Shown: positions 1 to 63,864, numbered from the stretch's first letter. The stretch: 63,864 nucleotides of DNA from Eubacteriales bacterium (GCA_045604985.1 JAZUPD010000017.1:1-63864), one strand, 5' to 3'. The notes: a model not told the origin generated them from the letters alone. A program made the numbers and translations.

Positions 1-1777
1 TATCCTTGTTTTGCGATGTGCTTATGATAACTTCATCGGTTCGATTGGTCTGATTCTGAAGCCACAATTCATTAATTTGATTTACTTCTGCATATGGAAT
101 AAAATCTCCAAATGGCGGATCGGTAAAAACAAAATCTATGCTGCCATTGTAATCCAACATTCTTGTGCTTGAAGAATTGTTTACTACAACTTTTCCAGAA
201 CATTTTTTCAACAACGCATATGCCTCTATGAACGGCTTGGCTTTTCGTTTCAACCCAAGTAATATATTCTTCTCAACCGGCAATTTGCTTATATACAATA
301 CACCGCTTTGAGCACTTGTTAATACAAAATCCTTGCTGTTTTTCTTAGCGACAACTCTAGTCATAAGGGTACAATGAGCAGAGTTATAACTTAAAAGCAA
401 GAGCTTAAGGGCGTTGGCTATTTTTGTAGGATATTCTTCTGCAAGTTTCCAAAGACTCAATATTACACCATAATTCCTTGTTGTATAGAATTGGTGAAGG
501 TATTCTATTCCAAAATGATATCCTGCACGATGAAGTTCTCCCCAAACAATCTTTTTAGCTTCAGATTCAATATCAATAGATTCCTCTATCTTTTTGAATT
601 GAAGTCTATCATCCTCGTTGGCACAGCGATCCCAATTTTTGCTGTTTGTTGTTCCATATATCCAAGCAGGGAGTCTTTTTTTGCGTTGAGAATGTTTCTT
701 GGTCACACGATCAAAATAAGTTTCAGTAACGAACGGCATATCCGACACCGTATGCTTAACTCCACAATGTGGGCAGCATATGCTATCTTTGAATTCAACA
801 GGATTTTTAGTTGTTCCATATTGGAAATATGAGACCTCGCCCTGGCATGAAGGACATTTTAATATCTCAGTCCAAATTATATATCGAATATATCCCATCT
901 TTCCTTCGGGATCACGAACGGAATAATAGTTTCCGACAATTTCTTCTGCTTTGGTAACAAAAGAGTTTACTGCAGATTCATACTCTTTAGCAGTAAGACC
1001 ATTTAACAAGGTATGCGTGGCAAAGGATGCATAGGTTCCAATCTCATATAAGACAGCATTCCTTTTTCCCCATTTAGGATTTGCTTTCAATTGCTTTGCA
1101 ATTTCTTTCATCTCTTCTGTAGGGTGCTCACACAACAAAGCGGCAATTCCTGTACTTCCGCTTCCCGAAAATGCATCTAGCACAGTATCTCCGGGGTTAG
1201 TTGCACATGCTATATACACAGCAATTGCTTCAGGTGATATTCTTGTGGGATAAGGGAAAGTGTTATTAAACACACCAGAGCGCGAAGAGGGCAAAGGAAT
1301 GGAGAAAAGCTCTTCCAAAGACTTGGTATCCGCATTTGTTTGAATAGTTCTGCTATCAACCTTTTTTTCTTCATACGATTCTTTTAATCTATCAATCGCC
1401 ATTTCGGGACTCATAGTGTGGTACATCAGATAGACCACTTTCATCGTCTTGGCGGGGGCTTGTTTGTAGATTTCTCGGCTACTCTCGCCGGTGTAGAAGT
1501 TCCAATAACGGTAAATGTAGCCCGCCCAATAAAGTGTTTCTTTATCGTATACCTCACCATCTTTTGTGAGTTGATCTGCAAGCTCATCTTCCATACGGGA
1601 AAGGATATACGCCTTGCCTGCCCACTGCACATGATGGAACTCTTTATCCATATCTGCCGATACCTGCGAGGTCATGAACGCCTTTATAAAGGCTTCGCTA
1701 CTATATCCGTGTTCTGCCGCAAGTTCAAACAGTTGACCTTGTGTATCGCACAATGTAATTTGTAGTGATTTACACAT
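1..1777 (-). CDS. DNA amino-methyltransferase (N6-adenine/N4-cytosine type) with a DUF3791-like N-terminal domain. The start is present and the C-terminus runs off the window
   Basis: Absent from the ORF track because it is open at the window edge. My translation from the ATG at 1777 begins MCKSLQITLCDTQGQLFELAAEHGYSSEAF and continues to ...YWAGYIYRYW...YLMYHTMSPEMAIDRL (DUF3791-like). AdoMet motif I VLDAFSGSGSTG lies at about 1148-1183. A Cys4 ribbon CPSC...CPHC lies at about 770-860. Catalytic motif IV FTDPPFG lies at about 110-125. The ATG sits 1 nt after the upstream stop codon. Confidence 0.8.
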   Translation of the reverse strand, partial: MCKSLQITLCDTQGQLFELAAEHGYSSEAFIKAFMTSQVSADMDKEFHHVQWAGKAYILSRMEDELADQLTKDGEVYDKETLYWAGYIYRYWNFYTGESSREIYKQAPAKTMKVVYLMYHTMSPEMAIDRLKESYEEKKVDSRTIQTNADTKSLEELFSIPLPSSRSGVFNNTFPYPTRISPEAIAVYIACATNPGDTVLDAFSGSGSTGIAALLCEHPTEEMKEIAKQLKANPKWGKRNAVLYEIGTYASFATHTLLNGLTAKEYESAVNSFVTKAEEIVGNYYSVRDPEGKMGYIRYIIWTEILKCPSCQGEVSYFQYGTTKNPVEFKDSICCPHCGVKHTVSDMPFVTETYFDRVTKKHSQRKKRLPAWIYGTTNSKNWDRCANEDDRLQFKKIEESIDIESEAKKIVWGELHRAGYHFGIEYLHQFYTTRNYGVILSLWKLAEEYPTKIANALKLLLLSYNSAHCTLMTRVVAKKNSKDFVLTSAQSGVLYISKLPVEKNILLGLKRKAKPFIEAYALLKKCSGKVVVNNSSSTRMLDYNGSIDFVFTDPPFGDFIPYAEVNQINELWLQNQTNRTDEVIISTSQNKD

Positions 1778-1778
1778 A

Positions 1779-2624
1779 TCATTCACCCTTCAATATTTCG
1801 TCGAAGAATCTGCCTTCGCGACGGTATTTAACCTCGATTTCCTCTGCCAGCGCAATTCCTTCTTTTCTTCTTTCTGCACTCATGTCCTTGAGCAACGAAA
1901 GCTCCAACTGGGAGAGAGGTTCTTCCTTCAGAATTTTAATCTGCCTACACGCCTTTTCACTGATTGCAACGTATTGCTTGCCAAGGTCAAGGGCGGAGAG
2001 GCAGTTGATAAGAGCTACATCGGTAAGAGTTCTGTTAAAGAAACGAGAAAGCTCGGTATACATACGGTCGTTGGCAATGTAGCCGATGATCACATCGTAG
2101 CCGTCAGCCATATGTGCGTACTTCTCGTAGATAGGAGTACCCTTAGCACTTTCCATTTCCTTGCGATAGTAGGCAATAAGCATAGCCCAATCCATGCCGA
2201 TTTCAACGGTCAATACCTTCAGCCCTGTCATATCAAGCTCAACCGTATAGAACTTAGGTTTGTCCTCGTTGCAAACAAGAGTTAACGGTTGAAGCGTATT
2301 TGTTCCCATGTAGAAGCCGCTACCGAAGTCACACTCGTCACGGCTGATAGGTGCAATATCTCCAACGATACCTTTCTTCGATCCGTGATATAGTACGAGC
2401 TTATTATCAGTATCTCCGTATGCTTTTGTGTCTATAATGAGCTGTGCAACATCAATGGCATGCTCTCTACAAAAGTTGTATAATTGTGTCTGCGCCATGC
2501 GGTTTGGCAAAGTTTTACCATTCTCCCAACGGTTGATAGAAAGCGGCGTCGTGCCAAGTGTCGACGCAAATTGTTCTTGATTCATATTGGCTGCAAAGCG
2601 GATAGCTTTAATCAAATCTTTCAT
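1779..2624 (-). CDS. XRE-family HTH domain fused to a DUF3990 domain protein
   Basis: ORF 1779..2651, start refined to MKDLIK (ATG 2624) behind the RBS AGGTGG. The N-terminus NQEQFASTLGTTPLSINRWENGKTLP is a classic XRE HTH. The C-terminus has the DUF3990 hallmarks LYHGS, DFGSGFY and YDVIIGYIANDRM. Confidence 0.8.
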   Translation of the reverse strand: MKDLIKAIRFAANMNQEQFASTLGTTPLSINRWENGKTLPNRMAQTQLYNFCREHAIDVAQLIIDTKAYGDTDNKLVLYHGSKKGIVGDIAPISRDECDFGSGFYMGTNTLQPLTLVCNEDKPKFYTVELDMTGLKVLTVEIGMDWAMLIAYYRKEMESAKGTPIYEKYAHMADGYDVIIGYIANDRMYTELSRFFNRTLTDVALINCLSALDLGKQYVAISEKACRQIKILKEEPLSQLELSLLKDMSAERRKEGIALAEEIEVKYRREGRFFDEILKGE

Positions 2625-2940
2625 GATATACCACCTATCATTTGTAATCACTTATTATTATATACTATGATAGGCGGTTTGTCAAGAGGTGTTGCCGGAT
2701 TTTACGACTCTTCGGCTAATTTTAGGAATTGCCATAAATCTGCCGAAGTTTTTCTCTCGTCAAAAAAGGTGGCAATAGCGTTGGTGTATGTCTGCGACCG
2801 ATATTAATGTCGGTCGCAAAATGTGCCTCGACCGAAAATATGCATAATTTAAGATTTCGAGCATCCAAAATATGCATGGTGGCGAGACGCCGTAATCTTT
2901 GTCTTCTGCGATATAATTTTTGTGTGGCGATGGCGGTAAT

Positions 2941-2972
2941 AATGTCGGAAAGAATGTCGGGGTATTTGTCGG
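2941..2972. repeat. Three tandem 8-mers (AATGTCGG, AATGTCGG, TTTGTCGG) at 12-bp spacing, with a fourth AATGTCGG at 2806-2813 inside the palindrome 2793-2818
   Basis: Read directly from the sequence. The repeats lie in 0.5 kb of non-coding DNA upstream of the HTH-DUF3990 gene. Nearby are AAAATATGCAT x2 (about 2835 and 2868) and AATCGTGA x2 (about 3012 and 3034). Confidence 0.6.
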
Positions 2973-3104
2973 TGCAGCACGTATTTTCATTTTAGTCAAG
3001 TACGATTTGGTAAATCGTGATTAGGTATTTTTGAATCGTGAGTCCGTGGCTCGCTCGTCCTTAATCTTTGATTACAGCGTATCACTTTTTGATCCGTGAA
3101 GGAC

Positions 3105-3133
3105 TTGAATATTTCTCTGTTTTATGCTATAAT
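3105..3133 (+). promoter_or_regulatory. Sigma-A type promoter (TTGAAT-17-TATAAT) pointing toward the tRNA fragment
   Basis: TTGAAT at 3105-3110, a 17-nt spacer, and TATAAT at 3128-3133 preceded by TGC. Confidence 0.5.
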
Positions 3134-3270
3134 GGCAATAGCAAAAAATCCACCTCGGGCTGGAGCTTGCGGCTCGTGCGAGGTGGGGCGAGTGATATGC
3201 AATTTAAGGTCTGACCACAATCTTGACCATTTACAGGTCTGGACTACGTGGAATTTATGGACTTTGCGGC

Positions 3271-3314
3271 ACGAAAAAGCACGGGTTTCGGACGAAAAAG
3301 CACGAAAAAGCACG
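3271..3314 (+). repeat. Three direct copies of ACGAAAAAGCACG (3271-3283, 3292-3304, 3302-3314)
   Basis: Seen directly, immediately upstream of the tRNA-Pro half. They may be recombinase arm-type sites. Confidence 0.55.
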
Positions 3315-3340
3315 CAAAATGAGGCAAAAAACCGATGCTT

Positions 3341-3390
3341 TTGCGTTTGGGACGTCGATGCCGCAGGTTCGAATCCTGTCACTCCGACCA
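3341..3390 (+). other. tRNA-Pro(UGG) 3' half remnant (anticodon loop, T-arm, acceptor 3' strand, ACCA). Not a complete tRNA and a probable att core
   Basis: The segment reads TTTGGGA (anticodon-loop-like, anticodon TGG) ... GCAGG TTCGAAT CCTGT CACTCCG ACCA. C1:G72 with discriminator A is typical of bacterial tRNA-Pro. No D-arm and no matching 5' acceptor strand (CGGAGTG) lie upstream. Confidence 0.6.
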
Positions 3391-3410
3391 AAATTTGTGT
3401 TTTTCGCACT

Positions 3411-3450
3411 AAAAAATCAGTCCTAATCGCAAGCTTAGGACTGATTTTTT
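3411..3450. terminator. Bidirectional intrinsic terminator
   Basis: A perfect 16-bp stem, AAAAAATCAGTCCTAA / TTAGGACTGATTTTTT, around an 8-nt loop, with A/T runs on both sides. It lies between the tRNA fragment (+) and the end of the redox operon (-). Confidence 0.8.
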
Positions 3451-3624
3451 GTTTATTTTGCTTGTTTTCGCATTTCGCAAAAGACCACAGTTTTTTATCA
3501 AAACGCTTTATTTCGGCACAAGACACCGATTTTGAGCATTTTTGCAGTCGTTTTTGGAGAGTTATTTCATAATCCCTTTTCTTTGCTTACTGTGACTCAA
3601 ATTTTAAACAATGATTGCTGTGTT

Positions 3625-3993
3625 TTATTTCAGCTCCACCGTTTCAACCTTCACCTTGAACATAAGAAAATGCTCTATACCCGTATGATCAAATATCTGC
3701 TTTACTACGGGACATTCGTCAAGCATTCTCTGTTTCAAGCCTGCGTCTCCGCATTCCTCTGAAACGCCCGTGATCCTGATCCATTCCATCGAGCCTGACT
3801 TCTGTGCGACGATCTGGATCTTTTCGTTTGCTCTCATCTGCTTGTGGACTTGATTCATGTCATTGGTGGAAAGATAAAGATCTTCGCCCACCTCCATTAC
3901 TGCTCCAAAAGGTCTGCCCGCAGGAGAATCACCATTCATTGTGATAACGATAAACGATCCGCACTCTTTCAAAAATTCGTATGCCTTACTCAT
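3625..3993 (-). CDS. Pyridoxamine 5'-phosphate oxidase family protein
   Basis: ORF 3625..4092, start refined to MSKAYEFLKE (ATG 3993) behind the RBS GGAGG. The longer ORF would overlap the upstream gene. The sequence shows a PNPOx-like split-barrel pattern. Confidence 0.7.
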   Translation of the reverse strand: MSKAYEFLKECGSFIVITMNGDSPAGRPFGAVMEVGEDLYLSTNDMNQVHKQMRANEKIQIVAQKSGSMEWIRITGVSEECGDAGLKQRMLDECPVVKQIFDHTGIEHFLMFKVKVETVELK

Positions 3994-4021
3994 CGTTATT
4001 TCCTCCGTGTTGTTTTTGATG

Positions 4022-4837
4022 TCAATCAATTCGGTAAGATGCGATATATACAGTACCGTCATCGTGGGGAAGCCCCGGGTTCTCCTGTGCAAAGCTCAGC
4101 TTCATACCAAGCTCCCGTGCGGCAAGTTCGAAATGGCACAGTGCGATCCCCATATCTATCCTTTGCATATCCAGTGCCTCATGATTACCAAAGCCTCTAC
4201 TGCGTTTCAGATAAAAGTGAACGGCGTTGCTCTCCACAACGATGCGCCACGGTTGCTTGTTGACCGCAGACGGAGCCCACCTCACCATTTCCAGTGGATA
4301 GGCAAGCTCACCCGCCTTTTCCTCTGTCAGAGGAGTATCAAACGTGCTGTCAAAGAACAGTTTCTCAAAGGGCAGTCTCTCGTCGGCCTTGATCGCTTTG
4401 CGCATCATGCTCTCGCACAAAGACGTCTTGTTTGCCGGATAGCCCAGAGGACTTGCGCAAGGCATCATTTCGTCCTCTGCAAGCTCCATTGCGGCTTCAT
4501 AAGCAGGGCGATTCATCGTGCCGCCGAGCCACACTGTGCCGATGCCAAGCGACTGCGCATACAGCACCAGCATTTCAAATGAATATCCGAATGCCTCGAA
4601 TGCCGCCGATGTGCGCTTTATCTTACCGCCTACATACAGATCCGTACCGACCACAACCGGACATTTAAGTCCGTACTCGCCTGCATCCATAAGCTTAAAC
4701 CCGACGTTTATACCATACGGATTTGGGGTGTTCTCCATAAATTCGCACAACTTTGCCTTATCATCTGCGGTAATCTCCCTGCCGTCATAAGCTCTCACAC
4801 TGCGCCTGTTTTTTACAAGGTCTTTGATATTTTTCAT
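4022..4837 (-). CDS. Nitroreductase family protein
   Basis: The translation contains VKNRRSVRAY...VNKQPWR. The start is at MKNIKD (ATG 4837). An alternative ATG at 4852 overlaps the ohrR stop. Confidence 0.8.
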   Translation of the reverse strand: MKNIKDLVKNRRSVRAYDGREITADDKAKLCEFMENTPNPYGINVGFKLMDAGEYGLKCPVVVGTDLYVGGKIKRTSAAFEAFGYSFEMLVLYAQSLGIGTVWLGGTMNRPAYEAAMELAEDEMMPCASPLGYPANKTSLCESMMRKAIKADERLPFEKLFFDSTFDTPLTEEKAGELAYPLEMVRWAPSAVNKQPWRIVVESNAVHFYLKRSRGFGNHEALDMQRIDMGIALCHFELAARELGMKLSFAQENPGLPHDDGTVYIASYRID

Positions 4838-4851
4838 AATAATCTCCCTCA

Positions 4852-5289
4852 TTACTCCCCCGCACCCAGTACCTTATACAGCAATCCGTAAAGCTGAAGC
4901 ATTTCTTCTCTGTTAAGTCCCCCGCATCCGGCAACCTTAGCAGGAATCTCTACTGCTCTTTCTTTCAATTTTTCGCCACTATCTGTCAGAAATACGCTGA
5001 CCGAGCGTTCATCCGTTGTGCTTCTTTTGCGTGAGACGTATCCCTTGGATTCAAGACTCTTTAAGACGGGTGTCATCGTTCCCGAATCGAGAAACAGTGC
5101 CTCACCCAGAGCCTTTACGGTGATCTCCTTCTGCTCCCACATAACCATCATCGTGATGTACTGCGTATAGGTCAGGTCAAGCTCGTCAAGGTGCGGACGG
5201 TAGCTTTTGACCACCTTTCGCGCGGCGGCATAAAGAGGAAAGCATAGTTGATTTTCAAGCTTTAGTACGTCGTATTTCGAATTACTCAT
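4852..5289 (-). CDS. ohrR: MarR-family organic hydroperoxide resistance regulator OhrR
   Basis: The region LKLENQLCFPLY...LTYTQY...LDSGTMTPVLKSLESKGYVSRKRSTTDERSV closely parallels B. subtilis OhrR, including the sensing Cys. An ATGA overlap links it to the flavodoxin gene. Confidence 0.8.
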   Translation of the reverse strand: MSNSKYDVLKLENQLCFPLYAAARKVVKSYRPHLDELDLTYTQYITMMVMWEQKEITVKALGEALFLDSGTMTPVLKSLESKGYVSRKRSTTDERSVSVFLTDSGEKLKERAVEIPAKVAGCGGLNREEMLQLYGLLYKVLGAGE

Positions 5290-5690
5290 AGATACCTCTT
5301 TGCAAATTCTGCGGCATTCGCCAGATCCGCTTCATTCGGTCTGCCATTGTGAATTTTTCCGAACTGTCCTCGGCAGTGGAATTCTTCGTCCGCTACGGCA
5401 ACGCCAACTGCCTTTGCCACCTTTGATACAGGCTTCTTCATCGACTTCATCATAGCCGACGTGCCGAAGCAAACGATCTTGCCGATATTGTCTTTGTTAT
5501 TGACGATAAAATCCTTCACCGCCTGATCCACATCAAATGCGTAGTAGGAGCAACCGAGGAACAGAATATCCGCATTTTCTTCAAGCGCAACCGAAACGTC
5601 CCTTGCATCTACGGAGACCGCCTCCGCAATGGCTTCCGCAAGCTTTTTGATGTTACCCGAACGGGTGTAGTATCTAACTGCTATCTTCAT
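5286..5690 (-). CDS. Flavodoxin family protein
   Basis: The N-terminus MKIAVRYYTRSGNIKKLAEAI is flavodoxin-like. The ORF is 134 aa. Confidence 0.7.
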   Translation of the reverse strand: MKIAVRYYTRSGNIKKLAEAIAEAVSVDARDVSVALEENADILFLGCSYYAFDVDQAVKDFIVNNKDNIGKIVCFGTSAMMKSMKKPVSKVAKAVGVAVADEEFHCRGQFGKIHNGRPNEADLANAAEFAKRYL

Positions 5691-5702
5691 ATAACGCCTC
5701 CG

Positions 5703-5966
5703 TCAGTTATTGTTCTTTGTTTCTTCATATGCTGCTCTAACCGCCCTTGCCAATTGGTCGGTACAAGAGGTAGGACGTCTGCCACAGGTATTGCCAAGCA
5801 ATTTTTCTTCAATTTCTTCAACCGTAGCACCCTCAAGCAATTTTGCTATTGCCTTCAGATTTCCGTTGCATCCACCGTAAAATTCAATATTTGTAATAAT
5901 ATTTCCGTTAATATCGAAGGATATGATCTGCGAGCAGGTGTTCTCGGTTTTATATTCGTACCGCAT
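5703..5966 (-). CDS. TSCPD-domain protein (TIGR03905-like, 4-Cys)
   Basis: The translation shows CSQIISF...FYGGCNGNLKAI...CGRRPTSCTDQLA. The start was refined to MRYEYK (ATG 5966) behind the RBS AAGGAG. A TGATG overlap links it to the gpx stop. Confidence 0.7.
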   Translation of the reverse strand: MRYEYKTENTCSQIISFDINGNIITNIEFYGGCNGNLKAIAKLLEGATVEEIEEKLLGNTCGRRPTSCTDQLARAVRAAYEETKNNN

Positions 5967-6505
5967 CACAGACACTCCTTGATAGCATCCTTCAGATTTT
6001 TCATATCTGTCGGCTCAAAGCGGGCGACGATCTCGCCGTTTCTGTCAATAAGAAACTTGGTGAAATTCCATTTGATCTTGCCGTTATTCTTATAATCCTT
6101 ATCGGTCTTTTTTACAACGCCCGAAAGCATCAGCGCCATAGGCGATTTACCGAAACCGTCGAACTTAGTATTTTCGGTCAGCCATTGATAGAGAGGAATG
6201 GCATTCTCGCCGTTTACCTCAACCTTTGCAAACTGCGGAAAGGTGATGCCAAATCGACCCGTACAGAAGGTGTGGATCTCATCATCGCTTCCAGGTGCTT
6301 GCTCGCCAAACTGATTGCAGGGAAAGTCGAGGATTTCAAATCCCTGCGCTGAAAATTCCTCGTACAGATCTTGCAGTTCATCATACTGCGGAGTAAAACC
6401 ACATCCCGTTGCCGTGTTTACAACAAGTAGCACCTTGCCTTTGTATTCCTCCAGAGATACCTCGCTGCCGTCCATTTTCTTTACTTTGAAATCGTATGCG
6501 TTCAT
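5966..6505 (-). CDS. Glutathione peroxidase
   Basis: LVVNTATGCGFTPQY, FPCNQFGEQAPG and WNFTKFL are canonical Gpx motifs. Confidence 0.9.
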   Translation of the reverse strand: MNAYDFKVKKMDGSEVSLEEYKGKVLLVVNTATGCGFTPQYDELQDLYEEFSAQGFEILDFPCNQFGEQAPGSDDEIHTFCTGRFGITFPQFAKVEVNGENAIPLYQWLTENTKFDGFGKSPMALMLSGVVKKTDKDYKNNGKIKWNFTKFLIDRNGEIVARFEPTDMKNLKDAIKECL

Positions 6506-6526
6506 AGCGCACCTCCAAGAAATAAT

Positions 6527-6545
6527 AACTCAATTCAATTGAGTT
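6527..6545. promoter_or_regulatory. Palindromic operator AACTCAATT-C-AATTGAGTT, a candidate OhrR box
   Basis: A perfect 9+9 inverted repeat lies just downstream of the -10 of the gpx operon promoter. The AATT-N-AATT core resembles known OhrR operators. Confidence 0.6.
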
Positions 6546-6551
6546 CAATCT

Positions 6552-6580
6552 ATTATAGCATATTTAATTTTCATTGTCAA
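6552..6580 (-). promoter_or_regulatory. Consensus sigma-A promoter of the gpx-to-PNPOx operon
   Basis: On the minus strand: TTGACA (6580-6575), a 17-nt spacer, and TATAAT (6557-6552). Confidence 0.75.
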
Positions 6581-6660
6581 TAATATTTTACTGTATTATT
6601 GCAAGTTGATGCAAAAAATCTTTCCGAGGCTTTTCTTTGCTTACTGCGACTCAAATTTTG

Positions 6661-6689
6661 AGGGCTGACGGTTATTTTCCGTCAGCCCT
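6661..6689. terminator. Hairpin AGGGCTGACGG...CCGTCAGCCCT (REP-like terminator hairpin)
   Basis: An 11-bp stem lies downstream of the DUF5131 gene. Similar AGGGCTGAC hairpins occur at 7528-7557, 11674-11703 and 22159-22180. Confidence 0.55.
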
Positions 6690-6723
6690 TTGTGTATGTT
6701 CTCCCCGACAAATTGGAATTTGT

Positions 6724-7443
6724 TTAATAGTTTAAGTTTATATTCGCTTTACGGGCTTGCCTCATTTGTTCATTTCTGGGAATAGTATATCTTTTGCCAT
6801 CCTTTACAAAATTTGCCCCTGTTTGTTTGAAATAAAATGGAATTTGATAAATCCTACATTGTTCTCTTGTATTCAATATCCATTCGTAATTACATTCCCT
6901 TGCGTTGTTACCGGATTCTCCCCCGCAAGTCACACCTTTTACTTGATTGCTCTGTAAATATTTTTGTATGTTTATATGCTCCAGCATAGGTTCGTGTATG
7001 ATTTCTTTGTGTTTAATGGGAAGCTCCAGCAAAATAGGCAATCTTTCATCTGCGGTAGCTTGGTTTTCACAAGTGCAAATTATCGTCACGTTATCATATC
7101 CGTCGCACCAATCTTTTGGAATACAATCATGAAATCTTTCGATTCTTTTCGTAATTATGGTAAAATGTAAATCTTGTCTGATTCTTACGATTTCCCATAT
7201 TTGATTTCGCCATTGATCTGCTTCCTCAATAAAGAAATCCGACGTCATGCATATATATACATTTTTTCCCGATTCTATGAAATATCTGCCATCTCTGCGT
7301 TTTTTGATTCCTAAATCAAAATCTTTTGTTTTTTCAATTATTTCGCTGTTTTTATCGTATAGGCTGTCGCGACGAAACATATAGCAATTCAAACAACCTG
7401 CTGACTTTTTATGACATCCATGCCACGGATTCCAAACCGCCAT
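6724..7443 (-). CDS. DUF5131 (phage Gp37/Gp68) family protein
   Basis: The N-terminus MAVWNPWHGCHKKSAGCLNCYM is typical of the family. The start was refined to ATG 7443 behind the RBS AGGAG. Confidence 0.75.
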   Translation of the reverse strand: MAVWNPWHGCHKKSAGCLNCYMFRRDSLYDKNSEIIEKTKDFDLGIKKRRDGRYFIESGKNVYICMTSDFFIEEADQWRNQIWEIVRIRQDLHFTIITKRIERFHDCIPKDWCDGYDNVTIICTCENQATADERLPILLELPIKHKEIIHEPMLEHINIQKYLQSNQVKGVTCGGESGNNARECNYEWILNTREQCRIYQIPFYFKQTGANFVKDGKRYTIPRNEQMRQARKANINLNY

Positions 7444-7562
7444 TCTATATCTCCTCGTCAAATTCTTATTTATCGTTGGATTTATTATATCATGATTTTA
7501 TAAATTTTTCAATCGTTCAAAGCTATAAGGGCTGACAGTTTTTCTCCTGCCAGCCCTCATAA

Positions 7563-7955
7563 CTATTTCTTATTCAACATTTTCACCTTTGGCACGTAGT
7601 TTTCCTTTATACCGATTACTGTATATCCGGCTCTTTCTATGTGCGACTTAATTGTTGTATCATCAACTTCCTCTGCATAAGAAACCAAAAGCTCGCCCTT
7701 TTTCAGATCGACCTTGCCTGCAATACCGGTAAGATCGTTAACGACTTCTTCCACTCTGTTTTTACAACGGTTGCAATGCATCCCATCTACCAAAAACACC
7801 TTTTGATAACGAATACCTGCGAGCTTCTTTTTCTTTGGCTTATAACTGCTGCCACCGCCGCAACAACTTCCCTCACCCTTGAAGTGCTTTACTGATGAAA
7901 TAACGGCTATGACCACGATAATGGCGATTACAGCGATAATAATATAATTTTCCAT
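7563..7955 (-). CDS. Membrane-anchored Cys-rich plus heavy-metal-associated (HMA) domain protein
   Basis: An N-terminal TM helix and GSCCGGG resemble FeoB-associated Cys-rich peptides. The C-terminal ferredoxin-like HMA fold carries a GMHCNRC metal site. Confidence 0.7.
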   Translation of the reverse strand: MENYIIIAVIAIIVVIAVISSVKHFKGEGSCCGGGSSYKPKKKKLAGIRYQKVFLVDGMHCNRCKNRVEEVVNDLTGIAGKVDLKKGELLVSYAEEVDDTTIKSHIERAGYTVIGIKENYVPKVKMLNKK

Positions 7956-7964
7956 TTGAGCATC

Positions 7965-8339
7965 TCATTTCTTCCTTCTGTTGTATAATTCATTGATTTT
8001 ATCGGGCGACATATCCGCAAGAATACCGCATATGGCGATCTCGGTAGTTGCGTTGTCACCGCAAAGCTCATTCATTTTGTTTTGGAGTAATCCAAAGCAT
8101 ACCTCGTATTTGTTTGCCAAGGCACGTCCCTTTTCTGTAAAATGGGCGAGTCCGAAGATCTCCTGAGTGAGAACTCCTGTTTCGGCAAGAGATTTCAGCA
8201 TATTATGTACGCTCGGCTTGCTGTAATCGAGGGCCGTAGCAATCTCAATGTTTTTTACTCCGCATCCTCCGTGCGATAAACGTAGCATACAAATCATATA
8301 TCTGATCTGCGACGATGTGAATTTTATATAGTTATTCAA
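7965..8339 (-). CDS. DtxR/MntR-family-like HTH regulator (N-terminal DNA-binding domain type)
   Basis: The region IEIATALDYSKPSVHNMLKSLAETGVL is a winged HTH of DtxR type. The likely start is TTG 8339, 6 nt after GGAGG. The track ORF runs to 8396. Confidence 0.6.
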   Translation of the reverse strand: MNNYIKFTSSQIRYMICMLRLSHGGCGVKNIEIATALDYSKPSVHNMLKSLAETGVLTQEIFGLAHFTEKGRALANKYEVCFGLLQNKMNELCGDNATTEIAICGILADMSPDKINELYNRRKK

Positions 8340-8395
8340 GACTAACCTCCGCTTTTCAGAAAAGGGATACGACGCTCGGTACGCATCCCTTAACA

Positions 8396-8584
8396 TTATT
8401 GTTTATAGTTGTCTTTGTCTGCCTCGTTGTGACCACATCCACCGTTGCAATTTCCTCCGCATTGCTTTGCGTAAGGACAACCGACACATTTTTCACCGCG
8501 CTTCTTGGCGCGAACGATATAGAATACCGCTGCACCAACGATAAGCACGATTGCGGCGATTGCTATATAATCAACGATCCCCAT
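8396..8584 (-). CDS. FeoB-associated Cys-rich membrane protein
   Basis: MGIVDYIAIAAIVLIVGAAVFYIV is followed by CVGCPYAKQCGGNCNGGCGH. The gene lies immediately downstream of feoB. Confidence 0.8.
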   Translation of the reverse strand: MGIVDYIAIAAIVLIVGAAVFYIVRAKKRGEKCVGCPYAKQCGGNCNGGCGHNEADKDNYKQ

Positions 8585-8586
8585 AA

Positions 8587-10602
8587 TTATGCACAAAGAG
8601 CGTATTCAGCCTTAAGCTGCTTGTTCTTTCTGGTAATCATGAAGGTGAAGATTGCGGCAATGGCAAGCGTGATTACCCAGCCGAGCGTGGGGATCCAAGC
8701 TGCGCCGAAGCTTCCGCCCGTGAACAGCGTACCGAAGAAGAATACGAGGAATCCGATTACGTATCCAACTGCAAACTGAAGTCCGATACCTGCCCAGAGC
8801 CACTTCTTGCTCTTGATCTCGGAGTTCATTGCGCCGAGAGCTGCGAAGCAAGGAGGTGTAAAGAGGTTGAACATAAGGAATGCAAGACCTGCAACAACCG
8901 AGATACCACCCATGTTGGATGCGCCGATTTCGCCAATAGCCTCGAGATCATCGTTGATCAGATGCTCAAACATAAATACGGTTGCAAGAGTAGAAACAAC
9001 GCACTCTTTTGCTATAAAGCCCGTAACAGCCGCCGCTGCAAGCTGCCAAAGTGCTACACCAACGATAGGAGCAATTACGTAACCAATCGGTGTTGCGATG
9101 GTAGCAAGGATGGAGGCCGAAGGATCTTCAACTGCCCTGAAGTTCCAGCCGTAGGTCTGCATCATGTAAACGACGAAGTTACATACGAGAATGACCGTTC
9201 CTGCCTTAACTATGTAAGCCCAACCTCTCTGACACATAGACTTGAGTGCCTGAACGAAGGAAGGTGCTTTGTATTCGGGAAGCTCGATGATGAAGAAGGA
9301 CTTTCTTGCCTTGTGACCGGTAAGCGCATTGATAAGAAGTGCGCAAAGAAGAATGAGAACGATACCTACGAAGTACATCGTAACGCCAACCCATTCAGAA
9401 CCCTCGAAGAATGCGCCTGCGAAAAGTGCGATAACGGGAAGCTTTGCTCCGCAAGGCATAAAGGGAGTCAGCATGGCAGTTGCTCTGCGCTCACGCTCGT
9501 TACGGATGGTGCGGCAAGCCATAACACCGGGGATCGCACATCCTGTGCCGATAATGAAGGGGATAACGGATTTGCCCGAAAGACCGACTGTCTTGAAGAT
9601 AGGGTCGAGAACAACGGTAGCACGTGCCATATAACCGCAATCTTCAAGGAGTGCGATAAGGAAGTACATAACCATTACGAGAGGCAAGAAGCCGACAACG
9701 GCTGCCACGCCTTCAATGATACCTTCAAGGATGATAGCTTGAACGATGTCGTTAGCACCGCTGAGCCAGCCGGCTACAACGTCTTTGAACCAACCGATGC
9801 AGTCACCAAGACCCCAAAGGTGAGTTTCGCCAACGTCAAGACCTTCTGCAAGCCATACGCCGGGGCCTGCCTGAGAGATCCAGAAAACAGCCCACATAAT
9901 TAGAGCGAAGATCGGAATGCCGAGCCACTTGTTTGTAAGAACAGCATCAATCTTGTCGCCGATGTTTCTTTCCTTCGTAAGCACCTTACGGGTTTCAACC
10001 TCTTTCACGATTCCGTTTACAAACTCGAAGCGCTTGCGGTCAGCGGCTTCAACAACGGTTTTGTCGGAAAGGTCGACGTCACCCTGATGATAGGGTGCTT
10101 TCTGCGTTTGACCTGCCAAGGACGCAGCAGCTTCAATAAGTGCTTTGAGTCCTTTTGCCGAGGTAGAAACGGTAGTGATTACGGGACAGCCGAGCTTTGC
10201 GCTCAAAGCGTCCACGTCAATTTTCGTTTCCTTTTTTTCGTTGATATCGCTCTTATTTAGAGCAACGACAACGGGAATACCAAGCTCTAAAAGCTGCGTA
10301 GTGAAGAAAAGGCTACGGCTGAGGTTGGTAGCATCCACGATGTTGATGATAACGTCGGGATTTTCCTTTTTCACGTAGGAGCTTGTAATGCTTTCCTCGC
10401 TCGTGAAGGGGGACATGGAGTATGCACCGGGAAGGTCAACAGCAATAAGCTGTGCGCTGCCTGCATACGCCTTTTTAATGGGGTGTTCTTTCTTGTCAAC
10501 GGTAACACCAGCCCAGTTTCCGACCTTCTCACTGCGTCCGGTCAGAACATTATACATGGTGGTCTTACCTGAGTTGGGATTGCCCGCCAAAGCAATTCTC
10601 AT
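8587..10602 (-). CDS. feoB: Ferrous iron transport protein B
   Basis: The ORF is 671 aa with an N-terminal G-domain (GNPNSGKTT, DLPG, NKSD) and a polytopic gate domain. Confidence 0.95.
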   Translation of the reverse strand: MRIALAGNPNSGKTTMYNVLTGRSEKVGNWAGVTVDKKEHPIKKAYAGSAQLIAVDLPGAYSMSPFTSEESITSSYVKKENPDVIINIVDATNLSRSLFFTTQLLELGIPVVVALNKSDINEKKETKIDVDALSAKLGCPVITTVSTSAKGLKALIEAAASLAGQTQKAPYHQGDVDLSDKTVVEAADRKRFEFVNGIVKEVETRKVLTKERNIGDKIDAVLTNKWLGIPIFALIMWAVFWISQAGPGVWLAEGLDVGETHLWGLGDCIGWFKDVVAGWLSGANDIVQAIILEGIIEGVAAVVGFLPLVMVMYFLIALLEDCGYMARATVVLDPIFKTVGLSGKSVIPFIIGTGCAIPGVMACRTIRNERERRATAMLTPFMPCGAKLPVIALFAGAFFEGSEWVGVTMYFVGIVLILLCALLINALTGHKARKSFFIIELPEYKAPSFVQALKSMCQRGWAYIVKAGTVILVCNFVVYMMQTYGWNFRAVEDPSASILATIATPIGYVIAPIVGVALWQLAAAAVTGFIAKECVVSTLATVFMFEHLINDDLEAIGEIGASNMGGISVVAGLAFLMFNLFTPPCFAALGAMNSEIKSKKWLWAGIGLQFAVGYVIGFLVFFFGTLFTGGSFGAAWIPTLGWVITLAIAAIFTFMITRKNKQLKAEYALCA

Positions 10603-10657
10603 GATGGATTTCCTCCTTATTTTAATCCTTTCGGATATAAATTACTGTCTAAATGGT

Positions 10658-10675
10658 GGTTAGCAATTGCTAACC
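10658..10675. promoter_or_regulatory. DtxR-type palindromic box GGTTAGCAATTGCTAACC (feoA-feoB spacer)
   Basis: An 18-bp perfect palindrome related to the DtxR/IdeR consensus TTAGGTTAGCCTAACCTAA. It sits in a 24-nt block (ATGGTGGTTAGCAATTGCTAACCG) identical to the one at 10987-11010. Confidence 0.7.
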
Positions 10676-10736
10676 GTATGCCTAAAAAATAATCAGCTTG
10701 CTGTTTTTGAGGCATACAATTTCATGGCATACAAAA

Positions 10737-10949
10737 TTATATAATAATAGCTTCAGCAAGCTGATTATCAATATTATACCTTCCGTCCTTGATTGCGACG
10801 ACACAACCACCCTTGAGGTGGCGTACTACGGTGATTGCTTCACCGCTGTAGCATCCAAGGGAGAACAAGAACGCATTGAGTTCTTCATCATCGGTTTCAA
10901 TTTTGCTTATGATATATTCTTTTCCGTCCTGTGCTTCGCGAAGGTTCAT
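10737..10949 (-). CDS. feoA: FeoA family protein
   Basis: Within ORF 10737..11078. The start was refined to MNLREAQDGKEY (ATG 10949) behind the RBS AAAGGAG. The product is a 70-aa SH3-like FeoA. Confidence 0.85.
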   Translation of the reverse strand: MNLREAQDGKEYIISKIETDDEELNAFLFSLGCYSGEAITVVRHLKGGCVVAIKDGRYNIDNQLAEAIII

Positions 10950-10990
10950 CGTAAGCTCCTTTCTCCGATATCGGTCTGTGTTTTTATGGT

Positions 10991-11008
10991 GGTTAGCAAT
11001 TGCTAACC
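10991..11008. promoter_or_regulatory. DtxR-type box GGTTAGCAATTGCTAACC overlapping the feoA transcription start
   Basis: A perfect palindrome lies 8 nt downstream of the feoA -10. Confidence 0.75.
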
Positions 11009-11015
11009 GATGTAT

Positions 11016-11044
11016 ATTATACTCTTTTTTTCTATGTTTGTCAA
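11016..11044 (-). promoter_or_regulatory. Consensus sigma-A promoter of feoA
   Basis: On the minus strand: TTGACA (11044-11039), a 17-nt spacer, and TATAAT (11021-11016). Confidence 0.75.
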
Positions 11045-11099
11045 TGATTTTGCGCTTGTTTTTCTGTCGATTTTTCATTTTCGTATGCTTTTACAAAAT

Positions 11100-11117
11100 G
11101 GTTAGCAATCGCTAACC
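11100..11117. promoter_or_regulatory. DtxR-type box GGTTAGCAATCGCTAACC, with a degenerate copy TGTTAGTATTGGCTAATT at about 11144-11161
   Basis: A near-perfect palindrome lies in the divergent feoA/dtxR-family intergenic region. Confidence 0.65.
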
Positions 11118-11173
11118 GCCTTTCTCACGATCTTGCACAAAATTGTTAGTATTGGCTAATTTTTTTGATTTTA

Positions 11174-11202
11174 CTTGAAAAAAATTTCCTTCCATGTTAT
11201 AA
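11174..11202 (+). promoter_or_regulatory. Sigma-A promoter of the DtxR-family regulator gene
   Basis: TTGAAA (11174-11179), a 17-nt spacer, and TATAAT (11197-11202) with an upstream TG. Confidence 0.65.
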
Positions 11203-11235
11203 TATATTGAACTTGCAGAAAGGAAGGTGACATCT

Positions 11236-11610
11236 ATGGCACTTCACGAATCGGGACAGATGTATCTCGAAGCAATATACGTTTTATTACAGAAAAACGA
11301 TAAGATCCGAGCCATTGATGTTGGTGCTTATCTCGGCTACACAAAGCCTTCTGTAAGTCGTGCCGTCGGTCTTTTGAAAAAGAGCGAGCATATATCGGTA
11401 GATTCCGACGGATACATCACGATGACTCCCAAGGGAGAGGCGTTTGCCGAACAGCTATACGAACGCCATACCGTGCTGACAAAAATGCTGATGGCTCTCG
11501 GCGTTGACGAGGAAACCGCAACAGAGGATGCCTGCCGTATCGAACACGTGATTAGCGACAAATCCTTCACGGCAGTAAAAAAGCACTATTTGGATTACAA
11601 AAATCATTAA
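11236..11610 (+). CDS. DtxR/MntR-family metal-dependent transcriptional regulator
   Basis: The translation reads MALHESGQMYLEAIYVL...YTKPSVSRAVGLLKK...YERHTVLTKMLMALGVDEETA. ATG 11236 follows the RBS GGAAGG. Confidence 0.85.
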   Translation: MALHESGQMYLEAIYVLLQKNDKIRAIDVGAYLGYTKPSVSRAVGLLKKSEHISVDSDGYITMTPKGEAFAEQLYERHTVLTKMLMALGVDEETATEDACRIEHVISDKSFTAVKKHYLDYKNH

Positions 11611-11673
11611 ATATTTAGCGACAAGGATTTTTCGTCCTTGCCGCCGTATTCTTTGCTTACTTCGATAAAATTT

Positions 11674-11703
11674 AAGAGGGCTGACCGTTTGGTCAGCCCT
11701 CTT
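11674..11703 (+). terminator. Hairpin AAGAGGGCTGACC-GTTT-GGTCAGCCCTCTT, preceded by a second hairpin at 11618-11644
   Basis: A 13-bp perfect stem lies downstream of the regulator gene. Confidence 0.6.
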
Positions 11704-11854
11704 AAATCATTATGCAAGATTTGCAACAGAATAATTGCCTTATACTCTCTAATATGGCATAGCCATCGCAAGAAATTTCTCGCTGATAGGCGGCTTAAAA
11801 TGTGAGAACGGAAAAAAACCCTTATTATTGGATATTTTATAAATGTTGCTTTTA

Positions 11855-12136
11855 TTACTTCTTGATGGGCAGTAACATTTTCGTTTGTTGCTTATATTCC
11901 TCAATTGCCACGTGAATGCGAATTTCACCGCCGAATGTGGTAGGACGCTTATTCTGACATTCCACACCAAGTACGGGAGATGTAACACCGTCTTGCTCCA
12001 TTTTAGCGTAACCGCATCCAATCTGTTCAAGAAAGTCAACCTGCGCTTCTTCCATAAAACGAACTCAGTTCGAGTGGTGCGTTATGCCCATTTTATCTGT
12101 TTCATAATAGTTGATCTTTCTGATGTGATCATTCAT
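11855..12136 (-). pseudogene. Acyl-CoA thioesterase (4HBT/YbgC family) remnant with an in-frame TGA and a truncated C-terminus
   Basis: My translation from ATG 12136 reads MNDHIRKINYYETDKMGITHHSN*VRFMEEAQVDFLEQIGCGYAKMEQDGVTSPVLGVECQ.... This matches the YbgC-type N-terminal half but stops after about 90 codons. Confidence 0.7.
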
Positions 12137-12162
12137 GGGAATACCTCTTTTTCTCGTTTGTA

Positions 12163-13572
12163 TTACTTTGGTACCTTTCTGTCTGTAAGAATTTTAAGGA
12201 TCATTGCAAACGCCAAGAAGCACAATGCCGGATAGTAAGTTCCCATACATGCGTGATCCGTCCAGTTCCAAAGTCCGATGAACCAATCGAACACAAGCAT
12301 CAGATCCGAGAAAAAGAACAGAATGCTTGCGACGGCGATCGTTCCCGTAACGGCGTTCTTTTCTCTGACAAAATTACCCACCGCCTTGCCGAGCATTGTG
12401 GAAATGATCAGCGCATAGACGATACAAACGATGCGGAAGATGGCTGTTTCAAAGGTAAGCAACGGGCAGAACAGAAGAAAGATCAAGCATCCGAGGAACA
12501 ATACTCCGCTGATGATATAATCAAGCTTCTGCATTTTCTGCATAAAGCAGTAGGCAACGACAAAGCAAACGTGACCGAGCGCAAAGGTTGCTGCGCCGAT
12601 GATGAAATCGTAACCGATCAGATAGTCGCCGAGGAATGCAAGCACAAGACCTGCCGCCATGCCGATATGGAATTTTGTGTTCGTCTGTTTTGTTTTCAAT
12701 GCATAATATTCTTCCAGACCGATCTTTTCCGTTTTGATTTCGGTTACAACAATTCCGTTATCGTAGAGATACTTTACAACATCCTCGGTCTTGACCTCGT
12801 CGTAAACACGGAGATAGCCTGCTTCATCCTCTTCCACGCGGGAGAATTTCGAGCCGAGTGTGAATTTCGCACGGCTCATATCCCTTGCCTGAAGCGCAAC
12901 ATAAGTACGGCAGCTTTCTTCCAGCTCGTCGGCGGTCATTTCCGCAATCATTCTGCCTCCTCTGATAATGCCGTAATGGGTTGCGATCTTTTCAAGCTCG
13001 CCGAGAACGTGAGAGGAAATCACGACGGTTGCACCCGACTTTGTAATATCGGTCAGCACTTCCCGCATAATTCTCATACCGTCGGCATCAAGACCGTTGA
13101 TCGGCTCGTCGAGAACGAGGAGCTTGGGGTTGCCAAGGAGTGCCATGGCAATGCCGATGCGCTGCTTCATACCGAGGGAGCAGTTCTTGTATTTGTTGCC
13201 TGCTGCGCCTTCCATGCGAACTGTTTTAAGAACCTTGATAACCTCTTCCTCAGCGTTTGGGGTACGAAGGTTCGCCGCTTGGATCATCATATTGTTCCAC
13301 ACGCTGAGTCCGCCAAAGCATCCGGGCGCTTCTATCAGCACGCCCATATTCGCACGAATATCGCCGTCGGTGTGAGGCTTTCCGTAGAGCTTGACCGTGC
13401 CGCCGCTTTTGCGGATCAGACCGCAGATAATCTTCTCGGTGGTGGATTTACCAGAACCGTTTTCGCCGATAAATCCGTAGATCGCACCTTCGGGAACGGT
13501 CATATTAAGCCCGTTTACAGCCAGCTTGGGGCCGAAATTTTTTGTTAAGTTTCTGATTTCAATAGCATTCAT
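12163..13572 (-). CDS. ABC transporter ATP-binding protein fused in frame to a YhhN (lysoplasmalogenase-like) membrane domain lacking its N-terminus
   Basis: Residues 1 to about 300 are paralogous to the 14419..15324 ATPase (GENGSGKST, LGMKQR, LLVLDEP, GLEEYY). The last roughly 170 aa carry the YhhN motifs FLGDYLI, FALGHVCFVVAY, FFFSDLMLVF and GTYYPA. The start is MNAIEI (ATG 13572) behind the RBS AAGGAGG. Confidence 0.75.
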   Translation of the reverse strand: MNAIEIRNLTKNFGPKLAVNGLNMTVPEGAIYGFIGENGSGKSTTEKIICGLIRKSGGTVKLYGKPHTDGDIRANMGVLIEAPGCFGGLSVWNNMMIQAANLRTPNAEEEVIKVLKTVRMEGAAGNKYKNCSLGMKQRIGIAMALLGNPKLLVLDEPINGLDADGMRIMREVLTDITKSGATVVISSHVLGELEKIATHYGIIRGGRMIAEMTADELEESCRTYVALQARDMSRAKFTLGSKFSRVEEDEAGYLRVYDEVKTEDVVKYLYDNGIVVTEIKTEKIGLEEYYALKTKQTNTKFHIGMAAGLVLAFLGDYLIGYDFIIGAATFALGHVCFVVAYCFMQKMQKLDYIISGVLFLGCLIFLLFCPLLTFETAIFRIVCIVYALIISTMLGKAVGNFVREKNAVTGTIAVASILFFFSDLMLVFDWFIGLWNWTDHACMGTYYPALCFLAFAMILKILTDRKVPK

Positions 13573-13585
13573 ACTTTCGACCTCC

Positions 13586-14419
13586 TTAATATACATCGCT
13601 CTTGTTCAGAATGTGCGTTCCAACAAGATTATAGATAAATGCCCACGAAACCGATACCAACGTGCAGACAATTAGCGTTTCGATATTACTTGTGAGACAA
13701 GCGTTGACCGATGAGCCGTAAAGAAACAGATTGAGAACGTAGGAGGGAAGATTCAATGCTTCAATAATTGCCGCCGCTCCGATAATAAGAATACCCGTGC
13801 CGAAGAAGAAGGACGATGCCACGGAGATACCGAAATATCTTCTGAAAATAATGTTTAGGAAGGTGAAAAGACTTGCCCAACCAAGAGACATAATGATTTT
13901 GCCAAGGATAGCAATTACGAGAGAACCAGCGTTCACGCTCCAATCGTATCCTGCGAACATACCGCCCGCAATACCGCCAAGGAGATATGTGATGCACATA
14001 CACGCCATCGCAAAAGCGCAAGTGAGAGATTTGGAGATCATGTAGTCCTGCTTTTTTGCGTGGGTAGTAAAGAGTTGCTTTACGTAGCCACTCTTATAGT
14101 CGTGACCGATGAAGATGGACACCATAATACCACCAAAAATGAACACCATATTCATATTGGCATAGTCGGCAATTCCTCTGATTACGTAAAGCGAATCCTC
14201 TGCGGCAATGATCTGCCAAGCGTTTGTATAAAGCTCGATAGCGTTGCCGCTTTGGTCTGTCATCGTGGTCATTCCCGAAACCATCGCAGGGATGATGGCG
14301 GCAATGGCAAGGAAGATGTAAAAGAGGGGCGTATGGAACAGACGGTAAAAGTCCACGCCGAGCATATTCTTGATTCTTTGTGCGAAGCTCGGAGATTCAA
14401 ATTTCAACTCTTTGCCCAT
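13586..14419 (-). CDS. ABC-2 type transporter permease
   Basis: A 277-aa polytopic membrane protein lies between two ABC ATPase genes. Its start overlaps the upstream stop. Confidence 0.7.
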   Translation of the reverse strand: MGKELKFESPSFAQRIKNMLGVDFYRLFHTPLFYIFLAIAAIIPAMVSGMTTMTDQSGNAIELYTNAWQIIAAEDSLYVIRGIADYANMNMVFIFGGIMVSIFIGHDYKSGYVKQLFTTHAKKQDYMISKSLTCAFAMACMCITYLLGGIAGGMFAGYDWSVNAGSLVIAILGKIIMSLGWASLFTFLNIIFRRYFGISVASSFFFGTGILIIGAAAIIEALNLPSYVLNLFLYGSSVNACLTSNIETLIVCTLVSVSWAFIYNLVGTHILNKSDVY

Positions 14420-15324
14420 TATCTTTTACCTCCTTGCTTTGACATCAGCTCGATATAGTATTCTTCAAGACCGATTTTATTTTTCTTAATCTCGCTGACA
14501 ACGTGACCGTTTTCCATAAGGTAGGAAACGATTTCTTCCACGTCATCGACGTCGTAAATGCGGATATATCCGTCCTCGTGTCGCACATCGGCGTATTTTT
14601 TTGAGAGAATAGCATACGCACCGTTCATATCTGCCGTTTTTAGAGACGTGAACACCTGCGCTCTTGAATCCATTTCCTCAGCACTCATTTCCATAATCAT
14701 CTTGCCTTGACGGATGATGCCGTAATGCGTTGCGATCTTTTCAAGTTCGCCAAGCAGATGCGAGGAAATGAGAACGGTACAGCCGTAGTTTTTAGTGATA
14801 TCCACGAGGATTTCACGCATAATACGCATACCGTCGGTGTCAAGACCGTTGATCGGCTCGTCAAGAATGAGAAGCGCAGGCGACCCCAGCAGAGCCATAG
14901 CAATGCCGATACGCTGCTTCATACCAAGAGAACAACTCTTAAATTTGATGTTTGCGTTGTCCTCCATACGCACGATCTCAAGCACACGGCTAATTTCCTC
15001 ATCTGCGTTCCGGATCCCAAGATTGATGCACTGCATCATAAGGTTCTGATGCACGGACGAACCGGGAAAACAGCCTGCGTTCTCAATCAGTACGCCAACT
15101 CTAACACGGACACCGAGATCGGTATAATCTCTGCCGAACAGTTTAATCTCACCACCGTCGGGGACGAGATGACCGCAGATGAGCTTTTCGGTGGTGGATT
15201 TTCCACTTCCGTTCTCACCGATGAAGCCATAAATTGCTCCCTGCGGAACGGTCATATTGAGGTGGTCGACCGCATACATTCCGCGAAAGCTCTTTGAAAG
15301 TTCTCTGATTTCAATAGCGTTCAT
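14419..15324 (-). CDS. ABC transporter ATP-binding protein
   Basis: It has Walker A GENGSGKST, the signature LGMKQR and Walker B LLILDEP. The start is MNAIEI (ATG 15324) behind the RBS AAGGAG. Confidence 0.9.
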   Translation of the reverse strand: MNAIEIRELSKSFRGMYAVDHLNMTVPQGAIYGFIGENGSGKSTTEKLICGHLVPDGGEIKLFGRDYTDLGVRVRVGVLIENAGCFPGSSVHQNLMMQCINLGIRNADEEISRVLEIVRMEDNANIKFKSCSLGMKQRIGIAMALLGSPALLILDEPINGLDTDGMRIMREILVDITKNYGCTVLISSHLLGELEKIATHYGIIRQGKMIMEMSAEEMDSRAQVFTSLKTADMNGAYAILSKKYADVRHEDGYIRIYDVDDVEEIVSYLMENGHVVSEIKKNKIGLEEYYIELMSKQGGKR

Positions 15325-15390
15325 TTTTACTCCTTTACAAACAGGCACAAGCGAGCCGTGTTTTTTACGCCTCGCTTACGTTGTTTATTC

Positions 15391-15702
15391 TCATCTTTTC
15401 TTCTTTGCCGCATCGTAGCGAGCGTTAGCCACCTGGGTTCTTGCCTTTGCTTCAGCGGTTCTCGCATCACGCTCTTCCTGCATTTTAGCGGCTCTTTCGG
15501 AGGAACTCATATGTGCGTCATCCCAAGTTTTCTTTGCATCAGCCTTTGCCTTTGCATAGGTGTTGTGACCTCTGTTTTCCTCGAAGAATGCCCTGGATTC
15601 AGCCTTTACTGCTGCGAACTCAGCCTTGTCAACCTTGCGCTGTGCTTTTGCGCTTTCCTTCATGTCACCGAAAGCCTTTTTGAAAAATGTCTTGATTCCC
15701 AT
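15391..15702 (-). CDS. Hypothetical Lys/Ala-rich helical protein
   Basis: A 103-aa ORF with a clean intergenic context and no recognisable family. Confidence 0.5.
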   Translation of the reverse strand: MGIKTFFKKAFGDMKESAKAQRKVDKAEFAAVKAESRAFFEENRGHNTYAKAKADAKKTWDDAHMSSSERAAKMQEERDARTAEAKARTQVANARYDAAKKKR

Positions 15703-15727
15703 TTGTTTTGTTCTCCTTTACGTTAAT

Positions 15728-16090
15728 TTATTTATTCATTATTTTATCGCTGAGAGCGAAGATTTCGGGTGCGTACTTTTTCTTGCGTGCGCTCATAATT
15801 CCTTTGTGCATTGGATAGTTAATCAAAGTCATCAGCAGTCCGACAACACCAATTACAATACCGGGGATCATCATATCACCCAGTCCAAGCTTTGATGCAA
15901 TGTCTGTCATGACAAGACTCATGCCACATCCCATGATGATGGCGCTGATGCTACCAAAGGTATAAGAGAATACGTTCGCAGGACGCTTGACCTTGGCATC
16001 AAGCTCACGAAGCGTATCAAGATCAGTAATCTGCTTTTCTACATATTGCGTGCGGATTCTCTCCGCTGTTTGTTGTTCGTTTTTGTTCAT
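15728..16090 (-). CDS. Hypothetical membrane protein (2 predicted TM helices)
   Basis: A 120-aa ORF with a hydrophobic core SISAIIMGCGMSLV...GIVIGVVGLLMTLI. Confidence 0.55.
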   Translation of the reverse strand: MNKNEQQTAERIRTQYVEKQITDLDTLRELDAKVKRPANVFSYTFGSISAIIMGCGMSLVMTDIASKLGLGDMMIPGIVIGVVGLLMTLINYPMHKGIMSARKKKYAPEIFALSDKIMNK

Positions 16091-16188
16091 CGTGATTACC
16101 TCGTTTCTTTCATTGTGACTATATTTTACGATATCTATTTTTGAGTTTTGTTGGAGAATTGTTTCTGAAATGTTATAAAAACGAGTTT

Positions 16189-17754
16189 TTACAGCATCGG
16201 TGCAAATATTCTGACTACCGAGCGAATGAAGCGCGTGATAAGTCCTGTTTTCAGCATATCGGAAGTCACCTTTATGGATTTCGCCATTGTTTCCTCAATA
16301 TCTTTTTTCAAATCTTTTATGGATTCACACCGATACATCCATACTCCGTTTTCAAAGTGATGAACAAGGCTGCGATAATCAAGATTGATCGTGCCGATCA
16401 TAGCGTACTCGCCATCTGCAATATAGCTCTTGGCGTGAATGAAGCCGGGCTTGTATTCATAAATCTTTACGCCTGATTTCATAAGACGGTGGTAAAAGCT
16501 TCTCGTCATACCGAAAACAAGCTTTTTGTCGGGAATGTGCGGAACGATAATACGCACGTCCACGCCGCGCAAAGCGGCGTTTTCGATACTTTGACACAGT
16601 TCATTATCTATAATAAGATAAGGCGTGGTCATATACATATATTTCGTTGCGCTTGCAAGCATATTTTGAATCACGCTCTTTCCGACTCTGCGCTCATAAA
16701 GCGGATAGGGGGCGTCACCGAACGGTATCACGTATCCGTCAGCGTGTAGATCACTTTGCTTCGGATAAAATTCGCATTTTCTTTCGGGAAGCACCTTGGC
16801 ATTTATGCCGTAATCGGTGAGGAATAGTCTTGTCAACTCCCATACGGCTTCACCTTCAAGGCGAACGCCGGTGTCCTTCCAATGTCCGAAGCGTTCAATC
16901 TTATTGATGTATTCATCAGCGATATTCACACCGCCCGTGTATCCCACCTTGCCGTCAATTACACAGATCTTACGGTGGCTTCGATTATTAAACTCACCAT
17001 CGGCTTGTCCGTGCAAGCGTGAGAATGGAGCGGCTTCAATGCCAAACTTGGCAAGATGCTTGTGATAATCACCGGGGAGCGTACTCATACAACCGATATC
17101 ATCGTAAAGTACACGGACCGTAACACCTTCGGCGGCTTTGCGCTTCAATATATCCAATATAGAGTTCCAAAACCTACCTTCTTCTATAATGAAGTATTCC
17201 ATAAATATGAACTTCTCAGCTTTTTCAAGATCTGAAAGCATCGCCTGCCACATATCCTCGCCAAGCGGATAATAAGTCTGCTTTGTGTTCTTAAACACAC
17301 TCGCACCCGATATGGAGCATAGCATCTTTGCCTGTGCCGAGGCGTGAGCGTTCTCACACTCCATTTCGTCAAGGATTTCTGCTTGATTTCTTTCATACCC
17401 ATATCTTTTCAACTCGTCAAGACGGCGTATAAATTTCTTTTGGAGCTTTCGTGAGTAAAAAAGAAATTATAGCATAAATCCTGCAATCGGCAATATAAGG
17501 ACGAACAGGAGCCACGGTACTTTGTAATCGGGGTTGTCGTCCGAAGCAATAATCTTAATGATACAGAAAATCTCCGTAACAAATGCAGCAATATAGAAAT
17601 ATGGGATGTAATAACAACAAGCTACCACAATACCGATGATAGCAAGTATCTCACAAAGCGTAATTAGAACCGCAATGATGTAACGAACGGGAATATAGTT
17701 ATATTCTCGCTCTATGGTTTCTTTGCCTGTTCTGACCTTGTATTTCTTTTTCAT
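16189..17754 (-). pseudogene. cls: Cardiolipin synthase interrupted by a single in-frame TAA (17467-17469)
   Basis: ORFs 17467..17754 (TM N-terminus ...PWLLFVLILPIAGFML*) and 16189..17412 (two PLD/HKD domains) are in the same frame. The 18 codons between them read FLFYSRKLQKKFIRRLDE, which continues the family pattern. Confidence 0.8.
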
Positions 17755-17863
17755 AGCTCTACCTCCTGAACACGATTTGCCGATTTTACACTGTTATTAT
17801 AGCAAGGTGTTGTTTTTGAAAGATTTGTGTTTTGTTTGCGTTTTGTTAAAGTAATTTTCTCAA

Positions 17864-17894
17864 CAAAAAAAGGATAGGCTTTTTCACCTATCCT
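17864..17894 (-). terminator. Intrinsic terminator in the degV-cls intergenic region
   Basis: On the minus strand: AGGATAGG-TGAAAAAG-CCTATCCT followed by TTTTTTTT. Confidence 0.7.
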
Positions 17895-18188
17895 CAATTT
17901 GTATTACGTTATGTATCTTTCTGCGCCTCCATAGCCTATCGCACTCCGAGTCGGAAGGCGTATTAGAAGATGGCTGATTCGGCAAGGCTCACGTACTCAT
18001 CCCAACAATCGTGGAACTTTTTGAAGATCTCCCTCTGCTCTTTGCCTTAAATAACATCTGGTATGAACACTCGATATTTTTTTGCCTGATTTTAAAGATA
18101 TATTAAATAATTCTTCAATAAAAAACCACGTTAGCAAAGCCGTCTCTCATGTTTATCATCAGAGACGGCTTTATTATATAATATAGTA

Positions 18189-19055
18189 TTATCGTTCCTT
18201 ACCCACGAAGAAGATGGCGATCGTACCGGGGCCTGAGTGCGCACCGATAACGGGACCTACATAGGTTACAAGCTCAATATTTACTCCGTATCTTTCCTTA
18301 AAGATATTGACGAGCAGCTTTACATCGTCGTCGCAATCACCATGGGAAATATAGACCGTACCTCCCTTTGTATTCTCGGCAAGATCTTCAAATTTATCTG
18401 CAAGGGCGTTTATTGATGCTTTTCTTCCTCTTACCGTCGATTTTTTAATGAGGTGTCCCTCGTTGTCCACATGAAGGATTGGCTTGATTCCGAGAACTGT
18501 TCCCACAAGTGCCACAGCGGGGCTTACTCTGCCGCCTCTTTTGAGGTATTTAAGGTCGTCGACCGTAAACCAATGGCATATCTTCAACTTGGTTTTTTCC
18601 GCAAATTCCGCAACCTCCTCAATGCTCGCTCCGTTCTCCTTTTCTCTAGCCGCAAGGTAAAGAAGAAGCCCGAATCCCGCAGAGGCAGCAAGACTATCCA
18701 CAGTAATTATCTTTCTTTCGGGATATTCCTTTGTCAGCTCCTCTGCTGCAAACTTTGCGGAGGCATATGTTGCACTGAGACCCGAGGAGAAGCCCAGATA
18801 AATCAGGTCCTTTCCATCTTTTAAGTACTTTTCAAAGGCGTTGCGGAATGCTTCGCCGTTTATAGCAGAGGTTTTGGCAACACCGCCTTCTCTCATTTTG
18901 TTATAAAAATCAACAACGGGCATATCACCGTTTCCGTATTCTTTATCCTCTCCCTCAAAACTGAAGGTAAGACTGAGATATTCAACACCCCATTTTGCCA
19001 GCAGTTCGGGTGCAATATCGCAAGCTGAATCGGTGAAAATTACATAGTTATTCAT
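18189..19055 (-). CDS. DegV family fatty-acid-binding protein
   Basis: The N-terminus NYVIFTDSACDI and the overall DegV pattern. The ORF is 288 aa. Confidence 0.9.
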   Translation of the reverse strand: MNNYVIFTDSACDIAPELLAKWGVEYLSLTFSFEGEDKEYGNGDMPVVDFYNKMREGGVAKTSAINGEAFRNAFEKYLKDGKDLIYLGFSSGLSATYASAKFAAEELTKEYPERKIITVDSLAASAGFGLLLYLAAREKENGASIEEVAEFAEKTKLKICHWFTVDDLKYLKRGGRVSPAVALVGTVLGIKPILHVDNEGHLIKKSTVRGRKASINALADKFEDLAENTKGGTVYISHGDCDDDVKLLVNIFKERYGVNIELVTYVGPVIGAHSGPGTIAIFFVGKER

Positions 19056-19161
19056 ATATTTCTCCTATAAAATTAAGATTTAACGATTTTCGACTTGTTG
19101 ATTTTTCAACAAGATTATTATACAACATTTATCTCCGTTTGTCAATAGTCAAAAGGACTTT

Positions 19162-19761
19162 TTACTGTTCGGCTTCTTTTTTTGACTTTTTTTCCTTGGG
19201 CTTCTCTTCTTTAACGATGGGCGGATACTTTGATTCTATCATTTGAAGCACACAGTTTTTCAGGCAATCGCAAATAGAAACCATCGACGTAAGCATTATG
19301 AGAAACTCATCAGTTTTATTGGGGTCAAGCCCGTTTTCTTCTGTAAAACGATCTACTATTCGAGAACAAAATTCACCGTCATTTTCCTTAATATCGAGGA
19401 ATCGGTCGTATGCGGAAATTAGCTTTTCTCCGTCAAAGCTTTCGTCAGAATATACACCGTCAAGGATCCGCTTTATATCGCCGATGGAGAGGATCCCTTT
19501 GAGGTGGAAGATGAGCATCATTTGAACTATATGCTCTTTTGAATATTTTTTGCCTTTGATCGGCTTTATCAGACCGTCTTTACTGTAATTATTGATCATG
19601 GTTTTGGTAAGTCCGCCGTTTTCCGAATCTTTACCGGTTTTGTCCGCAACAAGTGTCAATATCTGGTCAAGATAAAGATCGAGAGAAGGGATGTCGGTGG
19701 AGCGAAGCATTTTTCCCGAAAAGGACGAACGCATTATTTGGAGAATAAAATTATCATCCAT
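19162..19761 (-). CDS. DUF1836 domain-containing protein
   Basis: LDLYLDQILTLV...TKTMINNYSKDGLIKP...KKYSKEHI is the DUF1836 pattern, and DegV is its usual neighbour. The start was refined to MDDNF (ATG 19761). Confidence 0.7.
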   Translation of the reverse strand: MDDNFILQIMRSSFSGKMLRSTDIPSLDLYLDQILTLVADKTGKDSENGGLTKTMINNYSKDGLIKPIKGKKYSKEHIVQMMLIFHLKGILSIGDIKRILDGVYSDESFDGEKLISAYDRFLDIKENDGEFCSRIVDRFTEENGLDPNKTDEFLIMLTSMVSICDCLKNCVLQMIESKYPPIVKEEKPKEKKSKKEAEQ

Positions 19762-19865
19762 GGTTGTTTGAACCTCCATTTGCGGTTTTGTAAATAATAT
19801 GATACACCATTGTGCGCCGTTTTTCAAGTGGCTGTGAAAAAATTTATAAAAATGTAATAATTATC

Positions 19866-19894
19866 TTGACAAGAGGGAAAAAAAGAGGTATAAT
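19866..19894 (+). promoter_or_regulatory. Consensus sigma-A promoter of the TPP riboswitch-thiT unit
   Basis: TTGACA (19866-19871), a 17-nt spacer, and TATAAT (19889-19894). Confidence 0.75.
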
Positions 19895-19919
19895 GACCAT
19901 GTAAAAAAAATAATTTGTG

Positions 19920-20069
19920 ACCGCAGTCACACGCGGGGGTGCCCTTTGGCTGAGACGGAGAGATCCGAACCCTTAAAACCTGATACGGATAATACCGGCG
20001 TAGGAAGTTGTTTGATGCTTTTTTGTATTTGTTTGGCAGCTACACGTCTATTCGTGGGGCTGCTTTTTT
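19920..20069 (+). promoter_or_regulatory. TPP (THI-box) riboswitch with a terminator expression platform
   Basis: The aptamer reads GGGGTGCCC..GGCTGAGA...ACCCTTAAAACCTGATACGGATAATACCGGCGTAGGAAG, matching the THI-box consensus. It is followed by the hairpin GCAGC...GGGGCTGC and TTTTTT (about 20036-20069). Confidence 0.9.
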
Positions 20070-20092
20070 CACATGGGAAAGGAGTATTCAAA

Positions 20093-20782
20093 ATGAATAC
20101 AAAAAAGAATTTCAAAACCTACCGTCTTACACTCAGCGCCGTTATGATAGCACTCGCAACAGCACTTGCCGTTATCTGCGGTCTCATTCCGGGGCTTAGC
20201 CTGCCATATGGCGGCTCTTTTACCATTGCGAGTATGCTTCCGATAGTTATAGTGTCCTATATTTTCGGGCTTAAATGGGGCTTGTTCACCTCGCTTACCT
20301 ATTCTCTCATTCAGATGATACTTGATATTCTCATGGGCAAATCTTCGGTGATTCTTGCGCTTTTTCTACCGATAGAGGAAGGGGGACAGCCGCTTTTTTA
20401 TGCGATATCAATTATTTTTATCGACTATGTTATGGCATACGGCATCCTCTTTATCGGAGGAATTTTCAGAAAAATGAAAAAAAGGTCACTTGGAATGGCA
20501 CTAGGTGCTTTTATTGCAACTTCAGGCAGATATTTTTGCCATATTTTTTCGGGATATATTTTTTACGGCGCATATGCAGAGTGGTTTTTCTCCTCGCCCG
20601 ACGAGTTTCCTGCGGAAATGGGGCAGAAGATCCTTTCGATTTTTGATGGGCAACTGCTTGCACTTGTCTATTCGGCAGTATATAACGGACTTTATATGCT
20701 GCCCGAGATAATCATAACCACAATTGCTGCGGTGATCATTTCCAGAATACCGCAGATAAGACCTGATGAGAGCCTTTCTTAA
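20093..20782 (+). CDS. thiT: ECF transporter S component for thiamine (ThiT-like)
   Basis: A polytopic membrane protein lies directly behind a TPP riboswitch. ATG 20093 follows the RBS GGAAAGGAG. The longer track ORF (19946) would run through the riboswitch. Confidence 0.75.
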   Translation: MNTKKNFKTYRLTLSAVMIALATALAVICGLIPGLSLPYGGSFTIASMLPIVIVSYIFGLKWGLFTSLTYSLIQMILDILMGKSSVILALFLPIEEGGQPLFYAISIIFIDYVMAYGILFIGGIFRKMKKRSLGMALGAFIATSGRYFCHIFSGYIFYGAYAEWFFSSPDEFPAEMGQKILSIFDGQLLALVYSAVYNGLYMLPEIIITTIAAVIISRIPQIRPDESLS

Positions 20783-20884
20783 AAAGCTTAAAAATAGATT
20801 TAAACAATCATAAATCCCCCCTGAAATAGGTGAGAAAAACAGATATACTCACATAAAAAGGGGTGAGCGGTTGAGAGACAGACG

Positions 20885-21241
20885 GCTTGACGGAATTAAG
20901 GGTATTCTCATATTTGAGGTCGTTCTCGGACATTTTCTTGAGCTTTGCAAAGACGGTGAAATCTTGGTTACACAAAGCCTTCCGTCAGTCGCACTGTCGG
21001 ACTTTTGAAGAATAGTGAACACATTTCGGTTGACTCTGAAGGGTATATTAAAATGACGCCTAAAGGAAAAGCGTTTGCTACACAGCTTTACTAGCTCCAC
21101 ACGGTTTTGACCAATATGCTGATGGCTCTCGGTATCGACGAAGAAACAGCAAGCGAGGATGTCTGCCGTATCGAACATGTTATCAGCGACAAATCCTTCG
21201 CAGCGGTCAAGAAGTATTACTTGGATTATAAGAAGCATTAA
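20885..21241 (+). pseudogene. DtxR/MntR-family regulator pseudogene, paralogous to 11236..11610
   Basis: From 20963 the frame reads LGYTKPSVSRTVGLLKNSEHISVDSEGYIKMTPKGKAFATQLY*LHTVLTNMLMALGIDEETASEDVCRIEHVISDKSFAAVKKYYLDYKKH. The in-frame TAG is at 21092-21094. The N-terminal part is frame-disrupted, with a TGA just upstream of 20963. The same downstream hairpin is present at 21250-21277. Confidence 0.8.
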
Positions 21242-21318
21242 ATATTTAGCGGCAAGGATTTTTATGTCCTTGCCGCTGTACTTTTTAATTGTAATTTTAC
21301 CAACAAATTGATACTTGA

Positions 21319-21597
21319 TTATTTCTTATTCAAAACATTTACCGGACGAACAAAGTCAAGTTCTTCAATCGCTACCTGCCCGATCAGCACGTCGCCGTAC
21401 TGAAAGGTATGGCGAGTAGGCAACTTGCTGATTTCGCATTCCTCGATCTGAAAGATGTTCTTATATACGCCTACGATCCTTGCAGGTGATGCTGCCACGA
21501 TTATTTTAGGGTGCGTTCGGCTTACGCTTATGTGTATGTTCGGATTGGTTTTATAAAGCCTTTCTATGCCTTTTTTTATCTGTTCAATGTAATCCAT
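21319..21597 (-). CDS. veg: Veg family protein
   Basis: MDYIEQIKKGIERL...RIVGVYKNIFQIE...FQYGDVLIGQVAI follows the Veg (DUF1021) pattern. The start was refined to ATG 21597. Confidence 0.6.
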   Translation of the reverse strand: MDYIEQIKKGIERLYKTNPNIHISVSRTHPKIIVAASPARIVGVYKNIFQIEECEISKLPTRHTFQYGDVLIGQVAIEELDFVRPVNVLNKK

Positions 21598-21656
21598 TTT
21601 CAATCTCTCCCACAAAAAATGAAGCCGCCCGAATGAGACTCGGACGGCTTTGTTTG

Positions 21657-21905
21657 TCAAGCGAAATATTCGCTTACGTCGGTCTTGTCATTCAGGTGCT
21701 TTCTAACTCGAACGATAATGGACGCATCTTCCTGCTCCTCGACAGACACGATTCTGTAACGAGTCTTATTCTTCTCGAGGTCTTTCTTATACTTTTCGAC
21801 CTCCTCGCGATTGTATCTGAGTTGAGATTCCTTGCTGAAACCGCAATCTTCCTTCTGCAAAAATACAAGCGTTTGAAGAATACACCCTGCTTTTACACGC
21901 TTCAT
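21657..21905 (-). CDS. Hypothetical protein (82 aa)
   Basis: The ORF has a strong RBS (GAGAGGAGG) and a consensus promoter 150 nt upstream. No family was recognised. Confidence 0.55.
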   Translation of the reverse strand: MKRVKAGCILQTLVFLQKEDCGFSKESQLRYNREEVEKYKKDLEKNKTRYRIVSVEEQEDASIIVRVRKHLNDKTDVSEYFA

Positions 21906-22059
21906 TGTATGATCCTCCTCTCTCGATGTCGTGGCTCGGGCAGAACCGACGTAATCGTAATACAGAGAGGAGTGAGCGAAACATATAGTTTGAACGTACC
22001 TAACTGCCGCAGATATGAACAGGCTACATCGCTCTCTTGGTAGATCTTTCTACACTTAA

Positions 22060-22088
22060 ATTATATCATATTTTCACGAAAAAGTCAA
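22060..22088 (-). promoter_or_regulatory. Sigma-A promoter (TTGACT-17-TATAAT) of the 21905 gene
   Basis: On the minus strand: TTGACT (22088-22083), a 17-nt spacer, and TATAAT (22065-22060). Confidence 0.7.
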
Positions 22089-22288
22089 AGGCACTTTTTC
22101 ATAAACTTCAAAAATTTTTTTCAATATGAAGATTTTGCTTTCTGAAATATAAATTTTGAGGACTGACGGTGTAACTGTCATTTTTATGAGACTTTAATTC
22201 TTAATTCTCAGAAACCGTCCTTAAGGGTACGAAGCATTAGGTTGAGTGATTTTTTGTTTTATTCGTTATATAATTCTCTATGCAGAGG

Positions 22289-22972
22289 CTAAGAAAATAC
22301 CGAGGGGAGTATATAATTAACCTTTTCACTGGCGACTGTGCGCACTGACGTAATATAACACCCGCCTTTTTCTCTTTTTATAAACACGGCGTTGTATTCG
22401 GGGGAGACCTCGTCTCCTCTTTTGCAATAAAAGGTCATTCTGTAAGTATTTGTAGTCTCGTCAATAGATACGATATCTAGCGAAAAGGAATTCGCAACAG
22501 ACTTAACTGCGGGAATATATGCTTCGATTTTCGGCATATAGCGGAATCTTGCAGTGCTGCTATGCCTTATGTTGCCACCGTGGTTGAAATATTTATAAAG
22601 TGCGCCTTCGTATTCCGAAGCACCGATGGCGGCGGTAATTCCAAGCTCCGGATATTTTTCCGCCGCATCCTTAACGGCGGTGTTTCCGCTGAAGCGGGAA
22701 TAGTTGGTGGTCAGCAGATGGTTGAGAAGAGAATCGCCGCATTTTGAGATAGCGGAGGCGGTATCCGAGAATTCGGGAAGCCTTACCGAATCTATGGTCA
22801 AAGAGAAGATGATGTCACTAAGCTCACTTATAATGGCGGTATTTTCGGTAGCACTGCCGATAACGAACTCGTTTAAATACTCATTTGTACCCGCAGGCAA
22901 GATCTCGCTAACAGAGCATGAGGATAGCAGGAGAATAGATATTAAGACAAACGATACGATGTGACTTTTCAT
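22289..22972 (-). CDS. Putative lipoprotein
   Basis: MKSHIVSFVLISILLLSSC provides a signal peptide and lipobox. The start was refined to ATG 22972 behind the RBS GAGGAGG. Confidence 0.65.
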   Translation of the reverse strand: MKSHIVSFVLISILLLSSCSVSEILPAGTNEYLNEFVIGSATENTAIISELSDIIFSLTIDSVRLPEFSDTASAISKCGDSLLNHLLTTNYSRFSGNTAVKDAAEKYPELGITAAIGASEYEGALYKYFNHGGNIRHSSTARFRYMPKIEAYIPAVKSVANSFSLDIVSIDETTNTYRMTFYCKRGDEVSPEYNAVFIKREKGGCYITSVRTVASEKVNYILPSVFS

Positions 22973-23206
22973 CAAAAGCTCCTCCTCTTTTACCATATAC
23001 GTCATTATACCAAAAAAAATCAAAAAGGTCAATAGTCAATTACCCAATGTAACAAATAAAACCGAAAGTAAATATCATGTTAATAAAGAAATTCCTCAAA
23101 AAGCAAAAAAACCCATGGAGAAATAATGTAGGCTGTGATTAAAGAAATCCACATTCGGGGAAAATAGTACTGAAAGTTGCAAAGGAAGTATTAAACGGAG
23201 GGAAAA

Positions 23207-23590
23207 ATGAGCGTTAAGCGCGGTGATATTTATTATGCGGATCTCAGCCCCGTGGTGGGCTCGGAGCAGGGCGGAATGAGACCTGTTCTCATCATACAGA
23301 ACGACGTTGGAAACAGATATAGCCCAACTGTGATAGCGGCGGCGATAACGAGCCGCATGGGAAAGACCAGACTGCCCACTCATATCGACATATATGCCGA
23401 CAAGGTTGGTTTAACAAAGGATTCGGTCATTCTTTTGGAGCAGGTGAGGACTCTTGACAAAAAGCGTCTGGGAGAAAAGATGGGACATCTTGATGAAGAA
23501 ATGATGACAGCGGTCAATAACGCCATTGCGGTCAGCTTTGGCCTCGGAAATACTGCTCCCGATAACGGAGAAGGCACTCCGAGAGCGTGA
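23207..23590 (+). CDS. mazF: Type II toxin MazF/PemK (EndoA-like mRNA interferase)
   Basis: [47 protein letters not shown]...LPTHI...[17 protein letters not shown] is near-collinear with B. subtilis EndoA. A short C-terminal extension is present. Confidence 0.9.
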
Positions 23591-23647
23591 TTTTTTTGTT
23601 CAATTTTGATAATAATTAAGAATTTAACATAAATTTTTCTCAAAGCC

Positions 23648-23676
23648 TTGATTTTGCGGACTTTTCATGTTAAAAT
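23648..23676 (+). promoter_or_regulatory. Sigma-A promoter of fba
   Basis: TTGATT (23648-23653), a 17-nt spacer, and TAAAAT (23671-23676). Confidence 0.6.
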
Positions 23677-23718
23677 ATAAATGTTTGAAATTTTTTGAAA
23701 AATCAAAGGAGTGGAAAA

Positions 23719-24678
23719 ATGGCACTAGTAACAACCAAGGAAATGTTCAAAAAGGCTTATGCCGGAGGATACGCTATTGGCGCATTCAACATAAACAATA
23801 TGGAGATTATCCAGGCCATCACGGAGGCTGCCGAGGAAACAAAGTCACCCGTTATTCTCCAGGTTTCCGCAGGTGCAAGAAAGTATGCTAAGCATGAGTA
23901 TCTGCTTGCTCTGGCTCAGGCTGCTGTTAAGGATAGCGGTGTTGATCTCGCTCTCCACCTTGACCACGGAGCAGATTTTGAGATCTGCAAGGCTTGTATC
24001 GACGGCGGATTTACTTCCGTTATGATTGACGGCTCTCACCATGCTTATGAGGACAACATCGCACTCACGAAGAAGGTGGTTGAGTATGCTCACGAGCGAG
24101 GAGTTGTTGTTGAAGGTGAGCTTGGCGTTCTTGCAGGTGTTGAGGATGATGTCGTTGCTGAGCATTCCTCTTATACACGCCCCGAGGAGGTCGAGGATTT
24201 CGTAACACGCACAGGCGTTGACTCCCTCGCTATATCCATCGGTACATCCCATGGTGCATTTAAGTTTACACCCAAGCAGTGTACGAGAAATGAGAAGGGT
24301 ATTCTCGTTCCTCCTCCGCTTCGCTTTGATATTCTTGAGGAGATCGAGAAGAGGCTTCCCGAATTTCCCATTGTTCTTCACGGTGCATCCAGTGTTCCAC
24401 AGGATCTTGTTGCTGAGATCAATTCTCTCGGCGGTAAGATGCCCGATGCAGTCGGTATTCCCGAGGAGCAGCTCCGCCAGGCTGCAAAGATGGCTGTTTG
24501 TAAGATCAATATCGACTCGGATATCCGTGTTGCAATGACAGCGGGCATTCGCAGAGTATTCACAAACGAACCCTCAGTTTTCGACCCCAGAGGATATCTC
24601 TCTGTTGCTCGCGATGAGGTAAAGAAGATGGTCAAGCACAAGATCGTTAATGTTCTTGGATCTGCTAATACTCTTTGA
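23719..24678 (+). CDS. fba: Class II fructose-1,6-bisphosphate aldolase
   Basis: The translation reads MALVTTKEMFKKAYAGGYAIGAFNINNME...LHLDHG...SIGTSHG. The start was refined to ATG 23719 behind the RBS AAGGAG. Confidence 0.9.
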   Translation: MALVTTKEMFKKAYAGGYAIGAFNINNMEIIQAITEAAEETKSPVILQVSAGARKYAKHEYLLALAQAAVKDSGVDLALHLDHGADFEICKACIDGGFTSVMIDGSHHAYEDNIALTKKVVEYAHERGVVVEGELGVLAGVEDDVVAEHSSYTRPEEVEDFVTRTGVDSLAISIGTSHGAFKFTPKQCTRNEKGILVPPPLRFDILEEIEKRLPEFPIVLHGASSVPQDLVAEINSLGGKMPDAVGIPEEQLRQAAKMAVCKINIDSDIRVAMTAGIRRVFTNEPSVFDPRGYLSVARDEVKKMVKHKIVNVLGSANTL

Positions 24679-24916
24679 TTTAAAGAATAAAAAAGAAAAT
24701 AGGTGCTGAATCGCTAGGGTGAATCAGCGCCCTTTTTCAAACAGGAATTTGTCAAGAAGTTTCCGCAGACACCGTATTGTAAAGTTTTGCTCAAGATTTT
24801 TCAAAAGGTCGATCAAAACCTTTACCTGCAGAGGTCTCATCTCGCTCCGACAAATTCCCGTTTGCAAAAAGGAGTTGCTTCATTTTTTGGTGAATTCTCC
24901 TATAAAATGAGGATAT

Positions 24917-25672
24917 ATGAAATTTAAGGAAAAATATAAGGTTCTTTTTCACGATACCGATACCAATGGCATAATTTATCCCACAAGGCTCTTTATGTTT
25001 CTTCAGGAGACAGCGCACGGACACACCGATTCGGTCGGATGTTCTCCCGAGATCATGATAGAGAGAGACGGAGGTTGCTTTTGGCTGACGAGAATTTGCG
25101 TAAGCATACTTTCGGATATACATTTCGGGGACGAGCTTGAAGTGATAACGTTTGCCACAAACGACAGCCGTGGCTTTAGCTTTAACCGCTCGTTTGAGAT
25201 ATACAGGGAAGGCGAGAAGGTCTGCGAGGCATATTCCGTATGGGCGCTTATGAATATAACTACCATGCGTCCCATGGCGGTAAAGGACTGGAATATCGAC
25301 CTTGGTCTTGAAGACCCCGTTAAGCCTGCCGCACCCATCCATGTAAGGATACCCAAAGATATCGAGCTTTCAGCTTCAGGCAGCCAAAGAGTATATTACC
25401 GCGATGTTGACTATAACGGGCATATGAATAATGCCCGTTATCCCGATGTTTTGTGCGGATTTTTGCCGGAAGAAGCTTTATTTGGCAAGAGAATTTCGGA
25501 GATAAGTATAAGCTTTATGCACGAGGCGTCAAAGGGCGAGATTATCGAGGGCTTTTGTGGCAGAGATACCGAGGATGAAAGCGTTTATTATGTCAAAACA
25601 ACCCGTACTTCGGATAATAATGTAAATGTTGAGGCAAGAATCAAGCTTGCAGATGTTACTGCTTTAAAATGA
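24917..25672 (+). CDS. Acyl-ACP thioesterase
   Basis: It has two hotdog halves, with DTDTNGIIYP in the N-terminal half and YRDVDYNGHMNNARY in the C-terminal half. Confidence 0.8.
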   Translation: MKFKEKYKVLFHDTDTNGIIYPTRLFMFLQETAHGHTDSVGCSPEIMIERDGGCFWLTRICVSILSDIHFGDELEVITFATNDSRGFSFNRSFEIYREGEKVCEAYSVWALMNITTMRPMAVKDWNIDLGLEDPVKPAAPIHVRIPKDIELSASGSQRVYYRDVDYNGHMNNARYPDVLCGFLPEEALFGKRISEISISFMHEASKGEIIEGFCGRDTEDESVYYVKTTRTSDNNVNVEARIKLADVTALK

Positions 25673-25732
25673 CAAAAATTATAGGAGCTAAGCCTAAAAA
25701 ACGCTTAGCTCCTACCTATATATATCTATATT

Positions 25733-26500
25733 TTACGATTCAAACGAAGAATCTATTGAAAGTGAAACAAGAGCACTTTCATCGAAGTATTCAAGGGGAT
25801 CGGCCGCTTTTCCGGCGACCGTCATCTCAAAATGAAGATGGGGTTCCTCTGCTACCTCGATCATTGCTGTGTTTCCCACCGAGGCTATAAGTTGTCCCGC
25901 ACTTACCTTTGATCCTTCTTCTACGCCCTCGACATTGTTTTCCGAGAGGTTTTTATAGACGGTATAGCATTCTCCGCTGTGGCTTATTGCTATGCAGCTT
26001 CCCATCAGAGGATCATTCCATATCTGTGAGATCGTGCCGTCAGCTGCCGCATAAACGGGAGCCCCCTCGCTCGTTACGATGTCGATTCCGTTATGGACTC
26101 TGTAATCCTTCATAGTTGCAGAATAGACCTGAAGGCTTGTGTCATGCTTTTTTGAGAGTATTCCGGTTGCGGGAAGAATGAATTTAGAAGGGATTGATGC
26201 GACTTCCTTTACTTCATCCTCTTTTGAAGCTTCTTTTTCGCTTTCCTTTTTTTCTGTTACTGTTTCCGTTTGCTCCTTTTGGCGGTCGGTTGTGGCGGGA
26301 GCGGTTTTTTCTTCAGTTTCCAGCTCGGTCTCCATCACCGTGTCGCTTCCTTTGGGAACTGACGGCGTTTTTTCCCGTCTGTTTGCCGCCGTCGTTATTG
26401 CGATCACTACTGAAATTGCCAGAAGAAGCGTTACCGTAACGATATAAAGGACTTTGTTGATTTTTCCGTTGTTTTCGTTTGGTTGTTGATTCATGTTCAT
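25733..26500 (-). CDS. M23 family metallopeptidase with an N-terminal membrane anchor
   Basis: HNGIDI...AAADG...PHLHFEM are LytM-domain motifs. A TM helix and an acidic linker lie at the N-terminus. Confidence 0.85.
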   Translation of the reverse strand: MNMNQQPNENNGKINKVLYIVTVTLLLAISVVIAITTAANRREKTPSVPKGSDTVMETELETEEKTAPATTDRQKEQTETVTEKKESEKEASKEDEVKEVASIPSKFILPATGILSKKHDTSLQVYSATMKDYRVHNGIDIVTSEGAPVYAAADGTISQIWNDPLMGSCIAISHSGECYTVYKNLSENNVEGVEEGSKVSAGQLIASVGNTAMIEVAEEPHLHFEMTVAGKAADPLEYFDESALVSLSIDSSFES

Positions 26501-26748
26501 GTCTCCTTTTTCTTTTGTTTCTATTATTTTGTTCTGCTTTTAGGGGTTTTATGCGATGAAATATTATAGGACCGATTTTAAAGTAAATAATCACTCGGCG
26601 GCTAAACAATGTTTCTAATTTGTAAAAAAACGGTTAAAATATAGAAAATTTGTTTCAATTTTGTAACAAGTCTTGATTTTGAAGCGTTTTTAAGATAGAA
26701 TAACATAGAAAAAATGGTACGAAATTGAAGAAAAATTTCGGTTAACTA

Positions 26749-26777
26749 TTGACAACTCATGTATTGTTTGGTATAAT
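26749..26777 (+). promoter_or_regulatory. Consensus sigma-A promoter of the cohesin-SLH genes
   Basis: TTGACA (26749-26754), a 17-nt spacer, and TATAAT (26772-26777) with an upstream TG. Confidence 0.7.
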
Positions 26778-26885
26778 TATTTATAATATGCGACGGGTAG
26801 GGCTAATTTTGCCTTTTTGGGGGAAATTAAGCTGTCAAATACGTAAGATGTGCCGCGTTGTATACTTTTGTTTGGAGGTTCTAGG

Positions 26886-28016
26886 ATGAAAAAAACAAAA
26901 TTATCAATCAGAGCGTTGTGTGCTTTGTTTGCGCTTCTGATGTGCGTTTCGTGCTTTACCATCTTCCCCGTAGCGGCAGATAATCCTATTATCAAAGTCA
27001 ATGCCGGCGAAGGAAAAGCGGGCGAGACCGTAACTGTTACCGTCAGTATGGCGGGAAATCCCGGTATTGCCAGCATGAAGGTTCTCGTTGGATATGATAG
27101 TGACATTCTTACACCCGTTTCTGCAGGCGCAGGATCTGCTCTTGCGGGAAGTGCTGTAACTTCTAATTTTGGTGCGCCCGAATTCGACCCTGACGAAGGA
27201 ATTCTTTCATTCCTTTTTATTCGAGCTTCGAACACTAAAAGCAATGGTTCTTTCTTTACGATGACATTTAAAGTAAAAGCGGGAACAGATGCTACCGCTG
27301 CACCAATTACTCTTGATTGTTCCGAGGCTACTAACCAGACCTTCGATGATATTTCGGTTACTGCTGTAGGCGGTTCCGTTGCCATCACTCCCGATGAGGA
27401 GGAGAAAGAGCAGGAAAAAGAAGAAGAAAAGAAGGACGTTTCCATTAAGCTCAGAACAAAGGCTCACAAGATCAAGTACATGGTGGGAAGAAGCAGCAGC
27501 AAGTTTGAACCCGATGCTTATGCAACGAGATATGAGGTTGTTGAGTGTTTCTATAATCTCTTTGATGTTGATGTTATGGTCAACAATTCCAAGTCCTTTA
27601 AAGATGTTTCTCCCAAATATAACGCAATGGTAAATCTTTTTGCCTCTGCAGGAGTTGTAAAGGGATATGACGACGGTAAATTTAAGGGCGACAACACTAT
27701 TACCCGTGCAGAATTTTGTGTTCTTATAGTAAATTTGATGGGACTCGACATAAGCAAGGCGAAGGATCAAGGGTTCCCCGATGTTAAGGGCAAAAATTGG
27801 TATGTTTCTTATGTAAATGCCGTTGCAAAGGCCGGCTATGTTAAAGGAAGAGATACCGGAATGTTTGACCCCAACGGACTTATTACGAGAGCCGAGGTCG
27901 CAACACTTATCAACCGTATCACCGGAGTTGACATTAATGCTGCAACAACTTGTATCTATGGAGACGTAAGCCCCAACAAGTGGTATTTCAAGCAGGTGGC
28001 AGCTGCTGCTAAATAA
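26886..28016 (+). CDS. Cohesin domain plus triple SLH domain cell-surface protein
   Basis: A signal peptide is followed by a cohesin-like beta-sandwich (IIKVNAGEGKAGETVTVTVSMAGNPGIASMKVLVGYDSDIL...FKVKAG). An acidic linker follows, then three SLH-like repeats (F.DV....WY...V......G...G). The start was refined to ATG 26886. Confidence 0.75.
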   Translation: MKKTKLSIRALCALFALLMCVSCFTIFPVAADNPIIKVNAGEGKAGETVTVTVSMAGNPGIASMKVLVGYDSDILTPVSAGAGSALAGSAVTSNFGAPEFDPDEGILSFLFIRASNTKSNGSFFTMTFKVKAGTDATAAPITLDCSEATNQTFDDISVTAVGGSVAITPDEEEKEQEKEEEKKDVSIKLRTKAHKIKYMVGRSSSKFEPDAYATRYEVVECFYNLFDVDVMVNNSKSFKDVSPKYNAMVNLFASAGVVKGYDDGKFKGDNTITRAEFCVLIVNLMGLDISKAKDQGFPDVKGKNWYVSYVNAVAKAGYVKGRDTGMFDPNGLITRAEVATLINRITGVDINAATTCIYGDVSPNKWYFKQVAAAAK

Positions 28017-28101
28017 TAATGAAGGTTTCTTTTGAAACTCGATGAGTTCCTCTCATCTTTATATATAAAAATAATCTATATTTCCACAAAGGAGAAAAAC
28101 A

Positions 28102-30243
28102 ATGAAAAAGAGAATTTTAAGTGTCCTTCTGGCTGCACTTATGGTTGTTGGCTCTGTTGGTACGTTTGCTATCGGAACAGCAGCTTACGAGGATTTCACA
28201 ATTGCAGCAGAGACTACCAAAAATGCTAACGATACATATGATGTTGATATCATGATGTATAATAATCCTAGAATCTCCAGTCTTGACCTTTCTGTTGTTT
28301 TTGACAATAGCAAGGTTCAGTTGGTAGATTATGAAGGCTATGACCCCGATAACTATATGTTTTCCCCCACAGGTTGCTTGGAAGTTACCTCAAAGCTTGG
28401 AGAGGGAACCAATGCACTCGAGGATTTTGGTGAGGATATGCCTATTACTCTCATCTATGCTAGAGATGGTGTTACCGATGTAAACGGCAAGCTCCTTGGA
28501 CTTACCTTTAAGCTTGTTAACGGCGCAAAAAATGCTGAGATAAAGATCGTTGTTAATAATCCTTGTGTTCAGCAGCCTATTTTGAGTGTACCTCCTGTAG
28601 AAATTACTCCCGATACAGTCGACGGCTTTGTAGGTGTTCGTACTCTTGATGATGTTACACTTGACGACAAGACTGTAACTTACGACGGAAATGTTCAGTA
28701 CCTTGAGCTCAATGGTGTTGACAGCACGATGGATGTTAAGTGGACAAACAACGGCAAGGTTGATTCAGGTGTATATGAGGTGACTGCTGTCGTTTCTAAG
28801 CCCGGCTATGAGACTAAGGAATTTACAGCAACTCTTACAATCAACAAGGCAAATGCTACTCTTGTTGGCGTTGAGCTTTGGTCCGCAGTAGAGGGTAGCG
28901 AGGATGTCGCTATCAAGTCTTATGAAAACGCAGTTGCTTCCGCTCTCGGAAGAGCTTTTCCTCTAAACTTCAACAATCCCAAGGTTGTTAAAGAAGGCGA
29001 CGTTTACAAGATGGAAGGTGTAACTGTTGCAAACTTTAACCTTATCCTTGATACAACTGTTGCGGTTAACTTAGTTCCCGCTGCTGATCTCGCAGCAAGA
29101 ATCGTTGCTGAGGCAGATGTGGCAAATGATGCAGGCAGCGCAGATGTAGTTTCGCCCGTAGTATCTAAGCTCCCCAATCTTGATGTTGAGCTTCCCTACG
29201 GTTACGAGCTTAAGTTCACACCTGTTGACGGTGTTATTGATGCTGACGGTACGATCACAAGACCCGAAGATGATCATATTGTTGTTCCCGTTGAGTACAA
29301 GCTTTTCGACGCTGCCGGAAACGACACAGGTGCTTCTGTAACTGTATATGTTCAGATCCTTAAGAAGTCTTCCGACGAGAGTACTCTCGCAATGCTTCTC
29401 CTTTACTATAATAATAAGCTTGAGGCTGCTAAGCAGCAGGTTTCTTCCGTTACTTCCGATGTAAACGGCGGAGTAGTTGAGGCAGGTACTAAGGTAACTC
29501 TTTCTACATCTACCGCAGGTGCAAAGATTCACTATACGACCGACGGTACGACAGCAACAGTTCTTTCTCCCGTATACACAGCTCCTATTGAGGTCAACGG
29601 AACAGTTGTCATCAATGCTATTGCTACAAAGAGCGGTATGAAGACAAGCAATCAGGCTTCCTTCTCATATACAGTATCTGAGACAAACATTGCTCTCAAG
29701 GATGACGCAGCAAATATCAAGTATCTTGAAGGCCGCGGCGATAAGTTTGAGCCCACAGCAAATGCTACAAGATATGAGGTAATCAAGGCTATTTCTAACC
29801 TCTTCGATATCAATACGACTAATGCTCCTCTTGCTCTCACAGATGTTGATGATGAGTACAAGGCACTTGTTGATTTGTGCACAGCTGCAGGCATCATCAA
29901 GGGTTATGAAGACAAGACCTTCAGAGGTAATGATACTATCACTCGTGCAGAGGTTGCTACTATGATCTGCAATGTTATGAAGCTTGATGTTGCAGGCGCA
30001 GAGGATGCAGGCTTTAAGGATGTTAGCGGCTGGGCTACTAACTATGTAAACGCTTGCGCTAATGCCGGTTATGTTCAGGGTAAGGGCGACGGTGAGTTTG
30101 CTCCTTCCGAAAACATCACTCGTGCAGAGCTTGCTACTCTCTTCAACAACATCACAGGAGCTGAGGCAGGTACCAGCTGCTCTTATGCTGATGTTGATGC
30201 TGATGCTTGGTACTTTGGATACGTTGCAGCAGCTGCAAAGTAA
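28102..30243 (+). CDS. Large surface protein with an N-terminal cohesin-like domain, Ig-like or chitobiase-C-type middle domains and a C-terminal triple SLH
   Basis: A signal peptide is followed by the cohesin-like DVDIMMYNNPRISSLDLSVVFDNSKVQL...FKLVNG. The middle contains GAKIHYTTDGTTAT..SPVYTAPI. The C-terminal SLH block is paralogous to that of 26886..28016, and both proteins end WYF..VAAAAK. Confidence 0.7.
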   Translation: MKKRILSVLLAALMVVGSVGTFAIGTAAYEDFTIAAETTKNANDTYDVDIMMYNNPRISSLDLSVVFDNSKVQLVDYEGYDPDNYMFSPTGCLEVTSKLGEGTNALEDFGEDMPITLIYARDGVTDVNGKLLGLTFKLVNGAKNAEIKIVVNNPCVQQPILSVPPVEITPDTVDGFVGVRTLDDVTLDDKTVTYDGNVQYLELNGVDSTMDVKWTNNGKVDSGVYEVTAVVSKPGYETKEFTATLTINKANATLVGVELWSAVEGSEDVAIKSYENAVASALGRAFPLNFNNPKVVKEGDVYKMEGVTVANFNLILDTTVAVNLVPAADLAARIVAEADVANDAGSADVVSPVVSKLPNLDVELPYGYELKFTPVDGVIDADGTITRPEDDHIVVPVEYKLFDAAGNDTGASVTVYVQILKKSSDESTLAMLLLYYNNKLEAAKQQVSSVTSDVNGGVVEAGTKVTLSTSTAGAKIHYTTDGTTATVLSPVYTAPIEVNGTVVINAIATKSGMKTSNQASFSYTVSETNIALKDDAANIKYLEGRGDKFEPTANATRYEVIKAISNLFDINTTNAPLALTDVDDEYKALVDLCTAAGIIKGYEDKTFRGNDTITRAEVATMICNVMKLDVAGAEDAGFKDVSGWATNYVNACANAGYVQGKGDGEFAPSENITRAELATLFNNITGAEAGTSCSYADVDADAWYFGYVAAAAK

Positions 30244-30264
30244 TCAATAAAAACAAAGCAATTT

Positions 30265-30292
30265 AAGGGCTGTCGCATATGCGACAGCCCTT
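30265..30292 (+). terminator. Intrinsic terminator after the cohesin-SLH genes
   Basis: AAGGGCTGTCGC-ATAT-GCGACAGCCCTT followed by TTCTG. Confidence 0.7.
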
Positions 30293-30326
30293 TTCTGCTT
30301 ATTGTTAACGATTCAATTTCATATTT

Positions 30327-30370
30327 CAAAAAATGGAGTGATCAGCCTGCCTTGCGGTGAATCACTCCAT
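30327..30370 (-). terminator. Intrinsic terminator after pheT
   Basis: On the minus strand: ATGGAGTGAT...ATCACTCCAT followed by TTTTTT. Confidence 0.7.
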
Positions 30371-30381
30371 AATTTTTTTAT

Positions 30382-32799
30382 TTATCTTATCTCGATCTGC
30401 ATTGTATAAGCCAGCTTACGGAGAATTTTATTAACATATCCGTCAATTTCCTCGCTTGTAAACTCATGATCGTCGGGGGTAAAGGTCAGGCTAAATGCCA
30501 TGCTCTTTTTGCCTTCTCCGATCTGCTGACTGCGGTAAACATCAAAAAGATTTACGCTTGTGATATACTTGCAGGATGATCTTATAGCGTCCTCAACAAC
30601 TCCGCAGGTGATTTCCTCATTCATAACAAGAGCAAGGTCACGCTTTTCCGCAGCAAATTTTGAGATAGGCTTATAAACAATATTGCCATTGAACTTTTCA
30701 GCTATCTTTTCGTAGTCAAGCTGTGCTACAAAGACAGGCTTTTCGATTGCAAGATCCTCGCAAACATCGTAAGCAAGCTTGCCCATAAATCCGACAATTT
30801 CGCCGTCAAGAAGGATATTTGAGGTCATTCCGGGATGTAGATACTGAACAGAAGCCTTTTCATATTTAAACTCAACGCCAAATTCCTTTGCAAGAGACTC
30901 CGTTGCACCCTTGAAGGTGAAGAAGGTTTCGCCATCTCCAAATGCGCCGACCGAAAGCATCTTGTGCTCTCTCGGATAATTGATCAGAGGCAACTTGTCT
31001 GCCTCGAAAATATTTGCGATTTCAAAGAATCTGCCCTCCGTGTTTCCTCGGCGAAGGTTTCTGACAGCGGCATTGACCATTGAGGGAACGAGAGTGGTTC
31101 TCATAAGCGAAAGATCCTCGCTTATTGGATTGAGAAGTCTGATTGCGTGTCTTTCCTTTGCATCCTCGGGGAATTTCAGCATATCAAGATCCTTAGGAGA
31201 GAAGAAGGAATAGAACATTGATTCGCTATAACCCTCATAGCAGAGGGTCTTCTTAACGCGGTTGACCGTTTTCTGCGCTGTATTGAGACCGCCGCATGTC
31301 ACGCTTGCTCTCTTAAGGAACGTGGGAACGATATTGTCATATCCGTAGGAACGGATGACTTCTTCGGCGATATCCTGAACATGTCCCTCGATGTCGTCAC
31401 GGTAAGGGGGGATCATGAGACTCAGCGCATCGCCGTTTATCTTAGGCTCGAAGCCAAGTGCATCAAGATGGCGGATAATCTCGGCATCAGGAACTGTGAT
31501 TCCGAGTACGGAATTCATCTTTTTGAGGCTGACTGTGAGAGGTGTTGGGGCAATTTCGCCGCTTACGCTTCTTTCAATGTGAACGGCGGATACCTTTCCG
31601 CAACCAAGCTTTTCCACGAGGTGAAGCGCACGCTTCATGCCGCACTGTGTTGAGTATTCGTCAACGCCCTTTTCAAAGCGGGAGCTTGAATCCGAACTCT
31701 GACCGAGTGCTCTTGAGGTCTTTCTAACATTGTCACGGGCAAATTTAGCTGCTTCGAAGATAACGTCCTTTGTGGTGTCCTTGATCTCGGAATTGAGACC
31801 GCCCATAATACCCGCAAGGGCAACAGGACGGTTGCCATCGCAGATGATAAGGTTGTTTTCATTAAGCTCAAATTCTTTTTCGTCAAGGGTAACTATTTTT
31901 TCGCCGTTTTCTGCACATCTTACCACGATCTCGTTGTTCTGAAGGTCGGCAAGATCAAATGCGTGCATTGGCTGACCAAATTCTTTGAGTACATAGTTTG
32001 TTATATCAACGATATTTGAGATGGAATTGATTCCTACCATGCTGAGTCTGCGGCGCATCCAAGCGGGAGACTTTTCGATCTTGATATCCGAAACATAATG
32101 ACCGATATATCTGGGGCAGAGGTCGGGAGCTTTAACGGTAACATCAAAATCAAGGTCTTTGCCATTGGTAGTGTATTCGAGTGCGGGCATCTTGAAGGGC
32201 TTTTTGAGAACAGCCGCAACTTCACGTGCGATACCGATAATGCTCTGACAGTCGGGACGGTTTGCGGTGATGGCAATATCGAAAATATAATCGTCAAGCC
32301 CAACGATGCCCTTGACGTCAGCACCGAGAGGTGCGTCATTGGGGAGAACGAGCAGACCGCAATATCCGCCTCCCTCGTACATATCCTCGTTTACGCCGAT
32401 TTCAACACCGGAGCAGAGCATACCCTCAGAATCAACGTTGCGGAGCTTGCCCTTTTTGATGGTCATAACACCTTCGACCGTAACATGATCCTTTGCTGTG
32501 GCATAAACTGTTGCGCCAACCAGTGCCACGGGGTATCTGCCGCCTGCCTTTACATTATCTGCTCCGCAGCAGATCTGGAAAGTACCCTTGTCTCCGCAAT
32601 CAACGGTGCATACGTGAATATGTGTGTCGGGAATAAGCTCACAGGTCTTGACTTCACCCACTACAACTCCCGAAATATCCTTGCCGAGCTCGATAAGCTC
32701 TTCAACCTCAAAGCCTGCCGAGAAAAGTAGTTTTTCAAGCTCCTTTGCAGGAACGTCAATGTCAACATAATCTTTAAGCCAACTAAGCGGTGCTAACAT
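30382..32799 (-). CDS. pheT: Phenylalanine--tRNA ligase beta subunit
   Basis: The ORF is 805 aa with an N-terminus MLAPLSWLKDYVDI typical of PheT. It lies downstream of pheS. Confidence 0.95.
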   Translation of the reverse strand: MLAPLSWLKDYVDIDVPAKELEKLLFSAGFEVEELIELGKDISGVVVGEVKTCELIPDTHIHVCTVDCGDKGTFQICCGADNVKAGGRYPVALVGATVYATAKDHVTVEGVMTIKKGKLRNVDSEGMLCSGVEIGVNEDMYEGGGYCGLLVLPNDAPLGADVKGIVGLDDYIFDIAITANRPDCQSIIGIAREVAAVLKKPFKMPALEYTTNGKDLDFDVTVKAPDLCPRYIGHYVSDIKIEKSPAWMRRRLSMVGINSISNIVDITNYVLKEFGQPMHAFDLADLQNNEIVVRCAENGEKIVTLDEKEFELNENNLIICDGNRPVALAGIMGGLNSEIKDTTKDVIFEAAKFARDNVRKTSRALGQSSDSSSRFEKGVDEYSTQCGMKRALHLVEKLGCGKVSAVHIERSVSGEIAPTPLTVSLKKMNSVLGITVPDAEIIRHLDALGFEPKINGDALSLMIPPYRDDIEGHVQDIAEEVIRSYGYDNIVPTFLKRASVTCGGLNTAQKTVNRVKKTLCYEGYSESMFYSFFSPKDLDMLKFPEDAKERHAIRLLNPISEDLSLMRTTLVPSMVNAAVRNLRRGNTEGRFFEIANIFEADKLPLINYPREHKMLSVGAFGDGETFFTFKGATESLAKEFGVEFKYEKASVQYLHPGMTSNILLDGEIVGFMGKLAYDVCEDLAIEKPVFVAQLDYEKIAEKFNGNIVYKPISKFAAEKRDLALVMNEEITCGVVEDAIRSSCKYITSVNLFDVYRSQQIGEGKKSMAFSLTFTPDDHEFTSEEIDGYVNKILRKLAYTMQIEIR

Positions 32800-32812
32800 T
32801 TCTTCTGCCTCC

Positions 32813-33841
32813 TCAGTTCTTAAATTGCTCTGCGAATCTTGTGTCGGATTCGAAGAGAGTTTTTATATTGTTAATGCCGTATTTCAGCATGGCGATTCTT
32901 TCAACGCCCATGCCGAAGGCAAAGCCCGAATATTCATCAGGGTCAATGCCGCAGTTTTCGAGAACATGACGGTTCACGATGCCTGCACCCAGGACCTCTA
33001 TCCATCCTGTACCCTTGCAGAGCTTGCATCCCTTGCCACCGCACTGGAAACAGCTTACATCGACCTCCACGGAAGGCTCTGTAAAGGGGAAATATGAGGG
33101 GCGCAGACGGGTTACAACACCCTCGCCGAAGATCTGAGCAGAGAATGTATCGAGCATACCCTTAAGGTCGCAGAGCGTTATGTCTTTATCTACCACGAGT
33201 CCCTCCATTTGGGAGAACATAGGAGAGTGAGTCGCATCATCGTCTGAGCGAAATACCTTTCCCGGGGAAAGGATCTTAATGGGAGGCTTTTTGTTCTCCA
33301 TAACATGAATCTGACCTGCGGAGGTCTGAGTGCGGAGCAAGAAATCCTTTGAAACATAGAATGTGTCCTGCATATCGCGTGCGGGGTGATCCTCCGGAGT
33401 GTTGAGGGCGGTGAAGTTATAATAATCGTTTTCGATCTCGTTGCCTTCAAACACCTCAAATCCCATTCCCGCAAAAATGTCGATAAGCTCGTTTACGATA
33501 AGTGTGTCTGGGTGGAGAGTTCCGACTTTTTTTGTGACTGCGGGCATTGTAACGTCGACCGCTTCAGCCTCATTTCTTTTCTGAAGCTCAATACTCTTCA
33601 TTTTTGCATCGGTCTCCTCAAAACGGGCGATCGCCCATTCCTTGATTTCATTTACGACCTTGCCAAAGGCAGGGCGGTCCTCCTTGGGAACGTCCTTCAT
33701 GCCCTTCATAAGCTGTGCTATCTTGCCTTCTTTATTATCGAGGAAGGTCTTTCTGAATTCGTAAAGAGCCTTTGAGGAATCGAAGGTGTCGATGCCTTTT
33801 TCGATCTCTTTGCGTATTTCGCGGATCTTTTCTTCCATCAT
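32813..33841 (-). CDS. pheS: Phenylalanine--tRNA ligase alpha subunit
   Basis: Class II aaRS motifs are present ([38 protein letters not shown]). The start was refined to MMEEK (ATG 33841). Confidence 0.95.
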
Positions 33842-33870
33842 GGCTTTATATATCCTTTCTAATAATTTAT

Positions 33871-34133
33871 AAAAAATAAGCTCCGCCCATATTTCAGGAC
33901 GGAGCAATGCTTCGTGTTACCACCTGAATTTCCGTGCAAGCACGGACAACTCACTTCGTCTTTAACGGAACGATCCGAAGCGGACTACAAAAGCCGAAAA
34001 AGTCATTCTCACCCGCTCTGCTCCAAAGGGAAAAGCAATTTTTCAGCCACATCGGTCGATTTCAGCCTAGGTCGAACCGTCTCTGCTCTGTGCCATATGA
34101 AAAACGCCATCTTTTTCACAGCATTTAATATAT
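33871..34133 (-). promoter_or_regulatory. T-box leader (Phe by context) with terminator
   Basis: On the minus strand, the T-box sequence AATTCAGGTGGTAACACGAAG is followed by the terminator GCTCCGTCC...GGGCGGAGC and TTATTTTTT. AGAGA-type stem I elements lie upstream. The leader sits directly 5' of pheS. Confidence 0.85.
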
Positions 34134-34139
34134 CTGTAG

Positions 34140-34168
34140 TATTTTAACACATTTTTTTCCTTTTGTCA
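34140..34168 (-). promoter_or_regulatory. Sigma-A promoter of the pheST T-box leader
   Basis: On the minus strand: TTGACA (34168-34163), a 17-nt spacer, and TAAAAT (34145-34140). Confidence 0.7.
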
Positions 34169-34227
34169 AGGGGGAAAGTCATATAATATATCATAAGGCA
34201 TAGATATGGTTTTCACCTGATTGGTTC

Positions 34228-34713
34228 TTAAATATGAAATTTATTTTTCTTATGTTTTTTGTGAAGGTATATGATATAGACCACAAAAGAGCCAAAGACT
34301 CCGCCTGACGTATCCTTTACAACATCTATTGCCTCCGTTGCTCTGTCTGTCAGGGATTGAACGAGTTCATCGGTTATTCCAATTATAAAGCAGAGAAGAA
34401 CGACAAAAAGATAATATTTTATATGGCAAGAGCTTCGCAGAAGAATTATAAGCATCATGATTTCTGCGCCTAACAGGGCAAATTCAAAAAAATGAGCAAA
34501 CGAGCGTATATTTCCCTCTATACTTGAGGCAGAGATGATCTCTTTTTCGATGGCGATTTGTATCGGGGGTATTTTTTCTATGATCTGCGTAACGTTTTGA
34601 CTATCATTTGTGGATTGTTCAATGTTTTTCAGTGAATTTCCAAAAATAAAAATTAGAGTTGCGAGGATAAGAAATAAATTGATTATAATTGCGGTAATTC
34701 TCTTTTTTGACAT
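34228..34713 (-). CDS. VanZ family protein
   Basis: FAHFFEFALLG...DELVQSLTDRATEAIDVVKDTSGG is the VanZ-like pattern. Confidence 0.75.
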   Translation of the reverse strand: MSKKRITAIIINLFLILATLIFIFGNSLKNIEQSTNDSQNVTQIIEKIPPIQIAIEKEIISASSIEGNIRSFAHFFEFALLGAEIMMLIILLRSSCHIKYYLFVVLLCFIIGITDELVQSLTDRATEAIDVVKDTSGGVFGSFVVYIIYLHKKHKKNKFHI

Positions 34714-34737
34714 ATTTATCCTCCTTGTTTTCTGATT

Positions 34738-35319
34738 TTATCTGAGAAGTTTGTCTATTCGAAGCAGCTTTCTGTATTTCAAAAAGTATAATTTAATGAG
34801 AAGGGAAAGAGCGACGTCGTAAATTATAAATGTGAAATTTCCAAGAGCAAATAGCGAGATTATATATGACTTTGCCATATCCGTGACCGTGAAAAGGAAA
34901 AGTGACGCCCAGAGGATTATTGCCATCGAGATGTTAAAGAGAATAAGCTTGAAAAGCCACCGAATAAGGCGGTTATTAAGAAGCTCGATAAAAAATTTTG
35001 CCATGGGATAATAGCCCGCAAGAACGATATATATGATAGCACCGAATTTTTGAGGCAAAATAAGCAGAGAGGTCGCTCCCGTTACTGCATAGACCAGCCA
35101 AGGATAAACACCTCCGATCTCGGTAAGAGCCACTATGCAGAGCATTGAAGCTATGCATGCCATTGATATGTCCATGACCTCGATTATAGCACCCACATAG
35201 AGAAGAACAACTCCAAGGGCGCTGAAAAGAGCGCAAAAAGCAATTTTTTTACTCTTTTTTATATTCCTTTTTGGCAAAAAATCTTTCCGGTCGATCTTTA
35301 TGCAGACTTTTTTTTGCAA
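34738..35319 (-). CDS. Hypothetical polytopic membrane protein
   Basis: A 193-aa ORF with 5-6 hydrophobic segments. No family was recognised. Confidence 0.55.
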   Translation of the reverse strand: MQKKVCIKIDRKDFLPKRNIKKSKKIAFCALFSALGVVLLYVGAIIEVMDISMACIASMLCIVALTEIGGVYPWLVYAVTGATSLLILPQKFGAIIYIVLAGYYPMAKFFIELLNNRLIRWLFKLILFNISMAIILWASLFLFTVTDMAKSYIISLFALGNFTFIIYDVALSLLIKLYFLKYRKLLRIDKLLR

Positions 35320-35335
35320 GTCAATCTCACCTTCC

Positions 35336-35950
35336 TTAGCAGCAGCTTATAAGATCTCCGCCGCAACATTCGCAAAAACAATCGGCACAGAGCAGGGTTG
35401 AGCAAATATCGCATCCCGAGCATCCGCCGCCTGAATAGGGTGTGCCGTTCATGCTTCCGATATTTCCGAAACTTCGCATCCGCATTCTCATATTGGTGTA
35501 TTCCGCATTTGAGGGGTCCATCGTGCAAGCAGTGTCAAAATACCTCGATGCATCAATGCTGTTGCCCTTTTTTAGCTCTATGCAGCCCATGAGGAAATTC
35601 CATTCAGCACCTCTGTCATTTATATCGGTCTCAGACAAAAGCTGCTCTGCCTCGGAGAAATTGCCGGAATTTATAAGTACTCGCACTCTTGCAAATTTTG
35701 AAGAGCTTGTGCCGCCGCTTCCATAGCCTGAGTAGCTTCCTCTATGTGTGCCGCCACTCTCGCGTATCTTTTGTATTTCCTCGTAGGCGGCGTTGATCTC
35801 CTTCATTTTCTCTTCGGCAAGGGAGGCAAGGTCGCTGTCCTTATATTTGTCGGGGTGATATTTTCTTGCAAGCGCACGATATGCTTTTTTTATCTCATCG
35901 TCGCTCGCATCCGGTGAAACGCCGAGAGTCTTATATGGGTCTGTCATCAT
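35336..35950 (-). CDS. J-domain protein with a TPR-like middle region and a Cys-rich C-terminus
   Basis: [33 protein letters not shown] is a canonical J domain with HPD. The C-terminus reads [28 protein letters not shown]. Confidence 0.85.
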
Positions 35951-36845
35951 TTATCTCCGTTTTCAGTATATTTTCGTCTTCGTTTTTTCTTTCGGGGAAA
36001 AGTATCCCTTCGCTAACCTTCACCATTCCTAAGGTGATTATATTTCTTATAAGACCTTCAAGGTCTCGTCTGGATTCAAGAGAAGCAAGGTCGAGAGCAT
36101 CCGCTCCCTTTTTAAGTATTCCTTTAATTGCTCCCTCTATATCGAGTTTTTTTTCTTCATCAAGTGTACTGCCGTTAAAGATAAGAAGAAATGGGTTATA
36201 TCTTTTCTTTTTTCTGTCATCTTCCATATCGTCAAGAGCGTCTGCTATGTATATGAATTTTCCAACAGCGTTTCCAATGGTGCTTGCAATCAGCTTGCTT
36301 TCCTTGTTTTCAATTCCATAGGAGGTCACGGAAGCCATGAGAGAACCAAAAATTGCAGCGGGCCGGTCGCAAGAGGGGATATTTTCTTTCTCCAATGAAT
36401 GAAGCTCGTCAAGCTTGTTTTTTATCAGAGTATCAAGCTCCTCACAGCCTTTTTTTGCTTTTTTATATGAGGATGAAAAGAGAAAACGCAAAATTTTTGC
36501 CTTCAGCCTTTTTGCTCCTCTCTCGTCCGAGATATCGTCGCATATTTTGTGATATGTAAGGAGAGTGCCTACGTGTGCGGAATAAATAAGAGAATCACAG
36601 CACTTCATCACGGTCTTTTTCTTCAAAGGATGGACAAAGCAGCGTTTTTTCTCAAAGCTTGGCTTTTCGGAAAGGAGAGCCAGACGAATGAGAACGAGAA
36701 AAGTTATATCATAACTGAGTGTCATTCTTGAAATGATTCCCGTCTCGTCACGCATCGTACGGCAAAGACCGCAGTATGTGGCTCTGTAATACTGATTTTC
36801 AATCATTTTAAGATATGGCACATATGGCTTAACATATCCGAACAC
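35931..36845 (-). CDS. DUF5685 family protein
   Basis: (M)[26 protein letters not shown] is the family N-terminus. The likely start is GTG 36845, 6 nt after GGGAGGGG. The 3' end overlaps the J-domain gene start. Confidence 0.7.
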
Positions 36846-37075
36846 TGCGTTCCCCTCCCATCTCTGACCCAATAATTATAATACAAATTTATGTTTATTG
36901 CAACAGTTATTTGTAAATATTAAGCCCTTTTCTGTTAATAATTGGATATTTTCGAGCAATATTTCAGATAATAAATGTAAAAAATTATAAAATACTATTG
37001 CTTCGTAAGGGAGAATTATGTATAATATAATCCGTGAAAAACTTGGACGATACGTGATAAAGGATATAAGGTGAT

Positions 37076-38668
37076 ATGGCTGGAAATTTACAAAACGAGA
37101 TAAACAGAAGAAGGACCTTTGCGATAATTTCTCACCCTGACGCAGGTAAAACCACACTTACTGAAAAGTTTCTTCTTTACGGAGGTGCAATCCAGACCGC
37201 AGGCTCAGTTAAGGGGAAGGCGTCTGACCGCCATGCTGTTTCAGACTGGATGGAAATGGAAAAGCAGAGAGGTATTTCAATAACCTCCTCCGTTATGCAA
37301 TTTGAATATGACGGATATTGTATCAATATTCTTGACACTCCCGGACATCAGGACTTTTCCGAGGACACATACAGAACCCTTATGGCGGCTGACAGTGCGG
37401 TCATGGTGATCGACGCAGCAAAGGGTATCGAGCCTCAGACAAGAAAGCTTTTTAAGGTCTGTGCAATGCGAGATATTCCGATATTTACCTTTATAAACAA
37501 GCTTGACCACGAGGCGAGAGACCCCTTTGACCTCATTGACGAGCTTGAAAAGGAATTTGGCATCGGAACTTATCCCATGAACTGGCCCATCGGATGCGGA
37601 GTTAATTTTGCGGGCGTTTACGACAGAGACAAGAGAGCTATTCTCTCTTATACGGATAAGCATAAGGGAAGGGAACGACTCGGTGCTATTGAATGTGAGA
37701 TAAGCGACACCGAAAAGCTCGATGCGCTTATCGGCCCTTATATGAGAGAGGAGCTGACAGAGCAGATAGAGCTTCTTGACGGTGCTTGCTTTGATTTTGA
37801 CCTTGAAAAAGTGCGTCATGGAAAGCTCAGCCCCGTATTCTTCGGTTCGGCTCTTAACAATTTCGGTATCGAGACGTTTCTTCACCATTTCCTTCAAATG
37901 ACGACGTCTCCTCTTCCGAGAAAAACAGAGGACCAGACCGTGCTTGATCCCGCAAGGGACGGCTTTTCGGCTTTTGTTTTTAAAATTCAAGCTAATATGA
38001 ATAAGGCACACAGAGACAGAATTGCGTTTATGCGAATCTGCTCCGGCAAATTTGAACGCGGTGCTGAATATTTTCACGTTCAGGGCGGTAAAGAGATCAA
38101 ACTTTCCCAGCCTCAGCAGATGATGGCGCAGGAGAGAGCGATAATAGATGAGGCTTATGCAGGTGATATCATCGGTGTTTTCGATCCGGGCATTTTTTCC
38201 ATCGGAGATACGGTCTGTGATAAGTCAATGAAGATAAAATTTGAGGGGATACCAACTTTTGCTCCCGAGCGCTTTGCTCTTGTTGAGCAGATCGACAGCA
38301 TGAAGAGAAAGCAATTTGCAAAGGGGATGACCCAGATCGCCCAGGAGGGAGCTATTCAGATGTTCTTTATGCCCGAGTCGGGACTTGAGCGAGTTATCGT
38401 TGGTGTTGTGGGTGAGCTTCAGTTTGAGGTGCTTGAGGCTAGAATGGAAAGCGAATACGGAGTTAAATTTATCCGCCGTCCTCTTGCTTGGCAGTATATC
38501 AGAAGAATCGCAAATGAGGTCGATCCCAAGACGCTTGACCTTTATGAGACCGAGTGGGTACAGGATGTAAGAGGACAGAATTTCCTGCTCTTTAAGAGTG
38601 AGTGGTTTATAACCAGAACCCTTGAGCATAATGAGGAAAAGCTGTCTCTCGTGGAGTTCGGTCAATAA
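37076..38668 (+). CDS. prfC: Peptide chain release factor 3
   Basis: RRRTFAIISHPDAGKTTLTEK..., DTPGHQDF and NKLD are present. The ORF is 530 aa. Confidence 0.95.
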   Translation: MAGNLQNEINRRRTFAIISHPDAGKTTLTEKFLLYGGAIQTAGSVKGKASDRHAVSDWMEMEKQRGISITSSVMQFEYDGYCINILDTPGHQDFSEDTYRTLMAADSAVMVIDAAKGIEPQTRKLFKVCAMRDIPIFTFINKLDHEARDPFDLIDELEKEFGIGTYPMNWPIGCGVNFAGVYDRDKRAILSYTDKHKGRERLGAIECEISDTEKLDALIGPYMREELTEQIELLDGACFDFDLEKVRHGKLSPVFFGSALNNFGIETFLHHFLQMTTSPLPRKTEDQTVLDPARDGFSAFVFKIQANMNKAHRDRIAFMRICSGKFERGAEYFHVQGGKEIKLSQPQQMMAQERAIIDEAYAGDIIGVFDPGIFSIGDTVCDKSMKIKFEGIPTFAPERFALVEQIDSMKRKQFAKGMTQIAQEGAIQMFFMPESGLERVIVGVVGELQFEVLEARMESEYGVKFIRRPLAWQYIRRIANEVDPKTLDLYETEWVQDVRGQNFLLFKSEWFITRTLEHNEEKLSLVEFGQ

Positions 38669-38761
38669 TAAATAATGGGCTGATAGGCTTTTGTGCCGTC
38701 AGCCCTTGACTTTTATCCTTAAATGTATTATACTGATAAAAAAGATTTTCGGGGGATATGG

Positions 38762-40015
38762 ATGAAAAAAAGAATTCTGATATTTTTGGCTTTTTTCGTT
38801 ATTACGTTGCTTTCTTTTTCCTCCTGTGCGACAAAAACGGAGGAATCTGTTTTGGATGTGAGCGGAGAGGGAGAAAAAACTGCGTTGGTCGATAAAACGA
38901 CTGAAAATGAAAGCTCATTTCCAATAGAATCTGCCGAAGAAGTAAATGAGAAAAAATGCAGGGTGGATTTTTTGAATGAGGAGATCGAGGTGTTTGACGA
39001 GAACGGGGTTTTACTGCTTCTCTCGGGACAGTTTATATATCCAACCGTTTCTATATATGAAAATCCGGATGCGGAAAGGCGCATAAATGAATATTTTGAG
39101 TCGGAAAAGGCAAAATATTGTGCCGAGGCAGAAAAAATGCGACTTGACTCCATTGAGCTTCTCGAAAGCATGGAGAGCGATTATTGGAACACCTTTATTT
39201 ATGATAAAAAATACAGTCTTGAATTTGTGGGAGACAAGCTTTTAAGCTTCCTCTGCCATACCGATGTATATCAAGGCGGAGTCCATCCCACTCCTGACGA
39301 GCATGGAGTTATTTTTGATATGGAGAGTGGAAAACGTCTTTCGCTCACTGATGTTTTTACCTCTGCGGAGGCACTTCGTGCGGTGGCTGTGCCGAAAATA
39401 AGTGAAATAATAAGAGAGCGCGGCACAGAGCCTTTCGATGGTTTTGACGGAGATGTTTCTCCCATTGTTGACGATGATGTCTTTGTTCTTACGGATGCGG
39501 GAGTAAAATTCATATGTAATGTGTATGTTCTTTTTCCATATAGCTATGGCATAAGCTATTATACCGTAGGCTTTGACGAGTTTGAGGGCATATACCTTTA
39601 TGAGGATAAAGAAAGCTATGGCTTTTCGAGATTCTATTCCTTTGATATCGACGGTGAAATTGATGATACCGTTCTCGGCTATGCCGACACAAGGGAATTT
39701 TCATGCCCTTATGACGAGGATGATAACTGCATAATAAACGGAGAGGAAAGGAATGTTTATTATATCGTACCCGCAAGGGAGGGAAGCAATATAATTATCG
39801 AACGTGTAATTTATGATGAAGAAGAAAATGAGATCGGAAGCGAGGTTTTTAAGAGCTTCAAAAATACGGAAAAGGATTTTTGCTTGAAGATAACCTGCCC
39901 TATGGCGGAGAGCAAGGCACTTTATAGAGTGATAATAACGTTTGGCGAGGATATTGCTTCATTTGATCTTATCTATACCGTTTCTCCCGAAAAGCCGGTA
40001 AAATTGATAAAGTGA
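38762..40015 (+). CDS. Lipoprotein with a DUF3298/DUF4163 (RsiV-like) domain
   Basis: The signal peptide ends in the lipobox LLSFSSC. YQGGVHPTP and the central region match the DUF3298 pattern. The start was refined to ATG 38762. Confidence 0.65.
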   Translation: MKKRILIFLAFFVITLLSFSSCATKTEESVLDVSGEGEKTALVDKTTENESSFPIESAEEVNEKKCRVDFLNEEIEVFDENGVLLLLSGQFIYPTVSIYENPDAERRINEYFESEKAKYCAEAEKMRLDSIELLESMESDYWNTFIYDKKYSLEFVGDKLLSFLCHTDVYQGGVHPTPDEHGVIFDMESGKRLSLTDVFTSAEALRAVAVPKISEIIRERGTEPFDGFDGDVSPIVDDDVFVLTDAGVKFICNVYVLFPYSYGISYYTVGFDEFEGIYLYEDKESYGFSRFYSFDIDGEIDDTVLGYADTREFSCPYDEDDNCIINGEERNVYYIVPAREGSNIIIERVIYDEEENEIGSEVFKSFKNTEKDFCLKITCPMAESKALYRVIITFGEDIASFDLIYTVSPEKPVKLIK

Positions 40016-40024
40016 AAATATAGA

Positions 40025-40057
40025 AAGGTGCTAAGGGCATTATCAGCACCTTTTTTG
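40025..40057 (+). terminator. Intrinsic terminator
   Basis: AAGGTGCT...AGCACCTT followed by TTTTTT. Confidence 0.7.
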
Positions 40058-40249
40058 CTTTGATGGAAAAGCTTTTTTGAAATTTACAGGTATTTCTGTG
40101 AGGAAGGCTTACAAATTTCCGTTTGTACATAATTGTAACGTTACAAAAGTGGTTTCAATAAAAAACAATAAAAGATTCGGGTATGACAAACTTGGAATTT
40201 TAACCAAGAATGTTGAGAGAAATTTGTGCATGTTTTCTCAATAAAACAC

Positions 40250-40278
40250 TTGAAATTTTGATAAAAAAATGGTATAAT
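40250..40278 (+). promoter_or_regulatory. Sigma-A promoter of the LRR surface protein gene
   Basis: TTGAAA (40250-40255), a 17-nt spacer, and TATAAT (40273-40278) with an upstream TG. Confidence 0.7.
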
Positions 40279-40364
40279 TGAACAAATCAGTTAAATCACT
40301 GCTTGATTTTATGGCAGTTCGCCTTAAAATAAAAATGTATTTTTTGAAAGGAACACACTCACAC

Positions 40365-42704
40365 ATGAAAAAAACAAACACGAGATTGTTTATCACTTTT
40401 GTTTTGATTCTTGTTTTTGCTGCTATTTTTGCGGTAGCGGCTTTTGCGGCAACTCCCGGAACGGGTTATTGCGTTAACGCACAAAAACAACAGACAAACA
40501 TTAAGTGGACGATGACAGAAGACGGGGTTCTCACCTTTGAGATAGATCCCACGGCAACAGATAAGGTTCAGGAAACTGCACTCTATGGAGTAGACCCCAT
40601 AACCTTAAAAACAAGCAACTGGTCAAGATGTCTTGAGACTTTTGCTGATGCTGTTAAGGTCGTGATTGGCGATGGAATTACTACTGCTGCAGGATTTTCC
40701 GCAATGACATCTTTGAAGCAGGTAGAGATACCAACCTCACTTGTAAATATTAGTGGTGCTGCTTTCGAGTGTAGCCATGGGATTAGTTCTATTTATATAA
40801 GAGGAACAGAGCCTGTTGAGGGTCTGTTTGACTTTTCTAATATTACCTCCTTTGGCGGGTATTGCTGTGACGGTGCAGAAAAACTCACAAAGGTTAAACT
40901 TAATCCCAATTATGTAGGTCCTTTTGAAATAGAGATATTCAAAAACAATAAGCTTACCGAGATCGAAATTCCTGCGGGAGTTACCGTTATCCAGAATGGT
41001 GCATTCATGAAGACAAACCAGCTTGCAGTTGTGACCATCCTTGGTATGGAGACGACTTTTGAGTCGGCAGGTGCTTTTATGGGTAATATGACATACCCTG
41101 CAATCAGGGCAAATGCGAATTCAAAAGCTGCAGCATTTGCAAAGGCAAACGGATTTACCTTTATTGATATTGACACGGGAGAGAAAACGCCGGGCGTAAG
41201 GCTTACGACCGAAGCTTCCACAGGCGACTCTTCAGATGGAACAACCTCTGACGGTCTTCCTGAATTTAAACACGAAGGTGCAACCCTTTGGGGACATTCC
41301 ACAGGTGAATATTCAGGAACGGAGATTATCAATACATATTGGGCTTATTATGATGAAACAAAGACCCTCGAATTTGTCTCCGGAACAAAAGAGTATAATG
41401 AATCGGGTACTATCAAAAATGTTGATGAAGAATATACAGACTGGATCCAATATAAGTCTCAGATCGAGCATATAATAATCGGCGATTATATCGTAAAGAT
41501 CAGTGCCACCGCATTCCAGAATTACCCTGCGCTTAAAGATGTACGCTTGGGTAAGCATGTAAGTCAGATAGACTACCACGCTTTTTTGAACTGTTCTGAT
41601 CTTACAACTATTTGGAGAAATGGTCAGCAGCGTGTTGAAGGCCGTGCGGATTTGAGAGGTCTTAGCCCCCTCAATCCTATAATTGGCGGTACGGCTATCA
41701 AGGAAATTATCCTTCCTGAAAATGTGACGAAAATAGCAAGTTTCCCTCCTTCTGCTCAGACTGTTTTTGTAAGCACTATAACAGAATCTCTTGTTCAATC
41801 GGCAAAGGAGAATTTTGTTGACATTATAAATCTGTATAACCCTGAAGAAAAATATGAGTTTAGTTTGAATGTTGATTATACTTTGCCTTATTGCGGTCCA
41901 AGAAGCGTTTTTGATTTTGATGAGGCTACAGGAACACTGACCGTTTATGGTACGGGTAAGATATCCGATATCGTAAACTACTATGGCGGTGGTTCTAAAA
42001 CTCAGCCTTGGATCTCCATTAGAAATAATGTTAAGCATATTGTGATCACAGATCATATCACAAGCATTGGAAGATATGCTTTTTGTGAATTTGTGAATCT
42101 TGAGACTGTTCAGATCCCTGCATCGGAGGATTTTGAGATACTTAATGCGGCATTTGAAAAATGTCACAGCCTTAAATCTATTTACAGAAGCGGAACAGAA
42201 CCGATAGAGGGAACTGCAGACCTTCGTAATGTTCATACTATCAATCCTTGGACGTTAGCATATGACTGGCTCATAGCAAACGTTATTATAAGCCCCAATG
42301 TAGAGAAAATAGGTTCATCCGTTTTTGAAGAAAACATAAATCTTGCCAATATTTACGGTACTCCCGGTTCTTTTGCCGAGACTTATGCTGCAGATAACGG
42401 AAAGAATTTCTATGATATTTCCTCAAATACTCCCGTTGCAATTACTTGCGCACCTCCTGAAACAACGGTTATGACCGAGACAGAGGCCCCCGAGACAACA
42501 GAGACTGAACCGGAAGAAACGACAGTGCTAGAAACAGAAACTGACGTTGTTTCGGACACTTTCCCTGTTTTCGTTGACAAGGGAGAGGTGCAGAATTCTT
42601 CCAGCGTACTTGCCATAATCATTGTAGCAATCGTGGTGGTTGTGGTTGCTGCGGCGGTTGTGGTTGTCATAATCGTTTCAAAGAAGAAAAAGGCTAAAAA
42701 ATAA
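40365..42704 (+). CDS. Leucine-rich-repeat (BspA-type) surface protein with a C-terminal TM anchor
   Basis: A signal peptide is followed by many degenerate repeats of the type I..I.IP..V..I...AF..C..L..I. An acidic Thr/Glu linker follows, then the hydrophobic tail IIVAIVVVVVAAAVVVVIIV and KKKKAKK. The start was refined to ATG 40365. Confidence 0.75.
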   Translation: MKKTNTRLFITFVLILVFAAIFAVAAFAATPGTGYCVNAQKQQTNIKWTMTEDGVLTFEIDPTATDKVQETALYGVDPITLKTSNWSRCLETFADAVKVVIGDGITTAAGFSAMTSLKQVEIPTSLVNISGAAFECSHGISSIYIRGTEPVEGLFDFSNITSFGGYCCDGAEKLTKVKLNPNYVGPFEIEIFKNNKLTEIEIPAGVTVIQNGAFMKTNQLAVVTILGMETTFESAGAFMGNMTYPAIRANANSKAAAFAKANGFTFIDIDTGEKTPGVRLTTEASTGDSSDGTTSDGLPEFKHEGATLWGHSTGEYSGTEIINTYWAYYDETKTLEFVSGTKEYNESGTIKNVDEEYTDWIQYKSQIEHIIIGDYIVKISATAFQNYPALKDVRLGKHVSQIDYHAFLNCSDLTTIWRNGQQRVEGRADLRGLSPLNPIIGGTAIKEIILPENVTKIASFPPSAQTVFVSTITESLVQSAKENFVDIINLYNPEEKYEFSLNVDYTLPYCGPRSVFDFDEATGTLTVYGTGKISDIVNYYGGGSKTQPWISIRNNVKHIVITDHITSIGRYAFCEFVNLETVQIPASEDFEILNAAFEKCHSLKSIYRSGTEPIEGTADLRNVHTINPWTLAYDWLIANVIISPNVEKIGSSVFEENINLANIYGTPGSFAETYAADNGKNFYDISSNTPVAITCAPPETTVMTETEAPETTETEPEETTVLETETDVVSDTFPVFVDKGEVQNSSSVLAIIIVAIVVVVVAAAVVVVIIVSKKKKAKK

Positions 42705-42753
42705 ATTTTGAAATTTATTTCCAAGTCCCTAAAAAAATAATTTAAAAGATATG

Positions 42754-42790
42754 CTCCTATGGTAGAAAATCTGCCATAGGAGTTTTATTT
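42754..42790 (+). terminator. Intrinsic terminator
   Basis: CTCCTATGG...CCATAGGAG followed by TTTTATTT. Confidence 0.7.
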
Positions 42791-42888
42791 ATAAAAAATC
42801 ATCAAAAAAACAAAAATAAAACAAACTGTTGACACAAAGATATATTATGATATAATATTATTGCGTCAAGTAAAAAAGATACGGAGGG

Positions 42889-44073
42889 ATGATTTTGATT
42901 GAAGTTAAAAACCTTGTGAAAAAGTATGGCGACCACACCGCTGTAAACAATATTAGCTTTACCGTTGAGAAGGGCAAGATATACGGCCTTCTGGGACCTA
43001 ACGGAGCAGGGAAATCCACAACCATGAATATCGTTACGGGTTGTCTTGCGGCAAGCGGGGGAAGCGTTACAGTTGACGGACATGATATTTTTGAAGATCC
43101 GAAGGCGGCTAAAAAATGCATCGGATATCTTCCCGAAAATCCGCCTCTTTACGGAGATATGACCCCTTACGAATATCTTACCTTTGTTGCCGAGGCAAAA
43201 AAGGTAAAGAGTGGATATGTTGGCAGCGTAGTTCGTCAAGTCATGGAGATAACTAATCTTACCGATATGAAGGACCGTCTAATACGCAATCTTTCAAAGG
43301 GATATCGACAGAGAGTAGGTATCGCTCAGGCAATGCTCGGAGAGCCGGATGTTATTATTCTCGATGAGCCAACCGTTGGTCTTGACCCCAAGCAGATACT
43401 TGAAATAAGAGAACTTATCAGGAAGCTTGGCGAAACGAAAACGGTCATTCTTTCCAGCCACATTCTTGCAGAGATCAGCGCAGTTTGCGAAAGAGTTATG
43501 ATAATTTCTCGCGGAAATCTCGTTGCAAACGATACAATTGAGCATCTTGAGGAGCTTGCAAATCGCTCCAATAAGCTGAGAATTACGGTAAGAGGTGATG
43601 CTGCGGCTGTGAAGGCTCGTCTTGAAGCTATCGAAGGCGTTACCTCGGTAAATATGGATGGAGTTTTGGGAGATAGTGCAAGCTTTGATATTGATTTTGT
43701 TAAAGACATAGATATAAGAGATGCTATTTTCTTCTCGATGGCAGATATGAAATGCCCTATCCTTTCGATGCAGTATGAACAGACAACACTTGAGGATATT
43801 TTTCTTGCTCTTACCGATGATTCGGTACGCCCCGATGAGAATGGTAATCTTCCCACGGTTGAAGAGATACTTGAAGCCAGAGGCAGGAAGGGGGAAGAAA
43901 CCCTCTTTGAGCATATGAACGATGAGGAGCTTGAAGCCCTTGCAACTGAACGGGCGGACGAGATCAAGCCTGTTGAGGAAGAAGAGACGGGTGAAAAGGA
44001 AGAAGCTTCCGAGGAAGAAAAAACAGACGAGAGCGGCGATGATGAATATAAGCCTCTCTTCGGCGGAAATTAA
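42889..44073 (+). CDS. ABC transporter ATP-binding protein (GldA-like) with an acidic C-terminal tail
   Basis: GPNGAGKSTT, LSKGYRQR and IILDEP are present, with a Glu-rich C-terminus of about 85 aa. Confidence 0.9.
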   Translation: MILIEVKNLVKKYGDHTAVNNISFTVEKGKIYGLLGPNGAGKSTTMNIVTGCLAASGGSVTVDGHDIFEDPKAAKKCIGYLPENPPLYGDMTPYEYLTFVAEAKKVKSGYVGSVVRQVMEITNLTDMKDRLIRNLSKGYRQRVGIAQAMLGEPDVIILDEPTVGLDPKQILEIRELIRKLGETKTVILSSHILAEISAVCERVMIISRGNLVANDTIEHLEELANRSNKLRITVRGDAAAVKARLEAIEGVTSVNMDGVLGDSASFDIDFVKDIDIRDAIFFSMADMKCPILSMQYEQTTLEDIFLALTDDSVRPDENGNLPTVEEILEARGRKGEETLFEHMNDEELEALATERADEIKPVEEEETGEKEEASEEEKTDESGDDEYKPLFGGN

Positions 44074-44086
44074 GGAGGTGACGGTA

Positions 44087-44950
44087 ATGATTTCGATATT
44101 CAAAAGAGAATTTAAATCATATTTTACAGGCGTCATAGGTGCGCTTTTTATAGCATTTTTGCTCTGCTTTACGGGCATATATGTTACCTCTATAAATCTG
44201 CGAGGCGGATATGCTTCATTTGAATATGTGCTTTCCAACATAATCATCGTTTTTTTACTTATTGTGCCGCTTCTTACGATGAGAAGCTTCGCCGATGATA
44301 AGCACACAAAGACAGATCAGCTTCTTTATTCGCTCCCCGTGAGTGTAGGAGAGGTAGTCATGGGCAAATATCTTGCAATGCTTGCTGTCTTTGCAATTCC
44401 GGTGCTTATTATGGCACTTTATCCGTTTTTTCTCAGCGCATTTGGATATATGGCTTATAAATCGGCTTATCTTGCACTTTTTGCATTTTTTATGCTTGGT
44501 GCCGCCCTTATATCTCTTGGAATGTTCATGTCATCTCTGACAGAGAGTCAGGTGATCGCAGCTGTTATCAGCTTTGGCGCACTTCTGCTTATGTATATGA
44601 TGAAGGGTGTGGCTTCGCTCATTCCCTCGGATAATCTTACGTCACTTATCTGCTTTGGCGTACTTGCTCTTATAATCGGTGGAGTCACATATGGGCTTAC
44701 AAAGAATACTGCGGCATCTATTTGTGTGTTCTGTGTCATTGCGGCATCACTTATTATCGTTTATCTTATATCTCCCTCTGCTTTCGGCGGACTTTTTCCT
44801 ACAGTTCTCACATATCTTGCGGTTTTTGACCGTTTTATAGAGCTTACGGGCGGGATATTTGATATTACAGCAATCGTTTATCTAATTACGTTTGCAGCGT
44901 TTTTCATTTATCTTACAGTTCAGTCCGTTGAAAAACGCCGCTGGAGCTGA
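44087..44950 (+). CDS. ABC-2 family permease (GldF-like)
   Basis: The start was refined to MISIFKREFKSYF (ATG 44087) behind the RBS AAGGAGG. The product has six hydrophobic segments. Confidence 0.8.
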   Translation: MISIFKREFKSYFTGVIGALFIAFLLCFTGIYVTSINLRGGYASFEYVLSNIIIVFLLIVPLLTMRSFADDKHTKTDQLLYSLPVSVGEVVMGKYLAMLAVFAIPVLIMALYPFFLSAFGYMAYKSAYLALFAFFMLGAALISLGMFMSSLTESQVIAAVISFGALLLMYMMKGVASLIPSDNLTSLICFGVLALIIGGVTYGLTKNTAASICVFCVIAASLIIVYLISPSAFGGLFPTVLTYLAVFDRFIELTGGIFDITAIVYLITFAAFFIYLTVQSVEKRRWS

Positions 44951-44962
44951 CGAAGGGAGTAT

Positions 44963-46441
44963 ATGAACATGAATAAAAGAACAAAGATAGGATTATATAC
45001 TCTCGTGATGGCGGCGGTTGTTCTTGCCGTTATCGTCGTTATAAATCTTTTGGTGCTAAGTGCTCCAACAAAATTCACAAAGTTCGATATGACCTCTCTT
45101 TCGCTATATACTCTATCGGATACCACGGTGGAGGCTGTGGAAAAGATAAGTGAGGATATAAACATCTATTTCCTCTGCTCGGGCGATGAGGACGGAAGCG
45201 GAAGTACAATAAACAATCTGCCTATGTTATCTGTATTTCTTGGCAGATATGCAGAGCTGAATGACAAGATATCTCTCAGTACCGTTGATGTCATTGCAAA
45301 TCCCACCTTTACAGACAAATATGAGCCTGACGGACTTGAAAATTACAGCATAATAGTCGAGAGTGCAAAGCGTTTCAAAATAGTTGATTTTGCAGATCTT
45401 TACTATTATTATAACGAGAGTTACGGAAAGATCAGCCCCGATATGTACCAGACCTTTATGATGTATGCACAAATGGGTTATTTCGGAAATGATATTCCCG
45501 TTCTTGAATTGAATTTTGACGGTGAAAGCGCAATTACAAGCGCCCTTGACTATGTTACCACCGACAAGATCCCCACAGTATATATTCTTGAGGGACACGG
45601 AGAGACAGCCCTTTCAGACACCCTTCTCACAAACATCAAAAATGACAATATGATAACTGAAAACCTGAGTCTCCTGACCTCTGAAATTCCTGAGGATGCG
45701 GGATGCATCATCATCAATGCTCCAACAACCGATATAAATGCAAACGAGGCAAAGATGCTCTCCGAATATCTTGCGGGGGGCGGAAAAATGATGGTAACTA
45801 CCGTATATACCTCTCTTGCTCTCCCCAATCTTATGAGCGTGATTGCGGAATACGGACTTTCTCCCCTAGAAGGAATGATAGTTGAGGGCGATCCGAACAG
45901 ATTTGCAAATAACACGCCCTATTATCTCCTTCCCTCTGTCAGCACAAGCAGCACTCTGACCGCTCCTCTTGCTTCATCCTCGGCTTACATCTTTATGCCG
46001 TTTGCACATGGAATCGCAAAAACGGAGAAGGAAGGTATTACCTTGACTCCCCTTTTCTCGGCTTCTTCCTCTGCATATACGATTTCAGCAGGCGCAGAGA
46101 CAATGATAAAGACCGAGGACTCAATAGACGGTCCCTTTGATATCGGTGTTCTTGCTGAAAACGGCGAAGGCGGACAGATAATCTGGCTTGCATCACCCGC
46201 TTTCAGCGATAGCATGAATCAGATGACAGGCGCAAACTATCAGTATTTTATCTCTATGCTCGGCGGTATTGTGGAGAGAGACAGAATAGTGTATAATATC
46301 CCTGCAAACGAAGTTTCAGCATTACTTCTCGTGGTAAATGAGCTTCAGGCAAGCCTATGGAGCGCAGTTCTTATAGTCATTATTCCTTTGTCATTTGCCG
46401 TTTGCGGCATTGTTCGCTGGTACGTAAGGAGAAGAAGATGA
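44963..46441 (+). CDS. GldG family ABC-transporter auxiliary protein
   Basis: It has N- and C-terminal TM helices flanking a large extracytoplasmic domain. The N-terminal pattern FDMTSLSLYTLSD is typical of GldG. Confidence 0.7.
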   Translation: MNMNKRTKIGLYTLVMAAVVLAVIVVINLLVLSAPTKFTKFDMTSLSLYTLSDTTVEAVEKISEDINIYFLCSGDEDGSGSTINNLPMLSVFLGRYAELNDKISLSTVDVIANPTFTDKYEPDGLENYSIIVESAKRFKIVDFADLYYYYNESYGKISPDMYQTFMMYAQMGYFGNDIPVLELNFDGESAITSALDYVTTDKIPTVYILEGHGETALSDTLLTNIKNDNMITENLSLLTSEIPEDAGCIIINAPTTDINANEAKMLSEYLAGGGKMMVTTVYTSLALPNLMSVIAEYGLSPLEGMIVEGDPNRFANNTPYYLLPSVSTSSTLTAPLASSSAYIFMPFAHGIAKTEKEGITLTPLFSASSSAYTISAGAETMIKTEDSIDGPFDIGVLAENGEGGQIIWLASPAFSDSMNQMTGANYQYFISMLGGIVERDRIVYNIPANEVSALLLVVNELQASLWSAVLIVIIPLSFAVCGIVRWYVRRRR

Positions 46442-47460
46442 TGAAAAGAAGCACAAAACTCTTTATAATGCTGGGGATCCTTGCAGTTCTGATTGCAGGA
46501 GCCGTTATTCAAAGAGTTTTTTTCCCCGTTGAGACTGATTCCGATTATTCGGATGAGGGCGCAGGTTCTGTTTCTTATGCTGCAAATAATGTTGTGGCTG
46601 AAAATGTCACAGCACTCTCATATGAAAAGGGGGAGACAAACCTTTCCTTTAAGAAAAACGGTGAAACATGGTTTCTTGACGAAGAAAATGCACCAAGCAT
46701 CGACGGAGAGATTGTTTCGGCAATGGTAACTGCCATCTCGAACCCTGCAGGCAAGAATAAGATGGAAAACGTTCCATCGGAGAGTCTTGCGTCATACGGT
46801 CTTGATGCTCCCGCACTTTCTGTAACAGTGTATGAGGGCGAGCGAGTTCGTACTTACCTTTTCGGCGATTATAACAAGACCGCAAAGGAGTATTATTTCT
46901 GCGACAGAGCCATTCCCGATACGGTATATACCGTTCCGAGCATATCCTTTGAGGCTTTTTCATATACTATCGAGGATATCATAGTTCATGAAAAATTGCC
47001 CGAAATATCTGCCGACAGTATCACCTCGGTTTCGCTCGAAAATTCAGATGGAAAAACAGTTATCTCGGTCGTAAAAACTCCCAGCGATGAAAACGAAGTG
47101 GGCTATGAATTTTCCGCCAAGATAGAAAAGGACGGAAGTGAAGAAGAATATTCATATGCCGCACTTTACAGCATGGCGGAGGAGATTGCGACTTGGAATA
47201 TAGACGAATTTATCACCTTGAATGATACCGTACCGTCCGAATATGGCTTTGATTCCCCCTCGATACTTGAGGTGAATTATATCGAACGCCGTGAGTTAGA
47301 GGCGGAAGGAACGAGCGGTGGATATATAGACACCGAAAATACCTTTACCCTCATTTTTGGAAAAGCCGACGAGGACGGAAGGTATTACGTAAAGACGGGA
47401 GAGGCTTCAAGACTTATCTATAAGATTTCAAGTAGTATTTTTACCGAAATTTTTTCATAG
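46438..47460 (+). CDS. DUF4340 domain-containing protein
   Basis: The start was refined to MMKRSTKLFIMLGILAV (ATG 46438, ATGA overlap with the GldG stop). It occupies the usual fourth position in GldAFG-like operons. Confidence 0.65.
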   Translation: MMKRSTKLFIMLGILAVLIAGAVIQRVFFPVETDSDYSDEGAGSVSYAANNVVAENVTALSYEKGETNLSFKKNGETWFLDEENAPSIDGEIVSAMVTAISNPAGKNKMENVPSESLASYGLDAPALSVTVYEGERVRTYLFGDYNKTAKEYYFCDRAIPDTVYTVPSISFEAFSYTIEDIIVHEKLPEISADSITSVSLENSDGKTVISVVKTPSDENEVGYEFSAKIEKDGSEEEYSYAALYSMAEEIATWNIDEFITLNDTVPSEYGFDSPSILEVNYIERRELEAEGTSGGYIDTENTFTLIFGKADEDGRYYVKTGEASRLIYKISSSIFTEIFS

Positions 47461-47504
47461 ATCTTTGAGAAAGACGATCTTATTTCATATATTTTATTAA
47501 AACA

Positions 47505-47546
47505 AAAAACGGGTGCGGTCTGCCGGGAAGGCAGACCGCACCTTTG
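47505..47546. terminator. Bidirectional intrinsic terminator between the DUF4340 gene and abrB
   Basis: A 13-bp stem, GGTGCGGTCTGCC / GGCAGACCGCACC, is flanked by an A-run and a T-run. Confidence 0.8.
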
Positions 47547-47584
47547 TAATATTTATATAGCACTCAGAATAAAATAAAAATGTA

Positions 47585-47830
47585 TCAGAACTGATCTTTA
47601 AGCTTTGATATGCATGAGCGACAAACTCTTTTGCCGCAAAAATAGATCACATCATCTGCATCTCCGCAGAAAATGCACGAAGGATGGTATTTTGCCAAAA
47701 TGATTCTGTCCTCGTCGGTATAGATCTCAATAGGGTCTTTGATATTGATATCCATCAGCTTTCTGATCTCCATGGGCAGAACGATTCTTCCAAGCTCATC
47801 CACTTTTCTGACAATTCCTGTTGATTTCAT
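47585..47830 (-). CDS. abrB: AbrB/SpoVT-family transition-state regulator with a C-terminal Cys4 segment
   Basis: MKSTGIVRKVDELGRIVLPMEIRK is the canonical AbrB swapped-hairpin N-domain. The C-terminus reads CIFCG...CRSC. Confidence 0.85.
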   Translation of the reverse strand: MKSTGIVRKVDELGRIVLPMEIRKLMDINIKDPIEIYTDEDRIILAKYHPSCIFCGDADDVIYFCGKRVCRSCISKLKDQF

Positions 47831-47885
47831 GTTTGTTACTCCTTTTTACAATTTGTTACAAAAACTTACATATTTTGGTATAATT

Positions 47886-47914
47886 ATTATATATTATTCG
47901 ATTTGATTTGTCAA
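47886..47914 (-). promoter_or_regulatory. Consensus sigma-A promoter of abrB
   Basis: On the minus strand: TTGACA (47914-47909), a 17-nt spacer, and TATAAT (47891-47886). Confidence 0.7.
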
Positions 47915-48008
47915 TAGTTTTTTTCCAAAAAAACGATATTTTGATAGAAAAAAGTCTTTATGACACGATATGTTGTGTCAAATAATGTCGAAAGGGATAA
48001 GAGGCTGT

Positions 48009-48599
48009 ATGATTGGAAAGGTATTTGGTGCTATGTGTATTATTTCCATCTCTTATGGAGCATATTCGGGAAGATTGGCAGAAATAGGCGGGGCGGTTTT
48101 TGAAGGGGCAGAGTCTGCAATTTCTCTTACTATTTCTCTTCTCGGAATAATGTGCCTTTGGTGCGGAATAATGCAGGTGCTTCGTGATGCGGGGGCGATA
48201 AGAGTGCTTTCAAAGATTCTTTCTCCCATAACTCGTCTGTTTTTTCCCGATGCATATAAAAGCGGAGAGGGAAAGGAGGAGATATCTGCATGCATCGGTG
48301 CAAATCTTCTGGGAATAGGTAATGCAGCAACCCCCCTTGCTCTTTCAGCAATAAAGAAACTGCATAGTGACAGTATTCGGCGCGGAGCCGACCCGAATGT
48401 GGCTTCCCGTGATATGATCACTCTTGCAGTTTTGAATACCGCATCTGTCAATTTTTTGCCTACCACCATAATCGGGCTTCGGCGCATTGCGGGGGCGAGC
48501 AGTCCGTTTTCGGTTGTGCTTCCAATATGGATCTGCTCGCTTTGCTGTGCCTTTCTTGCTCTTTTGGTTTGCCGTGCTTGCGGTATGAGGCGTAAATAG
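48009..48599 (+). CDS. spmA: Spore maturation protein A (nucleoside-recognition domain)
   Basis: The sequence is collinear with B. subtilis SpmA (..GAESAISL.I.L.GIM.LW.G.M.., NLLGIGNAATP). The start was refined to MIGKVF (ATG 48009). Confidence 0.8.
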   Translation: MIGKVFGAMCIISISYGAYSGRLAEIGGAVFEGAESAISLTISLLGIMCLWCGIMQVLRDAGAIRVLSKILSPITRLFFPDAYKSGEGKEEISACIGANLLGIGNAATPLALSAIKKLHSDSIRRGADPNVASRDMITLAVLNTASVNFLPTTIIGLRRIAGASSPFSVVLPIWICSLCCAFLALLVCRACGMRRK

Positions 48600-48603
48600 G
48601 CGA

Positions 48604-49137
48604 ATGGAGATAATAGAAAAAATTGCGGCATTTTCCGTGCCGATGGTAGTTGGGATTGCTGCTGTTTTTTTGCTTTTTAGTAAAAGAGTTGCCTTTGATT
48701 CTTTTAAAGAGGGGGCAAAGGAGGGACTTTCGGTTTCCTTTGGGCTTATTCCATCACTTGTTGCCATAATAGTTGGGGTGAAAATGTTGTCCGCATCGGG
48801 GGTACTCAATGCTGTTGGTGATTTTATTGAGCCTGTGACATCAGCACTAGGTATTCCTTCCGAGCTTTTGACTTTACTTATTACAAGACCCTTTTCGGGA
48901 AGCGCTTCAATGGCTTCTTTTTCGGAGCTTATGGAAAACTGCGGAGCGGACAGTTTTCCCGCCTTTTGTGCCGCTGTGATAATGGGAAGCTCGGATACAA
49001 TAGTTTATATTTTAGGGGTGTATTTTTCCTCGGTTGTGGTCACAAAGACAAGATATGCCTTTCCCTGTGCCTTTGCGGTGATGATATTCTGCGTGTTTTT
49101 TTCCTGCTTTGTATCAAGACTTTTATGGAGTGCATGA
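48604..49137 (+). CDS. spmB: Spore maturation protein B
   Basis: A 177-aa membrane protein lies directly after spmA and shows the SpmB pattern (RPFSGSA...GSSDT). Confidence 0.8.
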   Translation: MEIIEKIAAFSVPMVVGIAAVFLLFSKRVAFDSFKEGAKEGLSVSFGLIPSLVAIIVGVKMLSASGVLNAVGDFIEPVTSALGIPSELLTLLITRPFSGSASMASFSELMENCGADSFPAFCAAVIMGSSDTIVYILGVYFSSVVVTKTRYAFPCAFAVMIFCVFFSCFVSRLLWSA

Positions 49138-49199
49138 GAAATGGCGATAAGGTTTTGATGGGGGAAAAAAGTTTTTTCTCTAGGGGGGTATTGTGGTTG

Positions 49200-49426
49200 G
49201 TTTATTATTTGAGGAGGTTTGTTAATTATTATGCGCTCATGCCGCGCGGCACTTACTTTTTCCCGCGAAAAAGTAAGCAAAGCGCTCCCAAGGGGGGCTT
49301 CCCCCTTGGGTATCCCCCATCTGTACCAACGCAGCCAAAAAACCTTGGTCCAGCCAAGGCTTTTTTGTTCTGCTGCCATCTCTGTCATATACCCACTTGC
49401 GGCATAAAGCACCGCCGCAAGTGGGG
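49200..49426 (+). repeat. Multi-hairpin repeat element, copy A (left arm of the large inverted repeat)
   Basis: Near-identical to the reverse complement of 49646-49871. Internal hairpins include CTTACTTTTTC/GAAAAAGTAAG, CCAAGGGG/CCCCTTGG, AAAAAACCTTGG/CCAAGGCTTTTTT and CCCACTTGCGG/CCGCAAGTGGG. Confidence 0.85.
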
Positions 49427-49645
49427 TGTTTTCCACCGTATCTGCGTTTATCTTTGAAAAAGATATTATATCTGATTTTTTACGCAGATACTATTTTTTA
49501 TTTTTCTTAAGTTAGATGATATACAAATAAAGTTTAAAGATATAATTCTCTTTCCTCAACTAACTAAAAAACAAAAGATAGCACCTGCGGAAATACTTGT
49601 AAACTTCATCATTTCAATTTGCGAGAGCAGGTGCGGTATCGTCTG

Positions 49646-49871
49646 CCCCACTTGTGGCGGTGCTTTATGCCGCAAGTGGGTATATGATAGTACTGACAGC
49701 AGAACAAAAAAGCCTTGGCTGGACCAAGGTTTTTTGGCTGCGTTGGTACAGAGGGGGGATACCCAAGGGGGAAGTCCCCTTGGGAGCGCTTTGCTTACTT
49801 TTTCGCGGGAAAAAGTAAGTGCCGCGCGGCATGAGCGCATAATAATTAACAAATCTCCTCAAATAATAAAC
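49646..49871 (-). repeat. Multi-hairpin repeat element, copy B (right arm, inverted)
   Basis: Its reverse complement aligns base-for-base with 49200-49426 except for about five small mismatch clusters. Weaker similarity extends outward to about 49165 and about 49905. Confidence 0.85.
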
Positions 49872-50068
49872 TAATGCAAATACCCTCCTCAATAAAGGTG
49901 CATTATACACCAAAAAAACTTTTTTTATTAGTTTTTAATTATCGGAAAAATGTACAAAAGGAAAAACTTGACGAAAATCAAGGGCTTGGAGCATTTTTCA
50001 TCCCGAAAAAAATCAAAAACACGGTTTTTTTCTCATTTTCGGGAGCAAAAAATCGTCAATTTTGTCAA

Positions 50069-50097
50069 TTTACAAATTCAAAAAAATGCGCTATAAT
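50069..50097 (+). promoter_or_regulatory. Sigma-A promoter (TTTACA-17-TATAAT) of a short terminated transcript
   Basis: TTTACA (50069-50074), a 17-nt spacer, and TATAAT (50092-50097). Confidence 0.55.
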
Positions 50098-50103
50098 ATC
50101 CTC

Positions 50104-50186
50104 ACTTGCACGGCGACACCCGATGTGAGCGGAGTATCAATCTCATGATATCAACGCGCTCAATCGGTCTCGGTCCGTGCTTTTTT
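50104..50186 (+). ncRNA. Candidate small RNA (about 80 nt), a long imperfect hairpin plus U-tract
   Basis: Nested stems GCACGG/CCGTGC, TGAGCG/CGCTCA and TATCA/TGATA end in TTTTTT at 50181-50186. There is no ORF, and lon has its own -10 elements further downstream. Confidence 0.35.
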
Positions 50187-50302
50187 CCTGCCTTTTATAT
50201 ATATAATTGTAAACAAATTTCAAAAAGTATAGATTTTTTCTCTATAATGTGGTATAATTGTGGAAATAATTTTTAATAATTAAATCTAGAAAGGATCCCG
50301 CA

Positions 50303-52648
50303 GTGGATTATCTTAAAGAACAAATGTCTATCATAGAAAAAGTTGAAAATCTTACCCTTCCAATAGTTGCTCTTCGCGGTATCGTCGCTTTCCCCGCAGT
50401 AACTATAAATTTTGAATGTACCGAGGATGAGGCACTGGCAGCAGCAAATGCCGCCCTTGAAACCGATTCTTACGTACTCTTCCTCTCAAAAAAGAATATC
50501 GAAAATCCTGAAAGCTTTGAAAAGGCTGTTTTTGACATTGGCACGGTTGCAAAAATCAAACAGTCGGTGAAAACGCCCGATGGCAATATTCGCCTTATCG
50601 CAGAGGGCCTTTGCCGTGCAGAGGTCTCGGAAATTCGCCCCTTTGCAGATTATTATGTTGCCGAGGCTGTCTGCCGTAAGATAAGTCTCACAGACAGTGG
50701 CGGACTCCGCGCACAAGCCATGATCGAGCAGGCAAATAAGCTTCTCGAAATTCTTACCTCGTTTTTACCCGCTCCCTCGGACGAGCTGAAGCTCCGTGCA
50801 AAAACTATCACAAATCCCGGTCTTCTTGCGGATTTTATTGCATCAAACGTCCTTGTAAAGTATGAGAACAAACAGGAGATACTCGGTAAATTCGAGCCCA
50901 TGAAGCGTCTTATGACGCTCCTCAAAATTATGGAAAAGGAAATTGAACTTCTCGAATGTGAAAAGGATATTCACCGATCTGTTAGAGCCAGACTCAACCA
51001 AAACCAACGAGAATATTATCTGCGTGAGGAAATGAAGGTCATTCAGGAGGAGCTTGGGGGCGACCAATCGGACACTGATGAATATTACGACCGCATCATG
51101 TCTGCAAAACTCCCCGAAGAAGTTAAAACGAAACTTCTCAAAGAAAATTCCCGCCTTGCAAAGACCCCCTTCGGCTCTGCCGAGGCAGGTCTAATTCATA
51201 CATACCTTGACACCTGTCTTGAGCTTCCTTGGACGAAAAAAACCAAGGACAGAGTAAGTGTCACCGCTGCTGAAAAGATACTCAACGCCGACCATGACGG
51301 ACTCGAAAAGGTAAAGGAAAGAATCCTCGAATTTCTTGCGGTCAAGCAGCTTAATCCCGAGCTGAAAAATCAGATAATCTGCCTTGTAGGGCCTCCCGGT
51401 GTGGGCAAGACCTCGGTTGGTGCTTCCATCGCACGTGCAATGAACAGAAAATATGTTCGCGTTTCTCTTGGCGGCGTAAGAGACGAAGCTGATATCAGAG
51501 GGCACAGAAAAACCTATATCGGCGCAATGCCCGGCAGAATCATGAACGCAATAGCGCAAGCGAAGGTCAATAACCCTCTCGTTCTCCTTGATGAGATCGA
51601 CAAGCTAACCTCGGATTCACACGGAGATCCTGCGTCCGCACTGCTTGAAGTCCTCGATTCGGAGCAAAACCGCACCTTCAGAGACCACTTTATCGAGCTT
51701 CCCTTTGACCTGTCGGATTGCGTTTTCATCGCAACTGCAAACACACTCGATACCGTTCCGAGGCCCCTTATCGACAGAATGGAGATCATTGAGCTTAAAA
51801 CATATACAAAGAGCGAAAAAACTCAGATAGCTAAGAATCATCTCATCCCCAAACAGCTGAGAAGACACGGTCTTACAAAAAAGATGCTCTCGATAAATGA
51901 AAAGGCAATTCACGAGATGATAGACTTTTACACAAGAGAAGCAGGCGTAAGAAATCTGGAGCGGACCATCGCAACCCTCTGCCGCAAAGCGGCAAAAAAG
52001 ATTCTTTGCGAGGACGGAGTCGAAAGCATAAAAATCACAGATAAGAACATTTCCGACTTTCTCGGTGCAAGAAAGCTTATCCCTGACGCTATTGCTCCCG
52101 AGGACGAGATAGGAACGGTAAACGGACTTGCTTACACCGAGGTGGGCGGCGATATGCTGAAGATCGAGGCCTCCATTCTTGAAGGAAGCGGCAAGATCGA
52201 GCTTACTGGGTCTCTGGGCGACGTTATGAAGGAATCCGCACAGATCGCAGTCAGCTATGTACGCTCCATCGCAAGCAAATACAGCATCGAAAAGGATTTT
52301 TATAAGACTAAGGACATCCATATCCATTGTCCCGAGGGTGCTGTCCCCAAAGACGGTCCTTCTGCGGGGGTTACCATGACAACAGCTCTTGTCAGTGCTC
52401 TTACAGGAATACCCGTTAAACGAGATGTTGCTATGACCGGTGAGATAACCCTGAGAGGAAATGTTCTTGCAATCGGAGGACTTAAGGAGAAAACCATGGC
52501 GGCATATAGTGCCGGAGTGAAAACCGTCTTTATCCCCGAGGCCAATATGAAGGATCTCTCCGACATTGATCCTGCCGCAAGAGAGGCACTTAATTTCGTT
52601 CCATGCAAAAAGCTCTCAGATATTCTTGACGGTGCACTTAGAAAATAA
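50303..52648 (+). CDS. lon: ATP-dependent Lon protease (endopeptidase La)
   Basis: It has a LAN domain, AAA+ motifs (GPPGVGKTS, LLDEIDK) and the protease site PKDGPSAG. The start is GTG 50303, or alternatively ATG 50324. Confidence 0.95.
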   Translation: MDYLKEQMSIIEKVENLTLPIVALRGIVAFPAVTINFECTEDEALAAANAALETDSYVLFLSKKNIENPESFEKAVFDIGTVAKIKQSVKTPDGNIRLIAEGLCRAEVSEIRPFADYYVAEAVCRKISLTDSGGLRAQAMIEQANKLLEILTSFLPAPSDELKLRAKTITNPGLLADFIASNVLVKYENKQEILGKFEPMKRLMTLLKIMEKEIELLECEKDIHRSVRARLNQNQREYYLREEMKVIQEELGGDQSDTDEYYDRIMSAKLPEEVKTKLLKENSRLAKTPFGSAEAGLIHTYLDTCLELPWTKKTKDRVSVTAAEKILNADHDGLEKVKERILEFLAVKQLNPELKNQIICLVGPPGVGKTSVGASIARAMNRKYVRVSLGGVRDEADIRGHRKTYIGAMPGRIMNAIAQAKVNNPLVLLDEIDKLTSDSHGDPASALLEVLDSEQNRTFRDHFIELPFDLSDCVFIATANTLDTVPRPLIDRMEIIELKTYTKSEKTQIAKNHLIPKQLRRHGLTKKMLSINEKAIHEMIDFYTREAGVRNLERTIATLCRKAAKKILCEDGVESIKITDKNISDFLGARKLIPDAIAPEDEIGTVNGLAYTEVGGDMLKIEASILEGSGKIELTGSLGDVMKESAQIAVSYVRSIASKYSIEKDFYKTKDIHIHCPEGAVPKDGPSAGVTMTTALVSALTGIPVKRDVAMTGEITLRGNVLAIGGLKEKTMAAYSAGVKTVFIPEANMKDLSDIDPAAREALNFVPCKKLSDILDGALRK

Positions 52649-52666
52649 ATTAGGAGGACAAAAAGT

Positions 52667-53272
52667 ATGCCTCTCAATACGCAAAAAGTAAAGCTCCGTA
52701 TCTCGGCGGGAGAGCCAAAGCAATTTCCGAGGGATACGATTCCGCAAGTGACCTTTTCCGGTCGCTCAAATGTTGGAAAAAGCTCTCTCATAAATACACT
52801 TCTCGGAAGAAAGAGCCTTGCAAGAGTCAGCTCCGCCCCCGGAAAGACCATAACTGTCAACTTTTATGAAGTTGACGGTAAGCTTTTTCTCGTAGACCTT
52901 CCCGGTTACGGTTATGCAAAGCGCACTTTTGAGAACAAAAAGCAGTGGTCTGCGCTGACTGACGGATATTTTACAAACAATCCCAATATAGACCTTCTTT
53001 GCCTTGTCATTCAGCTAATCGACATAAGAGTGGGCATTACAGCAGACGACAGAATGATGATAGATTTTCTCGCCCAGAGCGGAATCCCTTTCATCATAGT
53101 TGCAACAAAATCAGATAAGCCAAACAAGACCGATAGAAAAAAGAGCCTTGATGCCATTGCCTTCGATCGGAGCGTCCCGAACGGAACGCCTATCATTCCA
53201 TTTTCCTCACTTTCCGGCGAGGGAAAGCAGGAGCTTTGGCAGCAGATATACCACTTTTCAGAAATAAAATAA
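52667..53272 (+). CDS. engB: Ribosome biogenesis GTP-binding protein YsxC/EngB
   Basis: GRSNVGKSSLIN, DLPGYGYA and TKSDK are present. The position after lon matches that in Bacillus. Confidence 0.9.
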   Translation: MPLNTQKVKLRISAGEPKQFPRDTIPQVTFSGRSNVGKSSLINTLLGRKSLARVSSAPGKTITVNFYEVDGKLFLVDLPGYGYAKRTFENKKQWSALTDGYFTNNPNIDLLCLVIQLIDIRVGITADDRMMIDFLAQSGIPFIIVATKSDKPNKTDRKKSLDAIAFDRSVPNGTPIIPFSSLSGEGKQELWQQIYHFSEIK

Positions 53273-53288
53273 CTCCTCGGAGGAAAAA

Positions 53289-53996
53289 ATGTTATTTGAT
53301 ATTCTTTCGGGCGACAAAAATGCCCTTGTGAGTCTTTTGCTGAGCATTCCCGTTATTCTTTTTTCGCTCTCATTTCACGAGGCGGCGCACGGACTCATCG
53401 CCTACAAAATGGGCGACCCCACCGCAAAAAATATGGGAAGGCTTACCCTTAATCCTTTAAAGCATCTCGACCCCATAGGCGCAGTTTGTATGCTCATTTT
53501 CGGTTACGGATGGGCAAAGCCCGTACCGATAGTTACAAGAAACTTCGATAATCCGAGAAAAGGAATGGCTATAACCGCAATCGCCGGACCTATCTCCAAC
53601 CTCATTCTCGGTGTTATCTCGTCCATACTTTATGTTTTAGCCGGAATCGTATATTATAAGGCTGCAGGCAATGTGAGTGAATCCGTTCTTCTTGTTTTCG
53701 ATGTTGTTTGGATGTTATTTTATATTTCCGCATTTCTCAACTTTGCACTTATGGCTTTTAATCTAATACCCGTGCCGCCCTTTGACGGTTCGAGATTTTT
53801 CTATTATTTTTTGCCCCAAAAGCTTTATTTCGGTATTATGAAATACGAGCGCACTATTATGATAGTAGTTCTTGTAGGGTTTCTTGCCCTTTCGAGGGTG
53901 GGACTTAGCCCTGTTTCATTTGTGGCAAATTTCCTTTTCAACTCAATAACCACCCCTATATGGAATCTGGGTGTGAAAATCTTTTTCGGAGGCTGA
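53289..53996 (+). CDS. Site-2 protease (M50) family protein
   Basis: HEAAHG is the zinc motif. RLTLNPLKHLDPIG is present and the protein is polytopic. Confidence 0.85.
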   Translation: MLFDILSGDKNALVSLLLSIPVILFSLSFHEAAHGLIAYKMGDPTAKNMGRLTLNPLKHLDPIGAVCMLIFGYGWAKPVPIVTRNFDNPRKGMAITAIAGPISNLILGVISSILYVLAGIVYYKAAGNVSESVLLVFDVVWMLFYISAFLNFALMAFNLIPVPPFDGSRFFYYFLPQKLYFGIMKYERTIMIVVLVGFLALSRVGLSPVSFVANFLFNSITTPIWNLGVKIFFGG

Positions 53997-53999
53997 TAA

Positions 54000-54773
54000 A
54001 TGGAAGCTTTAACATACAAGCTGGATGCCTTCGAAGGACCTCTTGACCTTCTTCTCAGCCTAATCGACAAAAATAAGGTCAGTATTTCCGATATTCCCAT
54101 TGCCCTTATTTGCGATCAATATATGGAATATATCAGAGAAGCGCAAGAGATGGATATGGAGGTAGCCGCTGAGTTTATCGTTATGGCAAGCGAACTGATG
54201 CTGATAAAAAGCAAGATGCTTCTTCCGAGGATAAACGAGGATGAGGAAGACCCACGCATGGCTCTCGCCGATGCCCTGCTCCGCTACAAACAGGCAAAGG
54301 AGGCAACGGTTATGATGTCACCTCTCTATGCAACATACAGTGGAAGAATGGTCAAGGACACGGACGAGATATCGGTTGACAAAACGGAGGTCAGTGATCA
54401 GAGCATAGATAGGCTCTTTGCCGCAATGAAGCATATCATCATGCAGAATACAGCCATGGAAAAGGTCGAAAAGGTTCATTTTTCACCCCTTATCCAGAAG
54501 CCTATCGTTTCGGTCGAGCTTAAGATCACCGAGATACTTGACATTCTGGAAAAGAAAAGCTCCGTATCACTTCGATGCCTTCTTGCGGGTGCGGCTTCAA
54601 AAGCAGATCTTATCGCCTCCTTTATGGGAGTGCTTGAGCTTATTAAGATAAGAAGAATTCTCATAGACGAAAGCAAAATCAATGAAGAAGATTCTGTATA
54701 TGGAACGGATGCACATCTTTGTCTCAATCCCGATTATATTGACGATTCCGAGGAAAACACTCAAAAATCTTAA
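54000..54773 (+). CDS. scpA: Segregation and condensation protein A
   Basis: FEGPLDLLLSLIDKNKVSISDIPIA is the canonical ScpA N-terminus. Confidence 0.9.
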   Translation: MEALTYKLDAFEGPLDLLLSLIDKNKVSISDIPIALICDQYMEYIREAQEMDMEVAAEFIVMASELMLIKSKMLLPRINEDEEDPRMALADALLRYKQAKEATVMMSPLYATYSGRMVKDTDEISVDKTEVSDQSIDRLFAAMKHIIMQNTAMEKVEKVHFSPLIQKPIVSVELKITEILDILEKKSSVSLRCLLAGAASKADLIASFMGVLELIKIRRILIDESKINEEDSVYGTDAHLCLNPDYIDDSEENTQKS

Positions 54774-54791
54774 GAAATTGGAGAAAAAGCA

Positions 54792-55433
54792 TTGGAAAAC
54801 GAAAACACCTCCGAGCTTGGCAATATCGAAGCTGCCATCGAAGCAATACTTTATGCCGCAGGATATCCCATAAGTTACTCTAAGCTTTCTGAGGTTCTCG
54901 GCATTACCGTAAAAGACATTAAAAAGCTGGTAAGACTTATGTCCGAAAGATATAATTCACCTAAAAGCGAGCATGGAATCACTATGCTCGTATTTGAGGA
55001 TAGCTGTCAGTTCTGTACAAAGGAGCAGTTTGCTCCCTACATAAGAGAAGCTCTTGGAATACGTCGCGGCGGTAATCTTTCTGCCTCATCTATGGAGGTG
55101 CTTGCCATCGTGGCATATAATCAGCCGGTCACACGCGCCTTTATCGACACTGTAAGAGGGGTTGACAGTGCCTATGCCGTTGGATCTCTTCTCGACAAGT
55201 CTCTTATAGAAGCCGTTGGAAGACTTGATGCTCCCGGCAGACCTATGCTCTACGGAACAACAGAGAAATTTCTTCGTGTATTTGGCATGAATACTCTTGC
55301 TGATCTTCCCGACGTAGGCGAGCTTCCGGTAGTCATGGAGCAGCATCTTACAGAGGGCGAACAGCAAGTGCTTGACATCCACATGCCCGAGGGAAGCGAA
55401 GAGGAAGTGGCCCAGAACGCAAAAAACGAATAA
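54792..55433 (+). CDS. scpB: Segregation and condensation protein B
   Basis: IEAILYAAGYPISYSKLSEVL...LAIVAYNQPVTRAFID..RGV is the ScpB pattern. Confidence 0.9.
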   Translation: MENENTSELGNIEAAIEAILYAAGYPISYSKLSEVLGITVKDIKKLVRLMSERYNSPKSEHGITMLVFEDSCQFCTKEQFAPYIREALGIRRGGNLSASSMEVLAIVAYNQPVTRAFIDTVRGVDSAYAVGSLLDKSLIEAVGRLDAPGRPMLYGTTEKFLRVFGMNTLADLPDVGELPVVMEQHLTEGEQQVLDIHMPEGSEEEVAQNAKNE

Positions 55434-55500
55434 AAATACCAAAAAACGAATTTCATTCCTAGTGTCTGTCAAATACTATTAAAAGAGGAAAGGAGAAAAA

Positions 55501-56148
55501 ATGATTGCACTTTTTATTCTTTTCTCCATACTTCTGCTCATTGCGCTTATTCTTTTCATAAGAGTAAGACTTTTAATAGACTATAAGGGCGAGGATATAA
55601 AACTAACTCTCCACATTTTGGGAATCCCGATAAAACTTTTACCCCAGAAGGAAAAAAAACAAAAAATAAAGCTCTCGGATTATTCATACGAAAAGCTCAA
55701 AAAAAAGCAAAAAAAGAAAGAAAAATCATTTCTGAAAAAGCCTAAAAAAGAAAAAAGTAAAAAGGAAAATATAAAACCGAATCCTCCGCTCTCCGAGGCA
55801 ATACCAATGATAGGTGATATCGTCAAGCATCTGCTGGGAAAATTTTTCGGCCATTTGCGAATTGATGTTACCGAGATAAAAATAACTGTCGGCACAGACG
55901 ACGCCGCAAAGACCGCAATAATGTACGGCATCATAAATCAAGCTGCCGCTGCCCTTTTTGATATTCTTTCGGGAATAACGAACGTAAAAAAGAACAGGAA
56001 AAATGAAATTGCAGTATATGCGGATTTCACGTCGAAAAAAACTATCATAAATATCAACCTTGGTTTTTCACTTAGGATTTGGCATGTTTTTTCAATCGCC
56101 CTCAGTACACTTTTTAAATATCTGAAAAATATGATAAAAAACAAATAA
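55501..56148 (+). CDS. ytfI: DUF2953 (YtfI-like) sporulation protein
   Basis: An N-terminal TM helix, a Lys-rich linker and a position upstream of ytfJ. Confidence 0.65.
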   Translation: MIALFILFSILLLIALILFIRVRLLIDYKGEDIKLTLHILGIPIKLLPQKEKKQKIKLSDYSYEKLKKKQKKKEKSFLKKPKKEKSKKENIKPNPPLSEAIPMIGDIVKHLLGKFFGHLRIDVTEIKITVGTDDAAKTAIMYGIINQAAAALFDILSGITNVKKNRKNEIAVYADFTSKKTIININLGFSLRIWHVFSIALSTLFKYLKNMIKNK

Positions 56149-56174
56149 TTGATATATTAAGGAAGGATAAAGCT

Positions 56175-56576
56175 ATGGCAGAAACAAAAATTTCAGATGT
56201 TATCGCCACATCTCTTGAAAATCTCCGTTCAATGGTAGATGCAAACACCGTTATCGGTATACCGATAAATACTGAGAGCGGAACTACCATTATTCCCATT
56301 TCAAAAATATCTATGGGCTTTGCCTCGGGCGGTCTCGACTATAACGGCAAGGAACAAAACGGAGCAAAACAGCCCAATTTTGGCGGAGGAGGCGGAACGG
56401 GTCTCAGCATCACCCCCGTCGGATTTCTCACGGTCGACAAAAACGGAAATGTTGATATGATAAACGTCGGGCAGTCTAATGCGGGAACTCTCGATCAGGT
56501 TGCTGATCTTCTTGAGCGATCTCCCGAGATCATCGAAAAGCTCAAAACTGTTTTTAAGAAAAAGGCTAAGGAATAA
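56175..56576 (+). CDS. ytfJ: GerW/YtfJ family sporulation protein
   Basis: TIIPISKISMGFASGG...GGGGGTGLSITPVGFL is the YtfJ pattern. Confidence 0.85.
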   Translation: MAETKISDVIATSLENLRSMVDANTVIGIPINTESGTTIIPISKISMGFASGGLDYNGKEQNGAKQPNFGGGGGTGLSITPVGFLTVDKNGNVDMINVGQSNAGTLDQVADLLERSPEIIEKLKTVFKKKAKE

Positions 56577-56646
56577 CTTAATATCACACATATCGCCTGC
56601 ATAATATCTATTTCTCACCGCATATAATTTTAAAAAAATACGAGGT

Positions 56647-57798
56647 GTGAAAATGAGTTTTTGCAGGCGACGGCATTGCCGATCTATTTGTTTATTTATG
56701 GCTTTTTTCAGCCTTTTTTCCGCTTTTGCTTTTCCGTGCATTGCGGAGGGGGACGTCCCCGTCTCAGCAGAGAGTGCCGTACTGATAAATGCCGAAAATG
56801 GTGAAGTATATTTTGAAAAAAATTCCGAAAAAAGGCTTCCCATGGCAAGCACCACGAAAATAATGACAGCACTTGTAGCCATCGAAAATTCCGATATGCA
56901 GGATACTGTCATTATAGACCGTCGTGCGGTGGGAGTTGAAGGCTCGTCGGTCTATCTTACCGACGGCGAGTTGCTTACGATGGAGGAGCTTATCTATTGC
57001 CTGCTTCTGGCAAGTGCAAACGATGCGGCAGAAGCAATCGCTATTGAGATCGGCGGAAGCATAGAGGGCTTTGCCGCAATGATGAACAAAAAGGCAAATG
57101 AGCTGGGTCTGGTAAACACACATTTTGATAACCCCCACGGGCTTGACAGCGAAAAGCATTATACAAATGCCCGCGATCTTGCCACGATAACAGCATATGC
57201 TCTTAAAAATCCTGATTTTTTGAAAATCGTTTCAACCTATAAGAAGAATATCGAATGTGAAGTAGGAACAAGATATCTTATCAATCATAATAAGCTTCTT
57301 CGTATCTATGAGGGGTGCATAGGAGTTAAAACAGGCTTTACAAAGCGAAGCGGAAGATGCCTTGTGAGTGCCGCAGAAAGAAACGGACTTTGCCTCGTTG
57401 CAGTAACTCTTAACGCACCGGATGATTGGAACGACCACAAAAAAATGCTTGATTACGGCTTTTCCTCATATCACAAGTTAACACTTTTAGAAGAAAAGCA
57501 GTATAGCATTTCCCTGCCGGTCGTGGGCGGCAAGGATCAAACTGTGCTTCTGCGAAGCACGAATTCTATCGAAGCGATTCTTCCGTCTAATATCGGTACA
57601 GAGGATTGCAAGATCGAGATATATCTGCCTCATTTTCTTTATGCCCCAATAGAAAAAGGCGACAGGATAGGCAAGGTAAGCTGTTATCTTGATGGAAAGC
57701 TCATTGGTGAGAGCGACATCATCCCCCTTTACAGCGTTCAAAAGAAGATTTATAAAAAAAGCCTTTGGAAAAGGATCGCAGAATTTTTCAAATTTTAG
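56647..57798 (+). CDS. Serine-type D-Ala-D-Ala carboxypeptidase (S11)
   Basis: It has a signal peptide and the motifs MASTTKIMT (SxxK), SANDAA (SxN) and VKTGFT (KTG). Confidence 0.9.
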   Translation: MKMSFCRRRHCRSICLFMAFFSLFSAFAFPCIAEGDVPVSAESAVLINAENGEVYFEKNSEKRLPMASTTKIMTALVAIENSDMQDTVIIDRRAVGVEGSSVYLTDGELLTMEELIYCLLLASANDAAEAIAIEIGGSIEGFAAMMNKKANELGLVNTHFDNPHGLDSEKHYTNARDLATITAYALKNPDFLKIVSTYKKNIECEVGTRYLINHNKLLRIYEGCIGVKTGFTKRSGRCLVSAAERNGLCLVAVTLNAPDDWNDHKKMLDYGFSSYHKLTLLEEKQYSISLPVVGGKDQTVLLRSTNSIEAILPSNIGTEDCKIEIYLPHFLYAPIEKGDRIGKVSCYLDGKLIGESDIIPLYSVQKKIYKKSLWKRIAEFFKF

Positions 57799-57814
57799 CT
57801 ATAAGGATAATTAA

Positions 57815-58555
57815 ATGGAAGAGATCAGACTTCAAAAATACATAAGCGACTGCGGAATAATGTCGAGACGCGCCGCCGAGGTCAAAATTTCCACGGGAAA
57901 GGTCAAGATCAACGGCAAAGTTGCAAAGCTTGGACAAAAAATAGATCCCGAAAAGGATAAGGTAGAGATCGACGGAAAGCCGCTTAGGATCCAAAGAAAA
58001 AGCACATATACATACGTTCTGCTCAATAAGCCCCGAGGCTATCTTTCAAGCGTGAGCGACGACAGAGGACGAAAATGCGTAACAGAGCTTGTTTCTAACA
58101 TAAAGCTTAGGCTCTATCCCGTTGGAAGGCTCGATATGGACTCGGACGGACTTCTGCTCATGACAAACGATGGAGATCTCACAAACCGTCTTACCCACCC
58201 AAGACATGAAATACCCAAAATATATAGAGTCAAGGTGAAGCCTGCCCCAAGCAAGGAGCAGATGGCAATTCTCACAAGTGCCATTGTCATCGACGGATAT
58301 AAGATCCATCCCGCAGAGGTGGAGATACTAACCTCAAATGAGGAAAACGCTATTCTTTTGATTAAGCTTTATGAAGGCAGGAACCGCCAAATAAGAAAAA
58401 TGTGCGAGGCGGCAGATCTCGGCGTGTTATGGCTAACCAGAATCGCCATCGGAGAGCTGGACATGGGCAATCTGCAAAGAGGAAAATGGAGATATCTGAC
58501 CGAGGACGAAATAGCATATCTAAAAAACGAAAAAACACATATAATAGGAGACTAA
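57815..58555 (+). CDS. rluB: Pseudouridine synthase (RluB/RsuA family) with an S4 domain
   Basis: RLQKYISDCGIMSRR is the S4 region. GRLDMDSDGLLL is the catalytic Asp motif. Confidence 0.85.
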   Translation: MEEIRLQKYISDCGIMSRRAAEVKISTGKVKINGKVAKLGQKIDPEKDKVEIDGKPLRIQRKSTYTYVLLNKPRGYLSSVSDDRGRKCVTELVSNIKLRLYPVGRLDMDSDGLLLMTNDGDLTNRLTHPRHEIPKIYRVKVKPAPSKEQMAILTSAIVIDGYKIHPAEVEILTSNEENAILLIKLYEGRNRQIRKMCEAADLGVLWLTRIAIGELDMGNLQRGKWRYLTEDEIAYLKNEKTHIIGD

Positions 58556-58557
58556 AA

Positions 58558-58956
58558 ATGCTAAAGGTTTTACCGATACAGTCAAAAACGGAACAGGAGG
58601 CAATCTGTGCAAGATGTGGAGTGACATACAAAGCAGAGCTTCTTGCATATTCCGCAAAGCTTGATGACAAACTGGCAGGAATATGCCAATTTACAATGAA
58701 CAGCGATGGAGGAAGCATCAGAGACCTTGCACTCGCTGAGGACTGCGACAATACCGAAGTTCTATTTGTACTTGGCAGAGCCACACTTAATTTTATAGAC
58801 CTTACCGGGGTACATAAGGCATATTACGACGCACCGGTTGACGAGAATAACGAAATGCTTGTCCGCAGAATAGGATTTTGCAAAAACGAGGACGGAAAAT
58901 TCTTTGTTGATCTGACAAATTTCTTCACATCCCCATGCCAGCACGATAAGCATTGA
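58558..58956 (+). CDS. Hypothetical protein (132 aa)
   Basis: The start was refined to MLKVLPIQ (ATG 58558) just after the rluB stop. The longer track ORF overlaps rluB out of frame. No family was recognised. Confidence 0.5.
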   Translation: MLKVLPIQSKTEQEAICARCGVTYKAELLAYSAKLDDKLAGICQFTMNSDGGSIRDLALAEDCDNTEVLFVLGRATLNFIDLTGVHKAYYDAPVDENNEMLVRRIGFCKNEDGKFFVDLTNFFTSPCQHDKH

Positions 58957-59158
58957 TTTGTCATTATATCCCATTATTCGACCTTTAATTAGTAATTCTA
59001 ACACAATACTTTGTAATAATTGGTGAAATCTTACAGATTTTACCAATTATTTTTGTTAATTTTTTTATTTGGAAATTTATGGAAATATCTTGAAATATTT
59101 TCCAAAATATGGTAATATATATGTGTTGAAATTAATGATAATATTTGGAGGAAAGAAT

Positions 59159-59959
59159 ATGGAATTCAGCAGTACCGGTACAAAAAATACAAAAATTCTC
59201 ATTGCAGACGAAAATGCACAGATGAGAAGCAATTTGAGAGATGGGCTTATGAGAGCAGGCTACCGAAGCATTGAAGAGGCTGCAAACGGCGAGGATGCTC
59301 TGGTAAGAATAGGAAGAAATCATCCCGACATTGTCATATGCGACATATGGCTTTCAAAAATAGACGGGATCGGTGTTCTTCGCAACAGCCGTCTTCTCGA
59401 TTTTGGAAAGGACAAAGCCCCATCATTTATCGTCCTCTCTATGGTATCAAATCCCAATATATTCGTTGAAGCCACAAATGCAGGTGCGGAGATGTGCATT
59501 CCCAAGCCCTTTGATATCGAAAGCCTTACCATGCATGTTGACAGGATAGCGCAAAGCAGAGCAAATGAAAAATCCACCTCCGAAAGAAGTGTTAAAAGGG
59601 AGGAAACGGATATTGAAACACAGGTCACACAGATCATTCACCAAATAGGGGTGCCCGCCCATATAAAGGGATATCAGTATCTGAGGACTGCAATTCTACT
59701 GACCATTGATGATAGCGACATCATAAATTCCGTAACAAAGGTGCTATATCCTTCTGTTGCAAAAAAATACTCTACGACCACAAGCAGAGTTGAACGCGCC
59801 ATAAGACACGCAATAGAGGTGGCTTGGGACAGAGGAGATGTTGATACTCTCAATTCCTATTTCGGCTATACCATTCAAAATAACCGAGGCAAGCCAACGA
59901 ACAGCGAATTTATCGCAATGATAGCAGATAATCTGAGACTAAAATATAAATTGTATTGA
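59159..59959 (+). CDS. spo0A: Sporulation master regulator Spo0A
   Basis: The receiver domain reads ILIADEN...[14 protein letters not shown]. The C-terminal Spo0A-specific domain reads [16 protein letters not shown]...[18 protein letters not shown]...[13 protein letters not shown]. The start is ATG 59159 behind the RBS GGAGG. Confidence 0.95.
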
Positions 59960-59970
59960 TTTTGAAACAA

Positions 59971-60001
59971 AAAGGCCAGGACAATCACCCTGACCTTTTT
60001 T
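59971..60001 (+). terminator. Intrinsic terminator after spo0A
   Basis: AAAGGCCAGG...CCCTGACCTTT followed by a T-run. Confidence 0.65.
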
Positions 60002-60194
60002 CACGTCTTCATTTTTAAGCCTTTTTTGCTGACAAGGACATTTAATTCTCTTGTTAAAAAATTTGCAAAGAGAATTACCCTATCTTTCTTTGTTCACTGC
60101 TTTGTGGTTTTTGATTGTTTCTATATCGGTCTCCAAATTACAAATCGTATTTGATACGTTTGCGTCACGGTCACAGATATGGAATACCTCAAAT

Positions 60195-61613
60195 TTACAA
60201 ATTCAGTCTATATATTTCAAGAAATTCCCCGAGTAGCAGACGCATTTCCGAGGCAAGATACAGTGAGCCAAAGGAGATCACGGCGTCGCTGGGTTTTATC
60301 TCGCACAATAGAGCAAAAAGTGCTTTTTTTCTCGCAATCCCCACATCGCTAACAGGTATCACCTCGAGCTTTCCATCCGAAAGGTTTGTGAGAATCTGAG
60401 CAAGCTCTGATGCGTCCATTGCCCTTGGACTTTCGGGTGTCAAAGTTATTATTCTTTTCGTCCTTACCTTGTCCCCGGTGGCAAGCTCGATAAAGGGCAT
60501 CAGCGTATTTTCCGGTTTTTTGTCCTTCAACATACCAAGTGCAAAGACGGTCTCTCCCTTGACAGCACCGGAAATCATCTCAACACTTTCGCAAAAAGCC
60601 TTTATTCCATGCTCATTATGTGCACCGTCAACTATAAAGGCAGGCGAGGCTCCAAGCACTTCAAATCGGCCCGGAAAAAAGGTCTTTGCAAGCCCGCTTT
60701 TTATGTTTTCTTCGGAAATATCCATTCCCACTCGACACAGTGCCTCGCAGGCCTCAATTACCGTTGCTGCATTGAAAAGCTGGTAATACGCCGAAAGCTT
60801 AGAAAAATAATTTTTTCCTTTATATGAAAAATCAAGTCCGCCGAGGGACGCATGGAGCATTTTTAACTCGGTCTTCCTCGGTACGGAAATTCTTGCATTC
60901 GCCTTAACGCAAGCTTTGCTTATAACAGACATAACAGAGGGAAGCTGTGGATAGCTGATTATCTCCTGCGTACCCTTTTTTATTATGCCGCATTTCTCTG
61001 CGGCAATTTTTTCGACAGTGTCTCCGAGAAGCTCGGTGTGGTCAATCCCAATGCCCATAATTACAGCGGCAATAGGGGCATCAATTATGTTTGTGGCGTC
61101 GAATTTGCCTCCAAGACCACATTCAAGAATCACGACGTCACATCTTTTCTTTAGAAAAAAGAGAAATCCTATGGCGGTAACGACCTCAAACTGCACAGGC
61201 ATGGCGGACGTTTCCGCCTCAAGCATTACGGCTGGGATAGGGTATGGCGTTTTCTCTCCCAGTCTCGCCCTTTCAACATCAGCTTCCAGTTTTGTTACTG
61301 CATCAAGAACGGTCCTTGTATGCTCGCAAAGCTCCTCGTGGCTTATCATCTCCCCACAAAAGGTCATCCTTTCTCTGAAATCGAGAACGTACGGAGATAT
61401 ATATCTTCCCACCTTATATCCACTATCACGCAGGACTCTATCGAGCATTGTTGCACATGACCCTTTGCCGTTCGTTCCCGCAATGTGAACGAATTTCAGC
61501 TTTTTCTGCGGTTCTCCAAGATATTTGCAGAGCAGACGCATCCTCTCGATAGTCGGAGCACCTGCCGTTCTCGGAAAAGAAAATATTTTTTTCAGTGCAT
61601 TAACATATGTCAT
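60195..61613 (-). CDS. folC: Bifunctional folylpolyglutamate synthase/dihydrofolate synthase
   Basis: HIAGTNGKGS is the P-loop. The sequence shows the Mur-ligase fold pattern over 472 aa. Confidence 0.9.
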   Translation of the reverse strand: MTYVNALKKIFSFPRTAGAPTIERMRLLCKYLGEPQKKLKFVHIAGTNGKGSCATMLDRVLRDSGYKVGRYISPYVLDFRERMTFCGEMISHEELCEHTRTVLDAVTKLEADVERARLGEKTPYPIPAVMLEAETSAMPVQFEVVTAIGFLFFLKKRCDVVILECGLGGKFDATNIIDAPIAAVIMGIGIDHTELLGDTVEKIAAEKCGIIKKGTQEIISYPQLPSVMSVISKACVKANARISVPRKTELKMLHASLGGLDFSYKGKNYFSKLSAYYQLFNAATVIEACEALCRVGMDISEENIKSGLAKTFFPGRFEVLGASPAFIVDGAHNEHGIKAFCESVEMISGAVKGETVFALGMLKDKKPENTLMPFIELATGDKVRTKRIITLTPESPRAMDASELAQILTNLSDGKLEVIPVSDVGIARKKALFALLCEIKPSDAVISFGSLYLASEMRLLLGEFLEIYRLNL

Positions 61614-61619
61614 TTGTTT

Positions 61620-62783
61620 TTATTCACCTAAAAGAAATTTTTTCGCTTTTTCGTATTCGGCCCTCGCCGTCATCATAGAATGCTTTGAAGGGGTGTTTTT
61701 CAGCACCGCACGAAGCATTATATTTTTCGGTGTCTCCTCGGGGTCGATAAGCTCCAGCGCATCGCATGAATAACCCTTTGATTCAAGAAGCTTTAAGCGC
61801 AAAGCGTCGGTTGCCGCATCACAAAGCTTTTGACGGAGCATCGAATGTTCGCTTATAAATGAAAGCTCGTCGCAATTTATCTTATGATTCAGCTCATGGT
61901 GACAGCATGGTGTAGAAAGAATCACAGGTGTTCTCCATTCCGATGCCTTTTCAAGAACGATGTCTGTTGCCACATCACAAGCATGGAGAGAAATGACGAG
62001 AGACGGCGGTTTTTCGGTCTGATACAGCATAATATCTCCGCAGATAAATTCAAGCCCGTCAAAACCAAGTGCTGCCGATACCGAATTGCAATATTCGATA
62101 ACATCCCCCTTGAGGTCAACGCCCGTCATCGAAACCTCTCTGCCCTTTATGGCGGTAAAATAATAATAGACCGCAAATGAAAGATAGCTCTTTCCGCAGC
62201 AAAGATCGCAAATTTTCAAAATCCCTTCTGCGGGCAGGTGCTTTTCTATGTCTCTTATATGCTCTAAAAACCTGTTTATCTGTCTGAACTTGGGGCGTTT
62301 TTTGTCATGAACTCTGCCCCTCTCATCACTTATACCGAGATGTTTTAAAAACGCCTCGTCTCCGCTAAGAATATAGTTTTTTTCCTTGTCGTTTTTAAGA
62401 ATATTCACATTTTGAGGTTCGGCGGCATCAAATTTCAGCTTATTTGCACCTATAAGAGTCTCTTTTCCGTTTTTCGAACGCTTATATTCACATTCTCCGA
62501 CGCTCGTAATAACATTTATCTGCATATATACAGAACAGATATCGCAAAGTCCTACCGCATCTGTCTGCTCGGTGTTTTTATGGATAGCTTTATTATCGGT
62601 CATGAATATCTCGCTTTGGATCTTGGGTCTGCCGCCGATAAGACGAGGGGTCACAATGGCTTTTTTGATGCTTTTATCGTTGGACCTTGAAAGCACCGCC
62701 TTTTTTAGCACCCCCGCTTCTGCCGCACGCAAAATTATACGGCATATCTCCGAAAGCTCGGGAGAAAAAAACTTATTTTCCAT
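61620..62783 (-). CDS. Class I SAM-dependent methyltransferase (Methyltransf_32-like)
   Basis: ICDLCCGKSYLSF and VISLHACDVATD are present. The start was refined to MENKFF (ATG 62783) to avoid overlap with plsY. Confidence 0.7.
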   Translation of the reverse strand: MENKFFSPELSEICRIILRAAEAGVLKKAVLSRSNDKSIKKAIVTPRLIGGRPKIQSEIFMTDNKAIHKNTEQTDAVGLCDICSVYMQINVITSVGECEYKRSKNGKETLIGANKLKFDAAEPQNVNILKNDKEKNYILSGDEAFLKHLGISDERGRVHDKKRPKFRQINRFLEHIRDIEKHLPAEGILKICDLCCGKSYLSFAVYYYFTAIKGREVSMTGVDLKGDVIEYCNSVSAALGFDGLEFICGDIMLYQTEKPPSLVISLHACDVATDIVLEKASEWRTPVILSTPCCHHELNHKINCDELSFISEHSMLRQKLCDAATDALRLKLLESKGYSCDALELIDPEETPKNIMLRAVLKNTPSKHSMMTARAEYEKAKKFLLGE

Positions 62784-62805
62784 CTTCCGCATCCTTGTTC
62801 TTTTT

Positions 62806-63513
62806 TTAGAAGGATATCTTCGATTCTTTTCCTTCAAGAAGCCGCTTGATATTCTCTCTGTGCATGAATATCACCATTACCATCATCAAAAAAGCAAAAA
62901 TAATGTCAAATCCCCAGCCGATATTGTTTGCCACAAACCAGCCTGCTCCATCCTGAATAAGGTTGACACGATAAAGAAGCACGGGATAGATAAGTGCCGC
63001 CATGATTGAGCCGAGAGAAACGTATTTCGTTCCCAGAAGGATAATTACAAAAACTATTACCATAATGAGAGCAACGAAGGGACTGAGCAAAAAGATAGCT
63101 CCTATGCTCGTGGCAACTCCCTTTCCGCCCTTGAATTTATAAAATATCGGGAACATATGACCGAGCATACAGAAAAACGCTGCCATATGACCGCCAAAGG
63201 TAAGTCCAAGAAGTGCCGAGCCGATGGTGACCGCTGCCATGCCCTTTACGATATCTCCTGCAAACGTCAGAATTGCCGCAAGTTTACCAAATGTACGAAG
63301 CATATTTGTCGTACCGCCGTTTCCGCTTCCGTGATTTCTGATATCATCGTGGTATTTCTTATTTGAAAGCATCACTGCAAAATTAAGCGAGCCCAAAAGA
63401 TAAGCAACAGAAATGCACCCGATTATAAAAAGAATAATCGTCCATTGGGGTACTGACTCGCTCGCCCTCAAGGTTTGATAAAGTCCTCTAAGCATAAATC
63501 CATTAAAAACCAT
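62806..63513 (-). CDS. plsY: Glycerol-3-phosphate acyltransferase PlsY
   Basis: AYLLGSLNFAV...HGSGNGGTTN...FKGGKGVAT are the PlsY motifs. Confidence 0.9.
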   Translation of the reverse strand: MVFNGFMLRGLYQTLRASESVPQWTIILFIIGCISVAYLLGSLNFAVMLSNKKYHDDIRNHGSGNGGTTNMLRTFGKLAAILTFAGDIVKGMAAVTIGSALLGLTFGGHMAAFFCMLGHMFPIFYKFKGGKGVATSIGAIFLLSPFVALIMVIVFVIILLGTKYVSLGSIMAALIYPVLLYRVNLIQDGAGWFVANNIGWGFDIIFAFLMMVMVIFMHRENIKRLLEGKESKISF

Positions 63514-63752
63514 TATTTATCTCCTCTCGAAAAAAGTGCCTTGAGTCTATTTGACATCTCTTCCTTTTTTTCTTCCGTTTCCTTTTTCATTTTTTCCTTT
63601 ACCGTGATCTCACCGTCATTACCTATTTCACAAAGGAGAATATCCCCCTCGGCATAGTCTGATAAATATTCACATTCAAACATTTTTCCCTCGCCGTCAA
63701 GAAGGATAGCCCTTCCCTCCTCTATTCTGTCAATAGTCAGCTTTATCTCCAC
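63513..63752 (-). CDS. DUF3006 domain-containing protein
   Basis: IDRIEEGRAILLDGEGKMFE...AEGDIL is the DUF3006 pattern. The start is GTG and a TAATG overlap links it to plsY. Confidence 0.65.
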   Translation of the reverse strand: MEIKLTIDRIEEGRAILLDGEGKMFECEYLSDYAEGDILLCEIGNDGEITVKEKMKKETEEKKEEMSNRLKALFSRGDK

Positions 63753-63864
63753 GTCAGTATTCCTTTCAAAAAAATCAAAGTAATTATAACATATTTTTCC
63801 TCAATTTTCAATACATATTTTATCTTTCAGTATGAAGATTTAGATATTGTTTGGTATATTATGA

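Follow-up and report, generated by a model that had tools for sequence, protein, structure and literature searches.

Type II toxin-antitoxin (TA) systems whose toxins have an ADP-ribosyltransferase fold include RES-Xre, DarT-DarG and ParS-ParT, and in classical type II TA systems the helix-turn-helix (HTH) domain is carried by the antitoxin. Restriction-modification (R-M) systems of the Eco57I and BspLU11III type (type IIG/IIS) are composed of a bifunctional REase-MTase plus separate methyltransferases. The domain DUF3990 is a member of the ADP-ribosyltransferase (ART) clan of Pfam (PMC7955679), and the effectors Rhs5 and RhsA carry it as their C-terminal domain, that is, as the toxic tip (PMC4524185; PMC10763514). 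PDC-M42 and the related PDC-M13 and PDC-M10 belong to the 'guilt-by-embedding' candidates for phage defence in PADLOC, of which 145 have been listed (Payne et al., bioRxiv 10.1101/2024.01.29.577857).

A locus that resembles several of these systems is found at what is probably the end of an integrated element in an Eubacteriales bacterium (the window, meaning the whole stretch of 63,864 nucleotides that was analysed; Table 1). Gene A encodes an XRE-HTH::DUF3990 protein, and the gene behind it consists of a domain B, the partner of DUF3990, joined in frame to an amino-methyltransferase, M1. The region is probably, with considerable room for doubt, the promoter-proximal part of a hybrid operon assembled from two units, an A-B cassette and a type IIG R-M operon. 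The original prediction had described two minus-strand genes 1 nt apart (TGA-t-ATG), the first joining an XRE HTH to DUF3990, grouped there with ADP-ribosyl-type folds, and the second encoding an amino-methyltransferase with motif I, a Cys4 ribbon and a downstream motif IV, all at the end of an integrated element and with no nuclease in the visible part. These points are supported by the open reading frames, the profile matches and the island boundary given below, and no nuclease lies inside the window, although the closest relatives encode one two genes downstream.

Table 1. Coordinates of the features in the window.
Feature	Position	Strand	Basis
M1, Zn-ribbon amino-methyltransferase portion of the fusion gene, truncated at the window edge	2..1321	-	Pfam, PADLOC
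13-aa linker VDSRTIQTNADTK at the B-M1 joint	1322..1360	-	alignment of fused and unfused proteins
B domain, first ~138-139 codons of the fusion gene, all-helical DUF3990 partner	1363..1777	-	PADLOC, homologues
Gene A, 281-aa XRE-HTH::DUF3990 protein	1779..2624	-	ORF, Pfam, PADLOC
DUF3990 of gene A	~1935-2396	-	Pfam
HTH of gene A	~2430-2624	-	Pfam
Predicted operator, inverted repeat CCTATCAT (2667-2674) and ATGATAGG (2634-2641)	2634..2674	-	conservation
Sigma-70-type promoter, TTGACA (2680-2685), 17 nt, TATAAT (2657-2662)	2657..2685	-	consensus match
Non-coding spacer, ~660 bp, promoter to island end	2686..3348	.	conserved only among closest element copies
tRNA-Pro(TGG) 3' fragment, probable attachment-site remnant, right island end	3349..3390	+	match to intact tRNA-Pro
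Terminator-like hairpin with T-run past the tRNA fragment, chromosomal flank	3410..3451	+	

The stop codon of gene A (TGA, 1781-1779) is separated by base 1778 from the ATG of the second gene (1777-1775). The probable start of A is the ATG at 2624, with an AGGTGG ribosome-binding site at 2631-2636; a GTG at 2651 is less likely, because it lies inside the promoter and the 5' leader. The protein scores above the gathering threshold of the Pfam model of DUF3990 (PF13151; 94.8 bits, E 5e-27, cut-off 32.2), with a match spanning profile positions 2-151 of 152, as well as that of HTH_3 (29.4 bits, 8e-7, cut-off 23), and the PADLOC profiles PDC-M13B, M42A and M13A are matched too. It contains the motifs LYHGS (2379-2393), DFGSGFY (2310-2330) and YDVIIGYIAND (2067-2099), which had already been quoted in the prediction. 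Across 37 homologues with 53-91% identity, residues Y79, H80, S82, G101, G103, F104, Y105, D177 and D186 are invariant, and among them are all candidate ART residues, H80 (YHGS), Y105 (GxGFY), D177 and D186. An ART fold would be expected to have an NAD-binding triad of the H-Y-E or R-S-E kind. The AlphaFold2 model of A is poor (pLDDT 55.7), and only its HTH part gave structural matches, namely to 434, P22 c2, HigA2, C.BclI and C.EcoT38IS; sequence and profile searches against the PDB gave nothing convincing for the DUF3990 part.

The operon promoter is the sole 12/12 consensus match within positions 1-3700 and is kept in divergent loci, with homology between otherwise unrelated contexts starting exactly at it. 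The two arms of the predicted operator, which is found in most of ~75 loci, are 25 nt apart and lie either side of the -10 box and the transcript start. Both arms co-vary with the recognition helix of the HTH, which defines three specificity classes: CCTATCAT/ATGATAGG with the helix TTPLSINRWENGK, TATAACATT/AATGTTATA with VTFATVNRWENGR, and CTTAACA/TGTTAAG with VSP[VI]TV[SN]RWENGK. The combination of HTH_3 with a cognate predicted palindromic operator is that expected of an XRE-family repressor, and since the cassette has its own consensus promoter and a palindromic operator for the HTH of A, it is predicted to be self-repressing.

The N-terminal domain of the second gene had been called DUF3791-like, which is only partly upheld. 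B appears to be at most a distant relative of DUF3791 (PF12668): the Pfam model has 60 positions vs the ~140 aa of B, and its match covers only residues 116-136, with 15.1-15.4 bits (E ~0.02) and without reaching the cut-off of 25. Eleven of 57 diverse members of the B family match DUF3791 (best E 4.3e-5), the sole recurrent family. The part of the claim that stands is that B is the cognate partner of DUF3990, with residues 9-132 matching the PADLOC profile PDC-M42B (E 1.1e-9). The AlphaFold2 model of B (pLDDT 97.1) comprises nine helices, a fold for which no match was found in the PDB or BFVD. In a comparison of the first 140 aa, B is 93-99% identical to free-standing proteins of 138-140 aa. 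Elsewhere in the family, it carries C-terminal additions that are unrelated to one another, such as a ~100-aa helical tail, a GNAT domain or an HTH.

The A-B pair is very common in gut Clostridia and is more interesting than the fusion. In the 72 of 80 species-representative loci with sequence after A, B is always the next gene, at a distance of about -8 to +18 nt; it is short in 60, ~240 aa long in six, cut by the contig end in five and fused in one. B is free-standing in 66 of the 67 complete cases, and at the level of species the fused form occurs only in L023; in all, the fusion counts ~40 member sequences vs thousands of free B genes. The cassette sits at the 5' end of its cargo (type I R-M, GmrSD (type IV) or type IIG) and is enriched beside R-M genes, but it also adjoins uvrB or stands alone between housekeeping genes. 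Some of the other islands headed by A-B (L012-type) encode a fusion of an ADP-ribosylglycohydrolase to HsdM (ARH::HsdM), which hints that methyltransferases and the chemistry of ADP-ribose are truly connected. Collinsella aerofaciens has a DUF3990 protein that lacks the HTH, and the protein encoded behind it joins a B-like domain (hhalign 96.3%, E 1.9e-9) to an XRE HTH; either partner can thus carry the DNA-binding domain. The dN/dS values, 0.02-0.03 for A and 0.03-0.05 for B, the latter also within fused lineages, indicate strong purifying selection on both genes; dS is saturated.

The first unit of the hybrid would be a mobile, self-repressing two-gene cassette of gut Clostridia that corresponds to the candidate PDC-M42. 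It would be organised like a type II TA system, with DUF3990 as the presumed effector of the ADP-ribosyltransferase superfamily. B would most likely bind and inhibit the DUF3990 protein with which it is paired, and the two together would probably form the repressor. A TA-like A-B pair is a plausible reading, to which the operator covariation and the swap of the HTH between partners add weight; DUF3990 would then be enzymatically active and toxic, and B would be labile and would neutralise it. The operator covariation can also be taken to suggest DNA binding as the selected function of A, and A-B might be a two-component transcription switch for defence islands, like the BrxR- or CapW-type regulators, with DUF3990 as a catalytically silent sensor that binds NAD, ADP-ribose or a partner, and with B as a co-regulator. 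Such a role would suit a cassette that always heads its cargo on the 5' side and brings the sole strong promoter, and A was not found as a selfish module in phage or plasmid collections. However, no change is seen at the candidate catalytic residues H80, Y105, D177 and D186 over the range from 53 to 100% identity, DUF3990 serves as a toxin tip in Rhs proteins, A-B also occurs free of cargo, between housekeeping genes or beside uvrB, and the movement of an HTH between partners is typical of TA complexes. A purely regulatory pair is considered unlikely, although it is the strongest of the alternatives.

The second unit is represented in the window by M1. The fusion gene is open for 592 codons up to the window edge, and its full-length relatives (P0001-P0003) have 746-748 aa, so that ~155 aa are missing. 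M1 contains motif I, VLDAFSGSGSTG (1148-1183; AFSGSG, residues 202-207), the Cys4 ribbon (764-856; CPSC 845-856, CPHC 764-775) and motif IV, TDPPFG (107-124; DPPF, residues 553-556), and it matches the Pfam family N6_N4_Mtase (E 5e-13). Motif I (FxGxG) and motif IV ((D/N/S)PP(Y/F)) are those expected of an amino-methyltransferase (N6A/N4C). Its best PADLOC profile is of the PglXI type (2.8e-78), and there are also matches to MTase_II profiles and a weak one to NCBIfam DUF1156. More than 1000 homologues are free of the B domain, with lengths of 592-598 aa, and only the three protein clusters P0001-P0003, among 1469 methyltransferase homologues, have the B extension.

In the unfused loci (L004-L011), the operon is composed of a small HTH_26 gene, which encodes a native controller of 66-71 aa without detectable sequence similarity to A, M1 with 592-598 aa, M2 with ~660 aa, and a 1073-aa N6_Mtase/Eco57I protein. 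The closest relative of the window, L023 (94.6% nucleotide identity to positions 1-2688), has the order A, B::M1, M2 and a putative 1072-aa type IIG enzyme, and an OLD-like ATPase is also among the neighbours. A type IIG enzyme would combine nuclease, gamma-class methyltransferase and target-recognition regions in one polypeptide. The 1072-aa protein matches the PADLOC profile REase_MTase_IIG (4.5e-61), N6_Mtase (4e-14) and Eco57I (6e-12), and its N-terminal nuclease motif (conserved GFVDAVVGKTAIEYEKN) is suggestive only. The gene that follows M2 in L002 shows 98% identity to the N-terminus of the type IIG enzyme of L023, and in L001, another fused relative, the enzyme has been lost. Since L023 and L002 carry the restriction enzyme downstream, a classical R-M operon appears to have been captured. 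M1 is the last gene that the window reaches, and only in part; M2 and the type IIG enzyme are known from relatives only, and the window's own genome presumably continues into both. The original prediction had favoured a modification-linked conflict or TA-like module rather than a classical R-M system, and had named a conventional restriction endonuclease or a type III Res gene immediately to the left as the finding that would overturn this view. The contrast with a classical R-M system does not hold: M1 heads a widespread M1-M2-type IIG operon, and essentially such an enzyme, of 1072 aa, follows M2 in L023 and L002.

The B::M1 fusion, though rare, is genuine. One and the same in-frame joint occurs in the window, L001, L002, L003 and L023 (five independent assemblies; ENA, Logan, NCBI). 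At the joint, TTG 1319-1317 aligns with the ATG of the free-standing methyltransferases, and no ribosome-binding site precedes it when it is compared with the leaders of unfused operons. The type IIG operon (M1 of the Zn-ribbon N6_N4 kind, an Eco57I-like gamma-class M2 and the REase-MTase) would have had its own small HTH controller gene, as in most genomes. Joining the 3' end of B in frame to M1 through the 13-aa linker would have removed this controller, the ribosome-binding site and the ATG of M1, so that the R-M genes would be transcribed from the promoter controlled by A, and M1 would be made only as B::M1. A would now also take the role of a C protein.

All fused alleles share the same linker, which argues that the fusion arose once, and recombination within B seems to have transferred it later to other A-B alleles. 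A mosaic structure is also seen in the window, which is L019-like from 3395 to 1371, where B is unfused in L019, and L023-like from 1270 to 1. Compared with the window, A and B of L002 are only 50-53% identical, M1 is 92% identical and the linker is the same. At the island end, the 3349..3390 fragment yields no tRNA call and corresponds to the 3' portion of the tRNA-Pro that L028 and L046 have in intact form at the far island end; homology to other element copies (L019, L021) stops at 3395. A tRNA-integrated island would be marked by a duplicated tRNA 3' end at its boundary and by an integrase; no integrase was found inside the islands of L046 and L051. The spacer is 94-100% identical to L019, L021 and L022, has no homology beyond 2686 to L001, L012 and L023, and has no Rfam match. 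Restriction cargo would be exchanged in a slot bounded by the A-B cassette and the tRNA-Pro site, and A-B appears to act as a recombination handle before the exchangeable cargo.

Tolerated capture of an operon is the most likely origin of the fusion, ahead of a new mechanism with a dedicated role, and the tether to the methyltransferase, on which the original prediction had based its conflict or TA-like module, is rare (1/67 species) and was made and spread by recombination. On the other side, the fusion has outlasted an exchange of the A-B alleles, and fused B is still under purifying selection; the fusion could thus be more than a neutral accident. An adaptive fusion would place the inhibitor of DUF3990 within the M1 polypeptide and free the toxin if the modification arm were attacked, degraded or lost, for example, when a phage deploys anti-restriction proteins, SAM is depleted or the island is lost. 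The state of the R-M system would in this way be coupled to abortive infection or post-segregational killing. The same linker on two very different A-B alleles, the dN/dS of ~0.04 of B in fused lineages, the enrichment of A-B beside R-M genes and ARH::HsdM as a second, independent link between an ADP-ribose domain and a methyltransferase are all in line with such guarding. However, the fusion is rare, B tolerates many unrelated C-terminal additions, and L001 keeps the fusion without the restriction enzyme. In another lineage (P0077), the M1 family is also fused to its ordinary HTH controller, so that read-through fusion with an upstream gene is recurrent. An adaptive origin is for these reasons rather improbable. 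Slightly more doubtful still is the broader proposal that DUF3990 and B are a new ADP-ribosylation-based TA or abortive-infection module that monitors DNA-modification enzymes. In the fused form, the inhibitor would reside within the methyltransferase, and loss or inactivation of the modification arm would free the toxin; ARH::HsdM of the sister islands would be the reversing arm of the same chemistry, possibly acting on DNA.

A plain R-M module, with A as an oversized C protein and B as a dispensable leader peptide of the methyltransferase, is very unlikely. The type IIG enzyme downstream in L023 and L002, the likeness of the HTH fold of A to C.BclI and C.EcoT38IS, and the replacement of the operon's own HTH gene by A would agree with it, but A-B is a unit conserved on its own, present in 72/72 loci beside neighbours of many kinds, and strong purifying selection covers both genes along their whole length. 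A has 281 aa and a 150-aa enzyme-like domain, and no similarity between it and the native controller could be detected. An artefactual fusion, due to chimeric assembly, a frameshift error or the decay of a pseudogene, is hardly credible, although the sequences stem from metagenome assemblies and the window is itself a recombinant of two element types, given the identical joint in five independent assemblies, the intact methyltransferase motifs and dN/dS values far lower than 1 to either side of the joint.

Compared with known systems, the probable capture of an R-M operon by an A-B cassette leaves a locus with several partial likenesses. M1 shares its PglXI profile and the order motif I, Zn ribbon, motif IV with the methyltransferases of BREX type 3 and the DUF1156 (COG1743-like) family, whereas its neighbours in L023 are M2, the type IIG enzyme and the OLD-like ATPase; BREX type 3 membership was rejected, since BrxC, PglZ, BrxA, BrxF and BrxHII are all missing from the 10 kb downstream in L023. 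As in the Eco57I- and BspLU11III-type systems, the 1072-aa N6_Mtase/Eco57I protein of the relatives is preceded by two stand-alone amino-methyltransferases, but M1 of the window carries the foreign B domain.

R-M operons with a C protein (C.BclI, C.EcoT38IS), and the unfused version in L004-L011, are likewise headed by an HTH repressor with a palindromic operator; the HTH fold of A matches those of the controllers, and the gene order M1-M2-RM is the same. In contrast to them, A has the added DUF3990, is unrelated to the native controller, and is found with other cargo or none. A true C protein would be a small (~70-100 aa), stand-alone HTH protein dedicated to R-M, and A, with its length, second domain and non-R-M neighbours, was rejected as one; it probably works like a C protein here without being one.

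With RES-Xre, DarT-DarG and ParS-ParT, the A-B pair shares two coupled genes, an XRE-type HTH predicted to act on the palindrome of its own promoter, an ART-clan domain as the presumed effector, and an HTH that can be found on either partner. The adjacent, apparently co-transcribed genes and the predicted HTH-operator autoregulation are those of a type II TA system. However, DUF3990 is a different family of the ART clan, the fold of B has no relative in the PDB, and the HTH of the window is on the presumed toxin. The closest counterpart is PDC-M42. B of the window does not exist as a separate protein but makes up the N-terminus of a methyltransferase, and A is matched only from position 66 onwards of the 280 in the M42A profile, leaving the N-terminal HTH outside. 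Otherwise, A matches M42A (8.3e-14) just as B matches M42B, the two are adjacent with a 1-nt gap, and in both cases the pair is embedded among R-M and other defence genes.

The left end of the window carries two adjacent genes, and their layout and all the motifs quoted for them are confirmed by the ORFs and motif positions found there. Gene A joins an XRE-type helix-turn-helix (HTH_3, 29.4 bits) to a full-length DUF3990 domain (Pfam, 94.8 bits, E 5e-27). A GTG at 2651, taken by the ORF finder as the start of A, lies within the promoter and leader, and an exact-sequence look-up of A in the contig index gives no match with either start codon. The second frame, B::M1, is composed of B, an N-terminal helical partner of A of about 139 residues, a 13-residue linker and an amino-methyltransferase, M1, whose motif I (AFSGSG) is followed by a Cys4 ribbon (CPSC...CPHC) and, further away, by motif IV (DPPF). 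Since the full-length relatives (protein clusters P0001-P0003) measure 746-748 aa, about 155 residues of B::M1 are missing from the window.

Features of the A-B::M1 locus and its boundary in the window
Feature	Position	Strand	Remarks
Gene A	ATG at 2624 to TGA at 1781-1779	minus	281 aa
B::M1 frame	ATG at 1777 to window edge	minus	starts 1 base past A; open for 592 codons
Sigma-70 promoter	2685-2657	minus	TTGACA-17-TATAAT; only 12/12 match in 1-3700
Operator inverted repeat	2667-2674 (CCTATCAT), 2634-2641 (ATGATAGG)		brackets -10 box and transcript start
Spacer	2686-3348		~660 bp; no convincing ORF; 86-100% conserved, in closest element copies only
Promoter-like site in spacer	3105-3133	plus	TTGAAT-17-TATAAT with upstream TG
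tRNA-Pro(TGG) 3' fragment and terminator hairpin	3349-3390, hairpin to 3451		marks the likely island boundary

That the partner of a DUF3990 protein is really fused to a DNA methyltransferase is borne out by an identical in-frame joint in five independent assemblies (the window and the loci L001, L002, L003 and L023), and the fusion is therefore real. It is a minority state: among 1469 methyltransferase homologues, the B extension occurs on three clusters only, the others being 592-598 aa long.

Unfused M1 genes of that length stand in an operon of fixed order, in which a small HTH_26 controller gene (66-71 aa) precedes M1, M2 and a 1073-aa N6_Mtase/Eco57I protein. M2 is an Eco57I-like gamma-class methyltransferase of about 660 aa (NPPY) that overlaps M1, and these operons often continue with an OLD/GajA-like ATPase and a UvrD-like helicase. 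The fused locus L023, 94.6% identical in nucleotides to window 1-2688, has the order A, B::M1, M2, a 1072-aa protein matching PADLOC REase_MTase_IIG (E 4.5e-61), a 196-aa protein and an OLD-like ATPase. The next gene after M2 in L002 shares 98% identity with the N-terminus of this putative type IIG enzyme. The original prediction, which preferred a conflict module to a classical restriction-modification (R-M) system, does not hold on this point. M1 is the first gene of a putative type IIG R-M operon, as seen in the unfused loci, L023 and L002; the window ends within M1, and in these two nearest relatives a conventional restriction enzyme does adjoin, the case that the prediction itself had named as speaking against it. 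The two genes downstream of the R-M genes in L023 (18272-20636) encode the 196-aa unknown protein and a 589-aa ABC-ATPase/OLD-TOPRIM protein (GajA/AriA/Old-like), and a 381-aa DUF4238 protein is encoded upstream of A on the opposite strand (L023:8656-9801). In L001 (12222-14526), a shorter M2 (607 aa) is directly followed by a 147-aa UvrD_C remnant; here both the type IIG enzyme and the OLD-like ATPase have apparently been lost by deletion, so that methyltransferases are present but no restriction enzyme. Although PglXI is the best PADLOC profile for M1, BREX type 3 was discarded, since the other BREX genes are missing from the 10 kb downstream in L023.

Free B ends at about residue 139, and the start of free M1 corresponds to L153 in the window protein. 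The linker between them, VDSRTIQTNADTK, is homologous in all fused alleles, which indicates that the fusion arose once. In unfused operons, stop codons and a strong GGGAGGAG ribosome-binding site lie ahead of the ATG of M1. The codon aligned to this ancestral ATG in the window is TTG, without a ribosome-binding site of the GGGAGGAG type, so M1 is expected to be made only as B::M1, translationally coupled to A; internal initiation at the TTG was judged unlikely, as no Shine-Dalgarno sequence lies upstream. The native controller gene is gone from the fused operon, and a comparison of its counterpart in unfused operons with the HTH of A revealed no similarity. In another lineage, the HTH_26 controller itself (residues 7-65 of P0077, 656 aa) is fused to the same methyltransferase family, which argues that the N-terminus of M1 tolerates whatever lies upstream. 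At the same position, P0077 and P0107 (690 aa) have an HTH_26 or HTH_3 controller fused N-terminally; these are read-through fusions of independent origin.

The window is a recombinant. Its positions 3395-1371 are 94-100% identical to L019, a locus in which an unfused 244-aa B stands ahead of DUF4145 and another type IIG enzyme, and positions 1270-1 are 96-100% identical to L023, which places a crossover in the 3' end of B. L002 has the same linker and an M1 92% identical to that of the window, yet its A-B alleles share only 50-53% identity with those of the window. As these two mosaics show, the A-B cassette acts as the homology arm by which restriction cargo is exchanged, and the fused state is handed on in this way. 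A type IIG R-M operon has probably been captured by an A-B cassette, with A taking over the role of the controller, and the simplest account of the rare fusion is a recombination product that is tolerated.

That the fusion has persisted while A-B alleles were exchanged would also suit a dedicated function of B::M1 as a "guard of the methyltransferase". A further point in favor of this function comes from sister islands headed by A-B (L012:6700-9111, also L013, L014 and L048), where a 190-aa unknown protein and a GmrSD_N protein precede an 804-aa protein in which residues 1-233 form an ADP-ribosylglycohydrolase domain (PF03747, E 3e-32) fused to a type I HsdM methyltransferase, a second physical link of ADP-ribose chemistry to a DNA methyltransferase. 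We regard such a guard function as rather improbable, and prefer the tolerated recombination product.

As for the two partners, the proposed DUF3990 couple stands: B lies within a few bases after A in 72/72 loci whose sequence continues past A, A matches PADLOC PDC-M42A, M13A/B and M10A, and residues 9-132 of B match PDC-M42B (E 1.1e-9). PADLOC lists the pair as PDC-M42, among 145 "guilt-by-embedding" candidates (Payne et al., bioRxiv 10.1101/2024.01.29.577857), and a literature search on PF13151, PF12668 and PDC-M42 found no functional account. The N-terminal segment of the second gene is the partner of DUF3990, given the PDC-M42B match and its free-standing homologues, but the label DUF3791 was overstated. 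The Pfam DUF3791 model reaches 15 bits on B against a cut-off of 25, over residues 116-136 only; it touches 11 of 57 diverse B members (best E 4.3e-5), with no second recurrent family.

Free-standing proteins of 138-140 aa, and versions of about 240 aa bearing a helical tail, share 93-99% identity with the B segment, and an exhaustive search yields a family of 822 representative clusters, typically of about 140 aa. Additions at the C-terminus vary; besides the helical tail, they include GNAT and HTH domains. P0365 (284 aa) has the GNAT acetyltransferase domain, and P0371 (380 aa) and P0383 (627 aa) bear additions with no Pfam match. The AlphaFold2 model built on the B-family alignment has nine helices (pLDDT 97.1). 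B has no sequence match in the PDB, and its confidently predicted fold has no structural neighbor in the PDB or among the viral structures of the BFVD library (best E > 2, TM <= 0.36).

DUF3990 is listed in the Pfam ADP-ribosyltransferase clan (PMC7955679) and is found as the variable, C-terminal toxin part of Rhs effectors from Serratia and Enterobacter (PMC4524185, PMC10763514). The model of A has a pLDDT of 55.7 (shallow alignment), with Foldseek matches to its HTH only, and profile searches of the PDB with A return HTH proteins only, besides the repeat protein Crov588, a low-complexity-like match regarded as spurious. Residues H80 (YHGS), Y105 (GxGFY), D177 and D186 of A are invariant among relatives at 53 to 100% identity, and are similar to the PARP-type H-Y-acidic motif. 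Collinsella aerofaciens has an HTH-less DUF3990 protein and, next after it, a 210-aa protein in which a B-like domain (hhalign 96.3%, E 1.9e-9) is joined to a C-terminal XRE HTH. This pair (L103:4995-6342; NZ_OY725717.1, 697925-699272) stands alone between yihA and thrB. The HTH can therefore sit on either partner, which is evidence that A and B act together, as expected if they form one complex on the operator in a type II toxin-antitoxin architecture. DUF3990 may be toxic and enzymatically active, and B may neutralize it.

The A-B cassette is represented by more than 4000 related proteins and is present in gut Clostridia of humans and ruminants, in no fewer than 85 species-level genomes. A survey scan of one genome per species gave 80 loci, all in gut Clostridia MAGs (Oscillospiraceae, Lachnospiraceae, Acutalibacteraceae, Faecousia and others) from humans, sheep, goats, deer and horses. 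B has 130-160 aa in 60 loci and about 240 aa in 6, is cut by the contig end in 5 and is fused to a methyltransferase in one (L023). Both A and B are under very strong purifying selection (dN/dS 0.02-0.05, synonymous sites saturated), which persists on B in the fused lineages. A phage or plasmid origin was rejected: the collections of phages and plasmids contain virtually no A-B, with one remote match in each, and neither DUF3990 nor B has a PHROG.

Downstream of the promoter, AGGTGG precedes the ATG of A, and homology between otherwise unrelated genomic contexts starts exactly at the -35 box. Both operator arms change together with the HTH recognition helix across about 75 loci. The helix TT[PV]LSINRWENGK goes with the arms CCTATCAT / ATGATAGG (about 55 loci), VTFATVNRWENGR with TATAACATT / AATGTTATA (5 loci) and VSP[VI]TV[SN]RWENGK with CTTAACA / TGTTAAG (4 loci). 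This is strong comparative evidence that A binds the inverted repeat and represses its own operon, which in the window includes the R-M genes, and the locus and its relatives offer a concrete operator-repressor code with three specificity classes.

Behind A-B lie type I R-M genes (HsdM, HsdS, HsdR), GmrSD-type enzymes, other type IIG enzymes, nothing recognizable, or the chromosomal uvrB; the 95 proteins at the first three downstream positions include N6_Mtase (14), ResIII (12), HsdM_N (8) and GmrSD_N (5). Homology to other element copies ends at 3395. Visual inspection and comparison with L028 and L046, which have an intact tRNA-Pro at the far end of the cargo, revealed the tRNA-Pro remnant; ARAGORN called no tRNA in the window. 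No integrase lies between A and the intact tRNA-Pro in L046 (also L051). Related ORFs of about 180-190 aa flank the A-B and type I R-M island there in inverted orientation (L046:9024-9608 and L046:17809-18345; also L051). Rfam at a permissive threshold gives no match in 1-12000, and hence no known RNA in the spacer. Judged from ORF sizes and sequences only, window 3600-63864 looks like ordinary Clostridia chromosome, with a MarR/nitroreductase/flavodoxin-like cluster at 3.6-6.5 kb and FeoB-, ABC-transporter-, PheST-, Lon- and ScpAB-sized ORFs further on.

The A-B cassette can be pictured as a constant 5' handle on a slot next to tRNA-Pro, where recombination swaps restriction systems. It is also the more valuable lead, as an abundant, unstudied and autoregulated pair of an ADP-ribosyltransferase-clan domain and its partner B. 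If DUF3990 is an active ADP-ribosyltransferase checked by B, the pair would represent a novel toxin-antitoxin or defence family, one of very high abundance in the gut microbiome, and the B::methyltransferase fusion a ready-made tool to ask whether A-B signals to R-M systems. Otherwise, the locus still illustrates clearly how an R-M operon can lose its own controller and be captured by a foreign regulator.
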